Virus record (IMG/VR): IMGVR_UViG_3300028531_000001
Location: 12,865-76,864 of that record
DNA from: a virus
Lineage: Duplodnaviria > Caudoviricetes
Strand: one strand, 5' to 3'
DNA length: 64,000 bases
The position numbers and the translations under genes are program-made. The notes beneath the pieces were generated by a model, which ran no database searches, was not told the DNA's origin, and was given only the letters and a program-made list of their open reading frames with translations. Every line of letters starts with the position of its first letter. Positions within the stretch are counted from its first letter, which is position 1. Below are positions 1-64,000 of this stretch, piece by piece.

Positions 1-2
1 CC

Positions 3-617
3 AACGACTGGAAGGTCGGCGAGTGCAAGACCGCCGGGGCCCCCTACCCGATGGGCGTGGTCAAGGGGGTCGAGGACCAGGCCCAGGTCGGCACGTCGAA
101 CTTCGTGCTGCGGCTGACCTGCGTGGCCGAGACCGACGTCCGGCTCCGCGGCGTGGCCGAGCCCACCGAGCGGTCGCCGATCTCGCGATCCATCACCCGG
201 ACGATCGACGCGGGCGACCGGCTCCGCAAGGAGACGATCACCAACTCCAGCGAGTTCTTCGTCGAGGGGTCCGAGGGCGAGACCGAGATCGTGGTCCGGG
301 ACGACACCGAGACCGCCGAGTACGAGGCCGCCGCCGCCCGCAACGCGACCGAGTTGGGGGTCCTGGAGGGGGACGGGATCACGATCCCCTACCTGACGAC
401 CCATTACCAGGTCGGCGACCGCATCCGCTCGATCCAGGGGCGGGGCCTGTCGCTCAGGACCGACAAGGGGACGCTCATCAATCCCGACCTGCCGGTGGTC
501 GTCGCCGTCCAGCACGACGGGGTGTCGCAGACGACGCAACTCTCGCTCTCCGACGCCGGGACGGCCCGGGTGAACTACGAACGCCGGACCAAGAGGCGCG
601 GCGATGGGCGGATATGA
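3..617 (+). CDS. Tail tip / baseplate hub-like protein, 3' part (5'-truncated by the window edge)
   Basis: Frame open from base 3 to the stop at 617, phage-like codon usage, first gene of the block ending at the 2512-2551 terminator; function inferred from position only. Confidence 0.5.
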   Translation, partial: NDWKVGECKTAGAPYPMGVVKGVEDQAQVGTSNFVLRLTCVAETDVRLRGVAEPTERSPISRSITRTIDAGDRLRKETITNSSEFFVEGSEGETEIVVRDDTETAEYEAAAARNATELGVLEGDGITIPYLTTHYQVGDRIRSIQGRGLSLRTDKGTLINPDLPVVVAVQHDGVSQTTQLSLSDAGTARVNYERRTKRRGDGRI

Positions 618-936
618 CGACGCGGAGATCCTGCGTGCCGAACGCCTGGCCGACGCCGACGCGGCCTCCGGGCCGGCCGACGACGCCGGGCTGGGCCGGT
701 CCACGCTCCTGGCACGCACGGTCTCCGACGGATCGTACCCGGCGACGGCCAAGGTCTTCTACGCGTGCGAGATCCTGGGCCTATTGGGCACCGAGGCCGA
801 GGGCGCGTCGGGCGTCGTGGCGGCCGTTTCCGGCTCCAAGGTCTTCGCCCGCAACCTCGGCGGGGGCGTCCCCCCGGCCGGGACCGAGGTGATCATCACG
901 CGCATCCCGCACCGCTGGGTCTTCCAGTATGATTGA
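604..936 (+). CDS. Small tail-tip protein (110 aa), paralogous to the N-terminus of the next gene
   Basis: Overlaps both neighbours; shares EILRA, LGTEAEG and HRWV motifs with 929-2251. Confidence 0.65.
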   Translation: MGGYDDAEILRAERLADADAASGPADDAGLGRSTLLARTVSDGSYPATAKVFYACEILGLLGTEAEGASGVVAAVSGSKVFARNLGGGVPPAGTEVIITRIPHRWVFQYD

Positions 937-2251
937 CGACGACGCCGAGCTGGAGATCCTGCGTGCCGGCCGCTCCGGACTGGTCGACGCCGGGGGCCGA
1001 CGCCAGCCCCCGGGCGAACTGGGCAATCAGCGGATGGTCGGCCGGGTGACGACGCCCACGGCCGAGATCGAGGTCAAGAAATACCTCGTCGTGAACCCCG
1101 TCCGCATCCTGGGCACCGAGGCCGAGGGCCAGCCCGGGACGCTCACGGCGGACACGTCGGTCTCGCAGCCGGTCTACCTCGTCGGGCCGGGCAAGCCGGC
1201 GCAGGGGGACGACCTGATTTGCGAGCGGCTGACCCATCGGTGGGTCGCACGCAAGAAGGGCGGCGGCGGCCGGTTCCTGATCACCGACAGGGACGGGTGC
1301 TCGCTGGCGGCCCGGCCGGGCGTGACGGTCACGGTCAAGAACGCGTCGAATATCACGGTCGCGACGGGCGTGACGAACTTCCTGGGCCAGTACCTGACCC
1401 CCGAACTCCCGTCGTCCGGCAATCCCTACACGATCACCGCGCCGGGGTACACGTCGGGCAGCCTGACGTGGGAGGAGGCGACGGCGACGGCGAGCATCGT
1501 GACCGGGACGACCCCCGTGGAACTCCTGCACCTGTCGGAGAACACGGCGTATTTCCGGCTCCGGATCAACAACCCCTGCCCCGTCGGGTTCTCCGACCAC
1601 GAGCGCCTGCCCGGCGCGACGGTCAGGATCGTCGGCCCGAACGGGTTCGACGAGACCCGCATCACCGATTCGATGGGGATGGCCGATTTCCCCGAGATCC
1701 ACCGGACCTTCCAGGAACGCGGCGCCGCATTCGACCTCACGGTGACCCACCCCGACTTCGCGACGTTCGACTTCCCGAGCTATCTCGTCATGGGATGCGA
1801 GACGACCGGGCCTCAGAACGAGACGCTGACGATGAACCACAATGAGGACCGGTTCTACTCGGGCCGGCTCTCCGCGGGCAACGCCTGCTGGAATCGCCCG
1901 ATGCCGGCCCAGGTCTCGATCACGATCCTCTTCGACGGGTCCGACCCGGTGATGACGAACGCGAGCGGGACGGTCGTCGCGAACCTCACCAGCCTGGGCG
2001 GCACCTGGTTCTATTCCTCCGACCCGGTCGACCTCGGGACGGGGTACACCGCCGTCTACAACTTCGCGCTCATCGGGGATTGCAATTTCGCAACCGCCCA
2101 GGCCGGCGTCGGAGTCGACTTCTACAACACGTTCGGCCTCGACACCAGCTACGGGACCTCCGACATGACGGGCACGACCTGCCCCGGGCCGACGTTCGGT
2201 TATTCCGGGGCGGGAACGGGCATCATTTCCGCATCGGCGGCCAGCCTCTGA
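929..2251 (+). CDS. Putative tail fibre / receptor-binding protein with two Cna-B/carboxypeptidase-regulatory-like beta domains
   Basis: Repeated PGVTVTV..TGVTN..GQY and PGATVRI..RITDS.G.ADF segments, Thr/Gly-rich C-terminus, last large gene of the tail operon. Confidence 0.55.
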   Translation: MIDDDAELEILRAGRSGLVDAGGRRQPPGELGNQRMVGRVTTPTAEIEVKKYLVVNPVRILGTEAEGQPGTLTADTSVSQPVYLVGPGKPAQGDDLICERLTHRWVARKKGGGGRFLITDRDGCSLAARPGVTVTVKNASNITVATGVTNFLGQYLTPELPSSGNPYTITAPGYTSGSLTWEEATATASIVTGTTPVELLHLSENTAYFRLRINNPCPVGFSDHERLPGATVRIVGPNGFDETRITDSMGMADFPEIHRTFQERGAAFDLTVTHPDFATFDFPSYLVMGCETTGPQNETLTMNHNEDRFYSGRLSAGNACWNRPMPAQVSITILFDGSDPVMTNASGTVVANLTSLGGTWFYSSDPVDLGTGYTAVYNFALIGDCNFATAQAGVGVDFYNTFGLDTSYGTSDMTGTTCPGPTFGYSGAGTGIISASAASL

Positions 2252-2265
2252 TTGGATGGTGCCCC

Positions 2266-2508
2266 TTGGCATGGAGACACGACCTCTCGTCCCGCGAGAA
2301 TTTCGACCTGCTCTATCCGACCCATCGGGCCGAGGACCTGGCCCCCGACCCCGCATTCCTGGCCGCGAAAGACTGCACCACGTTCGTCGTCGACGAGGCG
2401 TGCGGGTGCTGCGACCGTCGGTGTCTCAAGGACGGCCTGCCCGGCAAGATCGTCTGCATGAAGGACTGCCTCGACTGCAAGTCGGCCGAGATTGCAGCCG
2501 ACCAATGA
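2266..2508 (+). CDS. Small Cys-rich protein (about 80 aa, probable TTG start)
   Basis: Frame of ORF 2080..2508 has GC3-rich codons from about 2266; CGCCDRRC and CMKDCLDC clusters; ends just before the terminator. Confidence 0.5.
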   Translation: MAWRHDLSSRENFDLLYPTHRAEDLAPDPAFLAAKDCTTFVVDEACGCCDRRCLKDGLPGKIVCMKDCLDCKSAEIAADQ

Positions 2509-2511
2509 AGG

Positions 2512-2551
2512 ACGCCCGCCTCCCGCGATCTGCGAGGGGCGGGCGTTTTTT
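2512..2551 (+). terminator. Rho-independent terminator of the tail operon
   Basis: ACGCCCGCC...GGCGGGCGT stem followed by a T6 run. Confidence 0.85.
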
Positions 2552-2571
2552 AGCTGGCATTTTGCCTGATG

Positions 2572-2763
2572 TCAGTCGTCTTTTCGCTCTCGCACCGGGC
2601 CGCGGTATTCCGGCCTGCGCAGCGGCCTGACGTCGGCCTTCTTGGTACCGCTCGGAGCGTAACCAACAGAGCCGGTGGTGAGCGAGACCGTCGCGGAAAA
2701 CTCCGGCTGAGCAGGTTTTGACACCCTGACATCTTCTGGAAGAATTACGCTACTCTGGCTCAT
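2572..2763 (-). CDS. Hypothetical protein, coupled to 2750-3172
   Basis: 63-aa ORF overlapping the stop of the upstream gene, low-GC segment. Confidence 0.4.
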   Translation of the reverse strand: MSQSSVILPEDVRVSKPAQPEFSATVSLTTGSVGYAPSGTKKADVRPLRRPEYRGPVRERKDD

Positions 2764-3172
2764 TGGTAGCCTCCGGTGGCTGGATTAGGAACAGGTTTAA
2801 CCTTCTCTCCAGCAAGAAAGTGCTGCTTGAGAAAAGTTGTACGCGGTAGGTGCCTGGTTCAGGAAAGACCACTTGGGGGATCTGAATCATTATTGTATGG
2901 ACTGCGAGCGGATCGGACGACTCAATTTCCAGTTCCGCCTTAGCTAATGGCGGCAAGGACTCGTCATCATGGACGAGCAAAAGCGTGACGGGAAACGAGC
3001 TTCGAGCATCAGTTAGCTCGGCGACAGCAGCCATTAGCGGATGCATTGCCGGAAACTTGTGAGCGGGGATGTTTTCAAAGCAACCGATAATCGAGACCTT
3101 TCCTGTTAGCTGGTCCCGGATAACTTGGTCGCAGATGTGGAGTGACAGGATGAACGGCGGCTGGTTTGTCAT
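2750..3172 (-). CDS. DUF6941-like beta-sandwich protein (moron)
   Basis: LHICDQVIRD..TGKVSIIG.FENI....FP signature and PEPGTYRVQL C-terminal strand; ATG at 3172; about 50% GC (30/60 at 2761-2820). Confidence 0.65.
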   Translation of the reverse strand: MTNQPPFILSLHICDQVIRDQLTGKVSIIGCFENIPAHKFPAMHPLMAAVAELTDARSSFPVTLLLVHDDESLPPLAKAELEIESSDPLAVHTIMIQIPQVVFPEPGTYRVQLFSSSTFLLERRLNLFLIQPPEATNEPE

Positions 3173-3449
3173 TTTGTTTCCCGAAGCTTGCTGAGCCTGA
3201 CTGCTTTGAATATCCGGGAGTGACGTCTGAAACTTTAGGTTATTCCGAAGCAAGGAGCGAGCCGGCTACGCGGGAGACACCGCCCATCGTATTTTTCTTT
3301 CCTCACCCCCCTATAGACACGTGGAAGGAGGGCTTCTGCATCCCTCAGGGCGCCACCGTGTTATCTATTGCCACCAACGACTTACATCAAATCCGACCCC
3401 TCCAGACCGCCACCCCACCCGCTTATGCGTTCGAGGCTCAGTCGGCCCG

Positions 3450-4055
3450 TCAGGCGAACCTGCGGGCGAGCCCCAAAACCCCGGCCAGCCCCAGGCCGAG
3501 CATGGCCAGCGACGCGGGCTCGGGCACGACCTGCGGGGGCAGCGTGATCGAGAACTGGATGTCGCCGACGAATCGCCGCCCGTCGGACAGCGTCCCCGAC
3601 CCCTGCGCCAGGCCCTCGACGGTCCCGACCGCCAGGAATCCCGTGTCGAGCACCGTCGAGGTCGGGTCGAAGGCCGAGAACCAGCCGCTCTCCATGCGGC
3701 TCGTGTAGCTGCCGCTGATCCCGACCCCGTCCGGGCCGCGGTAGACCCTCGCCGAGTTGACCGCCTCGCCCTGGGTCAGGTCGGAGATGGAGAGGAACGC
3801 CATTTCGGGGGAGTCGAAGCCGATCTCGATGTACGGCGGGAACGGGTCCTCCGGGTCGCGGGTCTCGACCTTGAAGGACAGCGTCCCGGACGACGCGGTA
3901 CTGAGCCTCTCGACCCCGCCGCCGGGGTTGAAGATCGTGAGGGTGGCGGTGACCTGGGCGTTCTGGACCTGGAACGTCACGGACTCGGCGGACGCGGGCC
4001 GGGCGGCGAACGCGGCGGCGAGCACCGCGGCGAGGATGGGCAGGCGGGCGGGCAT
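3450..4055 (-). CDS. PEP-CTERM sorting-domain surface protein (201 aa)
   Basis: Signal peptide MPARLPILAAVLAAAFAARPASA; C-terminal VPEPASLAMLGLGLAGVLGLARRFA; AAGGAGG RBS before the ATG at 4055. Confidence 0.92.
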   Translation of the reverse strand: MPARLPILAAVLAAAFAARPASAESVTFQVQNAQVTATLTIFNPGGGVERLSTASSGTLSFKVETRDPEDPFPPYIEIGFDSPEMAFLSISDLTQGEAVNSARVYRGPDGVGISGSYTSRMESGWFSAFDPTSTVLDTGFLAVGTVEGLAQGSGTLSDGRRFVGDIQFSITLPPQVVPEPASLAMLGLGLAGVLGLARRFA

Positions 4056-4148
4056 CGGGGTTCCTCCTTGGACGGGCTCCGGGCGGGATCTTCCGGGGGA
4101 CATTCTGTCGTGCTGACACCACCGATTGCAATCACCCGGCGAACAAAG

Positions 4149-4180
4149 CGGGGGCCGGCCATCGCGCGCCGGCCCCCGTT
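4149..4180 (-). terminator. Probable terminator hairpin upstream of the PEP-CTERM gene
   Basis: CGGGGGCCGG...CCGGCCCCCG stem followed by CTTTGTT on the minus strand. Confidence 0.55.
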
Positions 4181-4207
4181 CCTGCATTGCGGGGTCGATT
4201 ATGACGG

Positions 4208-4354
4208 TCACAAGTGCTTGCGCCAGGAGAACATCAGCAGCGAGCCGAGGACGATCACGCCGGCCAGGGCGGCGGGCATGGACAGGTCGATGACCAGGTT
4301 CAGTAGGTCCGAGCCTTGATGGCTTGAGACCGCCAGGGAGATTCCCAGGGACAT
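4208..4354 (-). CDS. 48-aa single-pass membrane protein
   Basis: Hand translation MSLGISLAVSSHQGSDLLNLVIDLSMPAALAGVIVLGSLLMFSWRKHL with GGAAGG upstream; below the ORF-track length cutoff. Confidence 0.5.
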   Translation of the reverse strand: MSLGISLAVSSHQGSDLLNLVIDLSMPAALAGVIVLGSLLMFSWRKHL

Positions 4355-4598
4355 CGTCAGCAATCCTTCCGCGGTCGTCGGTCCGGGGCCTTCCCTGCGG
4401 TGGTGGGTGAGATCGCCCGCACCATCCCGGCCGGGGGCGACATTCGGTCAGGCGCGGGCCGGGGCCCGTTCCAGTTCGGTCACTTCGGAGTAGTGGCGGA
4501 CATACCTCGCGGGGCGGTACGGCAGGGCGTCCGGGCTGAACTCGCGGACGCATTCTCTCAGGATCGAGCGGAGCGGCCTCGGGGCCTCGGGCTCGACC

Positions 4599-4946
4599 TC
4601 AGCGGGCCACGGACGAGGGGAACTCGACGACCGGGCCGCGTGGGGTCGCCCGGAGCGTCGCGACGTGGAGCGTGCCATCGTGGATCTCGTAGTGCCAGGT
4701 GTCGGGGGCATCGTCTCGGCCGTCGGGCAGGCTCTGCGCCGACCAGGCCAACGCCTTCTCCAATGTCAGGTCGGAGCCGATCAGGAGGGTGATCGAGTTG
4801 ACCTCCCCCTGCTCCACCCCGAGCCGCGTGAACTGCCGGAACCGCCTGCCGGGGGCCAGCGGCCCGATCAGGTGGACCGCCCCGTGCTCGTAGGGGTCGG
4901 GCTCGGGCAGGTCCTCGCAGCGGACGACGAGCGGGACTGGGAACAT
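4599..4946 (-). CDS. Hypothetical protein
   Basis: 115-aa ORF with GAGG RBS directly downstream of the antirepressor gene. Confidence 0.55.
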   Translation of the reverse strand: MFPVPLVVRCEDLPEPDPYEHGAVHLIGPLAPGRRFRQFTRLGVEQGEVNSITLLIGSDLTLEKALAWSAQSLPDGRDDAPDTWHYEIHDGTLHVATLRATPRGPVVEFPSSVAR

Positions 4947-4971
4947 GCGTCACCTCGTCTCGAGGGTTCGG

Positions 4972-5820
4972 TCATCTCAGGCTCAGGACGGCGGGCGACG
5001 GCTCGGGCCCCGCGGCGGGCTCGGCCCGGATCAGGTCGAGCACCGCGGCCTTCCAGCGGATCGGCTGGATCGGCGTCCCGTCGGAGTGGCGTTTGTTGAG
5101 GTCCACGTAGACCCCGAAGACCTTGCTGGCCGGCGTCATCTCCCAGTGCTTGCGGGGCTTGACCTGGAGCCCGGCGGAGGCGAGCCGGAGGTTGACGTCG
5201 CGGGGGCCGATCCCGCCGAGCATCGCGCCCAGTTCGGTCGGCGTGCACAACTTCTCGTTCTCGGGCGACGGCAGGGCGATGGCAAGCTGATCGAGGACGC
5301 TAACTCCCCTGCCCTTGCGGTATCCCTTGTCCGCGGCGAGCAACGCCTGGTTGCCCTCCAGGCCGCACATGCCGACGATCGCCAGGCAGGCGGCGAAGTC
5401 GGTCTGCATCGCGGCGTAGTTGACGCCGGCAGGCTGGACGGGCGGCAGCAGGCCGAAGTGGCGGGCCAGGGCGTCGCGGCACTCGACCTGGAAAAGCTCG
5501 AGTTTCGGGCGGATCTCCGGGCCGACCTTACCGACGTTGATGGTCGCCAGCCACATGGGGACGGAGTTCAGGTCGAGCAGGAATTGTTCCTGCACATGTC
5601 CTCTCTCGTCTGGTGTGGGCATAATGCCCATACGAGCCCACGAAGATGCCCTGAGCTTCTTGAGTTGGGTCGTCAGGTCGATCCCCAGGCTCTCGCAGAT
5701 CCGGCGGACGGAGACGAGCACCTGCCCTTCCGGGGTGCGGATCGCTTGCAGTTGGTCGCCGTGGAACTCGATCGTCTCCAGGCGGTTGCGGTCGCTCGGT
5801 AGTACGGGGACGCTGGACAT
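4972..5820 (-). CDS. Phage antirepressor with P22_AR N-terminal domain
   Basis: IEFHGDQL...VSVRRICESLGID..TQLKKL...FLLDLNSVPMWLATIN..KV...IRPKLELFQVEC.DAL..HF is the P22 Ant N-domain pattern; ATG at 5820. Confidence 0.85.
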   Translation of the reverse strand: MSSVPVLPSDRNRLETIEFHGDQLQAIRTPEGQVLVSVRRICESLGIDLTTQLKKLRASSWARMGIMPTPDERGHVQEQFLLDLNSVPMWLATINVGKVGPEIRPKLELFQVECRDALARHFGLLPPVQPAGVNYAAMQTDFAACLAIVGMCGLEGNQALLAADKGYRKGRGVSVLDQLAIALPSPENEKLCTPTELGAMLGGIGPRDVNLRLASAGLQVKPRKHWEMTPASKVFGVYVDLNKRHSDGTPIQPIRWKAAVLDLIRAEPAAGPEPSPAVLSLR

Positions 5821-5864
5821 TGTCTTCTCCGGCTTGGATGGGGTGAGGGCTCGGAGGGGCGGGC

Positions 5865-6356
5865 TCAGGCTTCGAAGACGTAGCAGGACTCTTCCGCCAG
5901 GCCGAACTCGAACGCCTCGCGGGCGTCGAACATCTCGATCAGGCGGTACTGCTCGTCGATCTCGTGATTGGCGATCTCGTCCAGCTCGGCCTCGACCTCG
6001 GCGCGGGCGTCCATCTCGGCGCGGAGGCGGACGAACTCGGCCGGGGCCATCGCTTCGTCGGCGGCGAAGTCGGCGAGCACGTCGCCGCAAGCCGGGTCGG
6101 CCTGGATCGCCCGCAGGTGGCGGTGCAGTTCGGCCGACTTCCGCGAGAGTTCGTTGGACCGAGCGAGAATCGCCTTGCGTGCGTCGAAGGCGGCATCGCT
6201 GTCGTCGCCCCAGGTGGCGTCAATCTGGTCCGAGAGGGAGAGTTGGATGAGGGCGATGTCGTCGATCCGGTCGAGGATCTCGATCGCGTCGGTGCCGTAG
6301 GAGGAGACGGGGATGGAGGCGTGGACGGACCGGGGGCGGGAGACTACCATGTTCAT
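5865..6356 (-). CDS. Acidic hypothetical protein, first gene behind promoter/leader A
   Basis: 163 aa, D/E-rich, GAGG RBS. Confidence 0.65.
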   Translation of the reverse strand: MNMVVSRPRSVHASIPVSSYGTDAIEILDRIDDIALIQLSLSDQIDATWGDDSDAAFDARKAILARSNELSRKSAELHRHLRAIQADPACGDVLADFAADEAMAPAEFVRLRAEMDARAEVEAELDEIANHEIDEQYRLIEMFDAREAFEFGLAEESCYVFEA

Positions 6357-6359
6357 CAG

Positions 6360-6491
6360 ACCTGACCTCGTGCTAGCGGGGTTTGGTTCAGGCTCGGTCG
6401 GGAGGGCTCAATCTCCCGGCCGGGCCGTTTTCGTTTGTCGCGTCTCTCGACCCGACAAGAGCATATTAACTCTGGGTCTGTACTGAGTCAA
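6360..6491 (-). promoter_or_regulatory. Sigma70-type promoter plus conserved hairpin leader (copy A)
   Basis: TTGACT(6491-6486)-N17-TAATAT(6468-6463); 14-bp-arm hairpin 6391-6426 homologous to 16840-16873. Confidence 0.75.
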
Positions 6492-6604
6492 CAGAAAAGG
6501 GAAATAAAATCCGGTCTGGATTCCTCTCGGGTATTGCGTAGAGTTAAGTCGGTGCTAGAATCCCGTCAGACTGGATGTTGTCTCGTCTTTATGGATGCCC
6601 CGAC

Positions 6605-6814
6605 ATGGCTCCCGACAAACCTAAGAAATCAGTGAGCAAGCAGCCGACGGCAATCACGGTCAGGGGATCGAAGGAATGGCGCAGTTGGGTTGAGAAGATG
6701 GCAAAACACTGCATGACGGACACGTCGAAGCTCGTTGATGCAGCATTAGCGAGATATGGTAAGGAGCAGGGATTCGATGAGCCTCGACCTGACAGGCAAG
6801 GCGAGAACAGCTAA
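6605..6814 (+). CDS. Small ribbon-helix-helix-like regulator, divergent from promoter A
   Basis: TAITVRGS (beta strand), KEWRSWVEKMAKH (helix), TSKLVDAALARY (helix) pattern. Confidence 0.6.
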   Translation: MAPDKPKKSVSKQPTAITVRGSKEWRSWVEKMAKHCMTDTSKLVDAALARYGKEQGFDEPRPDRQGENS

Positions 6815-6913
6815 CCGCCTTGCTTCGTGATCTGGCTTACCCTTGCCGAATCGCCTCATAACCCGCAAGAATGGTTGCCATCAATCAACGGCACCATCCC
6901 TGCGGGTTTTCTC

Positions 6914-8020
6914 ATGCCGATTTCAGTGACCTGCCCATGCGGCAAGAAACTCAAGGCACCCGACGAACTGGCGGGCCGGGTGGCCAAGTGCCCGAAGTGC
7001 GGGGCGAATCTGGATATTCCGGTCGAGTTCGCGGTCCCGGTGCTTGAAGCGGAGCCCGAGCCCGAGCCTGAGCCGCAGGCCGCGACGGCAGCCGATTCCC
7101 GGCCCGACGGCTGGATCGTCCGGTGGATGAAGGACCCGGTTGCGTTCGGCGGGACGCTCGTCATCGTGCTCCTGGTCGTTGGAGGAGGCATCTTCGTCTC
7201 CAACCACAACATCCGCATGGGCAAGATCGACGAGATCCAGCGGCTGCACGAGCAGGGCCACGGACTGATCCGGGAGGGCGAGATCCTGGACGGCTATGCC
7301 ACGCTCATGGAGTCGATTCGGATGGCCTCGCCCGACGGCCTCGGGGACGAGGGGACGCGTCAGACGCTCGATTCCGACCGCGAGACGGTTGCCAGGATCC
7401 TGCCGCAGGTCGAGGCCGAGCGGAAGAAGCTGATCGAGGAACGGCGAGCCGCGGAACTGGCCGCACTCCGGGAGGAGCAAGGGCGTCGCGAGGCCGAAGA
7501 AGCGGAGGCCCGATCCAGGCTCAAATGGAGCGTCGAGGGCCAGGTCGTGCTCGAGCTCAAGAACGGCAAGGCGATCACGCTGCCGGACCTGAGCGTGCGG
7601 ATCCTCAAGCCGATGGTCCCGATCGGGGACCTCGGGGAAGAAGAGAGCGGTGCCCTGCTCTCGACCGTGGCTTTCGCCGGCAAGACGGTCCGCGACGACG
7701 TGAACCTCCTGCTGGTCTTCCTGGCCTGCCGCCACGAGATGATCACCAGCACGGCCTACACGGACTTCCAGAAGATCCGCAAATACACCGACGACCCCAC
7801 CTGGCCGCCGATCGCCGGGAAAGCCACGGTCGCCCGGGCCGTGACCGACCATAGCGGCCGGTTCAGGATCGCCGACGTCCCCGACGGCAAATACCTCGCC
7901 TACGCCAAGTATCGCTCCGAGGCGGATTACATCGAATGGTGCACGCCGATCGAGGTCCACGCCGACACGAAAATCGAGCTCAATAACGAGAAGGCCGCGA
8001 TCCTCCTGGACGGACGGTGA
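6914..8020 (+). CDS. Membrane protein with N-terminal Zn ribbon, one TM helix, coiled coil and C-terminal carboxypeptidase-regulatory-like domain
   Basis: MPISVTCPCGKKLKAPDELAGRVAKCPKCG (planctomycete-type Zn ribbon), TM AFGGTLVIVLLVVGGGIFV, TDHSGRFRIADVPDGKY. Confidence 0.7.
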   Translation: MPISVTCPCGKKLKAPDELAGRVAKCPKCGANLDIPVEFAVPVLEAEPEPEPEPQAATAADSRPDGWIVRWMKDPVAFGGTLVIVLLVVGGGIFVSNHNIRMGKIDEIQRLHEQGHGLIREGEILDGYATLMESIRMASPDGLGDEGTRQTLDSDRETVARILPQVEAERKKLIEERRAAELAALREEQGRREAEEAEARSRLKWSVEGQVVLELKNGKAITLPDLSVRILKPMVPIGDLGEEESGALLSTVAFAGKTVRDDVNLLLVFLACRHEMITSTAYTDFQKIRKYTDDPTWPPIAGKATVARAVTDHSGRFRIADVPDGKYLAYAKYRSEADYIEWCTPIEVHADTKIELNNEKAAILLDGR

Positions 8021-8164
8021 TCCGCCCCCCGCCCCGCGCGAAACGCCCCTCCGGTAGGCGTTGCCAAAATTCAACATCGATCCCGCAAACCTAACGCCCA
8101 ACCCGCCTAAATCGCCCTCGGCTCCCACCCCGCGTCGTTTCGGCCGAATCCGGGCCCGAAATGC

Positions 8165-8193
8165 TTGCATACTGAATATCAGTACACTAAAGT
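8165..8193 (+). promoter_or_regulatory. Promoter with a palindrome in the spacer
   Basis: TTGCAT(8165-70)-N17-TAAAGT(8188-93); TACTGA-ATA-TCAGTA at 8170-8184. Confidence 0.55.
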
Positions 8194-8290
8194 CTGCCTG
8201 TGAGGGGCGGCCCCGGGGTCTTCACACGCCGCCTTGCGGGCGTCGGCGGGGCGTCCGACGGATCGTGATACTTGGGGGTTTGTGCGAGAA

Positions 8291-8319
8291 TTGACGCGAA
8301 CACGTCTCATGAATAAGCT
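8291..8319 (+). promoter_or_regulatory. Candidate sigma70 promoter for 8353-8682
   Basis: TTGACG-N17-TAAGCT. Confidence 0.45.
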
Positions 8320-8352
8320 GGCGTCTTCATCGTTGTTTGCCAGCATGACTCG

Positions 8353-16189: not shown

Positions 16190-16804
16190 TCAGACCCGGC
16201 CCAATCGCAGTTCCAGTTCGTCTTCCAGCACGTCGCCCGGCATGCAATCCATCAGCCAGGCGTCTTCCTCGGCTTCGACCCGGGCCCAATACTCGGCCGC
16301 GGTCAGCGTGCGGCCTTCCAGGTACGCGAGGCGGTCTTCCTCGGACAGGCCCGGGCCATGCGAGGCGGCGGGCTTCCGGTGTGCGGCCTTGTTCCGCTCG
16401 AGTTTCCGGACGAACCCGCCGAGGAAATCGGCGAACTCGGCGGCGGTCATGTCCCGCGTCAGTTTCGAGGGGCGATCGGCCGTCTCGGGCGAGTAGGCCA
16501 GGCCGGACAGGTCGAAGGCGGGGCCCATGTCCGAGATACGGCCGAAGTGCGGGGCGGGGGCCTCGTGGGCGGCGTCGACCCGAAGGGCGGGGGAGGGCTC
16601 GACCTCGGTGGCTACCTCGACGGCCTCGGCCTGCTCGACCTCGGCGAAGTATTCCTCGATCCCGTGGCCGAAGTGGGGGAGGCGGTCCCGGTAGTTGCCG
16701 CCGTCGAACAGGACCTTCGAGGTGGAGGTGATCTGGCGGGCCGCGTGGATGGCTTCGGTGGAGGCGGACTTGACGCGGCCGGTGCGTGCGAAGATAGTGC
16801 TCAT
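16190..16804 (-). CDS. Hypothetical protein, first gene behind promoter/leader B
   Basis: 204 aa, GGAG RBS, acidic C-terminus. Confidence 0.65.
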   Translation of the reverse strand: MSTIFARTGRVKSASTEAIHAARQITSTSKVLFDGGNYRDRLPHFGHGIEEYFAEVEQAEAVEVATEVEPSPALRVDAAHEAPAPHFGRISDMGPAFDLSGLAYSPETADRPSKLTRDMTAAEFADFLGGFVRKLERNKAAHRKPAASHGPGLSEEDRLAYLEGRTLTAAEYWARVEAEEDAWLMDCMPGDVLEDELELRLGRV

Positions 16805-16805
16805 A

Positions 16806-16937
16806 GACCTGCTCCCACTTATCCTGGGGGTCTGGTTCAGGCCCGGTTAGGAGTTGGCGCTCCTGGCCGGGCCGTTTGTTTTTGAGGGCTTTCGCTCTCG
16901 ACAATCAGATAGTACGCCGCATTTCTGGTGATGTCAA
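16806..16937 (-). promoter_or_regulatory. Sigma70-type promoter plus conserved hairpin leader (copy B)
   Basis: TTGACA(16937-32)-N17-TACTAT(16914-09); hairpin 16840-16873. Confidence 0.8.
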
Positions 16938-17064
16938 TATTCTGTGTCAGAAATAAATTTTGAACGCCACTCTTATTGACCCGGTGGTATCATGTCTTTG
17001 ATGTTGTCGAGAACTTGGGTGAGCACTAAATTTCATCCCTGAACCGAATCGCGAGGGTCCTGAA

Positions 17065-17289
17065 TTGAGGCTTCAAGTGAAAAAGGGTAGGGGGCGACCG
17101 AAGAAACCGACAGGCGAAGGCATTCAGGTCCGGATCGACTCCGACCTTGTCAGGAAGGCTAAGTTCTTAGCTGCCCTAGAGAACATGGAGCCTGCCGCCT
17201 ACATTAGTCATCTCTTAAGGCCGGCCGTAGAGCAGGCATTCAAAAAGGCCGGCAGGGAATTTATCGAGGACGCCCAACCAGAGGAGTAA
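17065..17289 (+). CDS. Small DNA-binding regulator (GRGRP AT-hook plus RHH-like), divergent from promoter B
   Basis: KKGRGRPKK...IQVRIDSDLVRKAKFLAALE...AAYISHLL. Confidence 0.65.
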   Translation: MRLQVKKGRGRPKKPTGEGIQVRIDSDLVRKAKFLAALENMEPAAYISHLLRPAVEQAFKKAGREFIEDAQPEE

Positions 17290-17399
17290 TTTGCAACTTG
17301 CAAATAACCCCGGAACCATCCGCCTCGTTCAGTCTTTTGCAAGTTGCAAATAACCACCGCCGGGCCTGACCGGCACAGCCCTCTTTTGCAAGTTGCAAA
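17290..17399. repeat. Three 15-bp palindromes TTTGCAA(C/G)TTGCAAA, parS-like centromere candidate
   Basis: At 17290-17304, 17336-17350 and 17385-17399, immediately upstream of parA. Confidence 0.8.
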
Positions 17400-17479
17400 T
17401 AGGCCGAGTCGACTCCAGACGCCAGCGACCAACCGCCGATCCTCTCTAATGCCCCAATGACGGGGCAGGGGAGGATCGC

Positions 17480-18271
17480 ATGCGTTCGATCGTGCTGCTG
17501 AATCAGAAGGGCGGGGTCGGCAAGACCTCGACCTGCCACCATCTCGCGGGGACGCTGGCCAAGCGGGGCCGGCGCGTCCTCTGCCTGGACGTCGATCCCC
17601 AGGCCAGCCTGACGCAGGGCTTCTTCGGGCCCGAGTGGACCCGGTCGCTCGACCCGTCGCGGTCGATCGCGGCGTACTACACCGAGGAAGGATTCGACCC
17701 GTCGATCCCGATGGCGGTCGAGACGCCGGTGCAGGGGGTCTCCATCATCCCCGGCTCGGCCCGCCTGAACTCGTTCAACCTGCCGGACCCCGAGGGCGAC
17801 CACCGGCAGTTCGTCCTGCGCGAGGCCCTGGCGGACCTGGAAGGCCAGTACGACGACGTGCTGATCGACTGCCCGCCCAATCTCTGCTTGTGCTCGTGGT
17901 CGGCCCTGGCGGCGGCGGACGGGGTCATCGTTCCGCTCCAGGCCGAGGACTACGGCGCGCAAGGGATTTTCGCGATCACCGGCGCGATCGAGGCCGCCCG
18001 CCAGCAGGTCAACGCCTCGCTGGAGCTCTACGGCTTCCTGATCACGATGTACAACAAGGCCCTGTCGATCCACGTCGCCTACGCGAGCCAGCTCCGCGAC
18101 CTCTACGGGGCGAAGGTCTTCGCCACCGAGATCCCGCTGGCCAAGGACTTCAAGGAGGCCGTCGCCAGCCGCCTGCCGATCTCGCACTACAAGCCGAAGT
18201 CCGCACCGGCCAGGACGCTGGCAGCCCTGGCCGCGGAGCTCGACGCGCTGACCATGACGGAGGCCGCGTGA
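17480..18271 (+). CDS. parA: ParA family partition ATPase
   Basis: Deviant Walker A NQKGGVGKTS, LDVDPQASLT, VLIDCPPNL, AADGVIVP. Confidence 0.96.
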   Translation: MRSIVLLNQKGGVGKTSTCHHLAGTLAKRGRRVLCLDVDPQASLTQGFFGPEWTRSLDPSRSIAAYYTEEGFDPSIPMAVETPVQGVSIIPGSARLNSFNLPDPEGDHRQFVLREALADLEGQYDDVLIDCPPNLCLCSWSALAAADGVIVPLQAEDYGAQGIFAITGAIEAARQQVNASLELYGFLITMYNKALSIHVAYASQLRDLYGAKVFATEIPLAKDFKEAVASRLPISHYKPKSAPARTLAALAAELDALTMTEAA

Positions 18272-19176
18272 TGGCGAAGGGTGCCGACATGCTCCGCGCG
18301 AAATTCGGCGCGAACATGGCCGAGTCGATGGCCGCCAGCACGACCGCCCACGCCCCGCACATCATGCCGGGGGCCGGGTCCGCCCAGGAGAAGCAGGAGG
18401 GGACCAAGGCCCTCCGCGACGGGAAATTGATCGAGCTCCGGAAGATCATGCCCGACCCCGACCAGCCGCGCAAGGCGTTCGAGCCCGAGGAACTCGAGCG
18501 GCTCTCGTCGTCGATCCGGGACAGGGGGGTGCTCCAGCCGATCCGCGTCCGCTGGTCGGACGAGCACAGGATGTGGGTCATCATCGCGGGCGAGCGGAGG
18601 TATCGGGCCGCACGGATCGCGGGCCTGTCCGAGCTGCCGTGCGTGACGGTCCACGCCGAGCAGGACGCGGGCGAACTCCTGATCGACCAGCTGATCGAGA
18701 ACTGCCTCCGCGAGGACCTCCAGCCGATCGAGCAGGCCAACGCGTTCAAGGCCCTCATGGACCGCAACGACTGGCCGGCCTCGCGCCTGGCGATCGAGTT
18801 GAACCTTTCGAACTCGATGGTCAGCCGGGCCCTGGCGCTCCTGAAGCTCGCCCCGGAACTCCAGGCGCAGGTGGACGCGGGCGAGTTGCCGGCATCGACC
18901 GCCGTGCAGATCGCGAGGGTCGAGGACCCCGCCGCCCAGGTCGAGCTCGCCGAACGGTCCAGGACCGAGAGCGTCAAGGCGATCAAGGCCGAGGTCGCGA
19001 GCGAGGCACCCAGGGGCAGGGGGCGCGTGGCCACCCGCATCACGATTTCCAGGGCATACGGCCAATCGACCCTAACCTACGCAGGTCCGGTGGGGGCATC
19101 TCGCCAGGAAGCGATCGAGGCCGCGAAGAAGTTCCTGAAGGACCTGGCGAAGGACCCGAAGCTGTCGGACGGCTGA
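18271..19176 (+). CDS. parB: ParB/Spo0J family partition protein
   Basis: PDPDQPRK.F....LERL..SI...GVLQPI.V...IIAGERRYRAA, ENCLREDLQPIEQA, HTH region; coupled to the parA stop. Confidence 0.95.
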   Translation: MAKGADMLRAKFGANMAESMAASTTAHAPHIMPGAGSAQEKQEGTKALRDGKLIELRKIMPDPDQPRKAFEPEELERLSSSIRDRGVLQPIRVRWSDEHRMWVIIAGERRYRAARIAGLSELPCVTVHAEQDAGELLIDQLIENCLREDLQPIEQANAFKALMDRNDWPASRLAIELNLSNSMVSRALALLKLAPELQAQVDAGELPASTAVQIARVEDPAAQVELAERSRTESVKAIKAEVASEAPRGRGRVATRITISRAYGQSTLTYAGPVGASRQEAIEAAKKFLKDLAKDPKLSDG

Positions 19177-19837
19177 CCATAGGGCCCCACTTCGACCGGT
19201 CGACCGCCGCGTCCTCGGGCGGCAACCCCGCCAGCGACCTCCACAGCCCCCGCATCGGGTGTCCCGGCGGGTACTCCGCCAGCTTCGCCAGGGCCTCGGC
19301 CTTCTCCGCCTCGGGCATGGCGACCGACGCGGGCTCGGGCGGGGCCTGCGGTCCGGGGGGCTTCGCTTCCGTCTCCCCCCGGACCGGCCCGGGGCTCCCC
19401 AAGCCCACGGGGCCGGTTTCTCCTTTTCTCTTCCCTTGTGGATCTAATTCGGGTGCGAGCGATTTCACCCCGGGGGATGACGCCGATTTCACCCGGGGCG
19501 TGTCAGGAATTTCACCCCCCCTCCAAATGAGATAGATCAGCCGGCCGCTGGCGAAACGGCCCGAGGCGTCGTCCTCGCGGCGGATGTGCCCGGCCTTCTC
19601 GAGCCGCGAGAGGCTCGACTGGATCGTCCGCTCGGAGCACCGGCCCATGCCGGCCAGGGTGCGGTTTCCCATCGAGGCCCAGTCCTTCGACCGGGCAAAT
19701 CGGAGGATCGACGCCAGCGTCTGGATGTCCCGGGCCTTCAGCCTCGGGTCGTCCTGGACGTGATGGGGGACCGCCGAGAAGAACGGCACTTTCGGCTTGC
19801 TTCGCGCGGTCGGGCGCGTACAATCGACGTAGCTCAT
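19040..19837 (-). CDS. Winged-HTH replication-initiator-like protein
   Basis: VQDDPRLKARDI..LA.I...SMGNRTLAGM.RCSERTIQSSLSRLEKAGHIRR N-domain followed by a repeat-containing linker; the 3' end overlaps parB antisense by 137 bp, so the true end is uncertain. Confidence 0.65.
   Translation of the reverse strand: MSYVDCTRPTARSKPKVPFFSAVPHHVQDDPRLKARDIQTLASILRFARSKDWASMGNRTLAGMGRCSERTIQSSLSRLEKAGHIRREDDASGRFASGRLIYLIWRGGEIPDTPRVKSASSPGVKSLAPELDPQGKRKGETGPVGLGSPGPVRGETEAKPPGPQAPPEPASVAMPEAEKAEALAKLAEYPPGHPMRGLWRSLAGLPPEDAAVDRSKWGPMVSRPTASGPSPGPSGTSSRPRSLPGEMPPPDLRRLGSIGRMPWKS
19461..19517. repeat. Three (G/A)ATTTCACCC direct repeats, iteron candidates inside the HTH-Rep gene
   Basis: At 19461, 19485 and 19508 (24/23-bp spacing). 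Confidence 0.6.
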
Positions 19838-19906
19838 TGGGCCTGATTCCCGTTGAGTGCCACGCTCAGGCGGTGCGGGCAAGCACCGACCCCGAGCAAA
19901 TCAATG

Positions 19907-19941
19907 CCCCGCGGACGCTGCAAACGTTCGCGGGGTTTTTT
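19907..19941. promoter_or_regulatory. Hairpin (CTGCAAA loop) with T-run, in the leader of the HTH-Rep gene
   Basis: CCCCGCGGACG-CTGCAAA-CGTTCGCGGGG-TTTTTT. Confidence 0.55.
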
Positions 19942-20126
19942 CGTACCCTCATATCTATCGCGCCCGGTCTCAATTGGCAAGCTCCAGTAATACTGGAATC
20001 TCCGCCGACCGATGCGCGGTAATACCGAGGTCCCGAATCCTATCCCGTAAACGCAAGGCTGCCGCGGCCTCCGCCGCTCGGTGCATGCGTTCAGTTTACT
20101 CGATCAGGCCGGCCGATCAAGGCCGA

Positions 20127-20145
20127 TGATCCATTTTCTCACCTA
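20127..20145 (-). promoter_or_regulatory. Dispersed motif copy TAGGTGAGAAAATGGATCA
   Basis: Upstream of promoter 20179. Confidence 0.6.
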
Positions 20146-20178
20146 CAGTCTCAATTGCGACAATTCTGCATTTCCGCC

Positions 20179-20207
20179 TTGCTGGCGGGTGGGGCGGGGC
20201 CTATACT
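20179..20207 (+). promoter_or_regulatory. Early promoter
   Basis: TTGCTG-N17-TATACT. Confidence 0.65.
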
Positions 20208-20217
20208 GACTCATAAC

Positions 20218-20236
20218 GAGGTGAGAAGATGTTGCC
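20218..20236 (+). promoter_or_regulatory. Dispersed motif copy GAGGTGAGAAGATGTTGCC
   Basis: 10 bp downstream of the -10 box. Confidence 0.7.
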
Positions 20237-20300
20237 TGTCGTGCGAGCGGGGTGAGCGGAAAGCTCCCGCTCCCGGCGGGATACAGATGGATGGGCTCCC

Positions 20301-21068
20301 ATGAGCGATGCGCCGACCCTTGCCAGCCCCGACGACATCCCCTACGACCTGGCCTATGACGCCTATCGCCACACGAGCCATTTCCCAGAGGACCGGGCGG
20401 AGCGGGCCAGGGCGGATTACGCAGAGGCCGTGAACGGCTTCTACGCCGAGTGCTGGAGGAGATGCGTCTCGGACGAGCAGAGGGAGATCCTTGCGGCCGA
20501 GATGGCTGCTTACCGCGAAGCCTACCTGGCTAGACGCAAGGCCCTTCTGTCGGGCCAGTCCCGCCTCGTCTCGGCCCACATCGCCGGGCCGTCCAACTTC
20601 CCAGTGCGGCAGATGCGGAAGCGGTATGACGCGGATCACAGCCGCACGATGGACTTCCTCGAGTGGGACCGCAAGGCCAGGGCCGCCATCCTTCGGAAGA
20701 TCAAGGAGGCGAGGCCGGCGGAAGCGATCGAGAACGAGCGGGTACTTTCTTTCACGAGGGACATCGCCGACATCCTCGTATCGATCCACCACACCGACAC
20801 GGGGAAGCACTACTCCGACCGCTCGTTGCTGGTGAGGTCGATCGCCAGCAAGACGAGGCGGCGGGCGATGGCGGGCGATGTCCGGGCCGTCGAGAAGGCC
20901 ATCGAGATCGTCCAGGTCTACAACCGGAAGTATTCGCCGGCCGCTATCGCGGAGCGGCACAAATTCTGGGGCTTCGCCGACCTGGCCCGCGAGAAGGCCG
21001 GCCTCGTGTGTGCCGAAGCGGCAGAAGGGCACGCGCAAAGCGGGTTGGGCGCGCCGGATGAGCATTAA
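20301..21068 (+). CDS. Conserved mobile-element hypothetical protein
   Basis: SAHIAGPSNFPVRQMRKR motif recalled from polyvalent/plasmid proteins; family not pinned down. Confidence 0.6.
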   Translation: MSDAPTLASPDDIPYDLAYDAYRHTSHFPEDRAERARADYAEAVNGFYAECWRRCVSDEQREILAAEMAAYREAYLARRKALLSGQSRLVSAHIAGPSNFPVRQMRKRYDADHSRTMDFLEWDRKARAAILRKIKEARPAEAIENERVLSFTRDIADILVSIHHTDTGKHYSDRSLLVRSIASKTRRRAMAGDVRAVEKAIEIVQVYNRKYSPAAIAERHKFWGFADLAREKAGLVCAEAAEGHAQSGLGAPDEH

Positions 21069-21099
21069 GCCGACCGAGGTCTGAATCCTTTCGCTCCCC

Positions 21100-21118
21100 G
21101 AGGTGAGAAAATGATACC
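21100..21118 (+). promoter_or_regulatory. Dispersed motif copy GAGGTGAGAAAATGATACC
   Basis: Directly at the 5' end of ArsR-like gene 1. Confidence 0.7.
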
Positions 21119-21443
21119 TCCGACGCAGGAACCCCCGATGACGCAGCAGCAGCAAGCCCCCGGACGATTCGGCCCCCTGGCCAACCTGTACTACCTGCTC
21201 TCGAGCGAGTCCCGGCTGGCCCTGCTCGAGCGGATGGCGAAGGGCGTGACCGCCCGGAGCGAACTGATCGACCTGGAGGGGATCGGCCAGTCCAGCACGG
21301 CCCACAACCTCGGGCACCTCCGCCGGGCCGGCCTGCTGCGGCGGTCGGTCGGGCAGGGGGGCGTCCGGTACGAGATCGTCGAGAGCCGCGTGCGGGAATT
21401 GATGGACCACCTGGGATCGCTGATCGGATCGAGCACCAATTGA
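21111..21443 (+). CDS. ArsR/SmtB-family winged-HTH regulator 1
   Basis: LLSSESRLALL...IGQSSTAHNLGHLRRAGLL; start 21111 or 21138. Confidence 0.75.
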   Translation: MIPPTQEPPMTQQQQAPGRFGPLANLYYLLSSESRLALLERMAKGVTARSELIDLEGIGQSSTAHNLGHLRRAGLLRRSVGQGGVRYEIVESRVRELMDHLGSLIGSSTN

Positions 21444-21455
21444 AGGGAGGCATTC

Positions 21456-21839
21456 ATGAAAGCCTGCTGCTTCTGCCAAGGACCGCTGCACCCCGATCCC
21501 GGCTTCGGGGTTTGCGAGGAATGCTCGGGGTCCATCCGCAAAGAGATGGTCTTCGAGGGCGATGAACCGAGCGAGCACGAGGACGAGCCGAAGGTCTGCG
21601 AGTGCAACGCCACCATCGATGAGGTGAACGTCGCCAAGCGATGCGGCTGCTGCAAATCTGAAGGATGCAGTGTGTGCCTGCCCCAAGGGGAGTGCGAGGA
21701 GTGTTTTGTCGAGAACGCTCAGGAGAGGGCTAAAGAGGAATACGAGAGTGACAAGTGGTCGATGAAGCGTGTCCTGGAAAAGAGACGGGCTTCGGTCCAA
21801 CTCAAGCACCAAGAAGAACTGCAAAACGCCTTCAAATAA
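21456..21839 (+). CDS. Cys-rich putative Zn-binding protein
   Basis: Multiple CxxC/CxC motifs; AGGGAGG RBS. Confidence 0.6.
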   Translation: MKACCFCQGPLHPDPGFGVCEECSGSIRKEMVFEGDEPSEHEDEPKVCECNATIDEVNVAKRCGCCKSEGCSVCLPQGECEECFVENAQERAKEEYESDKWSMKRVLEKRRASVQLKHQEELQNAFK

Positions 21840-21867
21840 TCATCCCCAACTGAGAAGGACACCATCC

Positions 21868-23004
21868 GTGGCGACCGCGACCGAAAGCCTGACCTTCCGC
21901 TGCAACCGGGCTCTGCTCCAGAGGGCCTTCGCCGAGATCGTCGGCGTCGCCCCGTCGCGCAGCCCCAAGCCGATCCTCCAGAACATCAAGATGGCCGTCG
22001 GCCCCGATGGCGCATCCCTGATCGCGACCGACCTCGAAGTGGCGATCACCCGCGAGGTCTCGGGCGTGACGTCCGACCGGCCGGCGAGCCTGATCCTGCC
22101 CGCGGCGAAGGTCGGCCAGATCCTCCGGGCCAGCTCCGACGACGACCTGACGATCGACCTGGAAGACGGCAACCTGACGATCCGAGGGGCCCGGAGCAAA
22201 TTCACGCTCCCCTCGAGCGACCCGGCCGAGTTCCCCGAGCCGCCCGCGTTCGACTCCGAAGACTTCGCCTCGATCCCGGCGGCGGACCTACGCCGGCTGA
22301 TCCGGCGGACGACGTTTGCCACCGACGTCGAGAGCACCCGATACGCACTGGGCGGGGTGCTGTTCGAGTTCGGCGACGGGACGCTGGCGGGGGTCGGGAC
22401 CGACGGCCGGAGGCTGGCACGCGTCGTCGTCCCGTGCGAGGGGCAGGGGGGATTCACGCCGCCCGGGAAGGCCCCGGTCATCCCCACGAAGTGCCTGAAC
22501 CTGCTCCTGAAGTCCCTGGAAGACACCGACCCGCCCGTGCACGTCCGCGTCGACGCCGACCGGTCGGTGATGTTCCGCACGCACAACGCGACCATCTACA
22601 GCCGCCTCGTCGAAGGCCGCTTCCCCCGCTACCAGGACGTCTTCCCGGCCGAGGCGACCGCCGTCATCCCGGTCGGCGTCGGGCCGCTCCTGGCCGCCAC
22701 GCAGCAGGCCATGATCGTCACCAGCGAGGAAAGCCGGGGCGTCGATTTCCGCTTCGACTGCGGCATGCTCTCGCTGTCCAGCCAGGCCCCCGATGCGGGG
22801 AGTTCGACGGTGGACCTGCCGATCGACTACGACGGCCAGGCGATCGAGATCACGTTCGACCCGCGGTATCTGATCGACGCGCTGAAGGTTTTGGATGAAT
22901 CCGCGAATATCTCGGTCGAGCTGATCGACCACAAGAACGCGGCCGTCTTCAGGACCGAGGACGATTACACCTATGTCGTCATGCCGCTGACGTCGCGGCG
23001 TTAG
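21868..23004 (+). CDS. dnaN: DNA polymerase III beta subunit (sliding clamp)
   Basis: PKPILQNIK, LIATDLE, RYALGGV, VGTDGRRLA, RLVEGRFP.Y..V.P, FDPRYLIDAL, YVVMPL; GTG at 21868. Confidence 0.95.
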   Translation: MATATESLTFRCNRALLQRAFAEIVGVAPSRSPKPILQNIKMAVGPDGASLIATDLEVAITREVSGVTSDRPASLILPAAKVGQILRASSDDDLTIDLEDGNLTIRGARSKFTLPSSDPAEFPEPPAFDSEDFASIPAADLRRLIRRTTFATDVESTRYALGGVLFEFGDGTLAGVGTDGRRLARVVVPCEGQGGFTPPGKAPVIPTKCLNLLLKSLEDTDPPVHVRVDADRSVMFRTHNATIYSRLVEGRFPRYQDVFPAEATAVIPVGVGPLLAATQQAMIVTSEESRGVDFRFDCGMLSLSSQAPDAGSSTVDLPIDYDGQAIEITFDPRYLIDALKVLDESANISVELIDHKNAAVFRTEDDYTYVVMPLTSRR

Positions 23005-23012
23005 GAGGGGCC

Positions 23013-23201
23013 GTGGCATACATGCGTTGGGCGGAAGTGGCCGAGACGGCGGCCGTGCTGGGCGCCGTAATCGTCGGGATACCCGCCATCTGCGGGTGGG
23101 TCGGGTACAGGTGGGGGAAGCGGGCGAGGCCGGGCCCGGAGCGTGAGCCATTCGGGGGTGAGCAGACGTTCGAGATGCCTGGATCTGAGGGGAGGGACTG
23201 A
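23013..23201 (+). CDS. Small membrane protein
   Basis: TM AAVLGAVIVGIPAICGWVGY, AGGAGG RBS. Confidence 0.55.
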   Translation: MAYMRWAEVAETAAVLGAVIVGIPAICGWVGYRWGKRARPGPEREPFGGEQTFEMPGSEGRD

Positions 23202-23443
23202 TGGCGACCGAGACGACGGGGCTGGAGTGGGAGGAAACGCAGATCGACGGCAAGTCGTTCTGGGTGACCGAGTCTGGCGAGTTGGGACTGTCGATCGGAG
23301 TTTCCGGCAATGAGTATGTGTGGGAGATGTGGTGCTTTTGCTGCAACAACAAGCTCGACGACGGCTCTGAACCCACCCTCGAAGCCGCCAAGGCCGCCGT
23401 TGAGCGGATCGTGGGGCAGGACCAGCCGGGAGGTGCCGGATGA
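23201..23443 (+). CDS. Small phage protein
   Basis: LEWEE...TLEAAKAAVE pattern; coupled to both neighbours. Confidence 0.6.
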   Translation: MATETTGLEWEETQIDGKSFWVTESGELGLSIGVSGNEYVWEMWCFCCNNKLDDGSEPTLEAAKAAVERIVGQDQPGGAG

Positions 23444-24006
23444 GCGACGAGACTGCGGCGGCGATTCCTGATGAACTGTGGGGGCTGCGATGGAAGGGCA
23501 AGGAGAGCCAATGGCTTTCTGAGGGCGACTGGGATATCGCAGCCTGCGTATCGAGAGAGGCGACTCAATCGGATGCGTTCTGGAGCAAACCGCAGCACCG
23601 GGACTTATGGGAGCCCGTCCTCATCGGCGTGAGCCCCGCCATCCGCGACGAGCGTGACGCACTGCGGGCGGAGAACGAGAAACTGAGGTCGGCCGCTATC
23701 AACATGGCTCGGGCGGCGGGGAATGAGTCCGAGAAGTGCGATCACTGGATTGCCGAGCATATCAGGTTGGCCGATCGCATCGCGGAACTAGAAGCCGAGC
23801 TTGCCACGCTGCGGGGCGAGGGGCCGCTACGGGTCGGGGATGTGGTGCAGATGCTGTCCCCAGACGGGATGCGGTGCATGTTCATCGTCGAGCCGAGCAA
23901 CATTGCTCCAGGCGGGTTCATCCAGCAGTCCCTGCATTTGGGAGCCCAGATCCATCGCATCGGCCGAGCAGTCCGCATGCCCGATGGGACGCCCGTGGAC
24001 CAGTGA
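23440..24006 (+). CDS. Modular coiled-coil phage protein (paralogue of 29517-30248)
   Basis: Shares 36-bp and 30-bp DNA blocks with 29517-30248 and a 22-bp block with 28310-28660. Confidence 0.65.
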   Translation: MSDETAAAIPDELWGLRWKGKESQWLSEGDWDIAACVSREATQSDAFWSKPQHRDLWEPVLIGVSPAIRDERDALRAENEKLRSAAINMARAAGNESEKCDHWIAEHIRLADRIAELEAELATLRGEGPLRVGDVVQMLSPDGMRCMFIVEPSNIAPGGFIQQSLHLGAQIHRIGRAVRMPDGTPVDQ

Positions 24007-24035
24007 CCCAGGCCAGCAGGGGAGGTGGGGGATCT

Positions 24036-24731
24036 ATGCGAGTCTACCTGGCCAGTCCGAATACGCAACAACAGGCTGAGCACGCCTGCGACATGCCGGT
24101 CCTGCTGTCGTTCGGCTGCTGGTCGGACTGGATGGACCGCTACCAGGCGACGTTCTCGCGGTTGTTGATCGATTCGGGAGCTTACAGCGAGTTGAACTCA
24201 GGTAAGAAAATCGATCTCGATGCCTACATGGATTGGGCCGGTCGGTGGGTCGGGCACGCCGACGCGATCGCGGGGCTGGACGACATCTCGGGCGACTGGC
24301 GGCGGTCGCTGGCCAACTACGAGCGGTTCGTTTTGGGCTTCCCGACGTATCACGACACGGACCCGCCCGAACTCCTCGACGACCTGATCGAGATCGCCCG
24401 CGAGCGTGGACGCTGGATCGGCCTGGGCGTCAAGCCGCCGCGAGAGGGCAAGGAGCGATGGATCCGAGACGCATGCGAGCGAATTCCCGAGGACTTCCAC
24501 ATCCACGGCTGGGCGCTCAGGCGATACACGCACGTCAGGCGGATGGACTCGGCCGATAGCACTAACTGGTGGCGGGACGCGATGAAACTCCGCGTTACAA
24601 GCGGGCTGGAACACCTGACCTACGGCGAGTGCCTCGGAATCGTCGTCAAGCGATATCAGCGGTGGGAGAGGACGATCAAAGAGCCCGCAAAGCAGCCGAG
24701 CCTGTGGGATTCGCTGGAGGTGGCCTTGTGA
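24036..24731 (+). CDS. dpdA: DpdA-like / TGT-like 7-deazaguanine DNA transglycosylase
   Basis: LLIDSGAYS, GLDDI.GD, FPTYH, HIHGWA, DSADSTNW motifs of short TGT-fold phage proteins; coupled to queE. Confidence 0.7.
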   Translation: MRVYLASPNTQQQAEHACDMPVLLSFGCWSDWMDRYQATFSRLLIDSGAYSELNSGKKIDLDAYMDWAGRWVGHADAIAGLDDISGDWRRSLANYERFVLGFPTYHDTDPPELLDDLIEIARERGRWIGLGVKPPREGKERWIRDACERIPEDFHIHGWALRRYTHVRRMDSADSTNWWRDAMKLRVTSGLEHLTYGECLGIVVKRYQRWERTIKEPAKQPSLWDSLEVAL

Positions 24732-25342
24732 AGACTTACGCGGTCAAGGAGATCTTCTACTCGATCCAAGGCGAGGGGGCCAAGGCGGGCCAGCCTGCGG
24801 TCTTCGTCCGCCTCAGCGGCTGCAACCTCTGGTCGGGCCGCGAGGAAGACCGGGCCACAGCAGCCTGCCGGTTCTGCGACACCAACTTCTCGGGCGGCGC
24901 CAAGTTGACCGCCGAACAGATCGCCGACCAGGCCCGGTCGCTCTGGCCCAACGAGACTCCGGGCTGGTGCGTCCTGACGGGCGGTGAACCGGCCTTGCAG
25001 GTCGATCGGGAGTTGGTGGCGGCACTCCGGGCAAGGGGATTCCGGGACGCGATCGAGACCAACGGGACCGTGCCGCTCGGCCTCCGCCATGACTGGGTCA
25101 CGCTCAGCCCGAAGGCCGGGACGACGATCGAGCAAACCTACTGCGATGAACTCAAGGTCGTCTACCCGCAGGAGGGATTGGACCTCGAAGACCTGGGCTC
25201 GATCGCCACGACGCGGCGGTATCTCCAGCCGATGGACGGGCCGGACCTCGATCGAAACCGGGCGTCGGCGGCGGCGTACTGCCTGGCCCATCCCGAATGG
25301 GCGTTGAGCCTTCAGATTCACAAGATCCTGGGGGTGGCCTGA
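24728..25342 (+). CDS. queE: 7-carboxy-7-deazaguanine synthase (radical SAM)
   Basis: KEIFYSIQGEG..AG.PAVFVRLSGCNLW(x)CRFCDT (Cx14Cx2C variant), VLTGGEP, IETNGT, VTLSPK, LSLQIHK. Confidence 0.93.
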   Translation: MKTYAVKEIFYSIQGEGAKAGQPAVFVRLSGCNLWSGREEDRATAACRFCDTNFSGGAKLTAEQIADQARSLWPNETPGWCVLTGGEPALQVDRELVAALRARGFRDAIETNGTVPLGLRHDWVTLSPKAGTTIEQTYCDELKVVYPQEGLDLEDLGSIATTRRYLQPMDGPDLDRNRASAAAYCLAHPEWALSLQIHKILGVA

Positions 25343-25833
25343 TGCCCCGCCTCAAGCTGACCCCCGAGCAGCGGGCCGCGATCGCAGCGGCCCCGAAGCC
25401 GCCGACGATCGAAACGCTGGGGCTGGGCGAGCCGAAGCCCCGCAAGCCACGCCGGTCGATGCTGGGCACGCTGGGCGGTCCGGGCCCGTGGCGGATCGTG
25501 ATCGAGGGGTGGCACCCGGAAGGGACCGTCAACAACCTGATCGGCAAGTCAATCGGACACATCACCGGGCTCAAGCGGAAGGACGAGGCGACGCTGTTCG
25601 CACACCTGCTGGGCGTGGTCCCGGCGGCGACGGGGCGGAGGCGGCTCCGGGTGACGCTGGTGTATCCGAAGGGGCGGAAGTCCCACGACGCGGACAACCC
25701 GGAGAAGTCGATACGGGACGGGCTGGTCCGAATCGGGGCGTTGGTGGACGACTCGCGTGAGTGGCTGGACTCGGCCGAGTCCCAGGCGGCGGTGGGCGGC
25801 AAGGCGACGATTCTTGAGATGGAGGATTGCTGA
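25342..25833 (+). CDS. rusA: RusA-like Holliday junction resolvase
   Basis: DADNPEKSIRDGL...G.LVDDS catalytic pattern. Confidence 0.75.
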   Translation: MPRLKLTPEQRAAIAAAPKPPTIETLGLGEPKPRKPRRSMLGTLGGPGPWRIVIEGWHPEGTVNNLIGKSIGHITGLKRKDEATLFAHLLGVVPAATGRRRLRVTLVYPKGRKSHDADNPEKSIRDGLVRIGALVDDSREWLDSAESQAAVGGKATILEMEDC

Positions 25834-26111
25834 TGTCGGAGGTTGCTGCCCGAATGCCGGTAGAGGTGAACCTGGCCGGGATCATGCACGATGTTCGTGA
25901 GTCCGAGGGGCTGATCGTGTTCGTTCAGCAAGATCCGTTCGGCCCGATCCGGTCGCGGTTCTCATTCCGCCGAGAATGCCAGTGCTGGTACGTCTCGATC
26001 GAAGGGACCGAAGATTCGGTCAGCGTGACGCACATTGCCCGAGCGTATGAGGAAATCTGCAAGGTGTTCGGCGGAAACTTTGAAGGCAGGAATGGAGAGC
26101 ACAACCCATGA
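25833..26111 (+). CDS. Hypothetical protein
   Basis: GGAGG RBS, coupled to rusA. Confidence 0.55.
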   Translation: MSEVAARMPVEVNLAGIMHDVRESEGLIVFVQQDPFGPIRSRFSFRRECQCWYVSIEGTEDSVSVTHIARAYEEICKVFGGNFEGRNGEHNP

Positions 26112-26359
26112 GGCGACTTTCTGACATGAGCGGCGAAGAAAGAGCCGCATACCTCAATATGCTGTGTGCCGCGACCCAGGCTGTCGTCCCGCCCGGGGTC
26201 ACGCTGGTGATTGGACTGTTGGATGAGGACAAGTCGCGAGGCCACTGGGTCGGAAACGGAGAGTATCCGGACATGGCCCGGCTTGCGGCCGAGATTGCCT
26301 CGGACATCGAGCGGGATAGTAAGAGCGGCAGCAACCAGTTTCCGCCCTCCGAGAACTAG
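26108..26359 (+). CDS. Hypothetical protein
   Basis: 83 aa, 4-bp overlap with the previous gene. Confidence 0.55.
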   Translation: MRRLSDMSGEERAAYLNMLCAATQAVVPPGVTLVIGLLDEDKSRGHWVGNGEYPDMARLAAEIASDIERDSKSGSNQFPPSEN

Positions 26360-26440
26360 CCTGGATGCCGTGACCGCTGCCTGCGGGCTGGCCCTGGTGG
26401 TGGACGACGTGGCGACGCTGGTGGGCGCACTGGAGGGGAT

Positions 26441-26723
26441 ATGAGAGAGCGGCGAGAGTTCAGCGAAGGCGAATGGGATTCTGAGTTCGACGGCGACGGC
26501 TATCTCATCAACGGGATCATCCGTGTCCCGATGACCTACGATGAGTATCCAGCCGACGCCAAACTGATCACGGCGGCCCCCCGACCTGTATCGAGCCTGC
26601 GAGGCCGCACTGGCGAAACTGGACTACATTCGCGGCGTCTGGGGCGACGAGGGCGTGACTCGATCAGTCGCGGATCAACTTCGCTCGGCTGTCGAAAAGG
26701 CTACCTTGATTGAGACCGACTAA
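26441..26723 (+). pseudogene. Phage gene frameshifted in a C6 run at 26577-26582
   Basis: ADAKLITAAP continues as DLYRACEAALAKLD...EKATLIETD* only if one C is removed; LIAAAP-DL is a common phage motif. Confidence 0.65.
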
Positions 26724-26765
26724 CACCACCGCCCGCGTGGCGGCCGACGAGGGAGGCGGGGCGAG

Positions 26766-27212
26766 ATGGCAGAGCAAGAAATGGATGCGATGACGAGAGC
26801 GGGCAAGCAAATGGCCTCTTGCTTCGGCGGTGGGTACGTCGTGGGTGACGACGAACGCATTGCCCGGCAGGCCGCCGAACGCCGGGCCGAGGCTGCGGAG
26901 GCGAGGCTGGCGGAGTTGATCGCGGCAGCGAAGGTGGCGTTCGACGCGATGAATGACGCCTACTACGGGATCAGCCGAAGCCTCGACTATGAGAAGGTGG
27001 CCGGCTTCGAGGCAGCCATTGCCAAGGCCGAGCGTGAGCCCGCCACGCCGCCGGCGGATGCGGCCGGGGCGGAGGGAGGGGAAGTCTGCGAACAGATCAC
27101 GCCTGACGACTTTGATGGCATGATCGACGTCGCAAACGACCCGGAGTCGGCTGTCGGAAGGCTCAGGACTGAGACCCGAAGGATTCCGATGCGAGAGGAC
27201 ACCGACCAATGA
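26766..27212 (+). CDS. Hypothetical protein
   Basis: 148 aa, AEARLAELIAAA / FEAAIAKAE helical motifs. Confidence 0.6.
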   Translation: MAEQEMDAMTRAGKQMASCFGGGYVVGDDERIARQAAERRAEAAEARLAELIAAAKVAFDAMNDAYYGISRSLDYEKVAGFEAAIAKAEREPATPPADAAGAEGGEVCEQITPDDFDGMIDVANDPESAVGRLRTETRRIPMREDTDQ

Positions 27213-27382
27213 CCGAGAACCGTGTGCTCATCGCCCTCTACGCGATCCTGCTCACGCTCTGCCTGCACGTCGCCCTCGCCCCGCTGATCTCTTGGGCCTG
27301 CGAGCGGTGGGTGGACTGGCGACGCGAGCGAATGTGGCGGCGATGGCAGGACAAAGCCAAGGCGGAGGGAGGGGACTCGTGA
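27209..27382 (+). CDS. 57-aa membrane protein
   Basis: Hand translation MTENRVLIALYAILLTLCLHVALAPLISWACERW... Confidence 0.55.
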   Translation: MTENRVLIALYAILLTLCLHVALAPLISWACERWVDWRRERMWRRWQDKAKAEGGDS

Positions 27383-27585
27383 AAACCTTGATCGAAATCG
27401 CACTGTCGGCCTGGTGCATGATTGGCCTGATACTGGCAGTCCTCGCCTCCCTCGCCTTTATGCTCTGGGTCGGGGAGAAGCTAATCGACTTCATTCTGAT
27501 CCGACTCCAACTGAAGCGTGAATTCTTGGCATTCGCCTATCAGCGAATCCGATCGAGACAGCAGACGCAGGACACCACCCGATGA
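27379..27585 (+). CDS. Small membrane protein
   Basis: GTG start, TM IALSAWCMIGLILAVLASLAFMLWV. Confidence 0.55.
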   Translation: MKTLIEIALSAWCMIGLILAVLASLAFMLWVGEKLIDFILIRLQLKREFLAFAYQRIRSRQQTQDTTR

Positions 27586-27824
27586 CCGCCGACCAATTCG
27601 CCGCCCGATTCTCCACACGCCTCTCCGAACTGATCGACGACCGGGGGCTCAGGCTGCACGACGTGATCGACGCCTCGGGGCTGTCGCAGAACGTCGCCGG
27701 GGCGATCTCCGGCGGCCGACGCGAGCCGACGTTGCGGGAGGCGATGGTGCTGGCGCGGGCGTTGGGCGTGTCGCTGGACGTGCTGTGCGAGGGGCTGCTG
27801 GACTTCGAGTGGGAGGGGGAGTGA
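27582..27824 (+). CDS. XRE-family HTH protein (cro-like)
   Basis: RLSELIDDRGL...DASGLSQNVAGAISGGRREPTLREAMVLARALGVSLDVL. Confidence 0.8.
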   Translation: MTADQFAARFSTRLSELIDDRGLRLHDVIDASGLSQNVAGAISGGRREPTLREAMVLARALGVSLDVLCEGLLDFEWEGE

Positions 27825-28132
27825 TGAATATGCGACGCAAGTCGGCTGTGAAATGGACGCACCTTCCCAGTGGAATTTCGGCCGTGGCCGAAGCCGATCG
27901 GGATGTTCGTCTTCCGGGAGTGTCAACGATTGCCAAGAAGTTGCTCGCCGCTCGGGTCTGGGCGTCAACGCAAGAGCGACCAAAGGGGAATCGACGCTCC
28001 TACGTGTGCTGCCCATATCAGGCCGTGAAGGACCACAGAAACGGCCAGGTGCTCATGGAAGATCCGGCACGTTTTCTGAGTGGCGACCTCGACCCGCTGC
28101 TCAGACTAGCCCTGAAGGAGGCCAGGCCGTGA
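27824..28132 (+). CDS. Truncated class I release factor (RF2/PrfB-like) C-terminal fragment lacking GGQ
   Basis: SAVKWTHLPSGI ~ RF SAVRITHIPTGI; RRSYVCCPYQAVKDHRNG...LSGDLDPLL ~ RF2 IRSYV..PY..VKD.RTG...LDGDLD.FI; GGAGG RBS. Confidence 0.75.
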   Translation: MNMRRKSAVKWTHLPSGISAVAEADRDVRLPGVSTIAKKLLAARVWASTQERPKGNRRSYVCCPYQAVKDHRNGQVLMEDPARFLSGDLDPLLRLALKEARP

Positions 28133-28317
28133 GCCAGCGAACGGCGGCGGAGATCCGGCGGGAGATCGAGGAACTCACGCGGCAACACGACGATCGGCTG
28201 GGGCGATCGACCAATCGTGCTCTCCAAGCGTACCTGATGCGGACGCACGATGAGACTTTCGGCCGGCTGCGGGCCGAACTCGCGGCAGCCGAGCGGCGGG
28301 AGGTGGGGAATGGGTGA
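28129..28317 (+). CDS. Small helical hypothetical protein
   Basis: GTG start with AGGAGG RBS. Confidence 0.55.
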   Translation: MSQRTAAEIRREIEELTRQHDDRLGRSTNRALQAYLMRTHDETFGRLRAELAAAERREVGNG

Positions 28318-28660
28318 GATCGACGACATCCAGGCCAAGATCAAGCAACTTGACGACCTGGAGTCCTGGCTGGAAGCCTCCGGGTCGGATTACGAAGACG
28401 GATGGTCTCCCACCTTCGCGGGCGTGATTGCGATGGTCAACGGCTACGCCATCTGGTTGGGAGAACGGGCCGAGCGGGGAGGCCGACCGAAACGAGAGAC
28501 GTCGGCTTGGCTGGACGCCGAGATCGCCGACGTGCGGCGGACACTCGGCGCTTACGAGGCGGACTGGGATGAGTCGCCGCTGCTGGAGGCTGTGCGGAAG
28601 GCGGCCCAGGATTACATCGCGGAACTAGAAGCCGAGCGGCGGGAAAGGGGCGAATCATGA
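28310..28660 (+). CDS. Hypothetical protein
   Basis: 116 aa; ends in the shared IAELEAE block. Confidence 0.6.
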   Translation: MGEIDDIQAKIKQLDDLESWLEASGSDYEDGWSPTFAGVIAMVNGYAIWLGERAERGGRPKRETSAWLDAEIADVRRTLGAYEADWDESPLLEAVRKAAQDYIAELEAERRERGES

Positions 28661-28902
28661 GCACCGCGACGAAGATCCCCCACATCGAGGCCAGCCTGAA
28701 GGGGCGGCGGGTCACCATCACGTTCGACCGGCACCCCGACACGATCGAGGGCGTGACCGTGCTCGGACAGGTCTGGATCGGGAGCGACGCGTACCTGCGG
28801 GTGGCCTATTCGGACGGGCGACGGAGTTCGATCAAGGCGTCGGCGATCCTGGTGATCGAGGAACTTGAGGTGAGGGAGGACGAGGAGGTCAGCCGGGAAT
28901 AA
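28657..28902 (+). CDS. Small beta-barrel protein, possibly Sm/Hfq-like
   Basis: Short helix then GRRVTITF..TIEGVTV..YLRV..SSIKASAILVI. Confidence 0.55.
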   Translation: MSTATKIPHIEASLKGRRVTITFDRHPDTIEGVTVLGQVWIGSDAYLRVAYSDGRRSSIKASAILVIEELEVREDEEVSRE

Positions 28903-29007
28903 TCGGCACAAACGGACTCGCTAATGAGACTTGAATCTTAGTAATCATTATCGGACCCGACTCCGACGCCGATTCTTGCCTCCCTTTCCGCAATCCGAGC
29001 CGCCCGA

Positions 29008-29087
29008 GGATACATTTTCTCACCTCGCCCTTGACGATCGCCTGCGATCAGGCTACCTTACCCATGCGAAGGTGATATTATGTTGCC
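29008..29087. promoter_or_regulatory. Promoter bracketed by two dispersed-motif copies
   Basis: Motif minus 29008-29026 (GAGGTGAGAAAATGTATCC), TTGACG(29031-36)-N17-TACCTT(29054-59), motif plus 29069-29087 (AAGGTGATATTATGTTGCC). Confidence 0.7.
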
Positions 29088-29168
29088 AGCGCGGGCCGGA
29101 AGCGTGGCCCTCCCCCGTCCGGACCTGTCCGAACCCGCCGACTCATCGTCGGCTTTCTTTCGGGGGTC

Positions 29169-29187
29169 GAGGTGAGGAAATGGATCT
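29169..29187 (+). promoter_or_regulatory. Dispersed motif copy GAGGTGAGGAAATGGATCT
   Basis: Upstream of 29206. Confidence 0.65.
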
Positions 29188-29205
29188 ACACCAGAGGAGT
29201 CGGGA

Positions 29206-29499
29206 ATGAGGATCATCGCTGAGACGAAGAATCTGGCCCTCGACTCCCGGGGGCGGGTGTACCTGCGGACGTTCTGGGGCGGCGAGTTCAAGTCATCGGA
29301 GGGGTGGGAGGAGGACCTGATCCAGTGTGACCGGTTCGCGGGCTCGGAACTGGTCGGCATGCGGTCGCCGAAGTTCTCGGTGCTGGTCGAGGCGAATGAG
29401 TTCGCCCGGCTGGACGACGCCTGGGCTGAGGCCCGTGGGGAGACGCTGGACGACGTGCATGCGGAATGGGAAGCGGGATATGTGGCGGGCGTGGCCTGA
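29206..29499 (+). CDS. Hypothetical protein
   Basis: 97 aa, GAGGAG RBS. Confidence 0.6.
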   Translation: MRIIAETKNLALDSRGRVYLRTFWGGEFKSSEGWEEDLIQCDRFAGSELVGMRSPKFSVLVEANEFARLDDAWAEARGETLDDVHAEWEAGYVAGVA

Positions 29500-29516
29500 G
29501 TATGGGGAGGTGGGGG

Positions 29517-30248
29517 ATGGGTGACGAGAATCTACCGGCCGAGATTTACTGGGTTGTGGACAGCGATGGGAGTTTCGTCCGGTCGGGCAATTGGGAATTT
29601 CTCTATTACACGCATCCGGATAACGCCAGTCTATCTCTCGGGCGTGGTGAGCGGGTTGTCCTGGCCGGCGTGAGCCCCGCCATCCGCGACGAGCGTGACG
29701 CGTTGCGGGCGGAGGTGGAGCGGCTGGATATCGGCGATGCAAAGATGGCGATCCGAATTGCCGAACTCGAAGCATCTATTCGCGTGTTCCTATATGCCAC
29801 CCACAGCCCTGAGACGCCCCATCATCAGCAGGAGGCCCTTACTGCAAAGATGGAACTGTGTGCTCAGGTTGGCCTCATGGGAAACGCCAAGCCGACCAAA
29901 GGGTGGGCTTTAGCTATGGCGGCGGAGATTGATGCGCGGGCCAAAGTTTCACCGTTCGCTAAACCGGAGGATCGCCCAGAACAGAGAATCGCCTCGGGTG
30001 TCGAACTCGATGCGACTCAGTGCTTATCGGCCGAGATCGCCAGCCTGAAGGCCGAACTTGCCACGCTGCGGGGCGAGGGGGCAATCGAAATTAGCAAGAG
30101 AATAGCCATCGGTGACCCAGTCGAGGTGATTCACGCTGGGGTTCGATACGTGGGGGCTATCTCCGGGGGCGAACTCAAGAGCGACGGAGCAATCCGCCAC
30201 GACGCGTCCTTCGACACGACGACCAATCGTTCGCCCGGCACCGTCTAA
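29517..30248 (+). CDS. Modular coiled-coil phage protein (paralogue of 23440-24006)
   Basis: GVSPAIRDERDALRAE and AELATLRGEG blocks nearly identical at DNA level. Confidence 0.6.
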   Translation: MGDENLPAEIYWVVDSDGSFVRSGNWEFLYYTHPDNASLSLGRGERVVLAGVSPAIRDERDALRAEVERLDIGDAKMAIRIAELEASIRVFLYATHSPETPHHQQEALTAKMELCAQVGLMGNAKPTKGWALAMAAEIDARAKVSPFAKPEDRPEQRIASGVELDATQCLSAEIASLKAELATLRGEGAIEISKRIAIGDPVEVIHAGVRYVGAISGGELKSDGAIRHDASFDTTTNRSPGTV

Positions 30249-30269
30249 ACCTGCCACTTTGGAGCCCCA

Positions 30270-30482
30270 ATGAACCTCTCAAACCTCATGCCGATCGCCT
30301 TCGCCTATCTCTCATTCGTCGGCGTGGTCACCACCCCGATCGTCTGCAAGAGCCTCGCGGCCATATGGCGTGAGCCGAGGCCCTGCCCGGCCAACTCCGG
30401 CTACCGCCGCCATACTGCCGCCTATCTACGGACGACGCAGCATATCCACGAATCGCTCCGCCGCATCCCCGGCGGGAATTGA
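30270..30482 (+). CDS. Small membrane protein
   Basis: Hydrophobic N-terminal half, GGAG RBS. Confidence 0.5.
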   Translation: MNLSNLMPIAFAYLSFVGVVTTPIVCKSLAAIWREPRPCPANSGYRRHTAAYLRTTQHIHESLRRIPGGN

Positions 30483-30489
30483 GGGCACT

Positions 30490-31365
30490 ATGAGCATCGC
30501 CACCATCGACCCGACCCTCGACCGCAACGCCTGGCTCCAGGCCCGCATGAGCGGCATCGGGGCCAGCGAGATTGCCACCGCAGTCGGCCAGAACCACCGC
30601 AAGTCGCCGCTGGAACTCTGGCTGGAGAAGACCGGCCAGAAGCCCCGAGACAGGGCCACGATCCCGATGCGGGCGGGGAACCACCTGGAGCCGCTGCTGG
30701 CCGAACTGTACCAGGAGGAGACGGGCCGGGAACTGCTCAGCCAGCAGGTCTTCCTCCGGGGCGAGGATCGGCCCCACCTGCTCGCCACGATCGACGCACT
30801 GACCGAAGACCGCGTGGTCGAGTTCAAGACGACCACCGACCGCAACAAGGACTTCGAACTGGACGCCGACAACCTGCCCGAGACGTGGCAGTGCCAGGTC
30901 CAGCAGCAGATGTACCTGGCCGAGAAGGACCGGGCCGACGTCGCGGTGCTCGTGAACTGGACCCAGTTCCACGTGATCCCGGTGTTCCGAAACGACGACC
31001 TGATCGCCGCGATGCTGCCGCACGCGGACAAGTTCTGGAGGTGCGTCGAGACTCGGACGGAGCCGACGTCGCGGACGGGGGACGGGGAACTGTATCAGTA
31101 CCTCCCGGCGCGTCCCGAGACGATCACGCTGCACGACCAGGCCCAGGCGTGGGCGGACGAGTATCACCAGATCTCGGGCGAGTGCTCAGGACTGGACAAG
31201 CGGAAGAAGGAACTGCGGGGGCTGCTGCTGGACGCGATCGGTCCGTTCGAGGCGGCGTACCTGCCGGACGGGCGGCTGCTGACGCGGAAGGTGATCCGGA
31301 CGAAGGGGCATACGGTGGGGCCGGGGCAGTATGTGAAGTTGGCTTTCGGGAGGGCGGAGGGATGA
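30490..31365 (+). CDS. YqaJ-like viral recombinase exonuclease (lambda Exo family)
   Basis: WLQARMSGIGASE, G..LEP, ATID, VEFKT, QVQQQM. Confidence 0.9.
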   Translation: MSIATIDPTLDRNAWLQARMSGIGASEIATAVGQNHRKSPLELWLEKTGQKPRDRATIPMRAGNHLEPLLAELYQEETGRELLSQQVFLRGEDRPHLLATIDALTEDRVVEFKTTTDRNKDFELDADNLPETWQCQVQQQMYLAEKDRADVAVLVNWTQFHVIPVFRNDDLIAAMLPHADKFWRCVETRTEPTSRTGDGELYQYLPARPETITLHDQAQAWADEYHQISGECSGLDKRKKELRGLLLDAIGPFEAAYLPDGRLLTRKVIRTKGHTVGPGQYVKLAFGRAEG

Positions 31366-31721
31366 GCGAAACGAAACGCAAGACGATGGCGGAGTGCATC
31401 GAGGACGGGGTCAAGTTGCTGGATGAAAAGCGGCCCGGCTGGCTGGAGAAGATCGACCTGAGCCGCCTTCGACTCGACGAGCACTGCAATTGTGTCCTGG
31501 GCCAATGCTTCGGTGATTATGAGGAGGCGTGCGGCCGGCTCGGCTTATTTGCATACCGGAATGAGGACGAGGCAAGCGTGTCGGCAACGCAGTTTGGTTT
31601 TATGTCGAACCGGCTATTCCGACCCGTCAACGACGACATCGAATATTTCGAGATGCCGGCTCTCCAAGAAGCCTGGATCCGCCGCCTGATCCAACTCAAA
31701 CAAGAACGCGGCATCGCCTGA
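31362..31721 (+). CDS. Hypothetical protein, paralogue of 46428-46793
   Basis: C...GV.LLD.KRPGW...IDLS.L. Confidence 0.65.
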   Translation: MSETKRKTMAECIEDGVKLLDEKRPGWLEKIDLSRLRLDEHCNCVLGQCFGDYEEACGRLGLFAYRNEDEASVSATQFGFMSNRLFRPVNDDIEYFEMPALQEAWIRRLIQLKQERGIA

Positions 31722-31753
31722 ACCTCTCAACTCTCCCTCTCTTAAGGAATCCC

Positions 31754-32677
31754 ATGAGCATCGCCCCCTACGACCGCGACACCGAAATCGAAGCCTACGA
31801 CGACGAAGAGACGCAGGAGGTCAACCTCGGCGGGACCGCGATCGAGCTTGCGACGCGTGCCGAGATCGCCGCACAGGTGGCGGTGGCTCGCCAGTATCCG
31901 AGGTCGATCAAGCGATTCCTTAACACGGCACGGGAAATGGCCACGCTCGACCCGCGCATGGCCGAGGCTTGCAACTACGCGGTCCCTCGCGGCGGCAAGA
32001 TCATCGAAGGGCCGTCGGTCCGACTCGCCGAGATCGCCGCTTACGCCTGGGGCCACCTGAGGGTCGAGGCGAAGATCGTTTCCGAGGATGAGCGGTTCGT
32101 GACCGCCAGGGGCGTGTGCCATGACATGCAGACCAACGTCTTCGTGGCTTACGAGACCAAGCGCAAGATCAGCTACTCCAACGGCCGCCGATACAACGAC
32201 GACATGATCGCCACGACGGGCAACGCGGCGGCTTCCATCGCCCTGCGCAACGCGATCTTCCGGGTCATCCCCAACGCCCTGATCAAGCCGCTGGCCGACG
32301 AGGCGAAGATGTGCGCCAAGGGGGACGTCAAGACGTTGTCGGCCCGCCGAAGCGCGTTGCTCGAGCACTTCGGCCGGCTCGGCGCCAAGCCGGAGGACGT
32401 CTACCGCGTCCTCGGTGTTGCCGGGGTGGAGGACATCACCCTCGATCACCTCCTGACCATGCAGGGGATCGCCGCGGCCATCAAGGACGGCGAGACGACC
32501 TTCGAGTCTGTCTTCACCGTGCCTGTCACGGTGGCCAGCAAGTCCGAGGGAATCACGGCCACCCTGACGGCCAAACTCGCCGAATCCCCCGCCCCTTCGA
32601 AGGCCGAGCCCGCCCCGGCCGCGACGCCGAAGGTCGAGCCGGCGAAGAAGACCCGCGAGCCCGGCGAGGACGGCTGA
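31754..32677 (+). CDS. Putative single-strand annealing protein, partner of YqaJ
   Basis: A..YPR...C.YAVPRGGK.IEGPSVRLAE..A..WG motif; position after the exonuclease; acidic/Pro-rich tail. Confidence 0.65.
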   Translation: MSIAPYDRDTEIEAYDDEETQEVNLGGTAIELATRAEIAAQVAVARQYPRSIKRFLNTAREMATLDPRMAEACNYAVPRGGKIIEGPSVRLAEIAAYAWGHLRVEAKIVSEDERFVTARGVCHDMQTNVFVAYETKRKISYSNGRRYNDDMIATTGNAAASIALRNAIFRVIPNALIKPLADEAKMCAKGDVKTLSARRSALLEHFGRLGAKPEDVYRVLGVAGVEDITLDHLLTMQGIAAAIKDGETTFESVFTVPVTVASKSEGITATLTAKLAESPAPSKAEPAPAATPKVEPAKKTREPGEDG

Positions 32678-32751
32678 ACCACCGAGGGGCCTGCGGCGTG
32701 GGTCGCGGGCCCCCTGCTCTTTCCCAAGACCGATCGGCACCGAGGTTCCCC

Positions 32752-35700
32752 ATGCACCAGCCGAGTATCCGAGCGTCGATCATCACCCGCAGGACGTACT
32801 GCCGACCTCTCGACGACGAGGGGACCGTATTCGAGACCTGGCCGCAGGTGATCGACCGGGTCAAGTCGCATCAGCGATGGCTCTGGGAGAACGCCCAGGG
32901 GTTCAGCCTGTCTCCGAGTCAGGAAGACGAACTGGCGGAACTATCCGGCCTCATGCTCGACCGGAAGTTGATGCCCGCGGGCCGGACCCTCTGGCTCGGC
33001 GGGACGGACATCGTCAAGCGGCGGGCCGCATCCAACTACAATTGTTCGTTTCTCAAAACGAAATCGGTCCACGACATCGTCGACGCGTTCTGGTTGCTGC
33101 TCCAGGGCTGCGGCGTCGGGTTCAAGATGGAGACGGGCGGGCTCAGCGGATTCAACAGGAAACTCGAAATCCAGGTCGCCCCCTCGACCCGGACCGACGC
33201 CAACGGGCGGGACACGAACGAGGAGCACTTCGACTCCGAGAGCGGCGTATGGACGATCAACGTCGGCGACTCTGCCGAGGCGTGGGCCAAGGCGGCCGGC
33301 AAACTCGTCGTCGGAAAGTTCCCCGCGAAGGTGCTCCGGATCGAGACGACCGAGGTCCGCCCGGCCGGGACTCGGCTCAAGGGTTACGGCTGGATCTGTG
33401 CTGGCGACTCGCAACTCCTGAAGGCGTTCACGGAGATCGCCGGCATCCGCAACCGCAAGGCCGGGAAACTGCTCACGAAGCTCGACGTGCTCGACCTCGT
33501 GAACTGGCTCGGGACCGTGCTCTCGACCCGCCGCTCCGCCCAGGCCGCCCTCATGGATTACGGCGACAAGGAGTGGGAGGACTTCGCCACGGCCAAGGCC
33601 CCCGGCTATTGGGAGAAGAACCCGCAGCGGGCCCAGAGCAACAACGGCCTGATGTTCTGGGAGAAGCCGAGCCTTCGTGAAATCCGCTCGATCTTCAATA
33701 TGATGGTCGAGCACGGGGGGGGCGAACCGAGCTTCAACAACGCGGCCGAGGCCAGGCGTCGGGCCCCTTGGTTCGACGGTTTCAACCCCTGCGTGACCGG
33801 AGACACCTGGGTCCTGACCACCGAGGGGCCGAGGAAGGCTGTCGACCTCGTCGGGCAACCCTTCACGGCGATCGTCGATGGCCTGCCGCACGACTCGACC
33901 GACCGCGGGTTCTACCCGACCGGCGAGAAGATGGTCTACCGGGTCGAGACCGATCGGGGGTACTCGTTCGAGTGCACCGACAACCACCAGATTCAGGAGG
34001 TCTATTCGCTTACCGCGAAGTCGCGTCGGACCCGATGGACGGAACTCAAGGATCTCAAGGTCGGAGACCGGATCAGCCTGCACAACCACGAGGACGCCGC
34101 GTGGTCAGGGGCCGGGAGCCGCGAGGAGGGCTGGCTGGTCGGCAGCCTTCTCGGAGACGGTGTCTTCATGGGTGGGAATGTCGAGACGGCCCGCCTGTCC
34201 TATTGGGGGCCGACGAAGGAAGTGATGGCCGGGATCGCCCGGGATTCGATCCTCTCGACCGTTAAGGCCCGATCGGACTGCGGGCGACGATCCCCCGGCG
34301 GGGTTCAGGAGATCAAGTATGATCGAATGAACCTCAGCAGCACCGGCCTGCGGTCGATGGCCGAGTCCTTCGGGCTAACCGCGATCAAGACCCTGGGGGA
34401 TGAGGTCGAACATACGTCGTCGGACTTCCACGAGGGGTTCCTCTCGGGATGGTTCGACGCCGACGGATCGGTGTGCGGCGGTCAGTCACACGGCGTCTCG
34501 GTCCGCCTCACCTCGGTCATACTGAAGAACCTCTATGCGGCTCAACGCATGCTGGCCCGGCTCGGGATCATCTGCAAGGTCTACAAGGATCGCCAACCCG
34601 AAGGACCTCGCACGCTCCCGGACGGCAAGGGCGGGGTCAAGGACTACAACTGCCAGGCCGGTCACGAATTGATCATCTCGGGCAGGAGCCTCGCCAGGTT
34701 CGCGGAACGTGTTGGCTTCCGGCATCCGGCCAAGAGTAAGAAGCTCGCGGCCAGGATGGACGCATACCAGCGAGGGCTCAACCGCGAGCGATTCACGGCC
34801 CGGATCAAGTCGATCAGGCCGGTCGGCGTCCAATCTGTCTACGACTGCACGATCCCGACGGCCAGCCAGTTCGACGGGAATGGGGTGAACCTCCACAACT
34901 GTTTCGAAATCATCCTGGCCGACCGTGGTTTCTGCAACCTCTTCGACATCAACGTACTGCGGTTTGTTGATGACCATCATGGCCTGCACCGGGCGATCTA
35001 TTTGGCCGGCAGGGCGAACTACCGCCAGACGCTCGTGGACTTGCGTGACGGCATCCTCCAACACTCGTGGCACGAGAACAACGAGTTCCTGCGGCTCTGC
35101 GGCGTGGGCCTGACGGGGCTCGTGACTCGGCCCGACCTGGACGACTATGCGCTTCGGCAACTCCGCAACTCGGCGACGGCCGGGGCCTACTCGATCGCGG
35201 ACGAACTCGGGCTGGAGCGGCCCAAGAACGTCACGACGATCAAGCCGTCGGGCACGGTCTCGAAGATCATGGACTGCACCGAGGGGGCCCACAAGCCTCT
35301 CGGCCGGTACATCTTCAACAACGTCAACTTCTCCAGGCATGACCCGCTCGTCGGCATGCTCACCGACGCCGGATACGACGTGCTGGACAATCCCACCGAC
35401 CCGGCGGCCGTGCTGGTCAAGATCCCGACCTCGTGGCCGACCGTGCCGTTCGGGCTCTCCCCCGCCGGAGTCCCGGTCAATCATGAGTCGGCGGTCGATC
35501 AGTTGGAGCGATACCGCAAACTCCAGAACAGCTACTGCGATCAGAACACGTCGATCACCGTCAGCTACGACCCGTCGGAAGTCCCGGCGATGTCGAAGTG
35601 GTTCGACAAGAACTGGGACAGCTACGTCGGTGCCGCCTTCCTGTTCCGCAACGACCCCACGAAGACAGCGGCCGACCTCGGGTTCGCGTATCTCCCGCAG

Positions 35701-35826
35701 GAGGTGGTCGACGCGGAGACGTACCGGAAGTACGAGAGTCGATTGAAGCCGATCGACATCGACGCGGCGTCGGGTGAGGACCTGATCGACGCGGACTGCT
35801 CGACCGGCGCGTGCCCGGTCCGGTGA
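32752..35826 (+). CDS. nrdJ: Class II (B12-dependent, monomeric RTPR-type) ribonucleotide reductase with intein
   Basis: PAGRTLW, YNCS, LLQGCGVG, QRAQSNN, NP|C.EI split by an intein, LCGVGLTG, TTIKPSGTVS, C-terminal CSTGACPVR; ATG at 32752. Confidence 0.93.
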   Translation: MHQPSIRASIITRRTYCRPLDDEGTVFETWPQVIDRVKSHQRWLWENAQGFSLSPSQEDELAELSGLMLDRKLMPAGRTLWLGGTDIVKRRAASNYNCSFLKTKSVHDIVDAFWLLLQGCGVGFKMETGGLSGFNRKLEIQVAPSTRTDANGRDTNEEHFDSESGVWTINVGDSAEAWAKAAGKLVVGKFPAKVLRIETTEVRPAGTRLKGYGWICAGDSQLLKAFTEIAGIRNRKAGKLLTKLDVLDLVNWLGTVLSTRRSAQAALMDYGDKEWEDFATAKAPGYWEKNPQRAQSNNGLMFWEKPSLREIRSIFNMMVEHGGGEPSFNNAAEARRRAPWFDGFNPCVTGDTWVLTTEGPRKAVDLVGQPFTAIVDGLPHDSTDRGFYPTGEKMVYRVETDRGYSFECTDNHQIQEVYSLTAKSRRTRWTELKDLKVGDRISLHNHEDAAWSGAGSREEGWLVGSLLGDGVFMGGNVETARLSYWGPTKEVMAGIARDSILSTVKARSDCGRRSPGGVQEIKYDRMNLSSTGLRSMAESFGLTAIKTLGDEVEHTSSDFHEGFLSGWFDADGSVCGGQSHGVSVRLTSVILKNLYAAQRMLARLGIICKVYKDRQPEGPRTLPDGKGGVKDYNCQAGHELIISGRSLARFAERVGFRHPAKSKKLAARMDAYQRGLNRERFTARIKSIRPVGVQSVYDCTIPTASQFDGNGVNLHNCFEIILADRGFCNLFDINVLRFVDDHHGLHRAIYLAGRANYRQTLVDLRDGILQHSWHENNEFLRLCGVGLTGLVTRPDLDDYALRQLRNSATAGAYSIADELGLERPKNVTTIKPSGTVSKIMDCTEGAHKPLGRYIFNNVNFSRHDPLVGMLTDAGYDVLDNPTDPAAVLVKIPTSWPTVPFGLSPAGVPVNHESAVDQLERYRKLQNSYCDQNTSITVSYDPSEVPAMSKWFDKNWDSYVGAAFLFRNDPTKTAADLGFAYLPQEVVDAETYRKYESRLKPIDIDAASGEDLIDADCSTGACPVR
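33790..34899 (+). mobile_element. Intein with LAGLIDADG homing endonuclease (370 aa) in nrdJ
   Basis: Starts CVTGDTWV, ends VYD...NGVNLHN, +1 residue is the NPC Cys; LVGSLLGDG and FLSGWFDADG motifs. Confidence 0.93.
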
Positions 35827-35849
35827 CTAACCTTCCCGGAGTCCCCTCA

Positions 35850-36161
35850 ATGACCCAACTCACCTACGGCGATCCCAGCCTCAAACACCTCAAGCAGAAC
35901 CTCGGCCTGATCCTCGGCAGTGCCGCCTACGTCACGCACCGGGCGATTCTCGAGACCCTGCACGAGCGGGGCACGGTGACGTCGGCCCAGCTCAACGCGT
36001 CGAATCTCGACCGATCGAAGGTCGCCGTGGCGTTGGCGGAACTCAGGCGGGCCCACCTCATCGACCTGATCATGGGCGACGGGCCGCTGCCGGACTGGCC
36101 GATCCGGCTGACGAAGGCGGCGGCGGAGCGGATGGGGCGGCGGCTGGAACGGGCGAAATGA
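35850..36161 (+). CDS. Winged-HTH protein
   Basis: AILETLHERG.VT.AQL....LDRSKVAVALAELRRAHLI. Confidence 0.6.
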   Translation: MTQLTYGDPSLKHLKQNLGLILGSAAYVTHRAILETLHERGTVTSAQLNASNLDRSKVAVALAELRRAHLIDLIMGDGPLPDWPIRLTKAAAERMGRRLERAK

Positions 36162-36379
36162 TGATCCTTCAAGGGGACGCGCGGGGAACGGCCGGTTTCG
36201 GGGATTCTGTCCGCGTAAGTCGTTAGGAGGAAGCGGTTTCCGGGTGCGCGAGGATGGCGAGAGATCGGCGCGGCGGGAAACGCCGATTTTGGGGGCTTGA
36301 TCGACGCAAGTCCTTGACACGAAACGACTCGATCGCGCGACAGTGCTTGGGTTCGGAAACTCCTTCAAGAAAGGCTCTC

Positions 36380-36880
36380 ATGGACTTCTGCAAGATTGAC
36401 GATCGGGCGATCACTCCGAAGCGGGCCCACAAGAAAGACCTCGGGCAAGACATCTACGCGCTCGGAGATGTGACGCTCCGACCCGGCGAGAAGAAGCGGA
36501 TCAAGACGGGCATCAAGATCGCCCTGCCCCGCGATTCCAGCGGCCTGTTCTGGGACAAGTCCGGCCGGGCGGATGCCGGGCTCGTGGTCCACGCCGGGGG
36601 AATCGACAACGGGTACATCGGCGAGCTGGAGGTGATCGTCCAGAACCTCCAGATCGGGGACCTCCTGGAGGCCCTGATGGCGAGACTGGCCGGGGACCTC
36701 GACGTCTCGCCCTCTTTTATCTACGAGCGGGACACCATCCACGTCCCCTACGGCAAGCCCCTGACGCAACTCCTGATCGCGGACCTGGCCTTCGACGAGG
36801 CTAACGAGGTGGACCGGGAGACGTTCGAACGGCGGACCACCGAGCGGGGCGAGGGCGGGTTCGGATCGACCAGCCGATGA
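36380..36880 (+). CDS. dut: Trimeric dUTPase-like protein
   Basis: KRAH..DLGQDI, IKTGIKIALP, KSG, GGIDNGY.GE, C-terminal RGEGGFGST. Confidence 0.85.
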   Translation: MDFCKIDDRAITPKRAHKKDLGQDIYALGDVTLRPGEKKRIKTGIKIALPRDSSGLFWDKSGRADAGLVVHAGGIDNGYIGELEVIVQNLQIGDLLEALMARLAGDLDVSPSFIYERDTIHVPYGKPLTQLLIADLAFDEANEVDRETFERRTTERGEGGFGSTSR

Positions 36881-37110
36881 GACCACCCCCGGACATGCCC
36901 CTGGACTGGGAGGAGCGGCCCGGCGGCTGGCGGACGACCGCCGGCACGTTCGTCGCCGTGGTGATCCCCCTCCCGTCCGGCGGGTATTCCTGGGTGGCGG
37001 TGGACCTGGAGCCGCATGGGGTCCACGGCAAGGGCAAGGCGGGGACGTTCCGCGGGGCGTTGGACGGGGTCGATGGGATCTACAAGAGGGGGAAGGACGG
37101 ATGGGGATGA
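36877..37110 (+). CDS. Small phage protein
   Basis: LDWEE...W pattern similar to 23201-23443. Confidence 0.55.
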   Translation: MRPPPDMPLDWEERPGGWRTTAGTFVAVVIPLPSGGYSWVAVDLEPHGVHGKGKAGTFRGALDGVDGIYKRGKDGWG

Positions 37111-37274
37111 GCCTCGCGGCGGATTGGATTCGACATCTGCTCAGGTGGATGAAGTTCGAGATATGCCTGCTCTATAGGGAGTGCTTCATCGAGGAAATCT
37201 GGCCCTGGCTCTATGCGATGCTAGAGGCCGAACAACGCAAGTTGGAAAGCGAGGGGGGCGAGGATGTGCACTGA
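37107..37274 (+). CDS. 55-aa hypothetical protein
   Basis: Hand translation MSLAADWIRHLL...EGGEDVH, 4-bp overlap with the previous gene. Confidence 0.45.
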   Translation: MSLAADWIRHLLRWMKFEICLLYRECFIEEIWPWLYAMLEAEQRKLESEGGEDVH

Positions 37275-37551
37275 CATCTACATGCCGGACGGCGGCGAAA
37301 TCTCGAATCGACGCGAGATCAAAAGGGCACTACCGAAGATCATCTACCGGCAGGACTACTATATCGACGACTATGACCCGGCCGACGACGATGGCGAAAT
37401 CTGCCTCTGTGCCGTGGATATGCGGGCGACCGCCAAGGCCAACGGGTATCGCGTCATCCCCTTCGGGCCGGGCGACGTCTACTTCGTGAAGCGAGGCCAG
37501 AGGCTGAGGAATCACGCGGAAGTGAAGTTTCAGGAGGCTCACCGACGATGA
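37264..37551 (+). CDS. Hypothetical protein
   Basis: 95 aa, overlaps neighbours. Confidence 0.55.
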   Translation: MCTDIYMPDGGEISNRREIKRALPKIIYRQDYYIDDYDPADDDGEICLCAVDMRATAKANGYRVIPFGPGDVYFVKRGQRLRNHAEVKFQEAHRR

Positions 37552-37733
37552 CCATCGACCAACTCCAGGCCCACGTCCAGTACCTCAACCTCCTGCTCCG
37601 GCGCGAGACGGCGAAGTCGAACCCCGACCGGACGCAGGTGGCCATGCTCACGTCGCAGCGTGATGCGGCGGTCGGGCGGATCAATCGGGCCAGAAATCAT
37701 GGCGATCCCTTGATCAGTACGATACCCTTGTAG
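37548..37733 (+). CDS. Hypothetical protein
   Basis: 61 aa, AGGAGG RBS. Confidence 0.55.
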   Translation: MTIDQLQAHVQYLNLLLRRETAKSNPDRTQVAMLTSQRDAAVGRINRARNHGDPLISTIPL

Positions 37734-37759
37734 GGCTCGCCTCTTTTTTATTTGTACCC

Positions 37760-37785
37760 GAGGTGAGGTTGTGATACCTCACCGG
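37760..37785. promoter_or_regulatory. Palindromic copy of the dispersed motif
   Basis: GAGGTGAG-GTTGTGATAC-CTCACCGG; GGTGAGGT/ACCTCACC is a perfect inverted repeat; upstream of the replication genes. Confidence 0.7.
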
Positions 37786-37808
37786 ATCAGTCGAGATTGG
37801 GGTGAGTC

Positions 37809-38198
37809 GTGGCGTGGCCCTATCAGCGGATCCAGGCGAGGACGGGGCCGAGACGCCCGGCCACCCGGCCCATCCGGCGTGACATCCTCACCGCCCTGGC
37901 CTGCCTGGGGCTGGGGAAGTACGAGTGGATCGTCGTGGCGAAGGTGCTGCTGGAGACCGACCCGGAGGTCCAGCGGGCCACGATGGTCAATCAATCCAGC
38001 CTCGCCCGGGATTACGGCGTGCCGAAGCAGCGGATCTCGGAGGCGATCCGCAGGCTCAGGGACCGCGGCATCCTGAGCCTGCACGGGGACGCTGCCGGAC
38101 TCTACGCGATCAACCGGGACGTCTATTCGTGGCTCGCGACGGACGGCCAGGCGGCCCTGTCGGACGATCAAATCGCCCAGGTCAACCTGGCAAACTGA
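37809..38198 (+). CDS. Lambda O-like replication protein N-domain (short copy)
   Basis: DILTALACLGLGKYEW.V...L...NQSSLARDYGVPKQRISEAIRRL...GIL...Y.INRDV.SW. Confidence 0.7.
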   Translation: MAWPYQRIQARTGPRRPATRPIRRDILTALACLGLGKYEWIVVAKVLLETDPEVQRATMVNQSSLARDYGVPKQRISEAIRRLRDRGILSLHGDAAGLYAINRDVYSWLATDGQAALSDDQIAQVNLAN

Positions 38199-38208
38199 GG
38201 GGGCCGGT

Positions 38209-39430
38209 CGTGGCTTATCGCTGGGGGAAGATCAACGACGGGGATCCATTCCACCGGATCACCAAGGACCTGCTCAGGCCGCTCCTGACGGCCGACCTAG
38301 GCAAATACGACGGGTGCCTGATCGCCAGCCTGATCGACGAGAGTTGGACGAAGCCCTACGTGGAGTCGAAGCGGCGGCCGAATGCGGAGGTCGAACCCGT
38401 CCCATTCCGGGTGCCGTGCAGCCAGATCGCCCGCGACTTCGGCTGCCCCAAGCAGCGGATCAGCAAGGCGAAGCGGACCCTGATCGCCCGCAGGATCATG
38501 ATCGAATTGCCCGACGGGACGGTCCTCTTCAACAAGAATGTCGACGACTGGATCGGCCTGGACGGCCAGCCCCAGTTCACCGAAGGGCAACTCCAATTGT
38601 TTATACGGGATGGGATGGCATCGTCGAAGAAAACCAAGACGACACACAACTGTGTGACGAAAAAGGGGCGGTCGAAGCCAAACGACACACTCCAGGGTGA
38701 CGAAACCGGGAAATCGGGCGGCCCCGACACACAACTGTGTGACGTTCTGCATGCCAGCGAGAATCCCGTATCCGGCGACACACAACTGTGTGACGCTCGA
38801 CCGGAAAACGACACACAACTGTGTGACGCAACGACACACTCGGCTGTGTCGTCCCACTATATAGGAACGCGCCCGTCAGAAGACTCAGAAGACTTCAATA
38901 CAAGAGGTGCTACGCACCAATTCGCGGGCGGGCGCGATGCCGGCGGCGGGGAGACCATCGGGGAGGGGCCGAGGAAGGTGCCCGACTTCCCCGCGGTGCT
39001 GCCCAGGCCGACCGACGTCCACCCCGGCCCACACGAGCCGGACTGGGAGCGGGTCGACTTCGCCCGGGGCCTGGCGATGAAGCTCTGGATCAACGACCGG
39101 CTGGGGCTGGACATCCGGGCCCACGCCCGCCAGTGGCCGAGCGAGTGGTTCGTGAGGGTCGTCAAGCGGCTCTGGGCCCAGCAGGCGTACCCGCACAGCT
39201 TCAAACTCCTGCGGACCATCCTGAACGGCTGGGACCGCAAGGGCGGGCCCGACGCGGGGCCGGAGGACGACTACGACGACAGGCTCGAGTTCATCCCGCA
39301 GTCGAAGCGGGGAGTCCTGCCCCTGTCCAAGCCGGGACCCAGGCCGACTTCGGATGACAAATCCCTGAATGAGTTCATCCCCATATCCAAACGATTCGCC
39401 CAAGCCCAGGCCAACGGGAGCCCACTGTGA
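38209..39430 (+). CDS. Lambda O-like replication initiator containing the origin
   Basis: RITKDLLRPLLTADLGKYDG...SQIARDFGCPKQRISKAKRTLI...LFNKNVDDW (Phage_rep_O pattern); start approximate (GTG near 38209). Confidence 0.8.
38641..38851. repeat. Replication origin iterons GACACACAACTGTGTGACG (4 perfect, 2 degenerate)
   Basis: Perfect copies at 38641, 38726, 38777, 38810; degenerate at 38684 (15/19) and 38833 (13/19); core CACACA-AC-TGTGTG is an inverted repeat. Confidence 0.9.
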
Positions 39431-42030
39431 GCCGCGAACCCAGGAACAATCATCCGCTTTCCGGCAAGATGCCGCCGTCGAATGTCGCCGTCGAGGCCGA
39501 GGTGCTCGGGGCGTGCCTGATGAGCCGGGAGGCGATCGACGAGGTAGCCGACGTGCTCAGGTCCGAGGACTTCTTCCGGGCGTGGCACGGGGAAGTCTGG
39601 TCCGCGATCAAGGGGCTCTGGTCGAAGGGCGAGCCGGTCACAATCGCGTCGGTCGCCGAAGCCCTGAAGGGCGAGGACAAGGCCGCCGACTTCGCCTCGC
39701 TGGCCGAGATCACCGCGAACACGCCGCACTCGGCGGACGCCCGGTACAACGCCGAGATCGTGAGGCAGAAGGCGGTCGGCCGGGAATTGATTCGCTGGTC
39801 GAACGAGGTCCTTGCGGCGGCCTACGCCCAGCAGGACACGAGCAACGCCCAGGTCCAGGACGCCCTCTCCGGTTTACTCAAGATCGCGGACCGCGGGGCG
39901 ACCTCCCGGGTGTATGACGCCCCCGCGTTCATGGAGATCGCCTGGAACGGACTCCAGGAGCGACGCCTCGGCAAGGCGACTGGGCTGAAGATCGGATTCC
40001 CCCAACTCGACGAACTGATCGGCGGGTTCGCGAATCAGCAACTGATCATCGTCGCGGCCAGGCCGGCGATGGGCAAGACCGCGTTCGCCATGCGGATTGC
40101 CGAGGCGTTCGCCGTAGACCAGGGACTCCCGACGCTGATGTTCAGCATGGAGATGGGGGTCGAGGAATTGGCGGACCGGCTGTGGAGCGGCCGCTCCCAG
40201 GTCATGGCCGACAAACTCAAGAACCCGATGTACCTGAACGACTCGGACGAAAACAGGCTCGGCAAGGCCCACCGGGACCTGGCGGATTCGGCCCTCCACA
40301 TCGACGACACCGCGGCCCGGAGCGTGGAGCAGATCGCCGCGACCGCCAGGCGTCATGCCGGCCGGGGCGGGCTGAAGGCGGTGATCGTGGACTATCTGCA
40401 ATTGATCGAGGAGGACTCCGATCGGTCCAGCCGGCAGGAGGAGGTCGCCCGGATCACCCGGTCGTTGAAGGCCCTCGCCAAGGAACTCAACCTGCCAGTC
40501 GTGGCGCTCTCGCAGTTGAACCGCAAGAGCGAGGATCGCCCGGATAAGAGGCCGAAGCTGTCGGACTTACGGGAGTGCGTCACGGCCGACACGACGATTT
40601 ACTGCTCGAGGACCGGTCGTATCCGGACCGTCGGCGAGTACGTCTCGTCCGGCGTCGGGCCGTCGGTCTACGGACTGGACGATCGGGCATCGTCGGGGCC
40701 GTGGAAGGTCGGGACGTCCAAGGCCGAGCCGTTCTGGTCCACCGGGGTCAAGCCCGTGTTCCGAGTCAGGACGGCCACCGGCCGGCAGATCCGCTGCACC
40801 GCGAACCATCCCCTCCGGACGATCGGCGGGTGGAAGCCCCTGGAAGAAATCCGGGTCGGCCAGCGGATCGCCTCGCCCCGATTCCTCCCCGAGCCATCGT
40901 CGGCGGCCGACCCGATGCACCGCGACGAGGCGAGGCTGCTGGGCTACCTGATCAGCGACGGCACGTATCTCCCGCAGCGGAGCGTCGGGTATGTGAAGGC
41001 CGACCCCGCGATGGTCTCCGAGGTCGAGCGGATCGCGAGGGATCGGTTCGGGATCGAGGCGAAGGACCATGCGTGCCGGGGGCCGGCGAGGCAGATCGAA
41101 CTCACCCGGAGGGATTGCGGCCCCGGCGGGAACCCGGTCATCGAGTGGCTGAAGTCGCTGGGGATTCACGGCCAGAAGGGCCACCGGAAGACGATCCCGG
41201 ATGCCCTGCTCTCCTCGCCGAACGAGATCGTCTCCGAGTTCATGGCCACGCTCTGGGCGGGCGACGGGTGCGTGACGAGGCGGAAGCACGGCGGGTACGC
41301 CCTGAAGTTTAGTTCCACGAGCATGCGGCTCCTGGAGCAGATGCAGATGCTCCTGCTCCGGTTCCGGATTGTCTCGGTGCTCGGCAAGCCCGGCCGCAAC
41401 ACGAAATCGACCCGGGACATCGCGTTGCTCTCGATCTCGGACTCGAGGCAGGTCATCCGCTTCTCGGAGCACTTCGCCCTCCCCGGCCGGAAGGGCGAGC
41501 AACTCGAGTACGCCGCCGACGAGTGCCGGATGATGGACGAGAACTCGCACATCGACCGGATGCCCATCGAGGCCACCGCGATGATCTCGTCGGCCAAGCG
41601 GGAGGCCGGACTGTCCTGGTCGGGCCTCGGCTACCGGTGCCAGGGCAAGGAGATCCACCCCGGCCGATTCGCCGAACTGGCGGACCGGCTCGGCCACCGC
41701 GGGATGCAGTCGGTCGGGGCGGCGGACGTGCTCTGGGACAAGATCGTCTCGATCGAACCCGACGGCGAGGCCGAGACCTTCGACGTTCGGGTCCCGGGCA
41801 TCCACAATTTCGTCGCCGGCGGGATCTTCGCCCACAACAGCGGCGCGATCGAGCAGGACGCCGACAAGGTGATCCTACTCCACCGTCCCGAATACTACGA
41901 CCCGACCGACATGCCCGGGACCGCCGAGGTGATCGTCGCGAAGAACCGCAGCGGGCAGACCGGGACCGTGCGGCTGAGGTGGGACAAGGAGACAACCAGA
42001 TTCTCCGTCGATCCCGACGAGCAGTTCTGA
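39427..42030 (+). CDS. dnaB: Replicative DNA helicase with intein
   Basis: PPSN..VEAEVLGACL, LIIVAARPAMGKTAF, FSMEM, IVDYLQLI, LSQLNR, SDLRE|SGAIEQDAD, IVAKNRSG.TG. Confidence 0.96.
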   Translation: MSREPRNNHPLSGKMPPSNVAVEAEVLGACLMSREAIDEVADVLRSEDFFRAWHGEVWSAIKGLWSKGEPVTIASVAEALKGEDKAADFASLAEITANTPHSADARYNAEIVRQKAVGRELIRWSNEVLAAAYAQQDTSNAQVQDALSGLLKIADRGATSRVYDAPAFMEIAWNGLQERRLGKATGLKIGFPQLDELIGGFANQQLIIVAARPAMGKTAFAMRIAEAFAVDQGLPTLMFSMEMGVEELADRLWSGRSQVMADKLKNPMYLNDSDENRLGKAHRDLADSALHIDDTAARSVEQIAATARRHAGRGGLKAVIVDYLQLIEEDSDRSSRQEEVARITRSLKALAKELNLPVVALSQLNRKSEDRPDKRPKLSDLRECVTADTTIYCSRTGRIRTVGEYVSSGVGPSVYGLDDRASSGPWKVGTSKAEPFWSTGVKPVFRVRTATGRQIRCTANHPLRTIGGWKPLEEIRVGQRIASPRFLPEPSSAADPMHRDEARLLGYLISDGTYLPQRSVGYVKADPAMVSEVERIARDRFGIEAKDHACRGPARQIELTRRDCGPGGNPVIEWLKSLGIHGQKGHRKTIPDALLSSPNEIVSEFMATLWAGDGCVTRRKHGGYALKFSSTSMRLLEQMQMLLLRFRIVSVLGKPGRNTKSTRDIALLSISDSRQVIRFSEHFALPGRKGEQLEYAADECRMMDENSHIDRMPIEATAMISSAKREAGLSWSGLGYRCQGKEIHPGRFAELADRLGHRGMQSVGAADVLWDKIVSIEPDGEAETFDVRVPGIHNFVAGGIFAHNSGAIEQDADKVILLHRPEYYDPTDMPGTAEVIVAKNRSGQTGTVRLRWDKETTRFSVDPDEQF
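40576..41838 (+). mobile_element. Intein with LAGLIDADG homing endonuclease (421 aa) in dnaB
   Basis: CVTADT...TFDVRVPGIHNFVAGGIFAHN|S; LLGYLISDG and FMATLWAGDG motifs; inserted at RE|SG. Confidence 0.95.
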
Positions 42031-42174
42031 CCTCCTCACCCCGCACGGCCAAGGACGGCCCTCTCCGCCCCGCTGACGCGATCCCGCCGCCAAACCCGAT
42101 AGATCCCGCCTCCTATCCTTCCTGACGCCGTAGCGAGCCCGCCAGGCCCCTTGGAGCGAACGCCTGATTAGGCC

Positions 42175-42200
42175 GAGGTGAGCAGATCTGCCCTCACCTC
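42175..42200. promoter_or_regulatory. Fully palindromic copy of the dispersed motif
   Basis: GAGGTGAG-CAGATCTGCC-CTCACCTC. Confidence 0.7.
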
Positions 42201-42308
42201 GCCTCACCTGCCCTGTCCTCAGGCCCGCATTCGGCCCGCCTCGCATCGACGCCGATGCCACGCGACCCCGGCGATTCCGGGGCGAAACACGATTTCCGGC
42301 CGCCCCGC

Positions 42309-42366
42309 TTGACATCGGAGGGACAAGGCGGTATTGATTGGAGGGCGGGTAACATCTCCTCACCTC
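42309..42366 (+). promoter_or_regulatory. Promoter of ArsR-like gene 2 followed by a minus-strand motif copy
   Basis: TTGACA(42309-14)-N17-TATTGA; motif minus 42348-42366 GAGGTGAGGAGATGTTACC. Confidence 0.7.
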
Positions 42367-42386
42367 GTTATGGATCGGAAATCGAT

Positions 42387-42692
42387 ATGACCGGAGCCAC
42401 GAACACGATCGCGGACCAGGCCGGCGCCATGAAACTCCTCTCCGACGAGACGCGGCTGAGGACGCTGGTCTTCCTGAAGGACGGCGAGAAGAACGTGACG
42501 GAGATCTGCGGGCACCTCGGGCAGAGCCAGCCGGCGGTGAGCCACCACCTCGCCCTGCTGCGGGTGTCGGGGCTGGTGGGGTCGCGGCGTGAGGGGAAGC
42601 ACAATTATTACTCGATCCAGCGGGGCCGGTTGAAGGAGCTGACGTCGGTGATCGGGGAGATCTCGGGGCGGGCGAAGCGGAAGGGGGCGTGA
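42387..42692 (+). CDS. ArsR/SmtB-family regulator 2
   Basis: KLLSDETRLRTL..L..GEKNVTEI...LGQSQPAVSHHLALLR.SGLV..RREGK..YY. Confidence 0.92.
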   Translation: MTGATNTIADQAGAMKLLSDETRLRTLVFLKDGEKNVTEICGHLGQSQPAVSHHLALLRVSGLVGSRREGKHNYYSIQRGRLKELTSVIGEISGRAKRKGA

Positions 42693-42693
42693 C

Positions 42694-43704
42694 ATGGGAG
42701 AGGCCACCAAGATCCAGTGGGCGCACGACACGTTCAATCCCTGGCGGGGCTGCACGAAGATCAGCGACGGATGTACCCACTGTTATGCCGACACGATGGC
42801 CAAACGGAATCCCGCCGTGCTCGGCATCTGGGGCGACAACGGGACGCGGGTTTTCGCCAGCGAGGCGAAGTGGAAGGAACCGCTGAAGTGGAACAAGGAA
42901 GCTCGCATGGCGGGCGAACGGCGTCGCGTGTTCTGCGCCTCGATGGCCGACGTGTTCGAGGACTGGGATGGGCCCATGGTGAGCCACAAAGGCTTGCCTT
43001 ACTGGTGGTGCAAAGGCTCGATCTCGAACTCCCCGATCCCCTCGACCGGCCTCGGGGAGGGCTGCCGCCTGATGACCATGCGAGACGTGCGCGAGCACCT
43101 CTGTGAATTGGTCTGGGATACCCCGCACCTTGATTGGCTCCTCCTAACGAAGCGGATCGAGAACGCGGCCCGGTTGCTCTGGGAGATGGGTTTCATCAAC
43201 TCCCCGCTGACGAATTACTGGCTCGGCACCACGACCGAGAATCAGGAGCAGGCCGACAAGCGGATCCCGATCCTGCTGAAGACCCCTGCCCCGATTCGCT
43301 GGTTGTCGATGGAGCCGCTGCTTGGCCCGGTCAATCTCAACGCTCTTAACTGCGTAGGAGAACCCGGAGAAGGGGGCGAGGAAGGTTTCTACCGCGACTG
43401 CCTGAGCGGCAGAGATTGGCATCCCGAGTGGGAATGCGGCGAGTCCTGGTCTGGCCCCTTAATCAACTGGGTGATCGTCGGCGGCGAGTCCGGCCCCAAA
43501 GCTCGCCGCTGCGACCTCGGATGGATTCGCTCGATCGTCGATCAGTGCCGGGCGGCCGGGGTTCCGGTCTTCGTCAAGCAGCTCGGCACCGTCTGGGCCC
43601 GCGAGAACGGGGCCAGGGACAACCATGGCGGCGACCCGGACGAATGGCCGAGCGATCTCCGCGTCAGAGAATTCCCCCAGCCCGTCGCATCGGAGGCCAC
43701 CTGA
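42694..43704 (+). CDS. DUF5131 (phage Gp37/Gp68) family protein
   Basis: TKIQW...TFNPWRGCTKISDGCTHCYA, RVFCASMADVF, LLLTKR, WLSMEPLLGPV, WVIVGGESG..AR, VPVFVKQLG. Confidence 0.9.
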   Translation: MGEATKIQWAHDTFNPWRGCTKISDGCTHCYADTMAKRNPAVLGIWGDNGTRVFASEAKWKEPLKWNKEARMAGERRRVFCASMADVFEDWDGPMVSHKGLPYWWCKGSISNSPIPSTGLGEGCRLMTMRDVREHLCELVWDTPHLDWLLLTKRIENAARLLWEMGFINSPLTNYWLGTTTENQEQADKRIPILLKTPAPIRWLSMEPLLGPVNLNALNCVGEPGEGGEEGFYRDCLSGRDWHPEWECGESWSGPLINWVIVGGESGPKARRCDLGWIRSIVDQCRAAGVPVFVKQLGTVWARENGARDNHGGDPDEWPSDLRVREFPQPVASEAT

Positions 43705-43864
43705 CATGGGAGCCATGAAACGCATCTACACCGACCGCCTGTTGGGCATCGTGCGGACCGAGCCCAAGACGACCGAGCCGAAGCCGAAGCCGCCCCGCAA
43801 GGCGGAGCCGAGGAAGCCGGCCGGGGGCGAGACGATGATGTTCCGGTTCGGGGAGGAAGGATGA
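43705..43864 (+). CDS. Small Lys/Pro-rich protein
   Basis: MGAMKRIYTDRLL...FRFGEEG; start approximate. Confidence 0.4.
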
Positions 43865-44067
43865 GCGATCTTCCGCTATCTATCGCCGCAGTCGGGTTGA
43901 TCCAGGCTGGGTTCACCCTCGTCGGAATGCTTCACTCCGTCGCCAGCAGTTCGACACCGAAGCCGAAAGTGAGCGTTCAAATCTGGCTATCGTTCCTGTT
44001 CTGGGGCCAAGTGTTCTGGATGCTCTGGTCAATCGGCTACCTCGCATATAGGGCATTCACCGCATGA
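43861..44067 (+). CDS. Two-TM small membrane protein
   Basis: Two hydrophobic segments, GAGGAAGG RBS. Confidence 0.55.
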   Translation: MSDLPLSIAAVGLIQAGFTLVGMLHSVASSSTPKPKVSVQIWLSFLFWGQVFWMLWSIGYLAYRAFTA

Positions 44068-44498
44068 GCAAAGCCTTCGACAAGTATCGAGAGAATCCAC
44101 ACCTTCCCGAAACCTTCCGCCGGAGAGTCGAGGCTATGGCGAATGGGGTGAGTCTCGAAACGGTGTGCATCCGTCTTCACGGTGCCCTGAACTCGATGCC
44201 GGAAGACCGCTTCGAGATCATGCACGACCTGTACCGCGACCTATGCAAGCGGTTGGACCTGCCCGACGACGATATCGGGGATGTTACTCGGCCGCTCCGG
44301 ATCATCAAGCGGATCAAGCAGGAGGCGGGTGCGTATCTCGCGGAGGATCGAGGCGGCCACGTCGTGGTTGTCAGGGAGCCGTTCGGACTCGACGACGAGC
44401 CTCGCGTGAAACTGTTCAAGCACCATTGGTATCTGTGCAAACTGGACGGTGAATGGTGGATCGCCGACCCCAGCACATGCGAAGGGGACACGGACTGA
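44064..44498 (+). CDS. Hypothetical protein
   Basis: 144 aa, coupled at both ends. Confidence 0.6.
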   Translation: MSKAFDKYRENPHLPETFRRRVEAMANGVSLETVCIRLHGALNSMPEDRFEIMHDLYRDLCKRLDLPDDDIGDVTRPLRIIKRIKQEAGAYLAEDRGGHVVVVREPFGLDDEPRVKLFKHHWYLCKLDGEWWIADPSTCEGDTD

Positions 44499-45586
44499 TG
44501 ACCAAAGCATTCGAGATCTACATCAAGCCCGAAGACTTCGCCGCGATGGTCCAGCGGGGCTGGCACCTGTGGTCCGGGTTCAGCGCGGAGTACGGCTGGG
44601 ATGCCGGGCTGGGGATGCACCGGGTGAGGCTGGAGGAGTCTGGCAAGGACAGGCTCAATCTCCCGAACTGGTGGGAGGCCGAGCATGAGCAAGCGAGTGA
44701 GCGTATGCATGAGAAGTTAAACCGGAAGATAGCTGAGGAGGTGGCTCGGATCAAGAAAACGAGGCCCAAGCCCCCGGCTCCCGGCCCGCAGGGAGATACC
44801 GACTCCCCCCGCTGGCCCCAGTCGTTCGCCGATGGCATCGAATCCGTGTTCCTGGGATGGCTTGATGGGCGCGATGGCTACCAAGACCTCTACGCGTTCC
44901 GGCTATCGGAAGGCGAGTCCTGGCGAGTGCTCGTAAGGTGGGGCGAGTGGACGGGCTACACGCGATCGAAGAACGTCAGGGAGATCGACAACAAGGATGC
45001 CGATCCGTCGCTCTGGGAGGCCAAGCAGCGGGCGATTGCGAAGGGGCTGATCCCGTCCGAGACCAAGGCTGACGACGACGACGGCGAGTCCCCCCGCTGG
45101 ACGACGGGCTTCACCAGCGACAACGGCATCACATTCCTCGGCCGCTATGACACCGTGGGCGGCAAGTACGACCTCTATGCATACCGCGACCACACTCCGC
45201 TCTGCGTGCTCTTTGCGAGGTTCGGCGAGGACCGCTGCGACTTCCACGCGACGACCCCCGACCAACTGAGCGGCGACAGCCACGACGCCCTGCAAGAGGC
45301 GAGGACGCGGGCCGAGGCGAGGGGACTTCTGGGTAAGCCTAGGTGGGAGCACGATTCGGCATGCTGCACGTTCCTTGGCTGCTTCAACGGACACGACCTC
45401 TATTTCTGCGACAAGGACGAGATGGGTGGTGCGGTGCTCGCCCGTTACGGAAACGAAGGCAGCAATTACAGGTCGGCGGTGCTCTTCGCTGGCATCGAGA
45501 AGAATTTGAGTATCCCCGGGCTGGCCGAAGCCTACCGCCGCGCCGTCGCCCGAGGACTGATCGAAGCACTCACCCCAACGGAGTAA
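44498..45586 (+). CDS. Protein with three tandem copies of an ~80-aa domain
   Basis: PRW..FLG..DLY..R.G..EA..RA.A.GL repeated three times. Confidence 0.7.
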   Translation: MTKAFEIYIKPEDFAAMVQRGWHLWSGFSAEYGWDAGLGMHRVRLEESGKDRLNLPNWWEAEHEQASERMHEKLNRKIAEEVARIKKTRPKPPAPGPQGDTDSPRWPQSFADGIESVFLGWLDGRDGYQDLYAFRLSEGESWRVLVRWGEWTGYTRSKNVREIDNKDADPSLWEAKQRAIAKGLIPSETKADDDDGESPRWTTGFTSDNGITFLGRYDTVGGKYDLYAYRDHTPLCVLFARFGEDRCDFHATTPDQLSGDSHDALQEARTRAEARGLLGKPRWEHDSACCTFLGCFNGHDLYFCDKDEMGGAVLARYGNEGSNYRSAVLFAGIEKNLSIPGLAEAYRRAVARGLIEALTPTE

Positions 45587-45590
45587 GCCA

Positions 45591-45821
45591 GTGGACGAAT
45601 CCCCCATGAACTTCCTGGAAACCGTCGAGAACATCGAGCGGAAGTTCGATGCCATCGCGGCCACGCTCGTCATGATGTACGCCGGCAGTTCGGAGCTTGA
45701 GGCGAGCTTCGACATCTACTGGCAGTTCTTCGTGAAGCCCTACGTCAAGTGGGTGGAAGCCTACTCCAAACGGGCGACCGAACGCATCCTCACCCAACAC
45801 GGCCTCGCCCACCTCATCTGA
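45591..45821 (+). CDS. Hypothetical protein
   Basis: 76 aa. Confidence 0.55.
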   Translation: MDESPMNFLETVENIERKFDAIAATLVMMYAGSSELEASFDIYWQFFVKPYVKWVEAYSKRATERILTQHGLAHLI

Positions 45822-45834
45822 ACGGAGTAATCCT

Positions 45835-46047
45835 ATGCTCGTCCTGGCCCGAGCCGAGAGCGAACGCATCAAGATTGGCGACGACATCACCATCACCGTG
45901 ACGGAGATCAACTGCCGCCGGAAGGTCGTCCGGATCGGCATCGACGCGCCGGCCCACATCCGGGTGGATCGGGAGGAAGTCCGGCGGGAGATCGACCGGG
46001 TTGCCCGCGAGAACAGCGAACAGGCCCAGGGGGACGGTGCGGCCTGA
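45835..46047 (+). CDS. csrA: Carbon storage regulator CsrA/RsmA
   Basis: MLVLAR..SERIKIGDDITITV......VRIGIDAP.HI.V.REEV. Confidence 0.93.
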   Translation: MLVLARAESERIKIGDDITITVTEINCRRKVVRIGIDAPAHIRVDREEVRREIDRVARENSEQAQGDGAA

Positions 46048-46059
46048 GCGTCGGTCGTT

Positions 46060-46078
46060 GAGGTGAGGCAATGAATCA
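46060..46078 (+). promoter_or_regulatory. Dispersed motif copy GAGGTGAGGCAATGAATCA
   Basis: Intergenic, after csrA. Confidence 0.55.
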
Positions 46079-46113
46079 TTCGCAGTTCGGTGAACATTTC
46101 CAGGGGAGACAGC

Positions 46114-46431
46114 ATGAGTGACCAGCCGATCGTCGCCGACGCATGCACGGACCACGACACCACTGAGCGGGGGCGACGCAAGGACGAGGCCCTCGCCATC
46201 CTCGACGCGGCCATTGCCGTCGCATTCCACGCGGGCCTGCCCAGCCTGGCGATCGCTAACCAGATCACGCGGACTCGGGCGGCGGTGTTCGCCTCGATCG
46301 CGGGACAGTGCCCCGGCCAGAACCTCCAGTGCCTCGAAGTCGAGACCGAGCTGGCGAAGGGGTACGGCGAGGCGGTGAAGCAGGTCATCGGGCTGTGCTC
46401 GGACGTGATCTTCGAGGAGGACGGGGCGTGA
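46114..46431 (+). CDS. Hypothetical protein
   Basis: GGAG RBS, 105 aa. Confidence 0.55.
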   Translation: MSDQPIVADACTDHDTTERGRRKDEALAILDAAIAVAFHAGLPSLAIANQITRTRAAVFASIAGQCPGQNLQCLEVETELAKGYGEAVKQVIGLCSDVIFEEDGA

Positions 46432-46793
46432 TCGAGACTCTCGCCCAATGTGTCGACCGGGGCGTCCTATACCTCGACAACAAGCGGCCCGGCTGGCCCG
46501 GCCGGGTCGATCTCTCCACCCTCGACATGGGCAACGGGTGCTTCGACCTGCTCTCCCAGGTGGAGGGCGTCAACTACCGGCAGGCCCTCGTCCGGCTGGG
46601 GCTGAGCGACGGCGAGACGCGGGGCCGGGACGGGCGGCAGGCGTACCCCGACCTGGCGGGCATCCCCTATGGGTACATGGCCCACGCGTCGGAGCCGCCG
46701 CAAGAAGGGATCGAGCGGTTCGGGGTGGCCGAACTCAATGCGGCCTGGGCGGAACGGATCGGGCAACTGAGGGATGAAAGGAAGGTGGTGTGA
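46428..46793 (+). CDS. Hypothetical protein, paralogue of 31362-31721
   Basis: QCVDRGVLYLDNKRPGWPGRVDLSTL; GAGGAGG RBS, GTG start. Confidence 0.65.
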   Translation: MIETLAQCVDRGVLYLDNKRPGWPGRVDLSTLDMGNGCFDLLSQVEGVNYRQALVRLGLSDGETRGRDGRQAYPDLAGIPYGYMAHASEPPQEGIERFGVAELNAAWAERIGQLRDERKVV

Positions 46794-47008
46794 TGACGGC
46801 GTACCAGTATCTGCTTTTCGTGTTCGTCGCGGCGTGCTTCTCGGCAACATTGCTCGCTCAATGGTACGCCCTTTGGGTCGTCAGGAGGGACATCGACAAC
46901 CTCTCTTCTCGCGTGAACATGCTGGAGTTCATGAACGACATGACGCCAGAGAGCAGAGAGTCCTTCGATGCGTATCGCGAAAAGTTGAAGCAGACCTATG
47001 GAGCCTGA
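46790..47008 (+). CDS. Small membrane protein
   Basis: N-terminal TM then short coiled coil. Confidence 0.55.
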   Translation: MMTAYQYLLFVFVAACFSATLLAQWYALWVVRRDIDNLSSRVNMLEFMNDMTPESRESFDAYREKLKQTYGA

Positions 47009-47010
47009 CC

Positions 47011-47568
47011 ATGCCCGCCTACTCCCACGCCGACGCCGATACTATCGACCTGATCAACCGCACGATCGACGCCTACCATCCCGAGCTGGCGTCCCACGAG
47101 GTCATCGTCGCCGCCCAGATGTGCGAGCCCAGCGAGAAGGAAGCGGTCAAGGCCGAGAAGGAAGGCCGAGTCCCCCGCCCGCTCAAGCTCAACGGCTGGC
47201 CCTGCCACGCGACCGTCCGGAAGACCACCGTGCAGGAGCGGATCGGCGGGATGGCCGATGCCCTGATCACGCTGGACGCCCTGCACTGGCGGGAACTGGA
47301 CTTCGCGGGCCGCATCGCCCTGCTCGACCACGAACTGACGCACCTGGAGATCGTCAGGGACAAGGAGGGGTTCCCCAAGTCCGACGACGCGGGCCGGCCG
47401 GTCTTGAAGATGCGGCTGCACGACTGGCAGCTCGGCGGCTTCCGCGAGGTGGCGGCCCGGCATGGGCAGGCGGCCCCGGAGGTGGTTTCGTTCCGCGAGG
47501 TGGCGACGGCGTATAAGGATCAACTAATGTTCGCGTTCGATCGGGTGCCGCAGGAGGTGGGGGTATGA
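47011..47568 (+). CDS. Putative phage metallopeptidase
   Basis: ALLDHELTH (HExxH), LRLHD..LGGF.EV..RHG pattern. Confidence 0.75.
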   Translation: MPAYSHADADTIDLINRTIDAYHPELASHEVIVAAQMCEPSEKEAVKAEKEGRVPRPLKLNGWPCHATVRKTTVQERIGGMADALITLDALHWRELDFAGRIALLDHELTHLEIVRDKEGFPKSDDAGRPVLKMRLHDWQLGGFREVAARHGQAAPEVVSFREVATAYKDQLMFAFDRVPQEVGV

Positions 47569-47678
47569 CACCCGACCAGGCTGACGACGCACTCACGATC
47601 ATCGCCGCCCTGCTGATGTTCATCGGACTCATCATCGCAATCCATTCGATCCGGGAACGCAAGGGGACCAACGCATGA
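47565..47678 (+). CDS. 37-aa membrane peptide
   Basis: MTPDQADDALTIIAALLMFIGLIIAIHSIRERKGTNA, AGGAGG RBS. Confidence 0.5.
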   Translation: MTPDQADDALTIIAALLMFIGLIIAIHSIRERKGTNA

Positions 47679-48028
47679 CCACCGCCACCGCAGTCGAGCC
47701 CAAGATCCACCTGCACGTCGACCGCGTCGTCCGCTGGGCACTCGCCCGCATGTTCGACTCGCCCGGCAAGTTCGGCGTCGTCAACCTCTCGCCCGAGCAC
47801 GACGAGCAGTGGTCGCACGACTACGCCGCGATCGGCTTCCGCGTGATCCCGCCGGAGGGCTACCTCGACTCGCAGTCGTCGGCCTACGCCCGGCGGCGGG
47901 CGGACGGCGTCGCGGCCCACATGCTGGCGTCGTTCTATGGGATGCCGGGGTTCGCCGTGCGGCACACCGAGCGGCAGGGGCGGTACGTGGTCGAGGTGTT
48001 CCGCGTGAAGCCGAGGGAGGCCAACTGA
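47675..48028 (+). CDS. Hypothetical protein
   Basis: 117 aa, coupled to neighbours. Confidence 0.6.
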   Translation: MTTATAVEPKIHLHVDRVVRWALARMFDSPGKFGVVNLSPEHDEQWSHDYAAIGFRVIPPEGYLDSQSSAYARRRADGVAAHMLASFYGMPGFAVRHTERQGRYVVEVFRVKPREAN

Positions 48029-48855
48029 TGATTGCGAAGGCGAAGACGAACACGGAGATAGTCCGCGAAGCCTACCGGGCCCTCGCCATGGAGGTGCCGA
48101 CGTTCCGGTCCGGGGAGGTCGTCGGGCGGACGGGCCTGGAATCCCTGATCGTCACCAAGGTGCGCCAGGATCTCCTGAGGCGGGGCAAGATCGACCCCGC
48201 GATCTGGCTCCCGACGGTCGGCTCTCGCCCCAGGGCCGGGGCCGCGTCGCGTTCTCCCCAAATCCGCCGGCTGTTCGAGGCGTACGAGGCACTCGCGTCC
48301 GGCGGTAGCCGGTTCGACTCGCGGACGATCGTCGAACGGACGGGGATGGAGTTCGTCTTCGTCCAGAGGATGCGATATCGCCTCCTGAAACGCGGGAAGA
48401 TCGACCCGAGGCGATGGGTGTCCACGAAGGTCGAAAATTCCGCATCGGTCGCGTTGAAGGCCGACTGCGAACGCGTGCTCGACCACCTGGACGACGCCTG
48501 CCGCCAGCGGGAGGTCCAGGTCCACGCGTACCTGCGAGGGGTACTCGGCCTGTCGGCGACCTCCCTGAGCCGGATCAGGAAGCACATGCTCGCCACCGAC
48601 CAGATCCTCCCGTCGGACTGGCCGACGGGGCGGGACCTGAGACTGAGGCCCGAGCCCGAGCCGAAGCCATCCGAGCCGGAAGAGGTCGGTTATCGCCCGA
48701 CCCCCGACGAGATCGCCGCCGCGTGCGCCGAGATCCGGGCGGAGCACGAGGCGTCGGGGCGGAGGTCGAAGTCCATGGCGGCGACGTGGATGCCGAAGCT
48801 GGCTCGGATCTATCACGACGGGCGGAATCGGGGGCTGCGAGGAATGGCGGATTGA
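48028..48855 (+). CDS. Protein with three tandem winged-HTH-like repeats, candidate late-gene regulator
   Basis: EAY.AL...F.S..V.RTG....V...R..LL.RGKIDP..W repeated; last gene of the early operon. Confidence 0.6.
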   Translation: MIAKAKTNTEIVREAYRALAMEVPTFRSGEVVGRTGLESLIVTKVRQDLLRRGKIDPAIWLPTVGSRPRAGAASRSPQIRRLFEAYEALASGGSRFDSRTIVERTGMEFVFVQRMRYRLLKRGKIDPRRWVSTKVENSASVALKADCERVLDHLDDACRQREVQVHAYLRGVLGLSATSLSRIRKHMLATDQILPSDWPTGRDLRLRPEPEPKPSEPEEVGYRPTPDEIAAACAEIRAEHEASGRRSKSMAATWMPKLARIYHDGRNRGLRGMAD

Positions 48856-49191
48856 GACGAAAGGTTGTGCGGCGTGTAGTGGGGTGGAGGGAAAATTTAA
48901 GTTCTGGACGCTTGCGACCGACAGGTTTTGGGCGAGCGCTCAACACACCTAGGTCCACAAACCGAATATACGGTAGACCAAGGATGTTGCGAGGAGACAA
49001 CACGAATGCTAGGCGGGTCCGAAATCAGCAATGGCGGGCGATGATTCAAGGTTTCGCTCGGAAAGGCAAGGGCTGTTGGGATTTCTCGAAAAACATCCAA
49101 AGTCCCATAGAGAAACCAACGAGAGTCAGCCTATCTGTTCTATGCGGGTGGTGACGGAGCGAGTTTGGTCCTTGCACCAGGAGATCACAGT

Positions 49192-49986
49192 ATGATGGGG
49201 ATGCCGGCGAAGAAGATGCGTGGGGAGGTTGCCTTCACCTACGAAGGCGCTGACGTACTGTTTAACGACAACCGCCTCGTCTCTCTGACGGACATGTGGA
49301 AGGCGGCGGGAAAGCCCGCCACAAAGAAGGTTGCACACTGGCGTCAGATCGATGAGACCGCCGATTTCGTCGCCTCGGTTGCGGAGAAACAAAAGGTACG
49401 CCCTGGGTACCTTTTCGCCGTAACCCCAGGCCGCAACGGGGGAACCTTCGCTCACTGGCAGATTGCCCTTGCCTACGGCAAGTATCTCAGCCCCGAGTTC
49501 CACCAGCACGTCAACTCTGCCTATCGAGAGTGGTGCAGGGAGGAAGCTGACCCCGGCTTGAAGGTGGAGAGGGGGATCCAGGGCTACAAGCGGAAGGGGT
49601 ACGATCCAGCCTGGATCAAGGAGCGGGTTGAGGGGATTGACGAGCGAAACCACTTCACCCAAGTCCTGAGCAACCATAACGTCAAGAACAATGGGAAGCA
49701 TGATAACGGCTATGCGGAGGTTTCGCGGACCGTCAGCCTCGGCGCGACTGGATTCACCCCCTCGGAATTCAAGAAGCGGAATGGGTTAAAGCCTTCCGCA
49801 CGAACCCGAGACCACTACGACCGTGTTCAGCTGCATCGTGCAAAAAACATCGAATTTGAAGCAGGGCATCTGATTCAAAACACTGCCGCCGACGGGAATT
49901 CAGAGTGCGCCGAATGCTGCCGCAAGGTCGTTCGCGAGACCAAGCGATACCTTGAAGCTATCCACGGCAGCGTCGCGATCCACTGA
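49192..49986 (+). CDS. KilA-N domain protein (antirepressor-like)
   Basis: VSLTDMWKAAG.....HW.....T...GRNGGTFAHWQIALAYGKYLSPEF; start approximate. Confidence 0.85.
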   Translation: MMGMPAKKMRGEVAFTYEGADVLFNDNRLVSLTDMWKAAGKPATKKVAHWRQIDETADFVASVAEKQKVRPGYLFAVTPGRNGGTFAHWQIALAYGKYLSPEFHQHVNSAYREWCREEADPGLKVERGIQGYKRKGYDPAWIKERVEGIDERNHFTQVLSNHNVKNNGKHDNGYAEVSRTVSLGATGFTPSEFKKRNGLKPSARTRDHYDRVQLHRAKNIEFEAGHLIQNTAADGNSECAECCRKVVRETKRYLEAIHGSVAIH

Positions 49987-50223
49987 TCCACCAATACACA
50001 GCGGACAACGCCGAGGCGGACGAGTCGTTGCCGCGAGGGCCAGCCGGGGCTCATCACCCCGGCCCCGGTCCAGATCGCCGCCAGCCTGGGCGGGCTGAAT
50101 GCCTTTCCGGCCCGGCCCAGGCATAAATTTTCCCACGTCTGCTGGACATTGGTTTATCGAGGGATAGTATTCACACGGCGTGATGGCATCCACGGGAACG
50201 GACAAAGCCAAACGAGGTGCGGG

Positions 50224-50535
50224 ATGGGATCGAGCGGATTCGGCGGCACGGTTGCAAGCCTCACTAATCCGAAGGCTGAGGTCGCGCAAATCGGACGATG
50301 GACTATCAGCGATCACTCTAGCGGCGGTCTGCGAGGTATTTCCGTGTCCTTCGGCCTGCAAAGCGAGCAACTTGTACCAGGGGTAGTCGGGGAAGACTTC
50401 ATGATCACACTGGACGATGCCGGTGGCGCGCATAAAGGGGTTGGGATTCTCAAGAGCTTCCATATAAGCAGCCACGCGCCAACGTCCTATGTGGCCATGA
50501 GTCAGGGGAAATGGGATTCCCCACTTTTTGATTGA
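50224..50535 (+). CDS. Hypothetical protein (moron-like)
   Basis: Between candidate promoter TGGACA-N16-TAGTAT (about 50141-50168) and terminator 50553; frame and start uncertain. Confidence 0.4.
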   Translation: MGSSGFGGTVASLTNPKAEVAQIGRWTISDHSSGGLRGISVSFGLQSEQLVPGVVGEDFMITLDDAGGAHKGVGILKSFHISSHAPTSYVAMSQGKWDSPLFD

Positions 50536-50552
50536 CGTACGATGATCCCATC

Positions 50553-50594
50553 GAGGGCCGCCCCGGATCGAATCGGGTGCGGCCCTCTTTTCGT
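50553..50594 (+). terminator. Rho-independent terminator
   Basis: GAGGGCCGC...GCGGCCCTC followed by TTTTCGTT. Confidence 0.75.
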
Positions 50595-50605
50595 TGAGGC
50601 GTGAT

Positions 50606-51100
50606 ATGCCCCTCCACCGCATCATCTCTGGAGGCCAAACCGGCGTCGATCAAGCCGCACTCAAGGCCGCTCGGCTAGTCGGACTCCAGACCGGCGGATG
50701 GGCCCCTGCCGGTTACCTCACCGAAGACGGGCCCGCCCCCGCCCTGCTCCGCTCCTTCGGCCTGGCCGAGCACGAGTCGCCCAAGTATCCGCCCCGCACG
50801 CGGGCGAACGTCCTGGAGGCGGACGGGACGCTGATCCTGACGACCAATAAGATCAGCCGGGGGACGAAACTGACGGTGGACGAGGCCATGCGGTCGGGCA
50901 AGCCGTGGAAACTGGCGATCGAGGGCGAGAACGACGTGACGCCCCGGGACGTGGCCGAGTGGATTGCGGCGAATGGGATCGGGTGTTTGAATGTGGGCGG
51001 GCCTCGGGATTCGTCGGCACCGGGGTTCGGGGAGAAGGCGGAGCGGTTTTTGGAGCGGGTGTTTCGGCTGGCGGTGGGTGACGGGGAGGCGACGGGATGA
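50606..51100 (+). CDS. SLOG-superfamily protein (putative molybdenum-carrier / YpsA-like family)
   Basis: RIISGGQTGVDQAAL.AA...G..TGGWAP, RTRANV.EADGTLI, LNVGGPRDS. Confidence 0.85.
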   Translation: MPLHRIISGGQTGVDQAALKAARLVGLQTGGWAPAGYLTEDGPAPALLRSFGLAEHESPKYPPRTRANVLEADGTLILTTNKISRGTKLTVDEAMRSGKPWKLAIEGENDVTPRDVAEWIAANGIGCLNVGGPRDSSAPGFGEKAERFLERVFRLAVGDGEATG

Positions 51101-51450
51101 AGGGAAAGAGACGGTCAGCGAAAATGCGGAAGGTCGTGTCGGGCGGGACAACAATCTACGCCAGCCTCCTCAGTCTGCGGCATGTCCCGCCGATACTTCA
51201 CATCGAATATCGAGACGGTCACATCATGTCGCTCACCATCTCCCAGGCAATTCTCGATGAGGCTATCCGGAACGACTTACTCGGCGAAGATATCGGCCTG
51301 GAGGGGCTAGCCACTTGGGATATCTCCGACTGGACACTGGTGTCCTTCCGGGTCACTCGCCTCACCAGGTATCGTCCTGGCCAGCCTGAGATCCCTGAAG
51401 CTATCCGGCAACTCGCGGAGACGTCCAAAGGGCGATGGATCTGGGGTTAA
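51097..51450 (+). CDS. Hypothetical protein
   Basis: 117 aa, 4-bp overlap. Confidence 0.5.
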   Translation: MKGKRRSAKMRKVVSGGTTIYASLLSLRHVPPILHIEYRDGHIMSLTISQAILDEAIRNDLLGEDIGLEGLATWDISDWTLVSFRVTRLTRYRPGQPEIPEAIRQLAETSKGRWIWG

Positions 51451-51638
51451 CCCCGACGAAGATGTCAGACTACAGCGGCTTGGAGAGCGAGCACCGGCGG
51501 CGGGAGATCGCCAAGCGAATGCCGCGTCGCGAAATTCGTGAGAGGCTCCTAGACTCCATCAAGGCCAATTACGAAGCCTTGGGCCGAGATCCTTGGCTCG
51601 ATGATGACGAGGACTGGGATGTCTTACGGCGACGCTAG
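51435..51638 (+). CDS. Hypothetical protein
   Basis: 67 aa; start 51435 or 51462. Confidence 0.45.
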   Translation: MDLGLTPTKMSDYSGLESEHRRREIAKRMPRREIRERLLDSIKANYEALGRDPWLDDDEDWDVLRRR

Positions 51639-51659
51639 AACCGATCAACAGAATCGCCC

Positions 51660-51687
51660 TTGACAACCGACGAGGGCCACCTATATT
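51660..51687 (+). promoter_or_regulatory. Promoter of the tRNA unit
   Basis: TTGACA(51660-65)-N16-TATATT(51682-87), 6 bp before the tRNA 5' end. Confidence 0.75.
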
Positions 51688-51693
51688 TGGATT

Positions 51694-51765
51694 GCCAGGG
51701 AAGAGTGCCGGTTGCTCGCCAGTCTCATAAACTGGAGGAAGTGGGTTCGATTCCCACCCCTGACA
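51694..51765 (+). tRNA. tRNA with CAT anticodon (elongator Met or Ile2), no encoded CCA
   Basis: Acceptor GCCAGGG/CCCTGAC (one C-A mismatch), D arm GAGT/GCTC, anticodon arm CCAGT-CTCATAA-ACTGG, T arm GTGGG-TTCGATT-CCCAC; lacks the three G-C pairs of initiator tRNA. Confidence 0.88.
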
Positions 51766-52055
51766 CTCGACCGTAGGTCAACCCTTCGGTTCAAGACACA
51801 CCTTAAAAGCGACGCGTCCCCTTCTTGCGTTGAGAATGGGGAACCGGATTTCCCGGGGATCGGATGCGAGCGGCCACCCTGAACTCACTCGACACCTGAA
51901 AACACCCGAAGCCTGATTGCTCGCGGAAATCAACGGCTCGACTTCGATGCAATACACGACCGGCCCGCCTTCCACGGACCGTCGAATTCGATACCCCCTC
52001 AGTCGCTTCGGTGGCTGAGCAGCAGAGCCGCCCTCGGGTGGCTCTTGCTATTTCG
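51766..52055 (+). ncRNA. Candidate structured RNA co-transcribed with the tRNA
   Basis: ORF-poor; helices CGCGTCC/GGATGCG and AGCC-TGATT/AATCA-GGCT, a UUCG-capped hairpin and a terminal hairpin. Confidence 0.45.
52021..52055 (+). terminator. Terminator hairpin ending the tRNA unit, convergent with 52062-52775
   Basis: AGCAGAGCCGCC-CTCG-GGTGGCTCTTGCT followed by ATTTC. Confidence 0.6.
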
Positions 52056-52061
52056 AAGTGC

Positions 52062-52775
52062 TCACCCCGAACACCGCAGGCAAAACACCCCCGCCCGCCT
52101 GACCCCGCCGCACCCAGGGCAAGCCTTCGCCTTGACCGGGTACTCCAGCACCACGCCCCGCTCCCGCATCTGGCCCCACCGCACGTCCCGCCGGAAGCAC
52201 TTCCGCTCCGTCCCCACCTGTCGATCGTCGAAGTACCACGCCATCCCGCCGCCGATCAGGTTGGTGTGTGCCGGCACGAACCGGGCTCTCGCCAGTCGCT
52301 CGGCCTCGTCCCACGCGTCACGCTCGGCCTGACCGATGGCCTCGTCCTCGCGGTAGAACTCGGCCTCATCCTCGGCCGTGACGGCGATCGTGGCGGCATC
52401 GGCGACGTCGGACGGGAATGAGTCGAGGAAGTCCCACGCGTTGTCGGCCACCAGGTCCGTGGCCACGACCTCCCTGCCCCGCCCCGCCCGCTCCCTCGCC
52501 GGCCTGCCCTCGCCCTCCTTCACCCAGCGGCCCCCCTGCATCGAGAGCCCCAGCGACGACACGGCGGCGACCCCCATCACGACCGAGGGGCCGTCCGGGC
52601 ACTCGTCCCACCGCTGGGCCCAGCCCGACGACTCGGCCGCGTCGATCACCGATTCCAGGTAGGCCGGGGACCACCCCGTCGCCCTCGCCACGTCGGAGAC
52701 CAGGGGCACGATCGGCAGGCCCAACAAGGCGTCCGCGAACTGGGCAATCTCGGCCTCGGTGACGGTCGCGTGCAT
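52062..52775 (-). CDS. Hypothetical protein with N-terminal wHTH-like region and C-terminal CxxC..CxxC Zn ribbon
   Basis: SDVARATGWSPAYLESVIDAAESSGW; CPGCGG...CLRCSG. Confidence 0.6.
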   Translation of the reverse strand: MHATVTEAEIAQFADALLGLPIVPLVSDVARATGWSPAYLESVIDAAESSGWAQRWDECPDGPSVVMGVAAVSSLGLSMQGGRWVKEGEGRPARERAGRGREVVATDLVADNAWDFLDSFPSDVADAATIAVTAEDEAEFYREDEAIGQAERDAWDEAERLARARFVPAHTNLIGGGMAWYFDDRQVGTERKCFRRDVRWGQMRERGVVLEYPVKAKACPGCGGVRRAGVFCLRCSG

Positions 52776-52852
52776 GGCTGGCCCCGGAAATGTGACAACC
52801 CGGATTTTTCTTGTCCCGACCCATCAACGACTTGCGGCGGATGACCCATCGC

Positions 52853-52871
52853 AATGTGAGGAGATGATACC
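52853..52871 (+). promoter_or_regulatory. Dispersed motif copy AATGTGAGGAGATGATACC at the start of the late operon
   Basis: Intergenic between 52775 (minus) and 52917 (plus). Confidence 0.65.
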
Positions 52872-52916
52872 TAGTATTGCAGGATACCGCGTTTTGTCCA
52901 GGTGGGGAATCCGCCC

Positions 52917-53108
52917 GTGACCGCCAACAAAGAACGAATCCTCGCGCGCGATCTCCGAGTGTTCCGCGACGTGGAGCTCACCGGACGCCTGACGGTCCGC
53001 GAAGTGGCCGATCGGGAGGGCATCACGCGACAGCATGTTTATCGGTGCATCGAGGCCGCGAGGAAGCGGCCGGCGGTCAAGCGGATGCTCGCCCGGCCGA
53101 TCGCCTGA
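52917..53108 (+). CDS. Small HTH DNA-binding protein
   Basis: LTVREVADREGITRQHVYRCI. Confidence 0.7.
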   Translation: MTANKERILARDLRVFRDVELTGRLTVREVADREGITRQHVYRCIEAARKRPAVKRMLARPIA

Positions 53109-53150
53109 CGAGGGCCCGCCGTGTCCCCGAACCAATCCGAGGGTCCGAAC

Positions 53151-53534
53151 ATGGGCGGTGCCAGCGTGCCGGATACCGATGAGTTCGCGGTCCAGGCCGG
53201 GCCCGCCTACGCCCCCGGGACGATCCTGATCGCCGACGACCGGGGCAACCTCGTCCCGCTGGTGGCGGGCGGCTCCGGCTCGTCCTCGCCGGTCAGGGAC
53301 GCGGTCAAGGCCATGCTCCCGTCGCTCCGGGTCGCGTGGAAGTCGGGCCGGTCCGATCGCCCTCGACTCGTCAACGCGGTGCCGCTGTTCCTCATCCTCC
53401 AGATCTTCGCGGCCCTATTCCCGTTCATCATCGCGTGGCTCCAGCAGAACTTCATGAAACTCCCGGAACTGCTCAGGGCGGAGCCGGTCGAGTTCGAGCC
53501 CGCGTTTTACCGATCAATCTCGGAGGTCGAGTGA
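53151..53534 (+). CDS. Membrane protein, first gene of the putative lysis block
   Basis: TM AVPLFLILQIFAALFPFIIAWL. Confidence 0.6.
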   Translation: MGGASVPDTDEFAVQAGPAYAPGTILIADDRGNLVPLVAGGSGSSSPVRDAVKAMLPSLRVAWKSGRSDRPRLVNAVPLFLILQIFAALFPFIIAWLQQNFMKLPELLRAEPVEFEPAFYRSISEVE

Positions 53535-54367
53535 TGAGGCTGGCTCGCATCGCAACGGTCGGCCTCGTCTTGCTCGCATCCCCCGCGTGGGCGGTCGAGC
53601 CGAAGGCGGTCATCGTCGGCCCGACGTCCACCAAGGTCGGGCGGACCGTCTTCCTGAACGCCAGCACGTCGGCCTTCGACGCCCAGTACCCGCTCAAGTG
53701 GCTCCCGCTGGGCAACCCCGGCGAGAACCGCATCGAGGGGCAGGCGGCCGACCCCGGCGGGCAGGTGATCCTGTTCGACCAGAACGGCAAGGCCAACGCC
53801 GTGCTGGCCTACACGTCGGAGCGGCCGGGCACGTTCGACTTCGCGCTGATCGCCAAGGGCAAGCCCGAGGGGTCGGACACCGCCGAGGCCGACGTCCTGA
53901 TCGTGCGGCTGAAGGTCGAGCCCGAGGGCGTCACGCCGCCTGCACCCACGCCGACGCCCGGACCTGCCCCCAATCCGACTCCCAGCCCGACGCCCACGCC
54001 CGCCCCGCCGAATCCGGGGCCCGCTCCCAACCCGACGCCGACGAACGCCTGGCTGGGCATCGTCAGGGACGGGATCGACCAGGTGGGACAGCCCAAGGAC
54101 CACAAGGTCGCCTGCGCCAAGGCCCTGGCCCCGTGGATCCGGGCACTGGCCGCGAGGCAGGACGTGAGCAACGTGCCGGCCTTCCTGGAGGCCAACCGCG
54201 AGTCCGTGCGGCAGGCGCTGGGCAACAACTACGACGCCTGGCTGCCGTTCCGCGACGCCATCAAGGCGGGCCTGGACGAATCCAACCGGGCCATGCTCGT
54301 GCTGACCCTGCCGCAGTACCGGGCCGAGTGGCTGAAGATCGCGGACGCGGTGGAGGCGTACCAATGA
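53534..54367 (+). CDS. Exported protein: signal peptide, Ig/PKD-like domain, Pro-Thr linker, helical domain
   Basis: MRLARIATVGLVLLASPAWA; PTPTPGPAPNPTPSPTPTPAPPNPGPAPNPTPT linker. Confidence 0.7.
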   Translation: MRLARIATVGLVLLASPAWAVEPKAVIVGPTSTKVGRTVFLNASTSAFDAQYPLKWLPLGNPGENRIEGQAADPGGQVILFDQNGKANAVLAYTSERPGTFDFALIAKGKPEGSDTAEADVLIVRLKVEPEGVTPPAPTPTPGPAPNPTPSPTPTPAPPNPGPAPNPTPTNAWLGIVRDGIDQVGQPKDHKVACAKALAPWIRALAARQDVSNVPAFLEANRESVRQALGNNYDAWLPFRDAIKAGLDESNRAMLVLTLPQYRAEWLKIADAVEAYQ

Positions 54368-55272
54368 GCACGGAAATCCATCTCGGCCGCGACACCGAGG
54401 CCACGGAAGCCAACTGGGAAGCCATCGCGGCCAGCATGCCCGTCGCCCCGCAGTTGTTCATGGGCGAGCGGCCCCGCAAGACGAACAACGCGAAGTTCCT
54501 TCTACCAAGATATGCAGGTCAATTGATTGGGTGTTGCGTCGGGGAGGCAGCCGCACACGCGATCGAGCACCTGACGCGGTTGCCGGCCGACAAGAACCCC
54601 AACAGCCCGCCCCGCGAGGGCGTGCCGATCTCCCCGCTGGCCATGTACCTCCAGGCCCGTCTCTACAGCCGCTCCCGTGGGCTGAGGCTCGGCGGCGAGG
54701 GGGCCATCGTCTCGCACTGCGCCGAGTCGATCTCCGACGCCGACGGGGGGCTGGTCCGCTACGACTACTACCCGGCCACCACCGAGAACTACAAGCGTTA
54801 CAGCGACAACGTCCGGCTCTCCGCCGACGCCGAGAAGGACCGCAAGACGTACATCGTCAAGGACAAGGCCCTGCTGACGTCGTGGGACGCGATCCTCGAC
54901 GCCCTGGCCACGGGCCGCACGGTGGACGTCGGGACGCGGATTCCCTCGGGGATGATGAACACGGGCCCCGACGGCGGGTTCCGCTGGAACGGCCGCGTCG
55001 TCGGCGGGCACGCCTACCTGCTCGTCGATTACGACCTCGACTTCCAGGGCGGGGTCATCTGGATCGACAACTCGTGGGACAACGCCGGCTGGGGCGACGT
55101 TGCAGGATGCAAGGCCGGCAAGTATCCCCGCCCGCTCGGCTACGTGCGGATCGACGAGTTCCGCCGCGAATTCGAGGGGAACCTGCTCACCAACGGCACG
55201 TCCGAGGCCGTCGTCTTCAACGACGCCGGGGACTGGTCCACGCCCAAACTGATCTACGACAACTCGTGGTAA
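54364..55272 (+). CDS. Papain-family (C1) cysteine peptidase
   Basis: Q.IGCC (Gln/Cys), SPLAMY, GGHAY (His), DNSW..GWG (Asn). Confidence 0.85.
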   Translation: MSTEIHLGRDTEATEANWEAIAASMPVAPQLFMGERPRKTNNAKFLLPRYAGQLIGCCVGEAAAHAIEHLTRLPADKNPNSPPREGVPISPLAMYLQARLYSRSRGLRLGGEGAIVSHCAESISDADGGLVRYDYYPATTENYKRYSDNVRLSADAEKDRKTYIVKDKALLTSWDAILDALATGRTVDVGTRIPSGMMNTGPDGGFRWNGRVVGGHAYLLVDYDLDFQGGVIWIDNSWDNAGWGDVAGCKAGKYPRPLGYVRIDEFRREFEGNLLTNGTSEAVVFNDAGDWSTPKLIYDNSW

Positions 55273-55282
55273 GGAGCCTCCC

Positions 55283-55591
55283 ATGACCTTCGACCCGACC
55301 AATGACGCCCAGTTCCAGCAGCTCGGCGACGAGATCGCCCACGCCGCCGTCGCCGCGGTCAACACCTCCGCCAACCAGGTCTTCGAGAGCTACCAGCCGG
55401 GCCGCCATCCCGCGACCGACGAGGGGCCGCAGACCTTCGGCGCCGGGCTGTTCGACCCCAAGCAACTGGCCAAGCAACTGGCCATCACGCTCGTCCCGAT
55501 GCTGATCTCGGCCATCGCCGACCGCGTGCCGGGGATCAGCACGATCGAGTTGAGCAACTACGTGATCTCCAAGATCAATCAGCTGCTGTAA
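55283..55591 (+). CDS. Hypothetical protein with a hydrophobic C-terminal segment
   Basis: AAGGAG RBS; LAITLVPMLISAIA. Confidence 0.65.
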   Translation: MTFDPTNDAQFQQLGDEIAHAAVAAVNTSANQVFESYQPGRHPATDEGPQTFGAGLFDPKQLAKQLAITLVPMLISAIADRVPGISTIELSNYVISKINQLL

Positions 55592-55675
55592 CCGTGGACC
55601 ATCGGGCTTCTCGTCGTTCGGACGGCTCGCCGTCTCCGAGGCGGGCCAGACTCCCCTCTCACGACGAGGTGACTC

Positions 55676-56269
55676 ATGCCACACCGAGAGGCCGCATCGA
55701 AGCTCTGTTATGCTTTATTTGGCGGCAGCGTCATCCTCGGGAGCGTCGATTCGGCCAACGCCACGGCACTGGCGGCGGGCGTCTCGGCGCTGGCCATCGC
55801 GCTGACGACCGCCGCCGTCTACGCGATCAACAACCTCGGCCCCGCCTGGCTGAAGTATCGCAAGGACCGCGACGAGATGCTCTCTCGGACGCTCGGGGGC
55901 CAGCTGGCGGCCCTGCGGGAGACGCTCCAGGACACGAATGCCAAGCTCGCGGCCAAGGACGACCTGATCGAGACGCACCTGGCCCGGATCGACTCTCAGG
56001 CCGACGTGATCGAGGAACTCCGCGACACGATCCGCATGCTCCGCGAACGCACGCACACGCTGGCCGGCGAGGTCAACAATGTGAAGCTCAACGCCATGCT
56101 CGACCACGAGAAGATCGGGGAGACGCGGCGGGCGGTCAACACGCAGTCCAAGGCGATCACCGAACTCGCCGAGGCGGCCGGCCACGTCACGATCGCCCCC
56201 GCCCTGATCGAGACCAACGCGGAGATGGCGACGCTGCGCGATCCGAAGCCCGAGGGACCGACCCCATGA
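55676..56269 (+). CDS. Holin-like membrane protein with two TM helices and a coiled coil
   Basis: ALFGGSVILG and LAAGVSALAIALTTAAVYAI followed by a long heptad region. Confidence 0.55.
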   Translation: MPHREAASKLCYALFGGSVILGSVDSANATALAAGVSALAIALTTAAVYAINNLGPAWLKYRKDRDEMLSRTLGGQLAALRETLQDTNAKLAAKDDLIETHLARIDSQADVIEELRDTIRMLRERTHTLAGEVNNVKLNAMLDHEKIGETRRAVNTQSKAITELAEAAGHVTIAPALIETNAEMATLRDPKPEGPTP

Positions 56270-56445
56270 ATGTCGCGTACTCAGCGATGCTGCTGATCCC
56301 GATATCGACCGGCCCGATCGTGGCCAGGACGCTCATGCAGCTCGGATTCCGGGTCGTGGCCGACATCCAGGACCGCCGCAAGCTCAAGAGGCACGGCATC
56401 GCACCGCGGGCCCGGCACATCGGGCTCGAACCGAGAGACGACTGA
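56266..56445 (+). CDS. Small hydrophobic/basic protein
   Basis: 59 aa, 4-bp overlap. Confidence 0.45.
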   Translation: MNVAYSAMLLIPISTGPIVARTLMQLGFRVVADIQDRRKLKRHGIAPRARHIGLEPRDD

Positions 56446-56452
56446 GGCCCCG

Positions 56453-57007
56453 ATGGACGACCAGCGACCGCCGTGGCTCCGACAACCCGGAGAGCCGAGC
56501 GCGGCCTACGCGGCGTTCCGGTACTACTTCCAGCAGGGCCCGATCCGCTCGATGGTCGGGACGATCGAGTACCTCCAGACGCTCAAGGGTGACCGCCGCA
56601 CTCCCCCCGTCTACAAGTGGTCGAGCCTGCACAACTGGGATGAGCGGGCCGCGGCCTACGACGAATACACGCATCAGGACATCACCGAGGAGCAGCGGGC
56701 CATCGCCGCCGCCCAGGCGAAGATCTGGGCCGAGCGTCGGTATCAGATCCTCGAAGAGGACTTCGAGGTCGGCAGCCGGTTCTACCGCCGGTTCCGCTCG
56801 ATCGACCTGGACAGGCTCGAGCCGAAGGACCTGCGGACGGTCGCGGCGGCGTGGAAGGACGCTTCGGCGGTCCGCAGCGAGGCCGTGAATCGGGCGACCG
56901 GGGCCGAGGATTCAGACGATGGCTTCGACGTGGAAAAGGCGACGCCCGAAGAGTGCCGGGCTTACCTCAAAGGAAAAGCTAGCGTACGCGAAGATCAAGC
57001 TCGCTGA
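56453..57007 (+). CDS. Terminase small subunit (putative)
   Basis: AFRYY..GP.RS...WS..HNW.ERA.AYD pattern; directly before TerL. Confidence 0.7.
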   Translation: MDDQRPPWLRQPGEPSAAYAAFRYYFQQGPIRSMVGTIEYLQTLKGDRRTPPVYKWSSLHNWDERAAAYDEYTHQDITEEQRAIAAAQAKIWAERRYQILEEDFEVGSRFYRRFRSIDLDRLEPKDLRTVAAAWKDASAVRSEAVNRATGAEDSDDGFDVEKATPEECRAYLKGKASVREDQAR

Positions 57008-58502
57008 GTACGAGGAAGCGTCCGAGAACGCTTGGCGGCCCTTTCCGGGCCCTCAGTCGATGGCCTACAACTCGTTAGCAAACGTCATTGGGTATGGCGG
57101 TGCAGCGGGCGGCGGGAAAACGGACTTCATCCTCGGGAAGGCTCTGACTCAACACCAGAAGGCGATCATCTTCCGCCGCGAAAGCACCCAGTTCAGTGGG
57201 ATCATTGAGCGTGGCGAGGAGATCTTCAACGGCCTCGCGACGTTTAATCAGGTCCATAAGGTCTGGAAGTTCGACGAGGTTGGACGTTTCATCGAGCTTG
57301 GCTACGTCCAGTTCGACAAGGACAAGCGGAAGTATCGAGGCCGCCCGCACGATCTTATCGCGATTGACGAAGCAACCGAGTGGAACGAATTACTCGTCCG
57401 CTTCCTGATGGGCTGGAATCGAACAGCCAAGATCGGGCAACGGTGCCAGACGGTGCTTACCTTCAATCCTCCCGATACGAAGGAGGGTGAATGGGTCCTG
57501 TCCTACTTCGCTCCTTGGCTCGATCCAAATCATCCGAACCCAGCCGTCCCGGGCGAGCTTCGCTGGTATGCAACGATTCCCGATCCGGAAGCCAGGGACG
57601 GATACCGCGACATTGAGCGGCCTGACGGCGAGCCATTCAGGAATGGGGCCGAGACTGTCACGCCTTTGTCCAGGACATTCGTTCCCGCCAAGGTGACCGA
57701 CAACCCGGTCTACATGGCGACGAATTACGTCCAGCAGTTACAGGGGATGCCGGAGCCGCTGCGATCTCAGTTGCTTTACGGCGACTTCGTGGCGGGACTC
57801 AAGGAAGATGCCTGGCAGCTCATCCCATCGCGGTGGATCGAGCTATCCAACGATCGGTGGCTTGCAAGGAATGCCAGCGAGATGCGTCGCACTCCGATGA
57901 CCGCAGTCGGCAACGACGTGGCTCACGGCGGCAAGGATAAGACCACGATCGCCAGGCGTCACGACCACTGGTTCGACGAACTCCTCTCCTACCCTGGAAA
58001 GGAGACGCCGACAGGAAATGCGGCTGCGACCTTAGTGGTAGACGCATGGCTGCCCCCGGCTCACATCAACGTGGACGCGATTGGCTACGGTGCAGCTTGC
58101 GCCGAAAAGCTCCAAGAGCACAACATTGACGCCTACGCGGTTAACGTTGCGATGCCTTCGGAATTCCGAGATCGATCGACAAAGTTCGGCATGATCAACC
58201 AACGGGCCGAGATGTTCTGGCGAATCCGCGAAGCACTCGACCCAGAGTATCCCGATTCGCTGATCGATCTACCGCCCGACCCCGAATTGCGTGCCGACCT
58301 GACATCGCTCTCCTATGAGATCACGCCTCGCGGAATCAAGATCCGCTCTAAAAGCGAGATTCGCGGCGAGTTGGCAAGATCCACGGACAAGGGCGATGCC
58401 GTCGGATTAGCCATGCTGCCCGAGCCCGCGAGGTCCGCCGGATTCTCGGCCGGCGGCGAGAAGACCCCGATCGTGGCCCCCTACGTCGGGGGCAGACGCT
58501 GA
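56919..58502 (+). CDS. terL: Terminase large subunit
   Basis: P.PGPQ, Walker A YGGAAGGGKT, Walker B IAIDEATE, TFNP, nuclease G.DVAHGG.DKT and D.GDA. Confidence 0.92.
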   Translation: MASTWKRRRPKSAGLTSKEKLAYAKIKLAEYEEASENAWRPFPGPQSMAYNSLANVIGYGGAAGGGKTDFILGKALTQHQKAIIFRRESTQFSGIIERGEEIFNGLATFNQVHKVWKFDEVGRFIELGYVQFDKDKRKYRGRPHDLIAIDEATEWNELLVRFLMGWNRTAKIGQRCQTVLTFNPPDTKEGEWVLSYFAPWLDPNHPNPAVPGELRWYATIPDPEARDGYRDIERPDGEPFRNGAETVTPLSRTFVPAKVTDNPVYMATNYVQQLQGMPEPLRSQLLYGDFVAGLKEDAWQLIPSRWIELSNDRWLARNASEMRRTPMTAVGNDVAHGGKDKTTIARRHDHWFDELLSYPGKETPTGNAAATLVVDAWLPPAHINVDAIGYGAACAEKLQEHNIDAYAVNVAMPSEFRDRSTKFGMINQRAEMFWRIREALDPEYPDSLIDLPPDPELRADLTSLSYEITPRGIKIRSKSEIRGELARSTDKGDAVGLAMLPEPARSAGFSAGGEKTPIVAPYVGGRR

Positions 58503-58522
58503 CGACCCAGTGAGGACGAACG

Positions 58523-59899
58523 ATGCCCCCGACCATCGCCGATACCGAGGTGGTCCGGGCGTCGTCCGACCCCACGAAAGAACAGATCATCGGAGGAGGC
58601 GCCCGGGGGTTCTACACCGGCTTTTCGCCTACCGCCTCGATCACGCTGGCCGGGGCCATCGACGACGTGATCCGCCGGTACGGCATCGGCGTCTACGACC
58701 TGATGTGGCGGAGCACCCCCAAGGCCCCGGTGATGACGCTCGTCACGGGCGTCTTCCGGGACGGGCTCGACCTGTCGCCGTCGGACTCTCAGGACCCCGA
58801 GGCCGCGGAGGTCTGCGACTTCGCCCGGCGGATGCTGCTCCGCACCGAGAAGCCGTTCATCGACACCGTCAAGCAACTCCTGAAGGGCGGGCTCAAGACC
58901 GGGGCGGCGCTGGCGGAGAAGACCTTCGAGGTCATCCCCGACGGCGTCGACGCGGGCAAGCTCGGCTACAAGTCGATCAAGGTCAAGGGCCGCCGGTCCT
59001 GGGACTTCGTGGTCGACCCGTACATGAGCCTGCTGGGCGTGGTCGCCGCGACGCGTGATGGTCAGGCGTTCGTGCCGTTAGAGAAGGTGGTCCCGTTCAG
59101 CTGGGACACCGAGGACGACGACCCGCGCGGCAACTCGATCCTGCGGGACGCCTACGAGCCGTGGCACTACCAGATGCAGATCGGCCCGCAGCATCAGAAG
59201 CACCTCCAGCAGTTCGCCGAGCCGTCGCTCTACATCGAGTTGCCCCCCGGCGACCCGAAGGTCAAGGAGACCGACTCCAGCGGCAACACGGTCGTCGTCT
59301 CGGCCTTCGCCAGGGCGGAGCAGGCGGCCGAGCGGTTCCGCAACGGCTCCTACATGATCGGGGGCCACGGAGGCGACGCCAAGATCCTCGAGTCGAATAC
59401 CGCCGGGCAGGCGTTCGTGATCGCCGACGACATGTACTCGCGCAAGATCGCGTCGGCCATCCTCTACGCCGCCCGCGCCACGGTCGAGGCGAAGAACTCG
59501 TCCAAGGCCGACAGCGACGGGGCCAAGGATGTCGTCGACGAGATCATCAATTACATGCGGGACGAACTCGCCCGCGTGATCGAGGACCACGTCCTCTACC
59601 CGCTCATCCTGCTGAACTACGGCAAGGAGGTCGCCGACCGGGTCACCCCGACGGTCTCCTTCGGCTCGACCTCCGTCCAGGACCGCCCCGCCCTCTGGGG
59701 TGGATTCGCCCGGCTCATCCAGGCTAAGGCGATCACCGCCAGCCAGTACGCCGCGATGTGCCCGGATCTCGGCCTTCCGGTCCCGACGCCCGGTGAACTG
59801 GCCGAGTGGGGCAAGTCGCCCGAGCCCGAGCCGCCGCCCGACGAGGGCGATGCCGACCCCGATCCCGACCAATCCACCGATGAGGAGGTTCCCGGATGA
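58523..59899 (+). CDS. Portal protein (DUF935 / Mu gp29-like)
   Basis: Position after TerL; G.AL.EK, DPRGNSIL...Y.PW, DMYSRKIASAIL features. Confidence 0.8.
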   Translation: MPPTIADTEVVRASSDPTKEQIIGGGARGFYTGFSPTASITLAGAIDDVIRRYGIGVYDLMWRSTPKAPVMTLVTGVFRDGLDLSPSDSQDPEAAEVCDFARRMLLRTEKPFIDTVKQLLKGGLKTGAALAEKTFEVIPDGVDAGKLGYKSIKVKGRRSWDFVVDPYMSLLGVVAATRDGQAFVPLEKVVPFSWDTEDDDPRGNSILRDAYEPWHYQMQIGPQHQKHLQQFAEPSLYIELPPGDPKVKETDSSGNTVVVSAFARAEQAAERFRNGSYMIGGHGGDAKILESNTAGQAFVIADDMYSRKIASAILYAARATVEAKNSSKADSDGAKDVVDEIINYMRDELARVIEDHVLYPLILLNYGKEVADRVTPTVSFGSTSVQDRPALWGGFARLIQAKAITASQYAAMCPDLGLPVPTPGELAEWGKSPEPEPPPDEGDADPDPDQSTDEEVPG

Positions 59900-61416
59900 G
59901 AATGCTGGAACTCCTCACGACGAGGCCATTCCTCGCCGAGCCGCGAGCCTTCCGCGATGCCCTGAACATCGTCACCCGCAAGGGGATTGATCCTTCGGTC
60001 ATTCCCGAGGGGCTGGCGTTCAAGCAGGGCCGAAAGAAGGACCGGGACGACCCATCGACCCTCGACAAGCGGGAGGGTATCGGGGTCATCTCGATCCACG
60101 GGCCGATCTTCCGCCACGCCAACCTGATGACCGAGCTGTGCGGCGGGGCGACGACCTCGCAACTCGCCCTCGACCTCGGGTCGGCCCTCTCCGACCGGTC
60201 GATCCGGGCCATCGTCCTCGACATCGACAGCCCCGGCGGCGAGGCGACGGGCATCCAGGAACTCGCCGCGGCCGTCAGGGCGGGGACCAAGTCCAAGCCG
60301 ATCGTGGCCTACGTCGGCGGGTCGGGGGCCTCGGCCGCCTACTGGATCGCGTCGGCCGCCAGCGAGGTCGTCATCGACCCGACGGCGATGCTCGGCTCGA
60401 TCGGCGTGGTCGTCGGCTACACGGACACCTCCGCGCAGGACGAGGCGATCGGGCTCAAGTCGATCGAGGTCGTCAGCAGCCAGAGCCCCCGCAAGCGTCT
60501 CGACCCGATGACCGACGAGGGGCGGGGCGAACTCCAGACCATCGTGGACGACCTGGCCGCGGTCTTCGTCGCCAAGGTGGCCGACAACCGCGGCGTCCCC
60601 CAGTCCAAGGTCCTCTCGGACTTCGGGCAAGGCGGGGTGCTGGTCGGAAAGAAGGCCGTCAGGGCGGGCCTGGCCGACCGGATCGGCTCCCTCGAGGGCG
60701 TGATCGGGGAACTCTCGGCCGGCACTTGGCGTCGGCCAACGCGTTCGGCGTCTGCCCAACCGGCGAGTGCCGAAGCGGGCCAACCTCAACCCAAGTCCAG
60801 CGGAGACGCGCCCATGTCGTGGAAAGACGCATTCAGCTTCTGGAAGGCTTCCGGCGAGCCCGAGAACTTCGACGCCAGCGGCATCGTCGCCGACTCGGAG
60901 AATCACGCCGCGGCCACCGCCGGCTCAGCCGCCCAGATCATCCAGGCCACCGCCGAGCCGCTCAAGCCGCTCGCATCGGACAACGAACTCCGGGCCGAGA
61001 TCGCCCAACTCCGGCAGGCCCTCGAAACCCAGCAGGCCGAGGCAGCCGCCAAGGCCGAGACGTCCCGGCTGGCGAACCTCGGGACCGCCGCCAGGACCTT
61101 CGCCGCGTCGCTCGTGACCGACCGCCGGGCCTTCCCCGCCGAGTCCGCCGCGATCGAGCGGGCCTACCTCCAGGCGGCCGACGACGACCACCGCTCGCCG
61201 CTCGCCGACGGGTCCCGCGTGGCGACCTTGCAGGCCGCCTACTCGGCCAGGCCCCAGCACAGCCTGACTTCCGAGGCGATCACCGGCGGGGCACTCCCGA
61301 AGGACTCGGCCGTCCTCGACAGCGAGCACCCCGACGACGACCTGGCCGCGGCGAGGCAGCGCACCGCGAGGTTCGTGGCCCAGTACAACGGCCGAGTCAA
61401 GACCGGGTCCAACTGA
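59896..61416 (+). CDS. S49 (SppA/ClpP-like) head maturation protease with C-terminal scaffold region
   Basis: IVLDIDSPGGE, SAAYWIAS, LGSIGV, GLADRIG; Ala/Gln-rich coiled tail; possible internal start at 60814. Confidence 0.9.
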   Translation: MRMLELLTTRPFLAEPRAFRDALNIVTRKGIDPSVIPEGLAFKQGRKKDRDDPSTLDKREGIGVISIHGPIFRHANLMTELCGGATTSQLALDLGSALSDRSIRAIVLDIDSPGGEATGIQELAAAVRAGTKSKPIVAYVGGSGASAAYWIASAASEVVIDPTAMLGSIGVVVGYTDTSAQDEAIGLKSIEVVSSQSPRKRLDPMTDEGRGELQTIVDDLAAVFVAKVADNRGVPQSKVLSDFGQGGVLVGKKAVRAGLADRIGSLEGVIGELSAGTWRRPTRSASAQPASAEAGQPQPKSSGDAPMSWKDAFSFWKASGEPENFDASGIVADSENHAAATAGSAAQIIQATAEPLKPLASDNELRAEIAQLRQALETQQAEAAAKAETSRLANLGTAARTFAASLVTDRRAFPAESAAIERAYLQAADDDHRSPLADGSRVATLQAAYSARPQHSLTSEAITGGALPKDSAVLDSEHPDDDLAAARQRTARFVAQYNGRVKTGSN

Positions 61417-61470
61417 TTCCCCCGATCCTACCCGCGCACGCGGGCGACCCCTACAGATAGGAGCAGATCC

Positions 61471-61944
61471 ATGGCTTACGGTCGCACTGTGATCGGCGGA
61501 ATCGCCCGGTCCTTGCAGGTCACCGCCGACGGCACCCCCAAGATGAAGGCCGGCGGCGTCACGATCGACTGGTCCACCGTCGCGGCCGTCTCCGGCTCCG
61601 ACGTGACCCTGAACGACGGCACGGTCGTCCCGGTCGGGGCGAAGTACCTCCGCTACGGCCAGGTGATCACCCTGATCACCGCCAGCAGCAAGTACGGCCC
61701 CTACGACGTCTCGCCGGTCAACGACGGCCGCCAGACGCTCGCCCGGGGCAAGTGCTTCATCCTCAACGAGACCGTCGTCAACGACGACCCCAAGAGCGAC
61801 CACCCGCCCGTCCTGGACGGTGGGCGAGTCTGGAAGGGCCGCCTGATCATGACGACCGGCACCGCGTCGCTGACGGCCGGCCCGACGGTCGCCAACTTCG
61901 AGGCGGCCTTCCCGCAGATCAGCTACGCGGAAGACGCCAACTGA
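61471..61944 (+). CDS. Head decoration protein (lambda gpD-like position)
   Basis: 157 aa beta-rich protein between protease and major capsid; AGGAG RBS. Confidence 0.65.
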   Translation: MAYGRTVIGGIARSLQVTADGTPKMKAGGVTIDWSTVAAVSGSDVTLNDGTVVPVGAKYLRYGQVITLITASSKYGPYDVSPVNDGRQTLARGKCFILNETVVNDDPKSDHPPVLDGGRVWKGRLIMTTGTASLTAGPTVANFEAAFPQISYAEDAN

Positions 61945-62071
61945 GCCCCGGCGTCCCCGATCCACGTTCGCTCGTTCCTTGACAATTCGATCCGGCCCGA
62001 CGTCGGGCAAAGCGAGCGGGGTCCCCCGCTTCGTCGGATAGAGATCCGCCTTAGTACGGAGTACCCCGCCC

Positions 62072-63169
62072 ATGTTGCTCTCTGGCGACAAGGTGTTGAG
62101 CAGCCTGCGGCTCAACCAGATCGTGAAGGACCAGGCCCAGGAACTGCTCAACAAGCAGCCCCTCCTGTTCCTCGACCGGACCGCCGTCGTGGATGCCGAC
62201 GACGACGAGATCACCGGCTCGTTCGCGGGCCGAGTGCTCGCCGCCGACATCATCGCGGACGACCAGGAGGCCGTGGTCCACGAGGGGTTCGGCCTGACCC
62301 TGGCGACGAACAACATCCCCAACATCAAGACGGGGACGCGGATCGGCCAGGCCATGCTGAACCGGCTCAACCGCATCCGGGCCAACCGGGGCGGGGCCGG
62401 CGACGCGGACGTGTTCGCCAACTTCGAGCAGCGGGCCGCCGCCAACCTGATCATCGGCGTCCGCCAGCGGATGAACGCCCTGATCTGCTCGATGATGCTC
62501 GACAGCACGGTCTACAACCGGCTGGGCGTGCAGATCAACGGGTCGTGGGGCATGCCCAACGACCTGAAGGTCACGCCGACGAACCTCTGGAGCGACGCGG
62601 CCAACGCCACCCCGATCACGGACATCCTGACCCTGGTCGACTACGCCGCGACCACCTACGGCGAGTCCTACGACCGGATCACGCTGTCCACGGCCGCGTT
62701 CCGCCAAGCGATCAAGACGGCCGAGTTCAAGAACCTCCTGCCCGGCCTGTTCAAGGCCGCCGTGCCCTCGACCGCCTTCAACGCCCTCCAGGGGCAGATG
62801 AAGGGCTGGCTCTCGGACGTGCTCAACGGCATGGAGATCGAGATCAGCGACACCAAGTACCAGACCCGCACCGAGGCCGGGACGCTGACGACCACCGCCG
62901 TCCAGCCGGTCAACAAGGTGATCCTGTCGAGCCGCTCGGACGACAACAACGCGGCCACCTGGGACTTCGCCAACGGCATCGTCACCGAGTCGATCGTCGC
63001 CGGCCTCGTCGGCAACTACGACCTAGGCGGCGAGCAGTTCGGCCCGGTCGGCTACTACACCGGCCGCCCCGACCTCAACCCGCCCGACGTCCGCGCCTGG
63101 GCCGTCGCCCGCGGCTTCCCCCGCAAGCACCGGGCCACCGCGAGCGCCGTGCTGACCGTCGCCGCCTGA
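62072..63169 (+). CDS. Major capsid protein (lambda gpE-like)
   Basis: 365 aa, P.ITDI and P..RAWAVARGFP features, canonical position. Confidence 0.85.
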   Translation: MLLSGDKVLSSLRLNQIVKDQAQELLNKQPLLFLDRTAVVDADDDEITGSFAGRVLAADIIADDQEAVVHEGFGLTLATNNIPNIKTGTRIGQAMLNRLNRIRANRGGAGDADVFANFEQRAAANLIIGVRQRMNALICSMMLDSTVYNRLGVQINGSWGMPNDLKVTPTNLWSDAANATPITDILTLVDYAATTYGESYDRITLSTAAFRQAIKTAEFKNLLPGLFKAAVPSTAFNALQGQMKGWLSDVLNGMEIEISDTKYQTRTEAGTLTTTAVQPVNKVILSSRSDDNNAATWDFANGIVTESIVAGLVGNYDLGGEQFGPVGYYTGRPDLNPPDVRAWAVARGFPRKHRATASAVLTVAA

Positions 63170-63249
63170 TGACCACCACCCTCCGGCGTCCCGGGCCAGC
63201 CCCGGGGCGTCGGCTTACCCATAGACGCATCAGCACGCAGGAGAATCCC

Positions 63250-63546
63250 ATGCCGCTGACCCACGCCGAGCAGAGGAAGATCATCGAGCGGGGCGAGTCG
63301 ATCTGCCACGAGGGCCGGATCATCTCGCGGGTCGAGGACCTGCCCGATTCCGTCACCCTGGCCGGCGACGACCCCGAGAAGCTGGCCCAGGTCGACAGGG
63401 ACCTCGACGCCGAGATCGAGGCCGCGAGGAAGCGCAAGGAGGAGATCGCCCGCAAGCTCAAGGAGGCCGAGGCCGCCAAGGCGAAGCAGGCCAAGGACGA
63501 GGCCGCCCCCGGCGACAGGAAGCCCGAATCCGGCAACGCCAAGTGA
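63250..63546 (+). CDS. Small head-associated protein (coiled coil)
   Basis: AGGAG RBS, ATG at 63250. Confidence 0.6.
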   Translation: MPLTHAEQRKIIERGESICHEGRIISRVEDLPDSVTLAGDDPEKLAQVDRDLDAEIEAARKRKEEIARKLKEAEAAKAKQAKDEAAPGDRKPESGNAK

Positions 63547-63586
63547 CCACGCCCGGCGGCATCGCCGAACCCCACCGGAGGACGCC

Positions 63587-64000
63587 ATGCCGCTGACGGT
63601 CGCGAACACCGAGAAGATGATCGTCCGGTCCCTCGGGAAGCTGATGGCGGTCGTGGGCCTCGACGCCACGACCGTCGACGGGACCAACCCCGACCTCGCC
63701 CTGCCGGTCTCGCTGGCCGCGGCCGAGATGGGGCAGGCCGTCGCCGACGTGACGACCCCGGTCGACGCCGACCTCGCGGGCATCCTCCCCGGCCAGATCC
63801 CCGAGTTCCTGAGCCGGGTCCGCCTGCACACGCTGAAGGCCGCCCGGTCCGCGTGGACGCGGGTCGACATCCAGGAGCAGGACTACTCCGAGAAGTTCTC
63901 GCAGCTCGGGGACCGGATCGACAAGCAGATCGAGGACCTCGAGGCGGAACTCTCCCCGGAGGCCGCCGCCGAGGCCGCCCAGGGGGGGTACCCCCGCGTC
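63587..64000 (+). CDS. Head-tail connector / head completion protein (3'-truncated by the window edge)
   Basis: GGAGG RBS, ATG at 63587, open to the end (MPLTVANTEKMIVRSLGKLM...). Confidence 0.6.
   Translation, partial: MPLTVANTEKMIVRSLGKLMAVVGLDATTVDGTNPDLALPVSLAAAEMGQAVADVTTPVDADLAGILPGQIPEFLSRVRLHTLKAARSAWTRVDIQEQDYSEKFSQLGDRIDKQIEDLEAELSPEAAAEAAQGGYPRV

What the first reader, a model, noticed from the sequence alone, without database searches (positions are those of the whole stretch)
27824..28132. Stand-alone, GGQ-less mini release factor (RF2 C-terminal half) in the early operon
Seen: 102-aa gene with its own GGAGG RBS reading SAVKWTHLPSGISAV...AKKLLAARV...GNRRSYVCCPYQAVKDHRNG...LSGDLDPLL. 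Established: bacterial RF2 has GGQ-HVN...SAVRITHxPTGI..C...RSQ..N...A...L.A.L...W G.QIRSYV..PY..VKD.RTG......VLDGDLD.FI. The phage gene starts just after the GGQ loop and lacks domain 1, the SPF stop-codon motif and GGQ (upstream in-frame codons read GGGV, not GGQ), and RSQ..N is replaced. It cannot hydrolyse peptidyl-tRNA, unlike ArfB/PrfH. Inference: a release-factor mimic or decoy that could compete for RF partners (ArfA-type rescue, PrmC, RF3), modulate termination or readthrough, or absorb a defence effector that senses or targets RFs. I know no description of such a family. Intact RBS, coupling to neighbours and selective retention of motifs argue against simple decay.
Basis: partly seen in the sequence, partly recalled or inferred. 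Interest (0 to 1): 0.85.

Follow-up and report, generated by a model that had tools for sequence, protein, structure and literature searches.

The report
Phage mini release factor lacking GGQ
An uncultured phage carries a small, well-conserved gene copied from the back third of bacterial release factor 2 without the parts that read stop codons or cut the peptide, so it probably binds the translation machinery without terminating; its function is untested.

Summary
Window 27824-28132 (+) encodes a 102-aa basic protein (pI about 10) with its own GGAGG site, coupled to both neighbours by overlapping stop and start codons.

It is homologous to the last 108 residues of RF2, E. coli 256-363, starting just after GGQ 250-252:
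- NCBIfam prfB: E 8e-8
- family profile against solved RF2 structures: E 5e-12

Domain 1, the stop-codon-reading domain 2 and the GGQ loop are absent, and the 76.9-kb phage record holds no other release-factor piece.

It is not a decaying fragment. Eight further proteins of 102-127 aa, from seven other phage-like contigs, start at the same point. dN/dS is about 0.15-0.2. It is the best-conserved early gene shared with the related phage contig.

The motifs that support the GGQ loop are lost (C-Q, S-Q..N). The TH.P.G hairpin and the domain-4 motifs are kept. In this clade the end of helix alpha7 and the switch loop are cut by about 14-19 residues.

No paper found in the library, Pfam family or PHROG family describes this architecture. 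Earlier notes from this scan report phage "dead" domain-3-only release-factor copies on other DNA; those have a different architecture.

The mechanism is inferred only: a non-catalytic binder of the ribosomal A site or of an RF2 partner. A general RF2 block is unlikely, since about 73% of the phage's own stops are TGA.

The parts
27812..27816 (+). Shine-Dalgarno-like GGAGG, 7 nt upstream of the start codon
   Evidence: Read directly. An equivalent GGAGG/AGGAG lies before the start in three homologous loci.
27824..28132 (+). Mini release-factor gene (P0001, 102 aa plus TGA), homologous to E. coli RF2 residues 256-363
   Evidence: homology; dN/dS 0.146 against P0002; AlphaFold2 model, pLDDT 81.
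27842..27895 (+). Residues 7-24: beta-hairpin equal to the two strands that follow the GGQ loop in RF2 domain 3 (SAV+x+TH-x-P-x-G-I...)
   Evidence: Model strands 7-13 and 18-24. T, H, P and G are kept in all or nearly all 9 family members. Model residues 1-54 superpose on RF2 251-306 with Z about 5 and rmsd 2.5-3 A.
27902..27970 (+). Residues 27-49: shortened counterpart of helix alpha7. The S-Q..N cap is replaced, and a Trp (W46) is invariant in the family.
27971..27994 (+). Residues 50-57: short Pro/Gly linker standing where RF2 has the end of alpha7 and the switch loop (E. coli 315-323, Trp319). About 14-19 residues shorter than RF2.
   Evidence: Alignment gaps; low pLDDT for residues 50-66; switch-loop definition from PMC5378476.
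27995..28123 (+). Residues 58-100: domain 4 of RF2 (RSYV..PYQ.VKD.R.G....L.GDLD.LL), the best-kept part
   Evidence: Invariant positions are R58, P64, V68, D70, G87 and D90.
27582..27824 (+). Upstream XRE/Cro-type HTH gene (80 aa). Its TGA overlaps the mini-RF ATG. This is context, not a conserved partner.
   Evidence: Pfam HTH_3, E 7e-5; PHROG transcriptional regulators. Its homologue in L002 lies two genes downstream of the mini-RF.
28129..28317 (+). Downstream 62-aa gene whose start overlaps the mini-RF stop (GTGA). Predicted helical, no family.
   Evidence: It is 57% identical to the gene after P0002 in L002, but not recognisably conserved next to other family members.

Best explanation
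The gene makes a stand-alone, non-catalytic protein derived from RF2. It comprises the beta-hairpin and a shortened helix alpha7 of domain 3, a short linker in place of the switch loop, and domain 4.

Shown here:
- It is homologous to RF2 residues 256-363.
- It has no GGQ loop, no stop-codon-reading domain and no domain 1.
- It is under purifying selection.
- It belongs to a small phage-borne family with a fixed N-terminal boundary.

Inferred:
- It cannot release peptides and cannot read stop codons.
- It is markedly basic and keeps the domain-4 core, which in RF2 forms part of the superdomain that sits in the 30S decoding site. It therefore most likely still docks on the ribosome, at the A-site / decoding-centre side or on rRNA, as an occupant and not an enzyme.
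- During early infection this would tune or locally block A-site events such as termination, rescue or re-initiation at overlapping stop-start junctions.
- With the switch loop shortened, the domain-3 remnant could not reach the peptidyl-transferase centre even if domain 4 were docked.
For: Homology and extent: (E 5e-12 to RF2, better than to RF1); fold agreement.

Absence of other release-factor parts in the phage.

Selection:
- dN/dS 0.146 (window against P0002) and 0.197 (P0018 against P0030).
- At 76% identity it is the most conserved of the early proteins shared by the window and L002; the others are 38-68% identical.
- Start codon and ribosome-binding site are conserved.

Family:
- P0002, P0029, P0003, P0018, P0030, P0031, P0032 and P0033 all begin 5-8 residues before the SAV..TH strand.
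- All lie in phage early or replication gene strings.
- The two clades group together in a tree with SH-aLRT 94.

Selective retention and loss of motifs.

Charge: net +3 to +9, pI 9.6-10.4, against a mean of +2.2 (sd 2.0) for the same segment of 85 cellular RF2s.

Role of domains 2 and 4 and of the switch loop in RF2: PMC5378476.
Against: - There is no experimental or computational evidence of ribosome binding.
- Domain 4 normally works as one sheet with domain 2, which is missing, so its docking surface may be incomplete.
- The two lobes have no confident mutual orientation in the model (pTM 0.44).
- The family is very rare: 9 members among about 15 billion proteins and none seen in the reference-genome scan. 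Any role is therefore niche.
- About 73% of the phage's own genes end in TGA (crude gene calls), so a strong block of RF2-type termination would hurt the phage itself.
- dS is near saturation (1.1-1.2), so the dN/dS values are approximate.
Confidence: 0.42

Rival explanations
1. Decoy or sponge. The protein imitates the RF2 surface recognised by a host or phage factor, such as a defence effector or toxin that marks RF2, a modifying enzyme or a rescue adaptor. It titrates that factor away from real RF2 without touching the ribosome.
For: It is a selected, non-catalytic copy of part of an essential host protein, expressed among early accessory genes. A TGA-rich phage depends heavily on RF2, so protecting RF2 would pay off. 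At least three truncation types that all keep domain 4 occur in phage-like contigs (P0054 with GGR; clades A and B; P0025/P0027).
Against: No defence system or toxin known to me targets RF2 domain 4, and no PADLOC match was found. The parts used by the known RF2 partners are all absent: the GGQ loop for PrmC, Trp319 plus the domain-2 sheet for ArfA, and domain 1 for RF3/L11. No neighbour is conserved across the family that could be the counterpart.
Confidence: 0.2
2. Repurposed fold. The RF2-derived scaffold has been recruited for a job unrelated to termination, for example binding phage RNA or DNA, or acting as an adaptor. The kept motifs reflect folding constraints only.
For: It is strongly basic. 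The hairpin-helix lobe gives weak structural matches (Z 3-4) to dsRNA-binding domains and hibernation factors, as well as to release factors. The functional loops of RF2 (GGQ, switch loop) are all removed. Branches in the tree are long.
Against: The best-kept residues are the same ones that are near-invariant in cellular RF2 domain 4 (R-S-Y, P-Y-Q, V-K-D-x-R-x-G, G-x-x-D). These are surface and functional motifs more than a generic hydrophobic core. The structural matches to non-RF folds are in the noise range.
Confidence: 0.2
3. Gene remnant. This is a leftover 3' piece of a once complete phage-acquired prfB that happens to retain an ORF and has no function.
For: The GC3 of the gene (0.65) is lower than that of its neighbours (0.90-0.93), suggesting foreign origin. 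Codons just upstream in frame read GGGV, and the six-frame match to prfB starts 9 nt before the ATG.
Against: dN/dS is 0.15-0.2. Length, start site and ribosome-binding site are conserved at 76%, 57% and 54% protein identity. A second clade has the same N-terminal boundary, and one contig carries two diverged paralogues. The upstream in-frame stretch is the out-of-frame reading of the HTH gene, and the GGG comes from the ribosome-binding site.
Confidence: 0.05
4. Split release factor. The protein is the C-terminal piece of a two-part RF2 whose N-terminal piece (domains 1-2 plus GGQ) is encoded elsewhere. The two pieces assemble into an active factor.
For: Domain 4 normally pairs with domain 2. 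The phage record is estimated to be only 83% complete.
Against: There is no PCRF, RF-1 or prfB match anywhere else in the 76.9-kb record at E up to 10. The break falls inside domain 3, after the catalytic loop, and the switch loop is deleted, so reassembly into a working factor is unlikely. No release-factor N-terminal gene is seen in the neighbourhoods of relatives.
Confidence: 0.03

Closest known systems
Bacterial class I release factor RF2 (prfB; TIGR00020; solved structures such as 1GQE, 4V67, 5MDV)
   Same: Clear sequence homology to E. coli RF2 residues 256-363. This covers the two strands after the GGQ loop, helix alpha7 and domain 4. The near-invariant motifs TH.P.G, RSY, PYQ, VKD.R.G and G..D.L are kept.
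   Different: It lacks domain 1, domain 2 with its SPF motif, the first strand of domain 3 and the GGQ loop. It also lacks the C-Q and S-Q..N motifs and most of the switch-loop region. It is 102 aa instead of about 365, and basic. It scores 32 bits against a cut-off of 370.
ArfB/YaeJ, ICT1 and PrfH (small or truncated release-factor paralogues that act without normal stop-codon reading)
   Same: They are reduced release-factor derivatives that work outside canonical termination. Weak sequence matches to PrfH and C12orf65 cover the hairpin-helix part.
   Different: All of these keep a complete domain 3 with a catalytic GGQ. ArfB and ICT1 have a basic C-terminal tail instead of domain 4, and PrfH keeps domains 2-4. 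The phage protein has no GGQ, so it cannot be a peptidyl-tRNA hydrolase of this type.
Phage 'dead' RF-1 domain proteins (domain-3-only copies of about 76-97 aa with GGQ replaced by Trp/Phe loops), noted earlier in this scan on other phages; PHROG 'RF-1 domain' families 3122 and 20323
   Same: The theme is the same: phage-encoded, conserved, non-catalytic derivatives of bacterial release factors of unknown function (ESM Atlas leads).
   Different: Those keep a whole domain 3 with an altered loop and have no domain 4. This one deletes the loop and the first strand, and keeps domain 4. P0001 and its relatives match only the full-length RF2 PHROG (19918), not families 3122 or 20323.
Catalytically inactive release-factor relatives that occupy the A site (Dom34/Pelota and baeRF-1 families of the archaeo-eukaryotic type; the inactive mitoribosomal bRF-PH copy described by Burroughs and Aravind 2019, PMC6514570)
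   Same: They set a precedent that release-factor folds lacking the catalytic Gln are kept as ribosome binders or structural parts.
   Different: The fold is unrelated (aeRF1) or the context is different (a mitoribosome subunit with a whole domain 3). None is a phage protein, and none has the 'post-GGQ half of domain 3 plus domain 4' architecture.

Membership tests
RF2 (prfB, TIGR00020) | Whole-protein score above the curated cut-off (370 bits) | tested here: not met
   31.7 bits, E 7.9e-8; only profile positions 249-352 of 353 are covered.
RF2 (prfB, TIGR00020) | Catalytic GGQ loop in domain 3 | tested here: not met
   The protein starts after the loop, and no GGQ is present.
RF2 (prfB, TIGR00020) | PCRF domain (domains 1-2) with the SPF stop-codon reader | tested here: not met
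   Absent from the protein. No PF03462 match anywhere in the 76.9-kb record at E up to 10.
RF2 (prfB, TIGR00020) | Domain 4 motifs (IRSYV, PY, VKDxRTG, LxGDLDxF) | tested here: met
   RRSYV, PYQ, VKDHRNG and LSGDLDPL are present, and the corresponding columns are conserved in all 9 family members.
RF2 (prfB, TIGR00020) | Switch loop with conserved Trp (E. coli 315-323, Trp319) linking alpha7 to domain 4 | tested here: not met
   Clade A has 14-19 fewer residues here. The family's invariant Trp sits 12-17 residues before the RSY motif, against 5 in RF2, and is not aligned with Trp319 by MAFFT or HMMER. Switch-loop definition.
Pfam RF-1 domain (PF00472) | Score at or above the gathering cut-off (35 bits) over the domain | tested here: not met
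   17 bits, E 0.006, profile positions 31-116 of 116 only. Relatives score 13.5-19.5 bits or give no hit.
ArfB / PrfH type rescue hydrolases | Complete GGQ domain with catalytic Gln | tested here: not met
   No GGQ. Hits to release_prfH (E 0.02) and to solved PrfH structures (E 0.002 to 1.3) cover only the hairpin-helix part.
Phage domain-3-only 'RF-1 domain' families (PHROG 3122, 20323) | Match to those family profiles | tested here: not met
   P0001 and eight relatives match only phrog_19918 (full-length RF2), or nothing in the case of P0033. Only the GGR variant P0054 also matches 3122 and 20323.
Ribosome-binding A-site factor (functional class) | Physical association with 70S or 30S ribosomes | not testable with these tools
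   Needs co-sedimentation or cryo-EM. The only indirect hints are the positive charge and the retained domain-4 motifs.

The most novel reading that the evidence does not exclude
Tailed phages of high-GC, TGA-rich hosts encode a previously undescribed class of translation modulator. It would be a catalytically dead RF2 'domain-4 module' that docks in the decoding site of the ribosome and competes with RF2, rescue factors or tRNA. This would reprogramme termination, read-through or re-initiation at coupled stop-start junctions, or shield ribosomes or RF2 from a host defence, during early infection. Together with the domain-3-only dead release-factor copies seen in other phages, this would mean phages have repeatedly dissected host release factors into separate binding modules.
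Probability: 0.3. Interest if true: 0.8.

Novelty: new variant of a known kind. Interest (0 to 1): 0.6.

Why it matters
Release factors are essential, and few natural protein inhibitors or mimics of them are known. A virus-made, selected, non-catalytic fragment of RF2 would be a natural probe of what the domain-4 / alpha7 part of RF2 does on its own. It would also be a possible new way for phages to interfere with, or protect, termination and ribosome rescue. The fixed truncation point, just behind the catalytic loop, together with the removal of the switch loop, gives a clean and cheap hypothesis to test in vitro. If the protein turns out to bind something other than the ribosome, it would point to an unknown RF2 partner.

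Tried and rejected
- Conserved partner gene. The 62-aa downstream genes of four loci looked like a conserved pair by size. Only window and L002 are homologous (57%); the others are not. The upstream HTH gene sits elsewhere in L002. Clade B does share a small overlapping upstream gene, but this clade does not.
- Fusion or frameshift with the upstream gene. The long in-frame extension (from 27518) is Arg-rich out-of-frame reading of the HTH gene and is not conserved.
- Cultured-phage relatives. A tblastn search of 50,697 phage records gave only hits of at most 33% identity, in unannotated records that look like host RF2 contamination.
- IMG/VR scan. The one hit is a full-length cellular prfB next to aroE and coaE.
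- Metagenome-contig scan. It found nothing.
- Reference-genome scan. The best 80 of 531 hits are all full-length cellular prfB at 31-41% identity.
- Foldseek against solved structures. The top hits are all release factors, but with E of 0.02 or worse, because the two lobes are oriented differently.
- First AlphaFold2 run. With a 4-sequence alignment it was uninformative (pLDDT 53).
- PADLOC. No match.
- Promoter and terminator scan. Nothing useful.
- Sequencing-run look-up.
- Complex prediction. Not run. No specific partner claim is made, and a domain-2/domain-4 pairing would pass merely by likeness to solved RF2 structures.
- Trp46 as the counterpart of RF2 Trp319. Considered, but the alignments do not support positional equivalence.

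Full report
**What is there**

The window is part of a 76,864-nt uncultured tailed-phage record from IMG/VR. At 27824-28132 on the + strand lies a 309-nt ORF encoding a 102-residue protein, P0001.
- GGAGG sits 7 nt before the ATG.
- The ATG shares its A with the TGA of the preceding gene, an 80-aa XRE/Cro-type HTH protein.
- The TGA overlaps the GTG of a following 62-aa gene.
- The gene therefore sits in a tightly coupled, co-directional string of small genes. A radical-SAM (QueE-like) gene lies upstream, and a RecE-like exonuclease, an intein-bearing class II ribonucleotide reductase and an intein-bearing DnaB lie downstream.
- This is a typical early or replication region.

**Homology**

| Query | Target | Result |
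|---|---|---|
| P0001 | NCBIfam prfB | E 7.9e-8, profile positions 249-352 of 353 |
| P0001 | solved RF2 chains | E 1e-3 |
| P0001 | full-length RF2 PHROG (19918) | E 2e-5 |
| P0001 | Pfam RF-1 | 17 bits, below the 35-bit cut-off |
| Profile of 7 family members | E. coli and other RF2 structures | E 5e-12, residues 256-363 |
| Profile of 7 family members | RF1 structures | at best 5.6e-9 |

E. coli GGQ is at residues 250-252, so the phage protein begins just behind the catalytic loop and runs to the end of RF2.

An AlphaFold2 model built with a 27-sequence alignment has pLDDT 81. It shows these elements:
- a beta-hairpin (residues 7-24);
- a helix (residues 27-49);
- a poorly defined linker (residues 50-66);
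- the strand and helix elements of domain 4.

Residues 1-54 superpose on RF2 251-306 with Z about 5 and rmsd 2.5-3 A. Foldseek's top hits are all release factors, though with weak E-values because the two lobes are free to move.

**What is missing and what is kept**

A comparison with 85 cellular RF2 C-termini gives this picture.
- *Absent or replaced.* GGQ and its flanking V/N/T are absent. The near-invariant C-Q and S-Q..N that follow in domain 3 are replaced.
- *Shortened.* About 14-19 residues at the end of helix alpha7 and in the switch loop are missing in this clade. In E. coli the switch loop is residues 315-323, and its Trp319 stacks on A1492 (PMC5378476).
- *Kept.* These motifs remain: T-H-x-P-x-G, the Arg of RSQ, several helix positions, R-S-Y, P-Y-Q, V-K-D-x-R-x-G and L-x-G-x-x-D-x-L.

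In short, the residues that follow and flank the catalytic loop have been let go, while the domain-4 core and the hairpin are held.

No PCRF domain and no second release-factor piece exist elsewhere in the phage record. The protein therefore stands alone. With neither domain 2 nor GGQ, I infer it can neither read stop codons nor hydrolyse peptidyl-tRNA.

**Not a relic**

A search of 1.84 billion representative proteins and two indexed searches of 5.8 billion clusters found only a handful of relatives of the same size.
- *Clade A:* P0002 (76% identity), P0029 (57%) and P0003 (54%), all 102-104 aa.
- *Clade B:* P0018, P0030, P0031, P0032 and P0033, 111-127 aa, about 30% identity. This clade has a longer linker.

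All begin 5-8 residues before the SAV..TH strand. The clade-A genes have a ribosome-binding site and start codon at the same place.

Evidence for selection:
- dN/dS by Nei-Gojobori is 0.146 for window against P0002 and 0.197 for P0018 against P0030. dS is about 1.1-1.2, so these values are approximate.
- Among the early proteins shared by the window and the related contig L002, the mini release factor is the most conserved: 76% against 38-68% for the others.
- One 53.9-kb contig carries two diverged paralogues, P0002 and P0029.
- In a maximum-likelihood tree with 85 cellular RF2 C-termini and RF1 as outgroup, each clade is monophyletic and the two group together (SH-aLRT 94). This fits one ancient truncation, although long-branch attraction cannot be excluded.

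Every contig long enough to judge is phage-like. These contigs carry genes such as Rad52, ThyX, integrase, terminase, portal, DnaB, beta-clamp, SSB and HNH.

Other truncated forms also exist in phage-like contigs.
- P0054 (140 aa) keeps the whole of domain 3 plus domain 4, but reads GGR instead of GGQ.
- P0025 and P0027 (72-91 aa) keep only a basic helix and domain 4.
- Domain 4 is the common denominator of all these forms.

**How it may work**

All nine family members are basic: net charge +3 to +9 and pI 9.6-10.4. The same segment of cellular RF2 averages +2.2.

In RF2, domains 2 and 4 form the codon-recognition superdomain that sits in the 30S decoding site. The switch loop couples that site to the placement of domain 3 in the peptidyl-transferase centre.

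The most economical reading is therefore a non-catalytic occupant of the ribosomal A-site region, or of rRNA near it. With its shortened tether it cannot deliver anything to the catalytic centre. This is inference, and no tool here can test binding.

A plain 'RF2 antagonist' is unattractive. By a crude gene call, 71 of 97 phage genes end in TGA, so the phage itself depends on RF2. A local or conditional role seems more plausible. Examples are action at the many ATGA and GTGA stop-start junctions, action on stalled ribosomes, or protection of RF2 or ribosomes.

- ArfA binds Trp319 and the domain-2 sheet.
- PrmC needs the GGQ loop.
- RF3 and L11-stalk contacts involve domain 1.
- All of these elements are absent from the phage protein.

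No neighbour is conserved across the family that would point to a partner, and there is no PADLOC match.

**Known or new**

- Full-text searches and the survey of release-factor evolution by Burroughs and Aravind (PMC6514570) turned up no description of a phage GGQ-less fragment with domain 4.
- Neither PHROGs nor Pfam has a family for it.
- JGI's pipeline simply labels three members 'peptide chain release factor 2' or 'release factor B'.
- Earlier notes of this scan, which I did not verify, describe a different and more common phage family. Those are domain-3-only copies with GGQ replaced by a Trp or Phe loop, found in T4-like Acinetobacter phages and others. The ESM Atlas neighbours, viral RF-1 domain clusters of 94-97 aa with scores of 0.84-0.85, may be that family.
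- The present protein is a distinct architecture within the same theme, so I class it as a new variant of a known kind.

**Verdict**

The family is rare, which limits its reach. It is still a clean and cheap experimental target.

Noticed in passing
L002 10001-10309 and L006 5924-6235 (both from contig SRR30518537_696, 53,931 nt): One phage-like contig carries two diverged mini release-factor paralogues, P0002 and P0029. BLASTP gives 63% identity over 89 residues. Each sits in its own string of small genes, on opposite strands of the record.
   Followed up: partly
L091 2378-2800 (P0054): A 140-aa protein in a phage-like contig has a complete RF2 domain 3 plus domain 4, with the catalytic motif reading GGR instead of GGQ (prfB E 1.7e-34). 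It lies next to a sigma-70 region-4 protein.
   Followed up: partly
L092 183-458 (P0025) and L093 117-335 (P0027): These are even smaller ORFs (91 and 72 aa), consisting of a basic helix plus RF2 domain 4 only, on short contigs with overlapping genes. The upstream ORFs show no release-factor similarity.
   Followed up: partly
L004 256-501, L007 9825-10034, L089 3188-3442: In clade B, a homologous small gene of about 70-84 aa and no known family overlaps the start of the mini release-factor gene by about 34 nt in three loci. In L090 its homologue lies about 2 kb upstream.
   Followed up: partly
L003 1-873: The clade-A member P0003 sits directly after a gene matching Pfam Volactin (actin-like, E 1.6e-34) on a 1.8-kb contig.
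   Followed up: no
window 39427-42030 and 32311-35826: Both the phage DnaB helicase and the adenosylcobalamin-dependent ribonucleotide reductase appear to carry inteins (intein N-terminal splicing region hits inside both).
   Followed up: no
window 27824-28132 versus 27582-27824 and 28657-28902: The GC3 of the mini release-factor gene is 0.65, against 0.93 and 0.90 for nearby genes. Several other early genes are also low (0.56-0.66). This suggests a mosaic early region with genes of different origin.
   Followed up: no
window 12928-14298 (-): A 455-aa protein has a prepilin-type N-terminal cleavage/methylation motif starting near residue 105. It matches GspG and ComGC pseudopilins and the Verru_Chthon cassette protein D, which fits a host from the PVC group as earlier notes proposed.
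   Followed up: partly
whole window: By a crude composition-based gene call, 71 of 97 genes end in TGA, 14 in TAA and 12 in TAG. The phage therefore relies mainly on RF2-type termination.
   Followed up: partly
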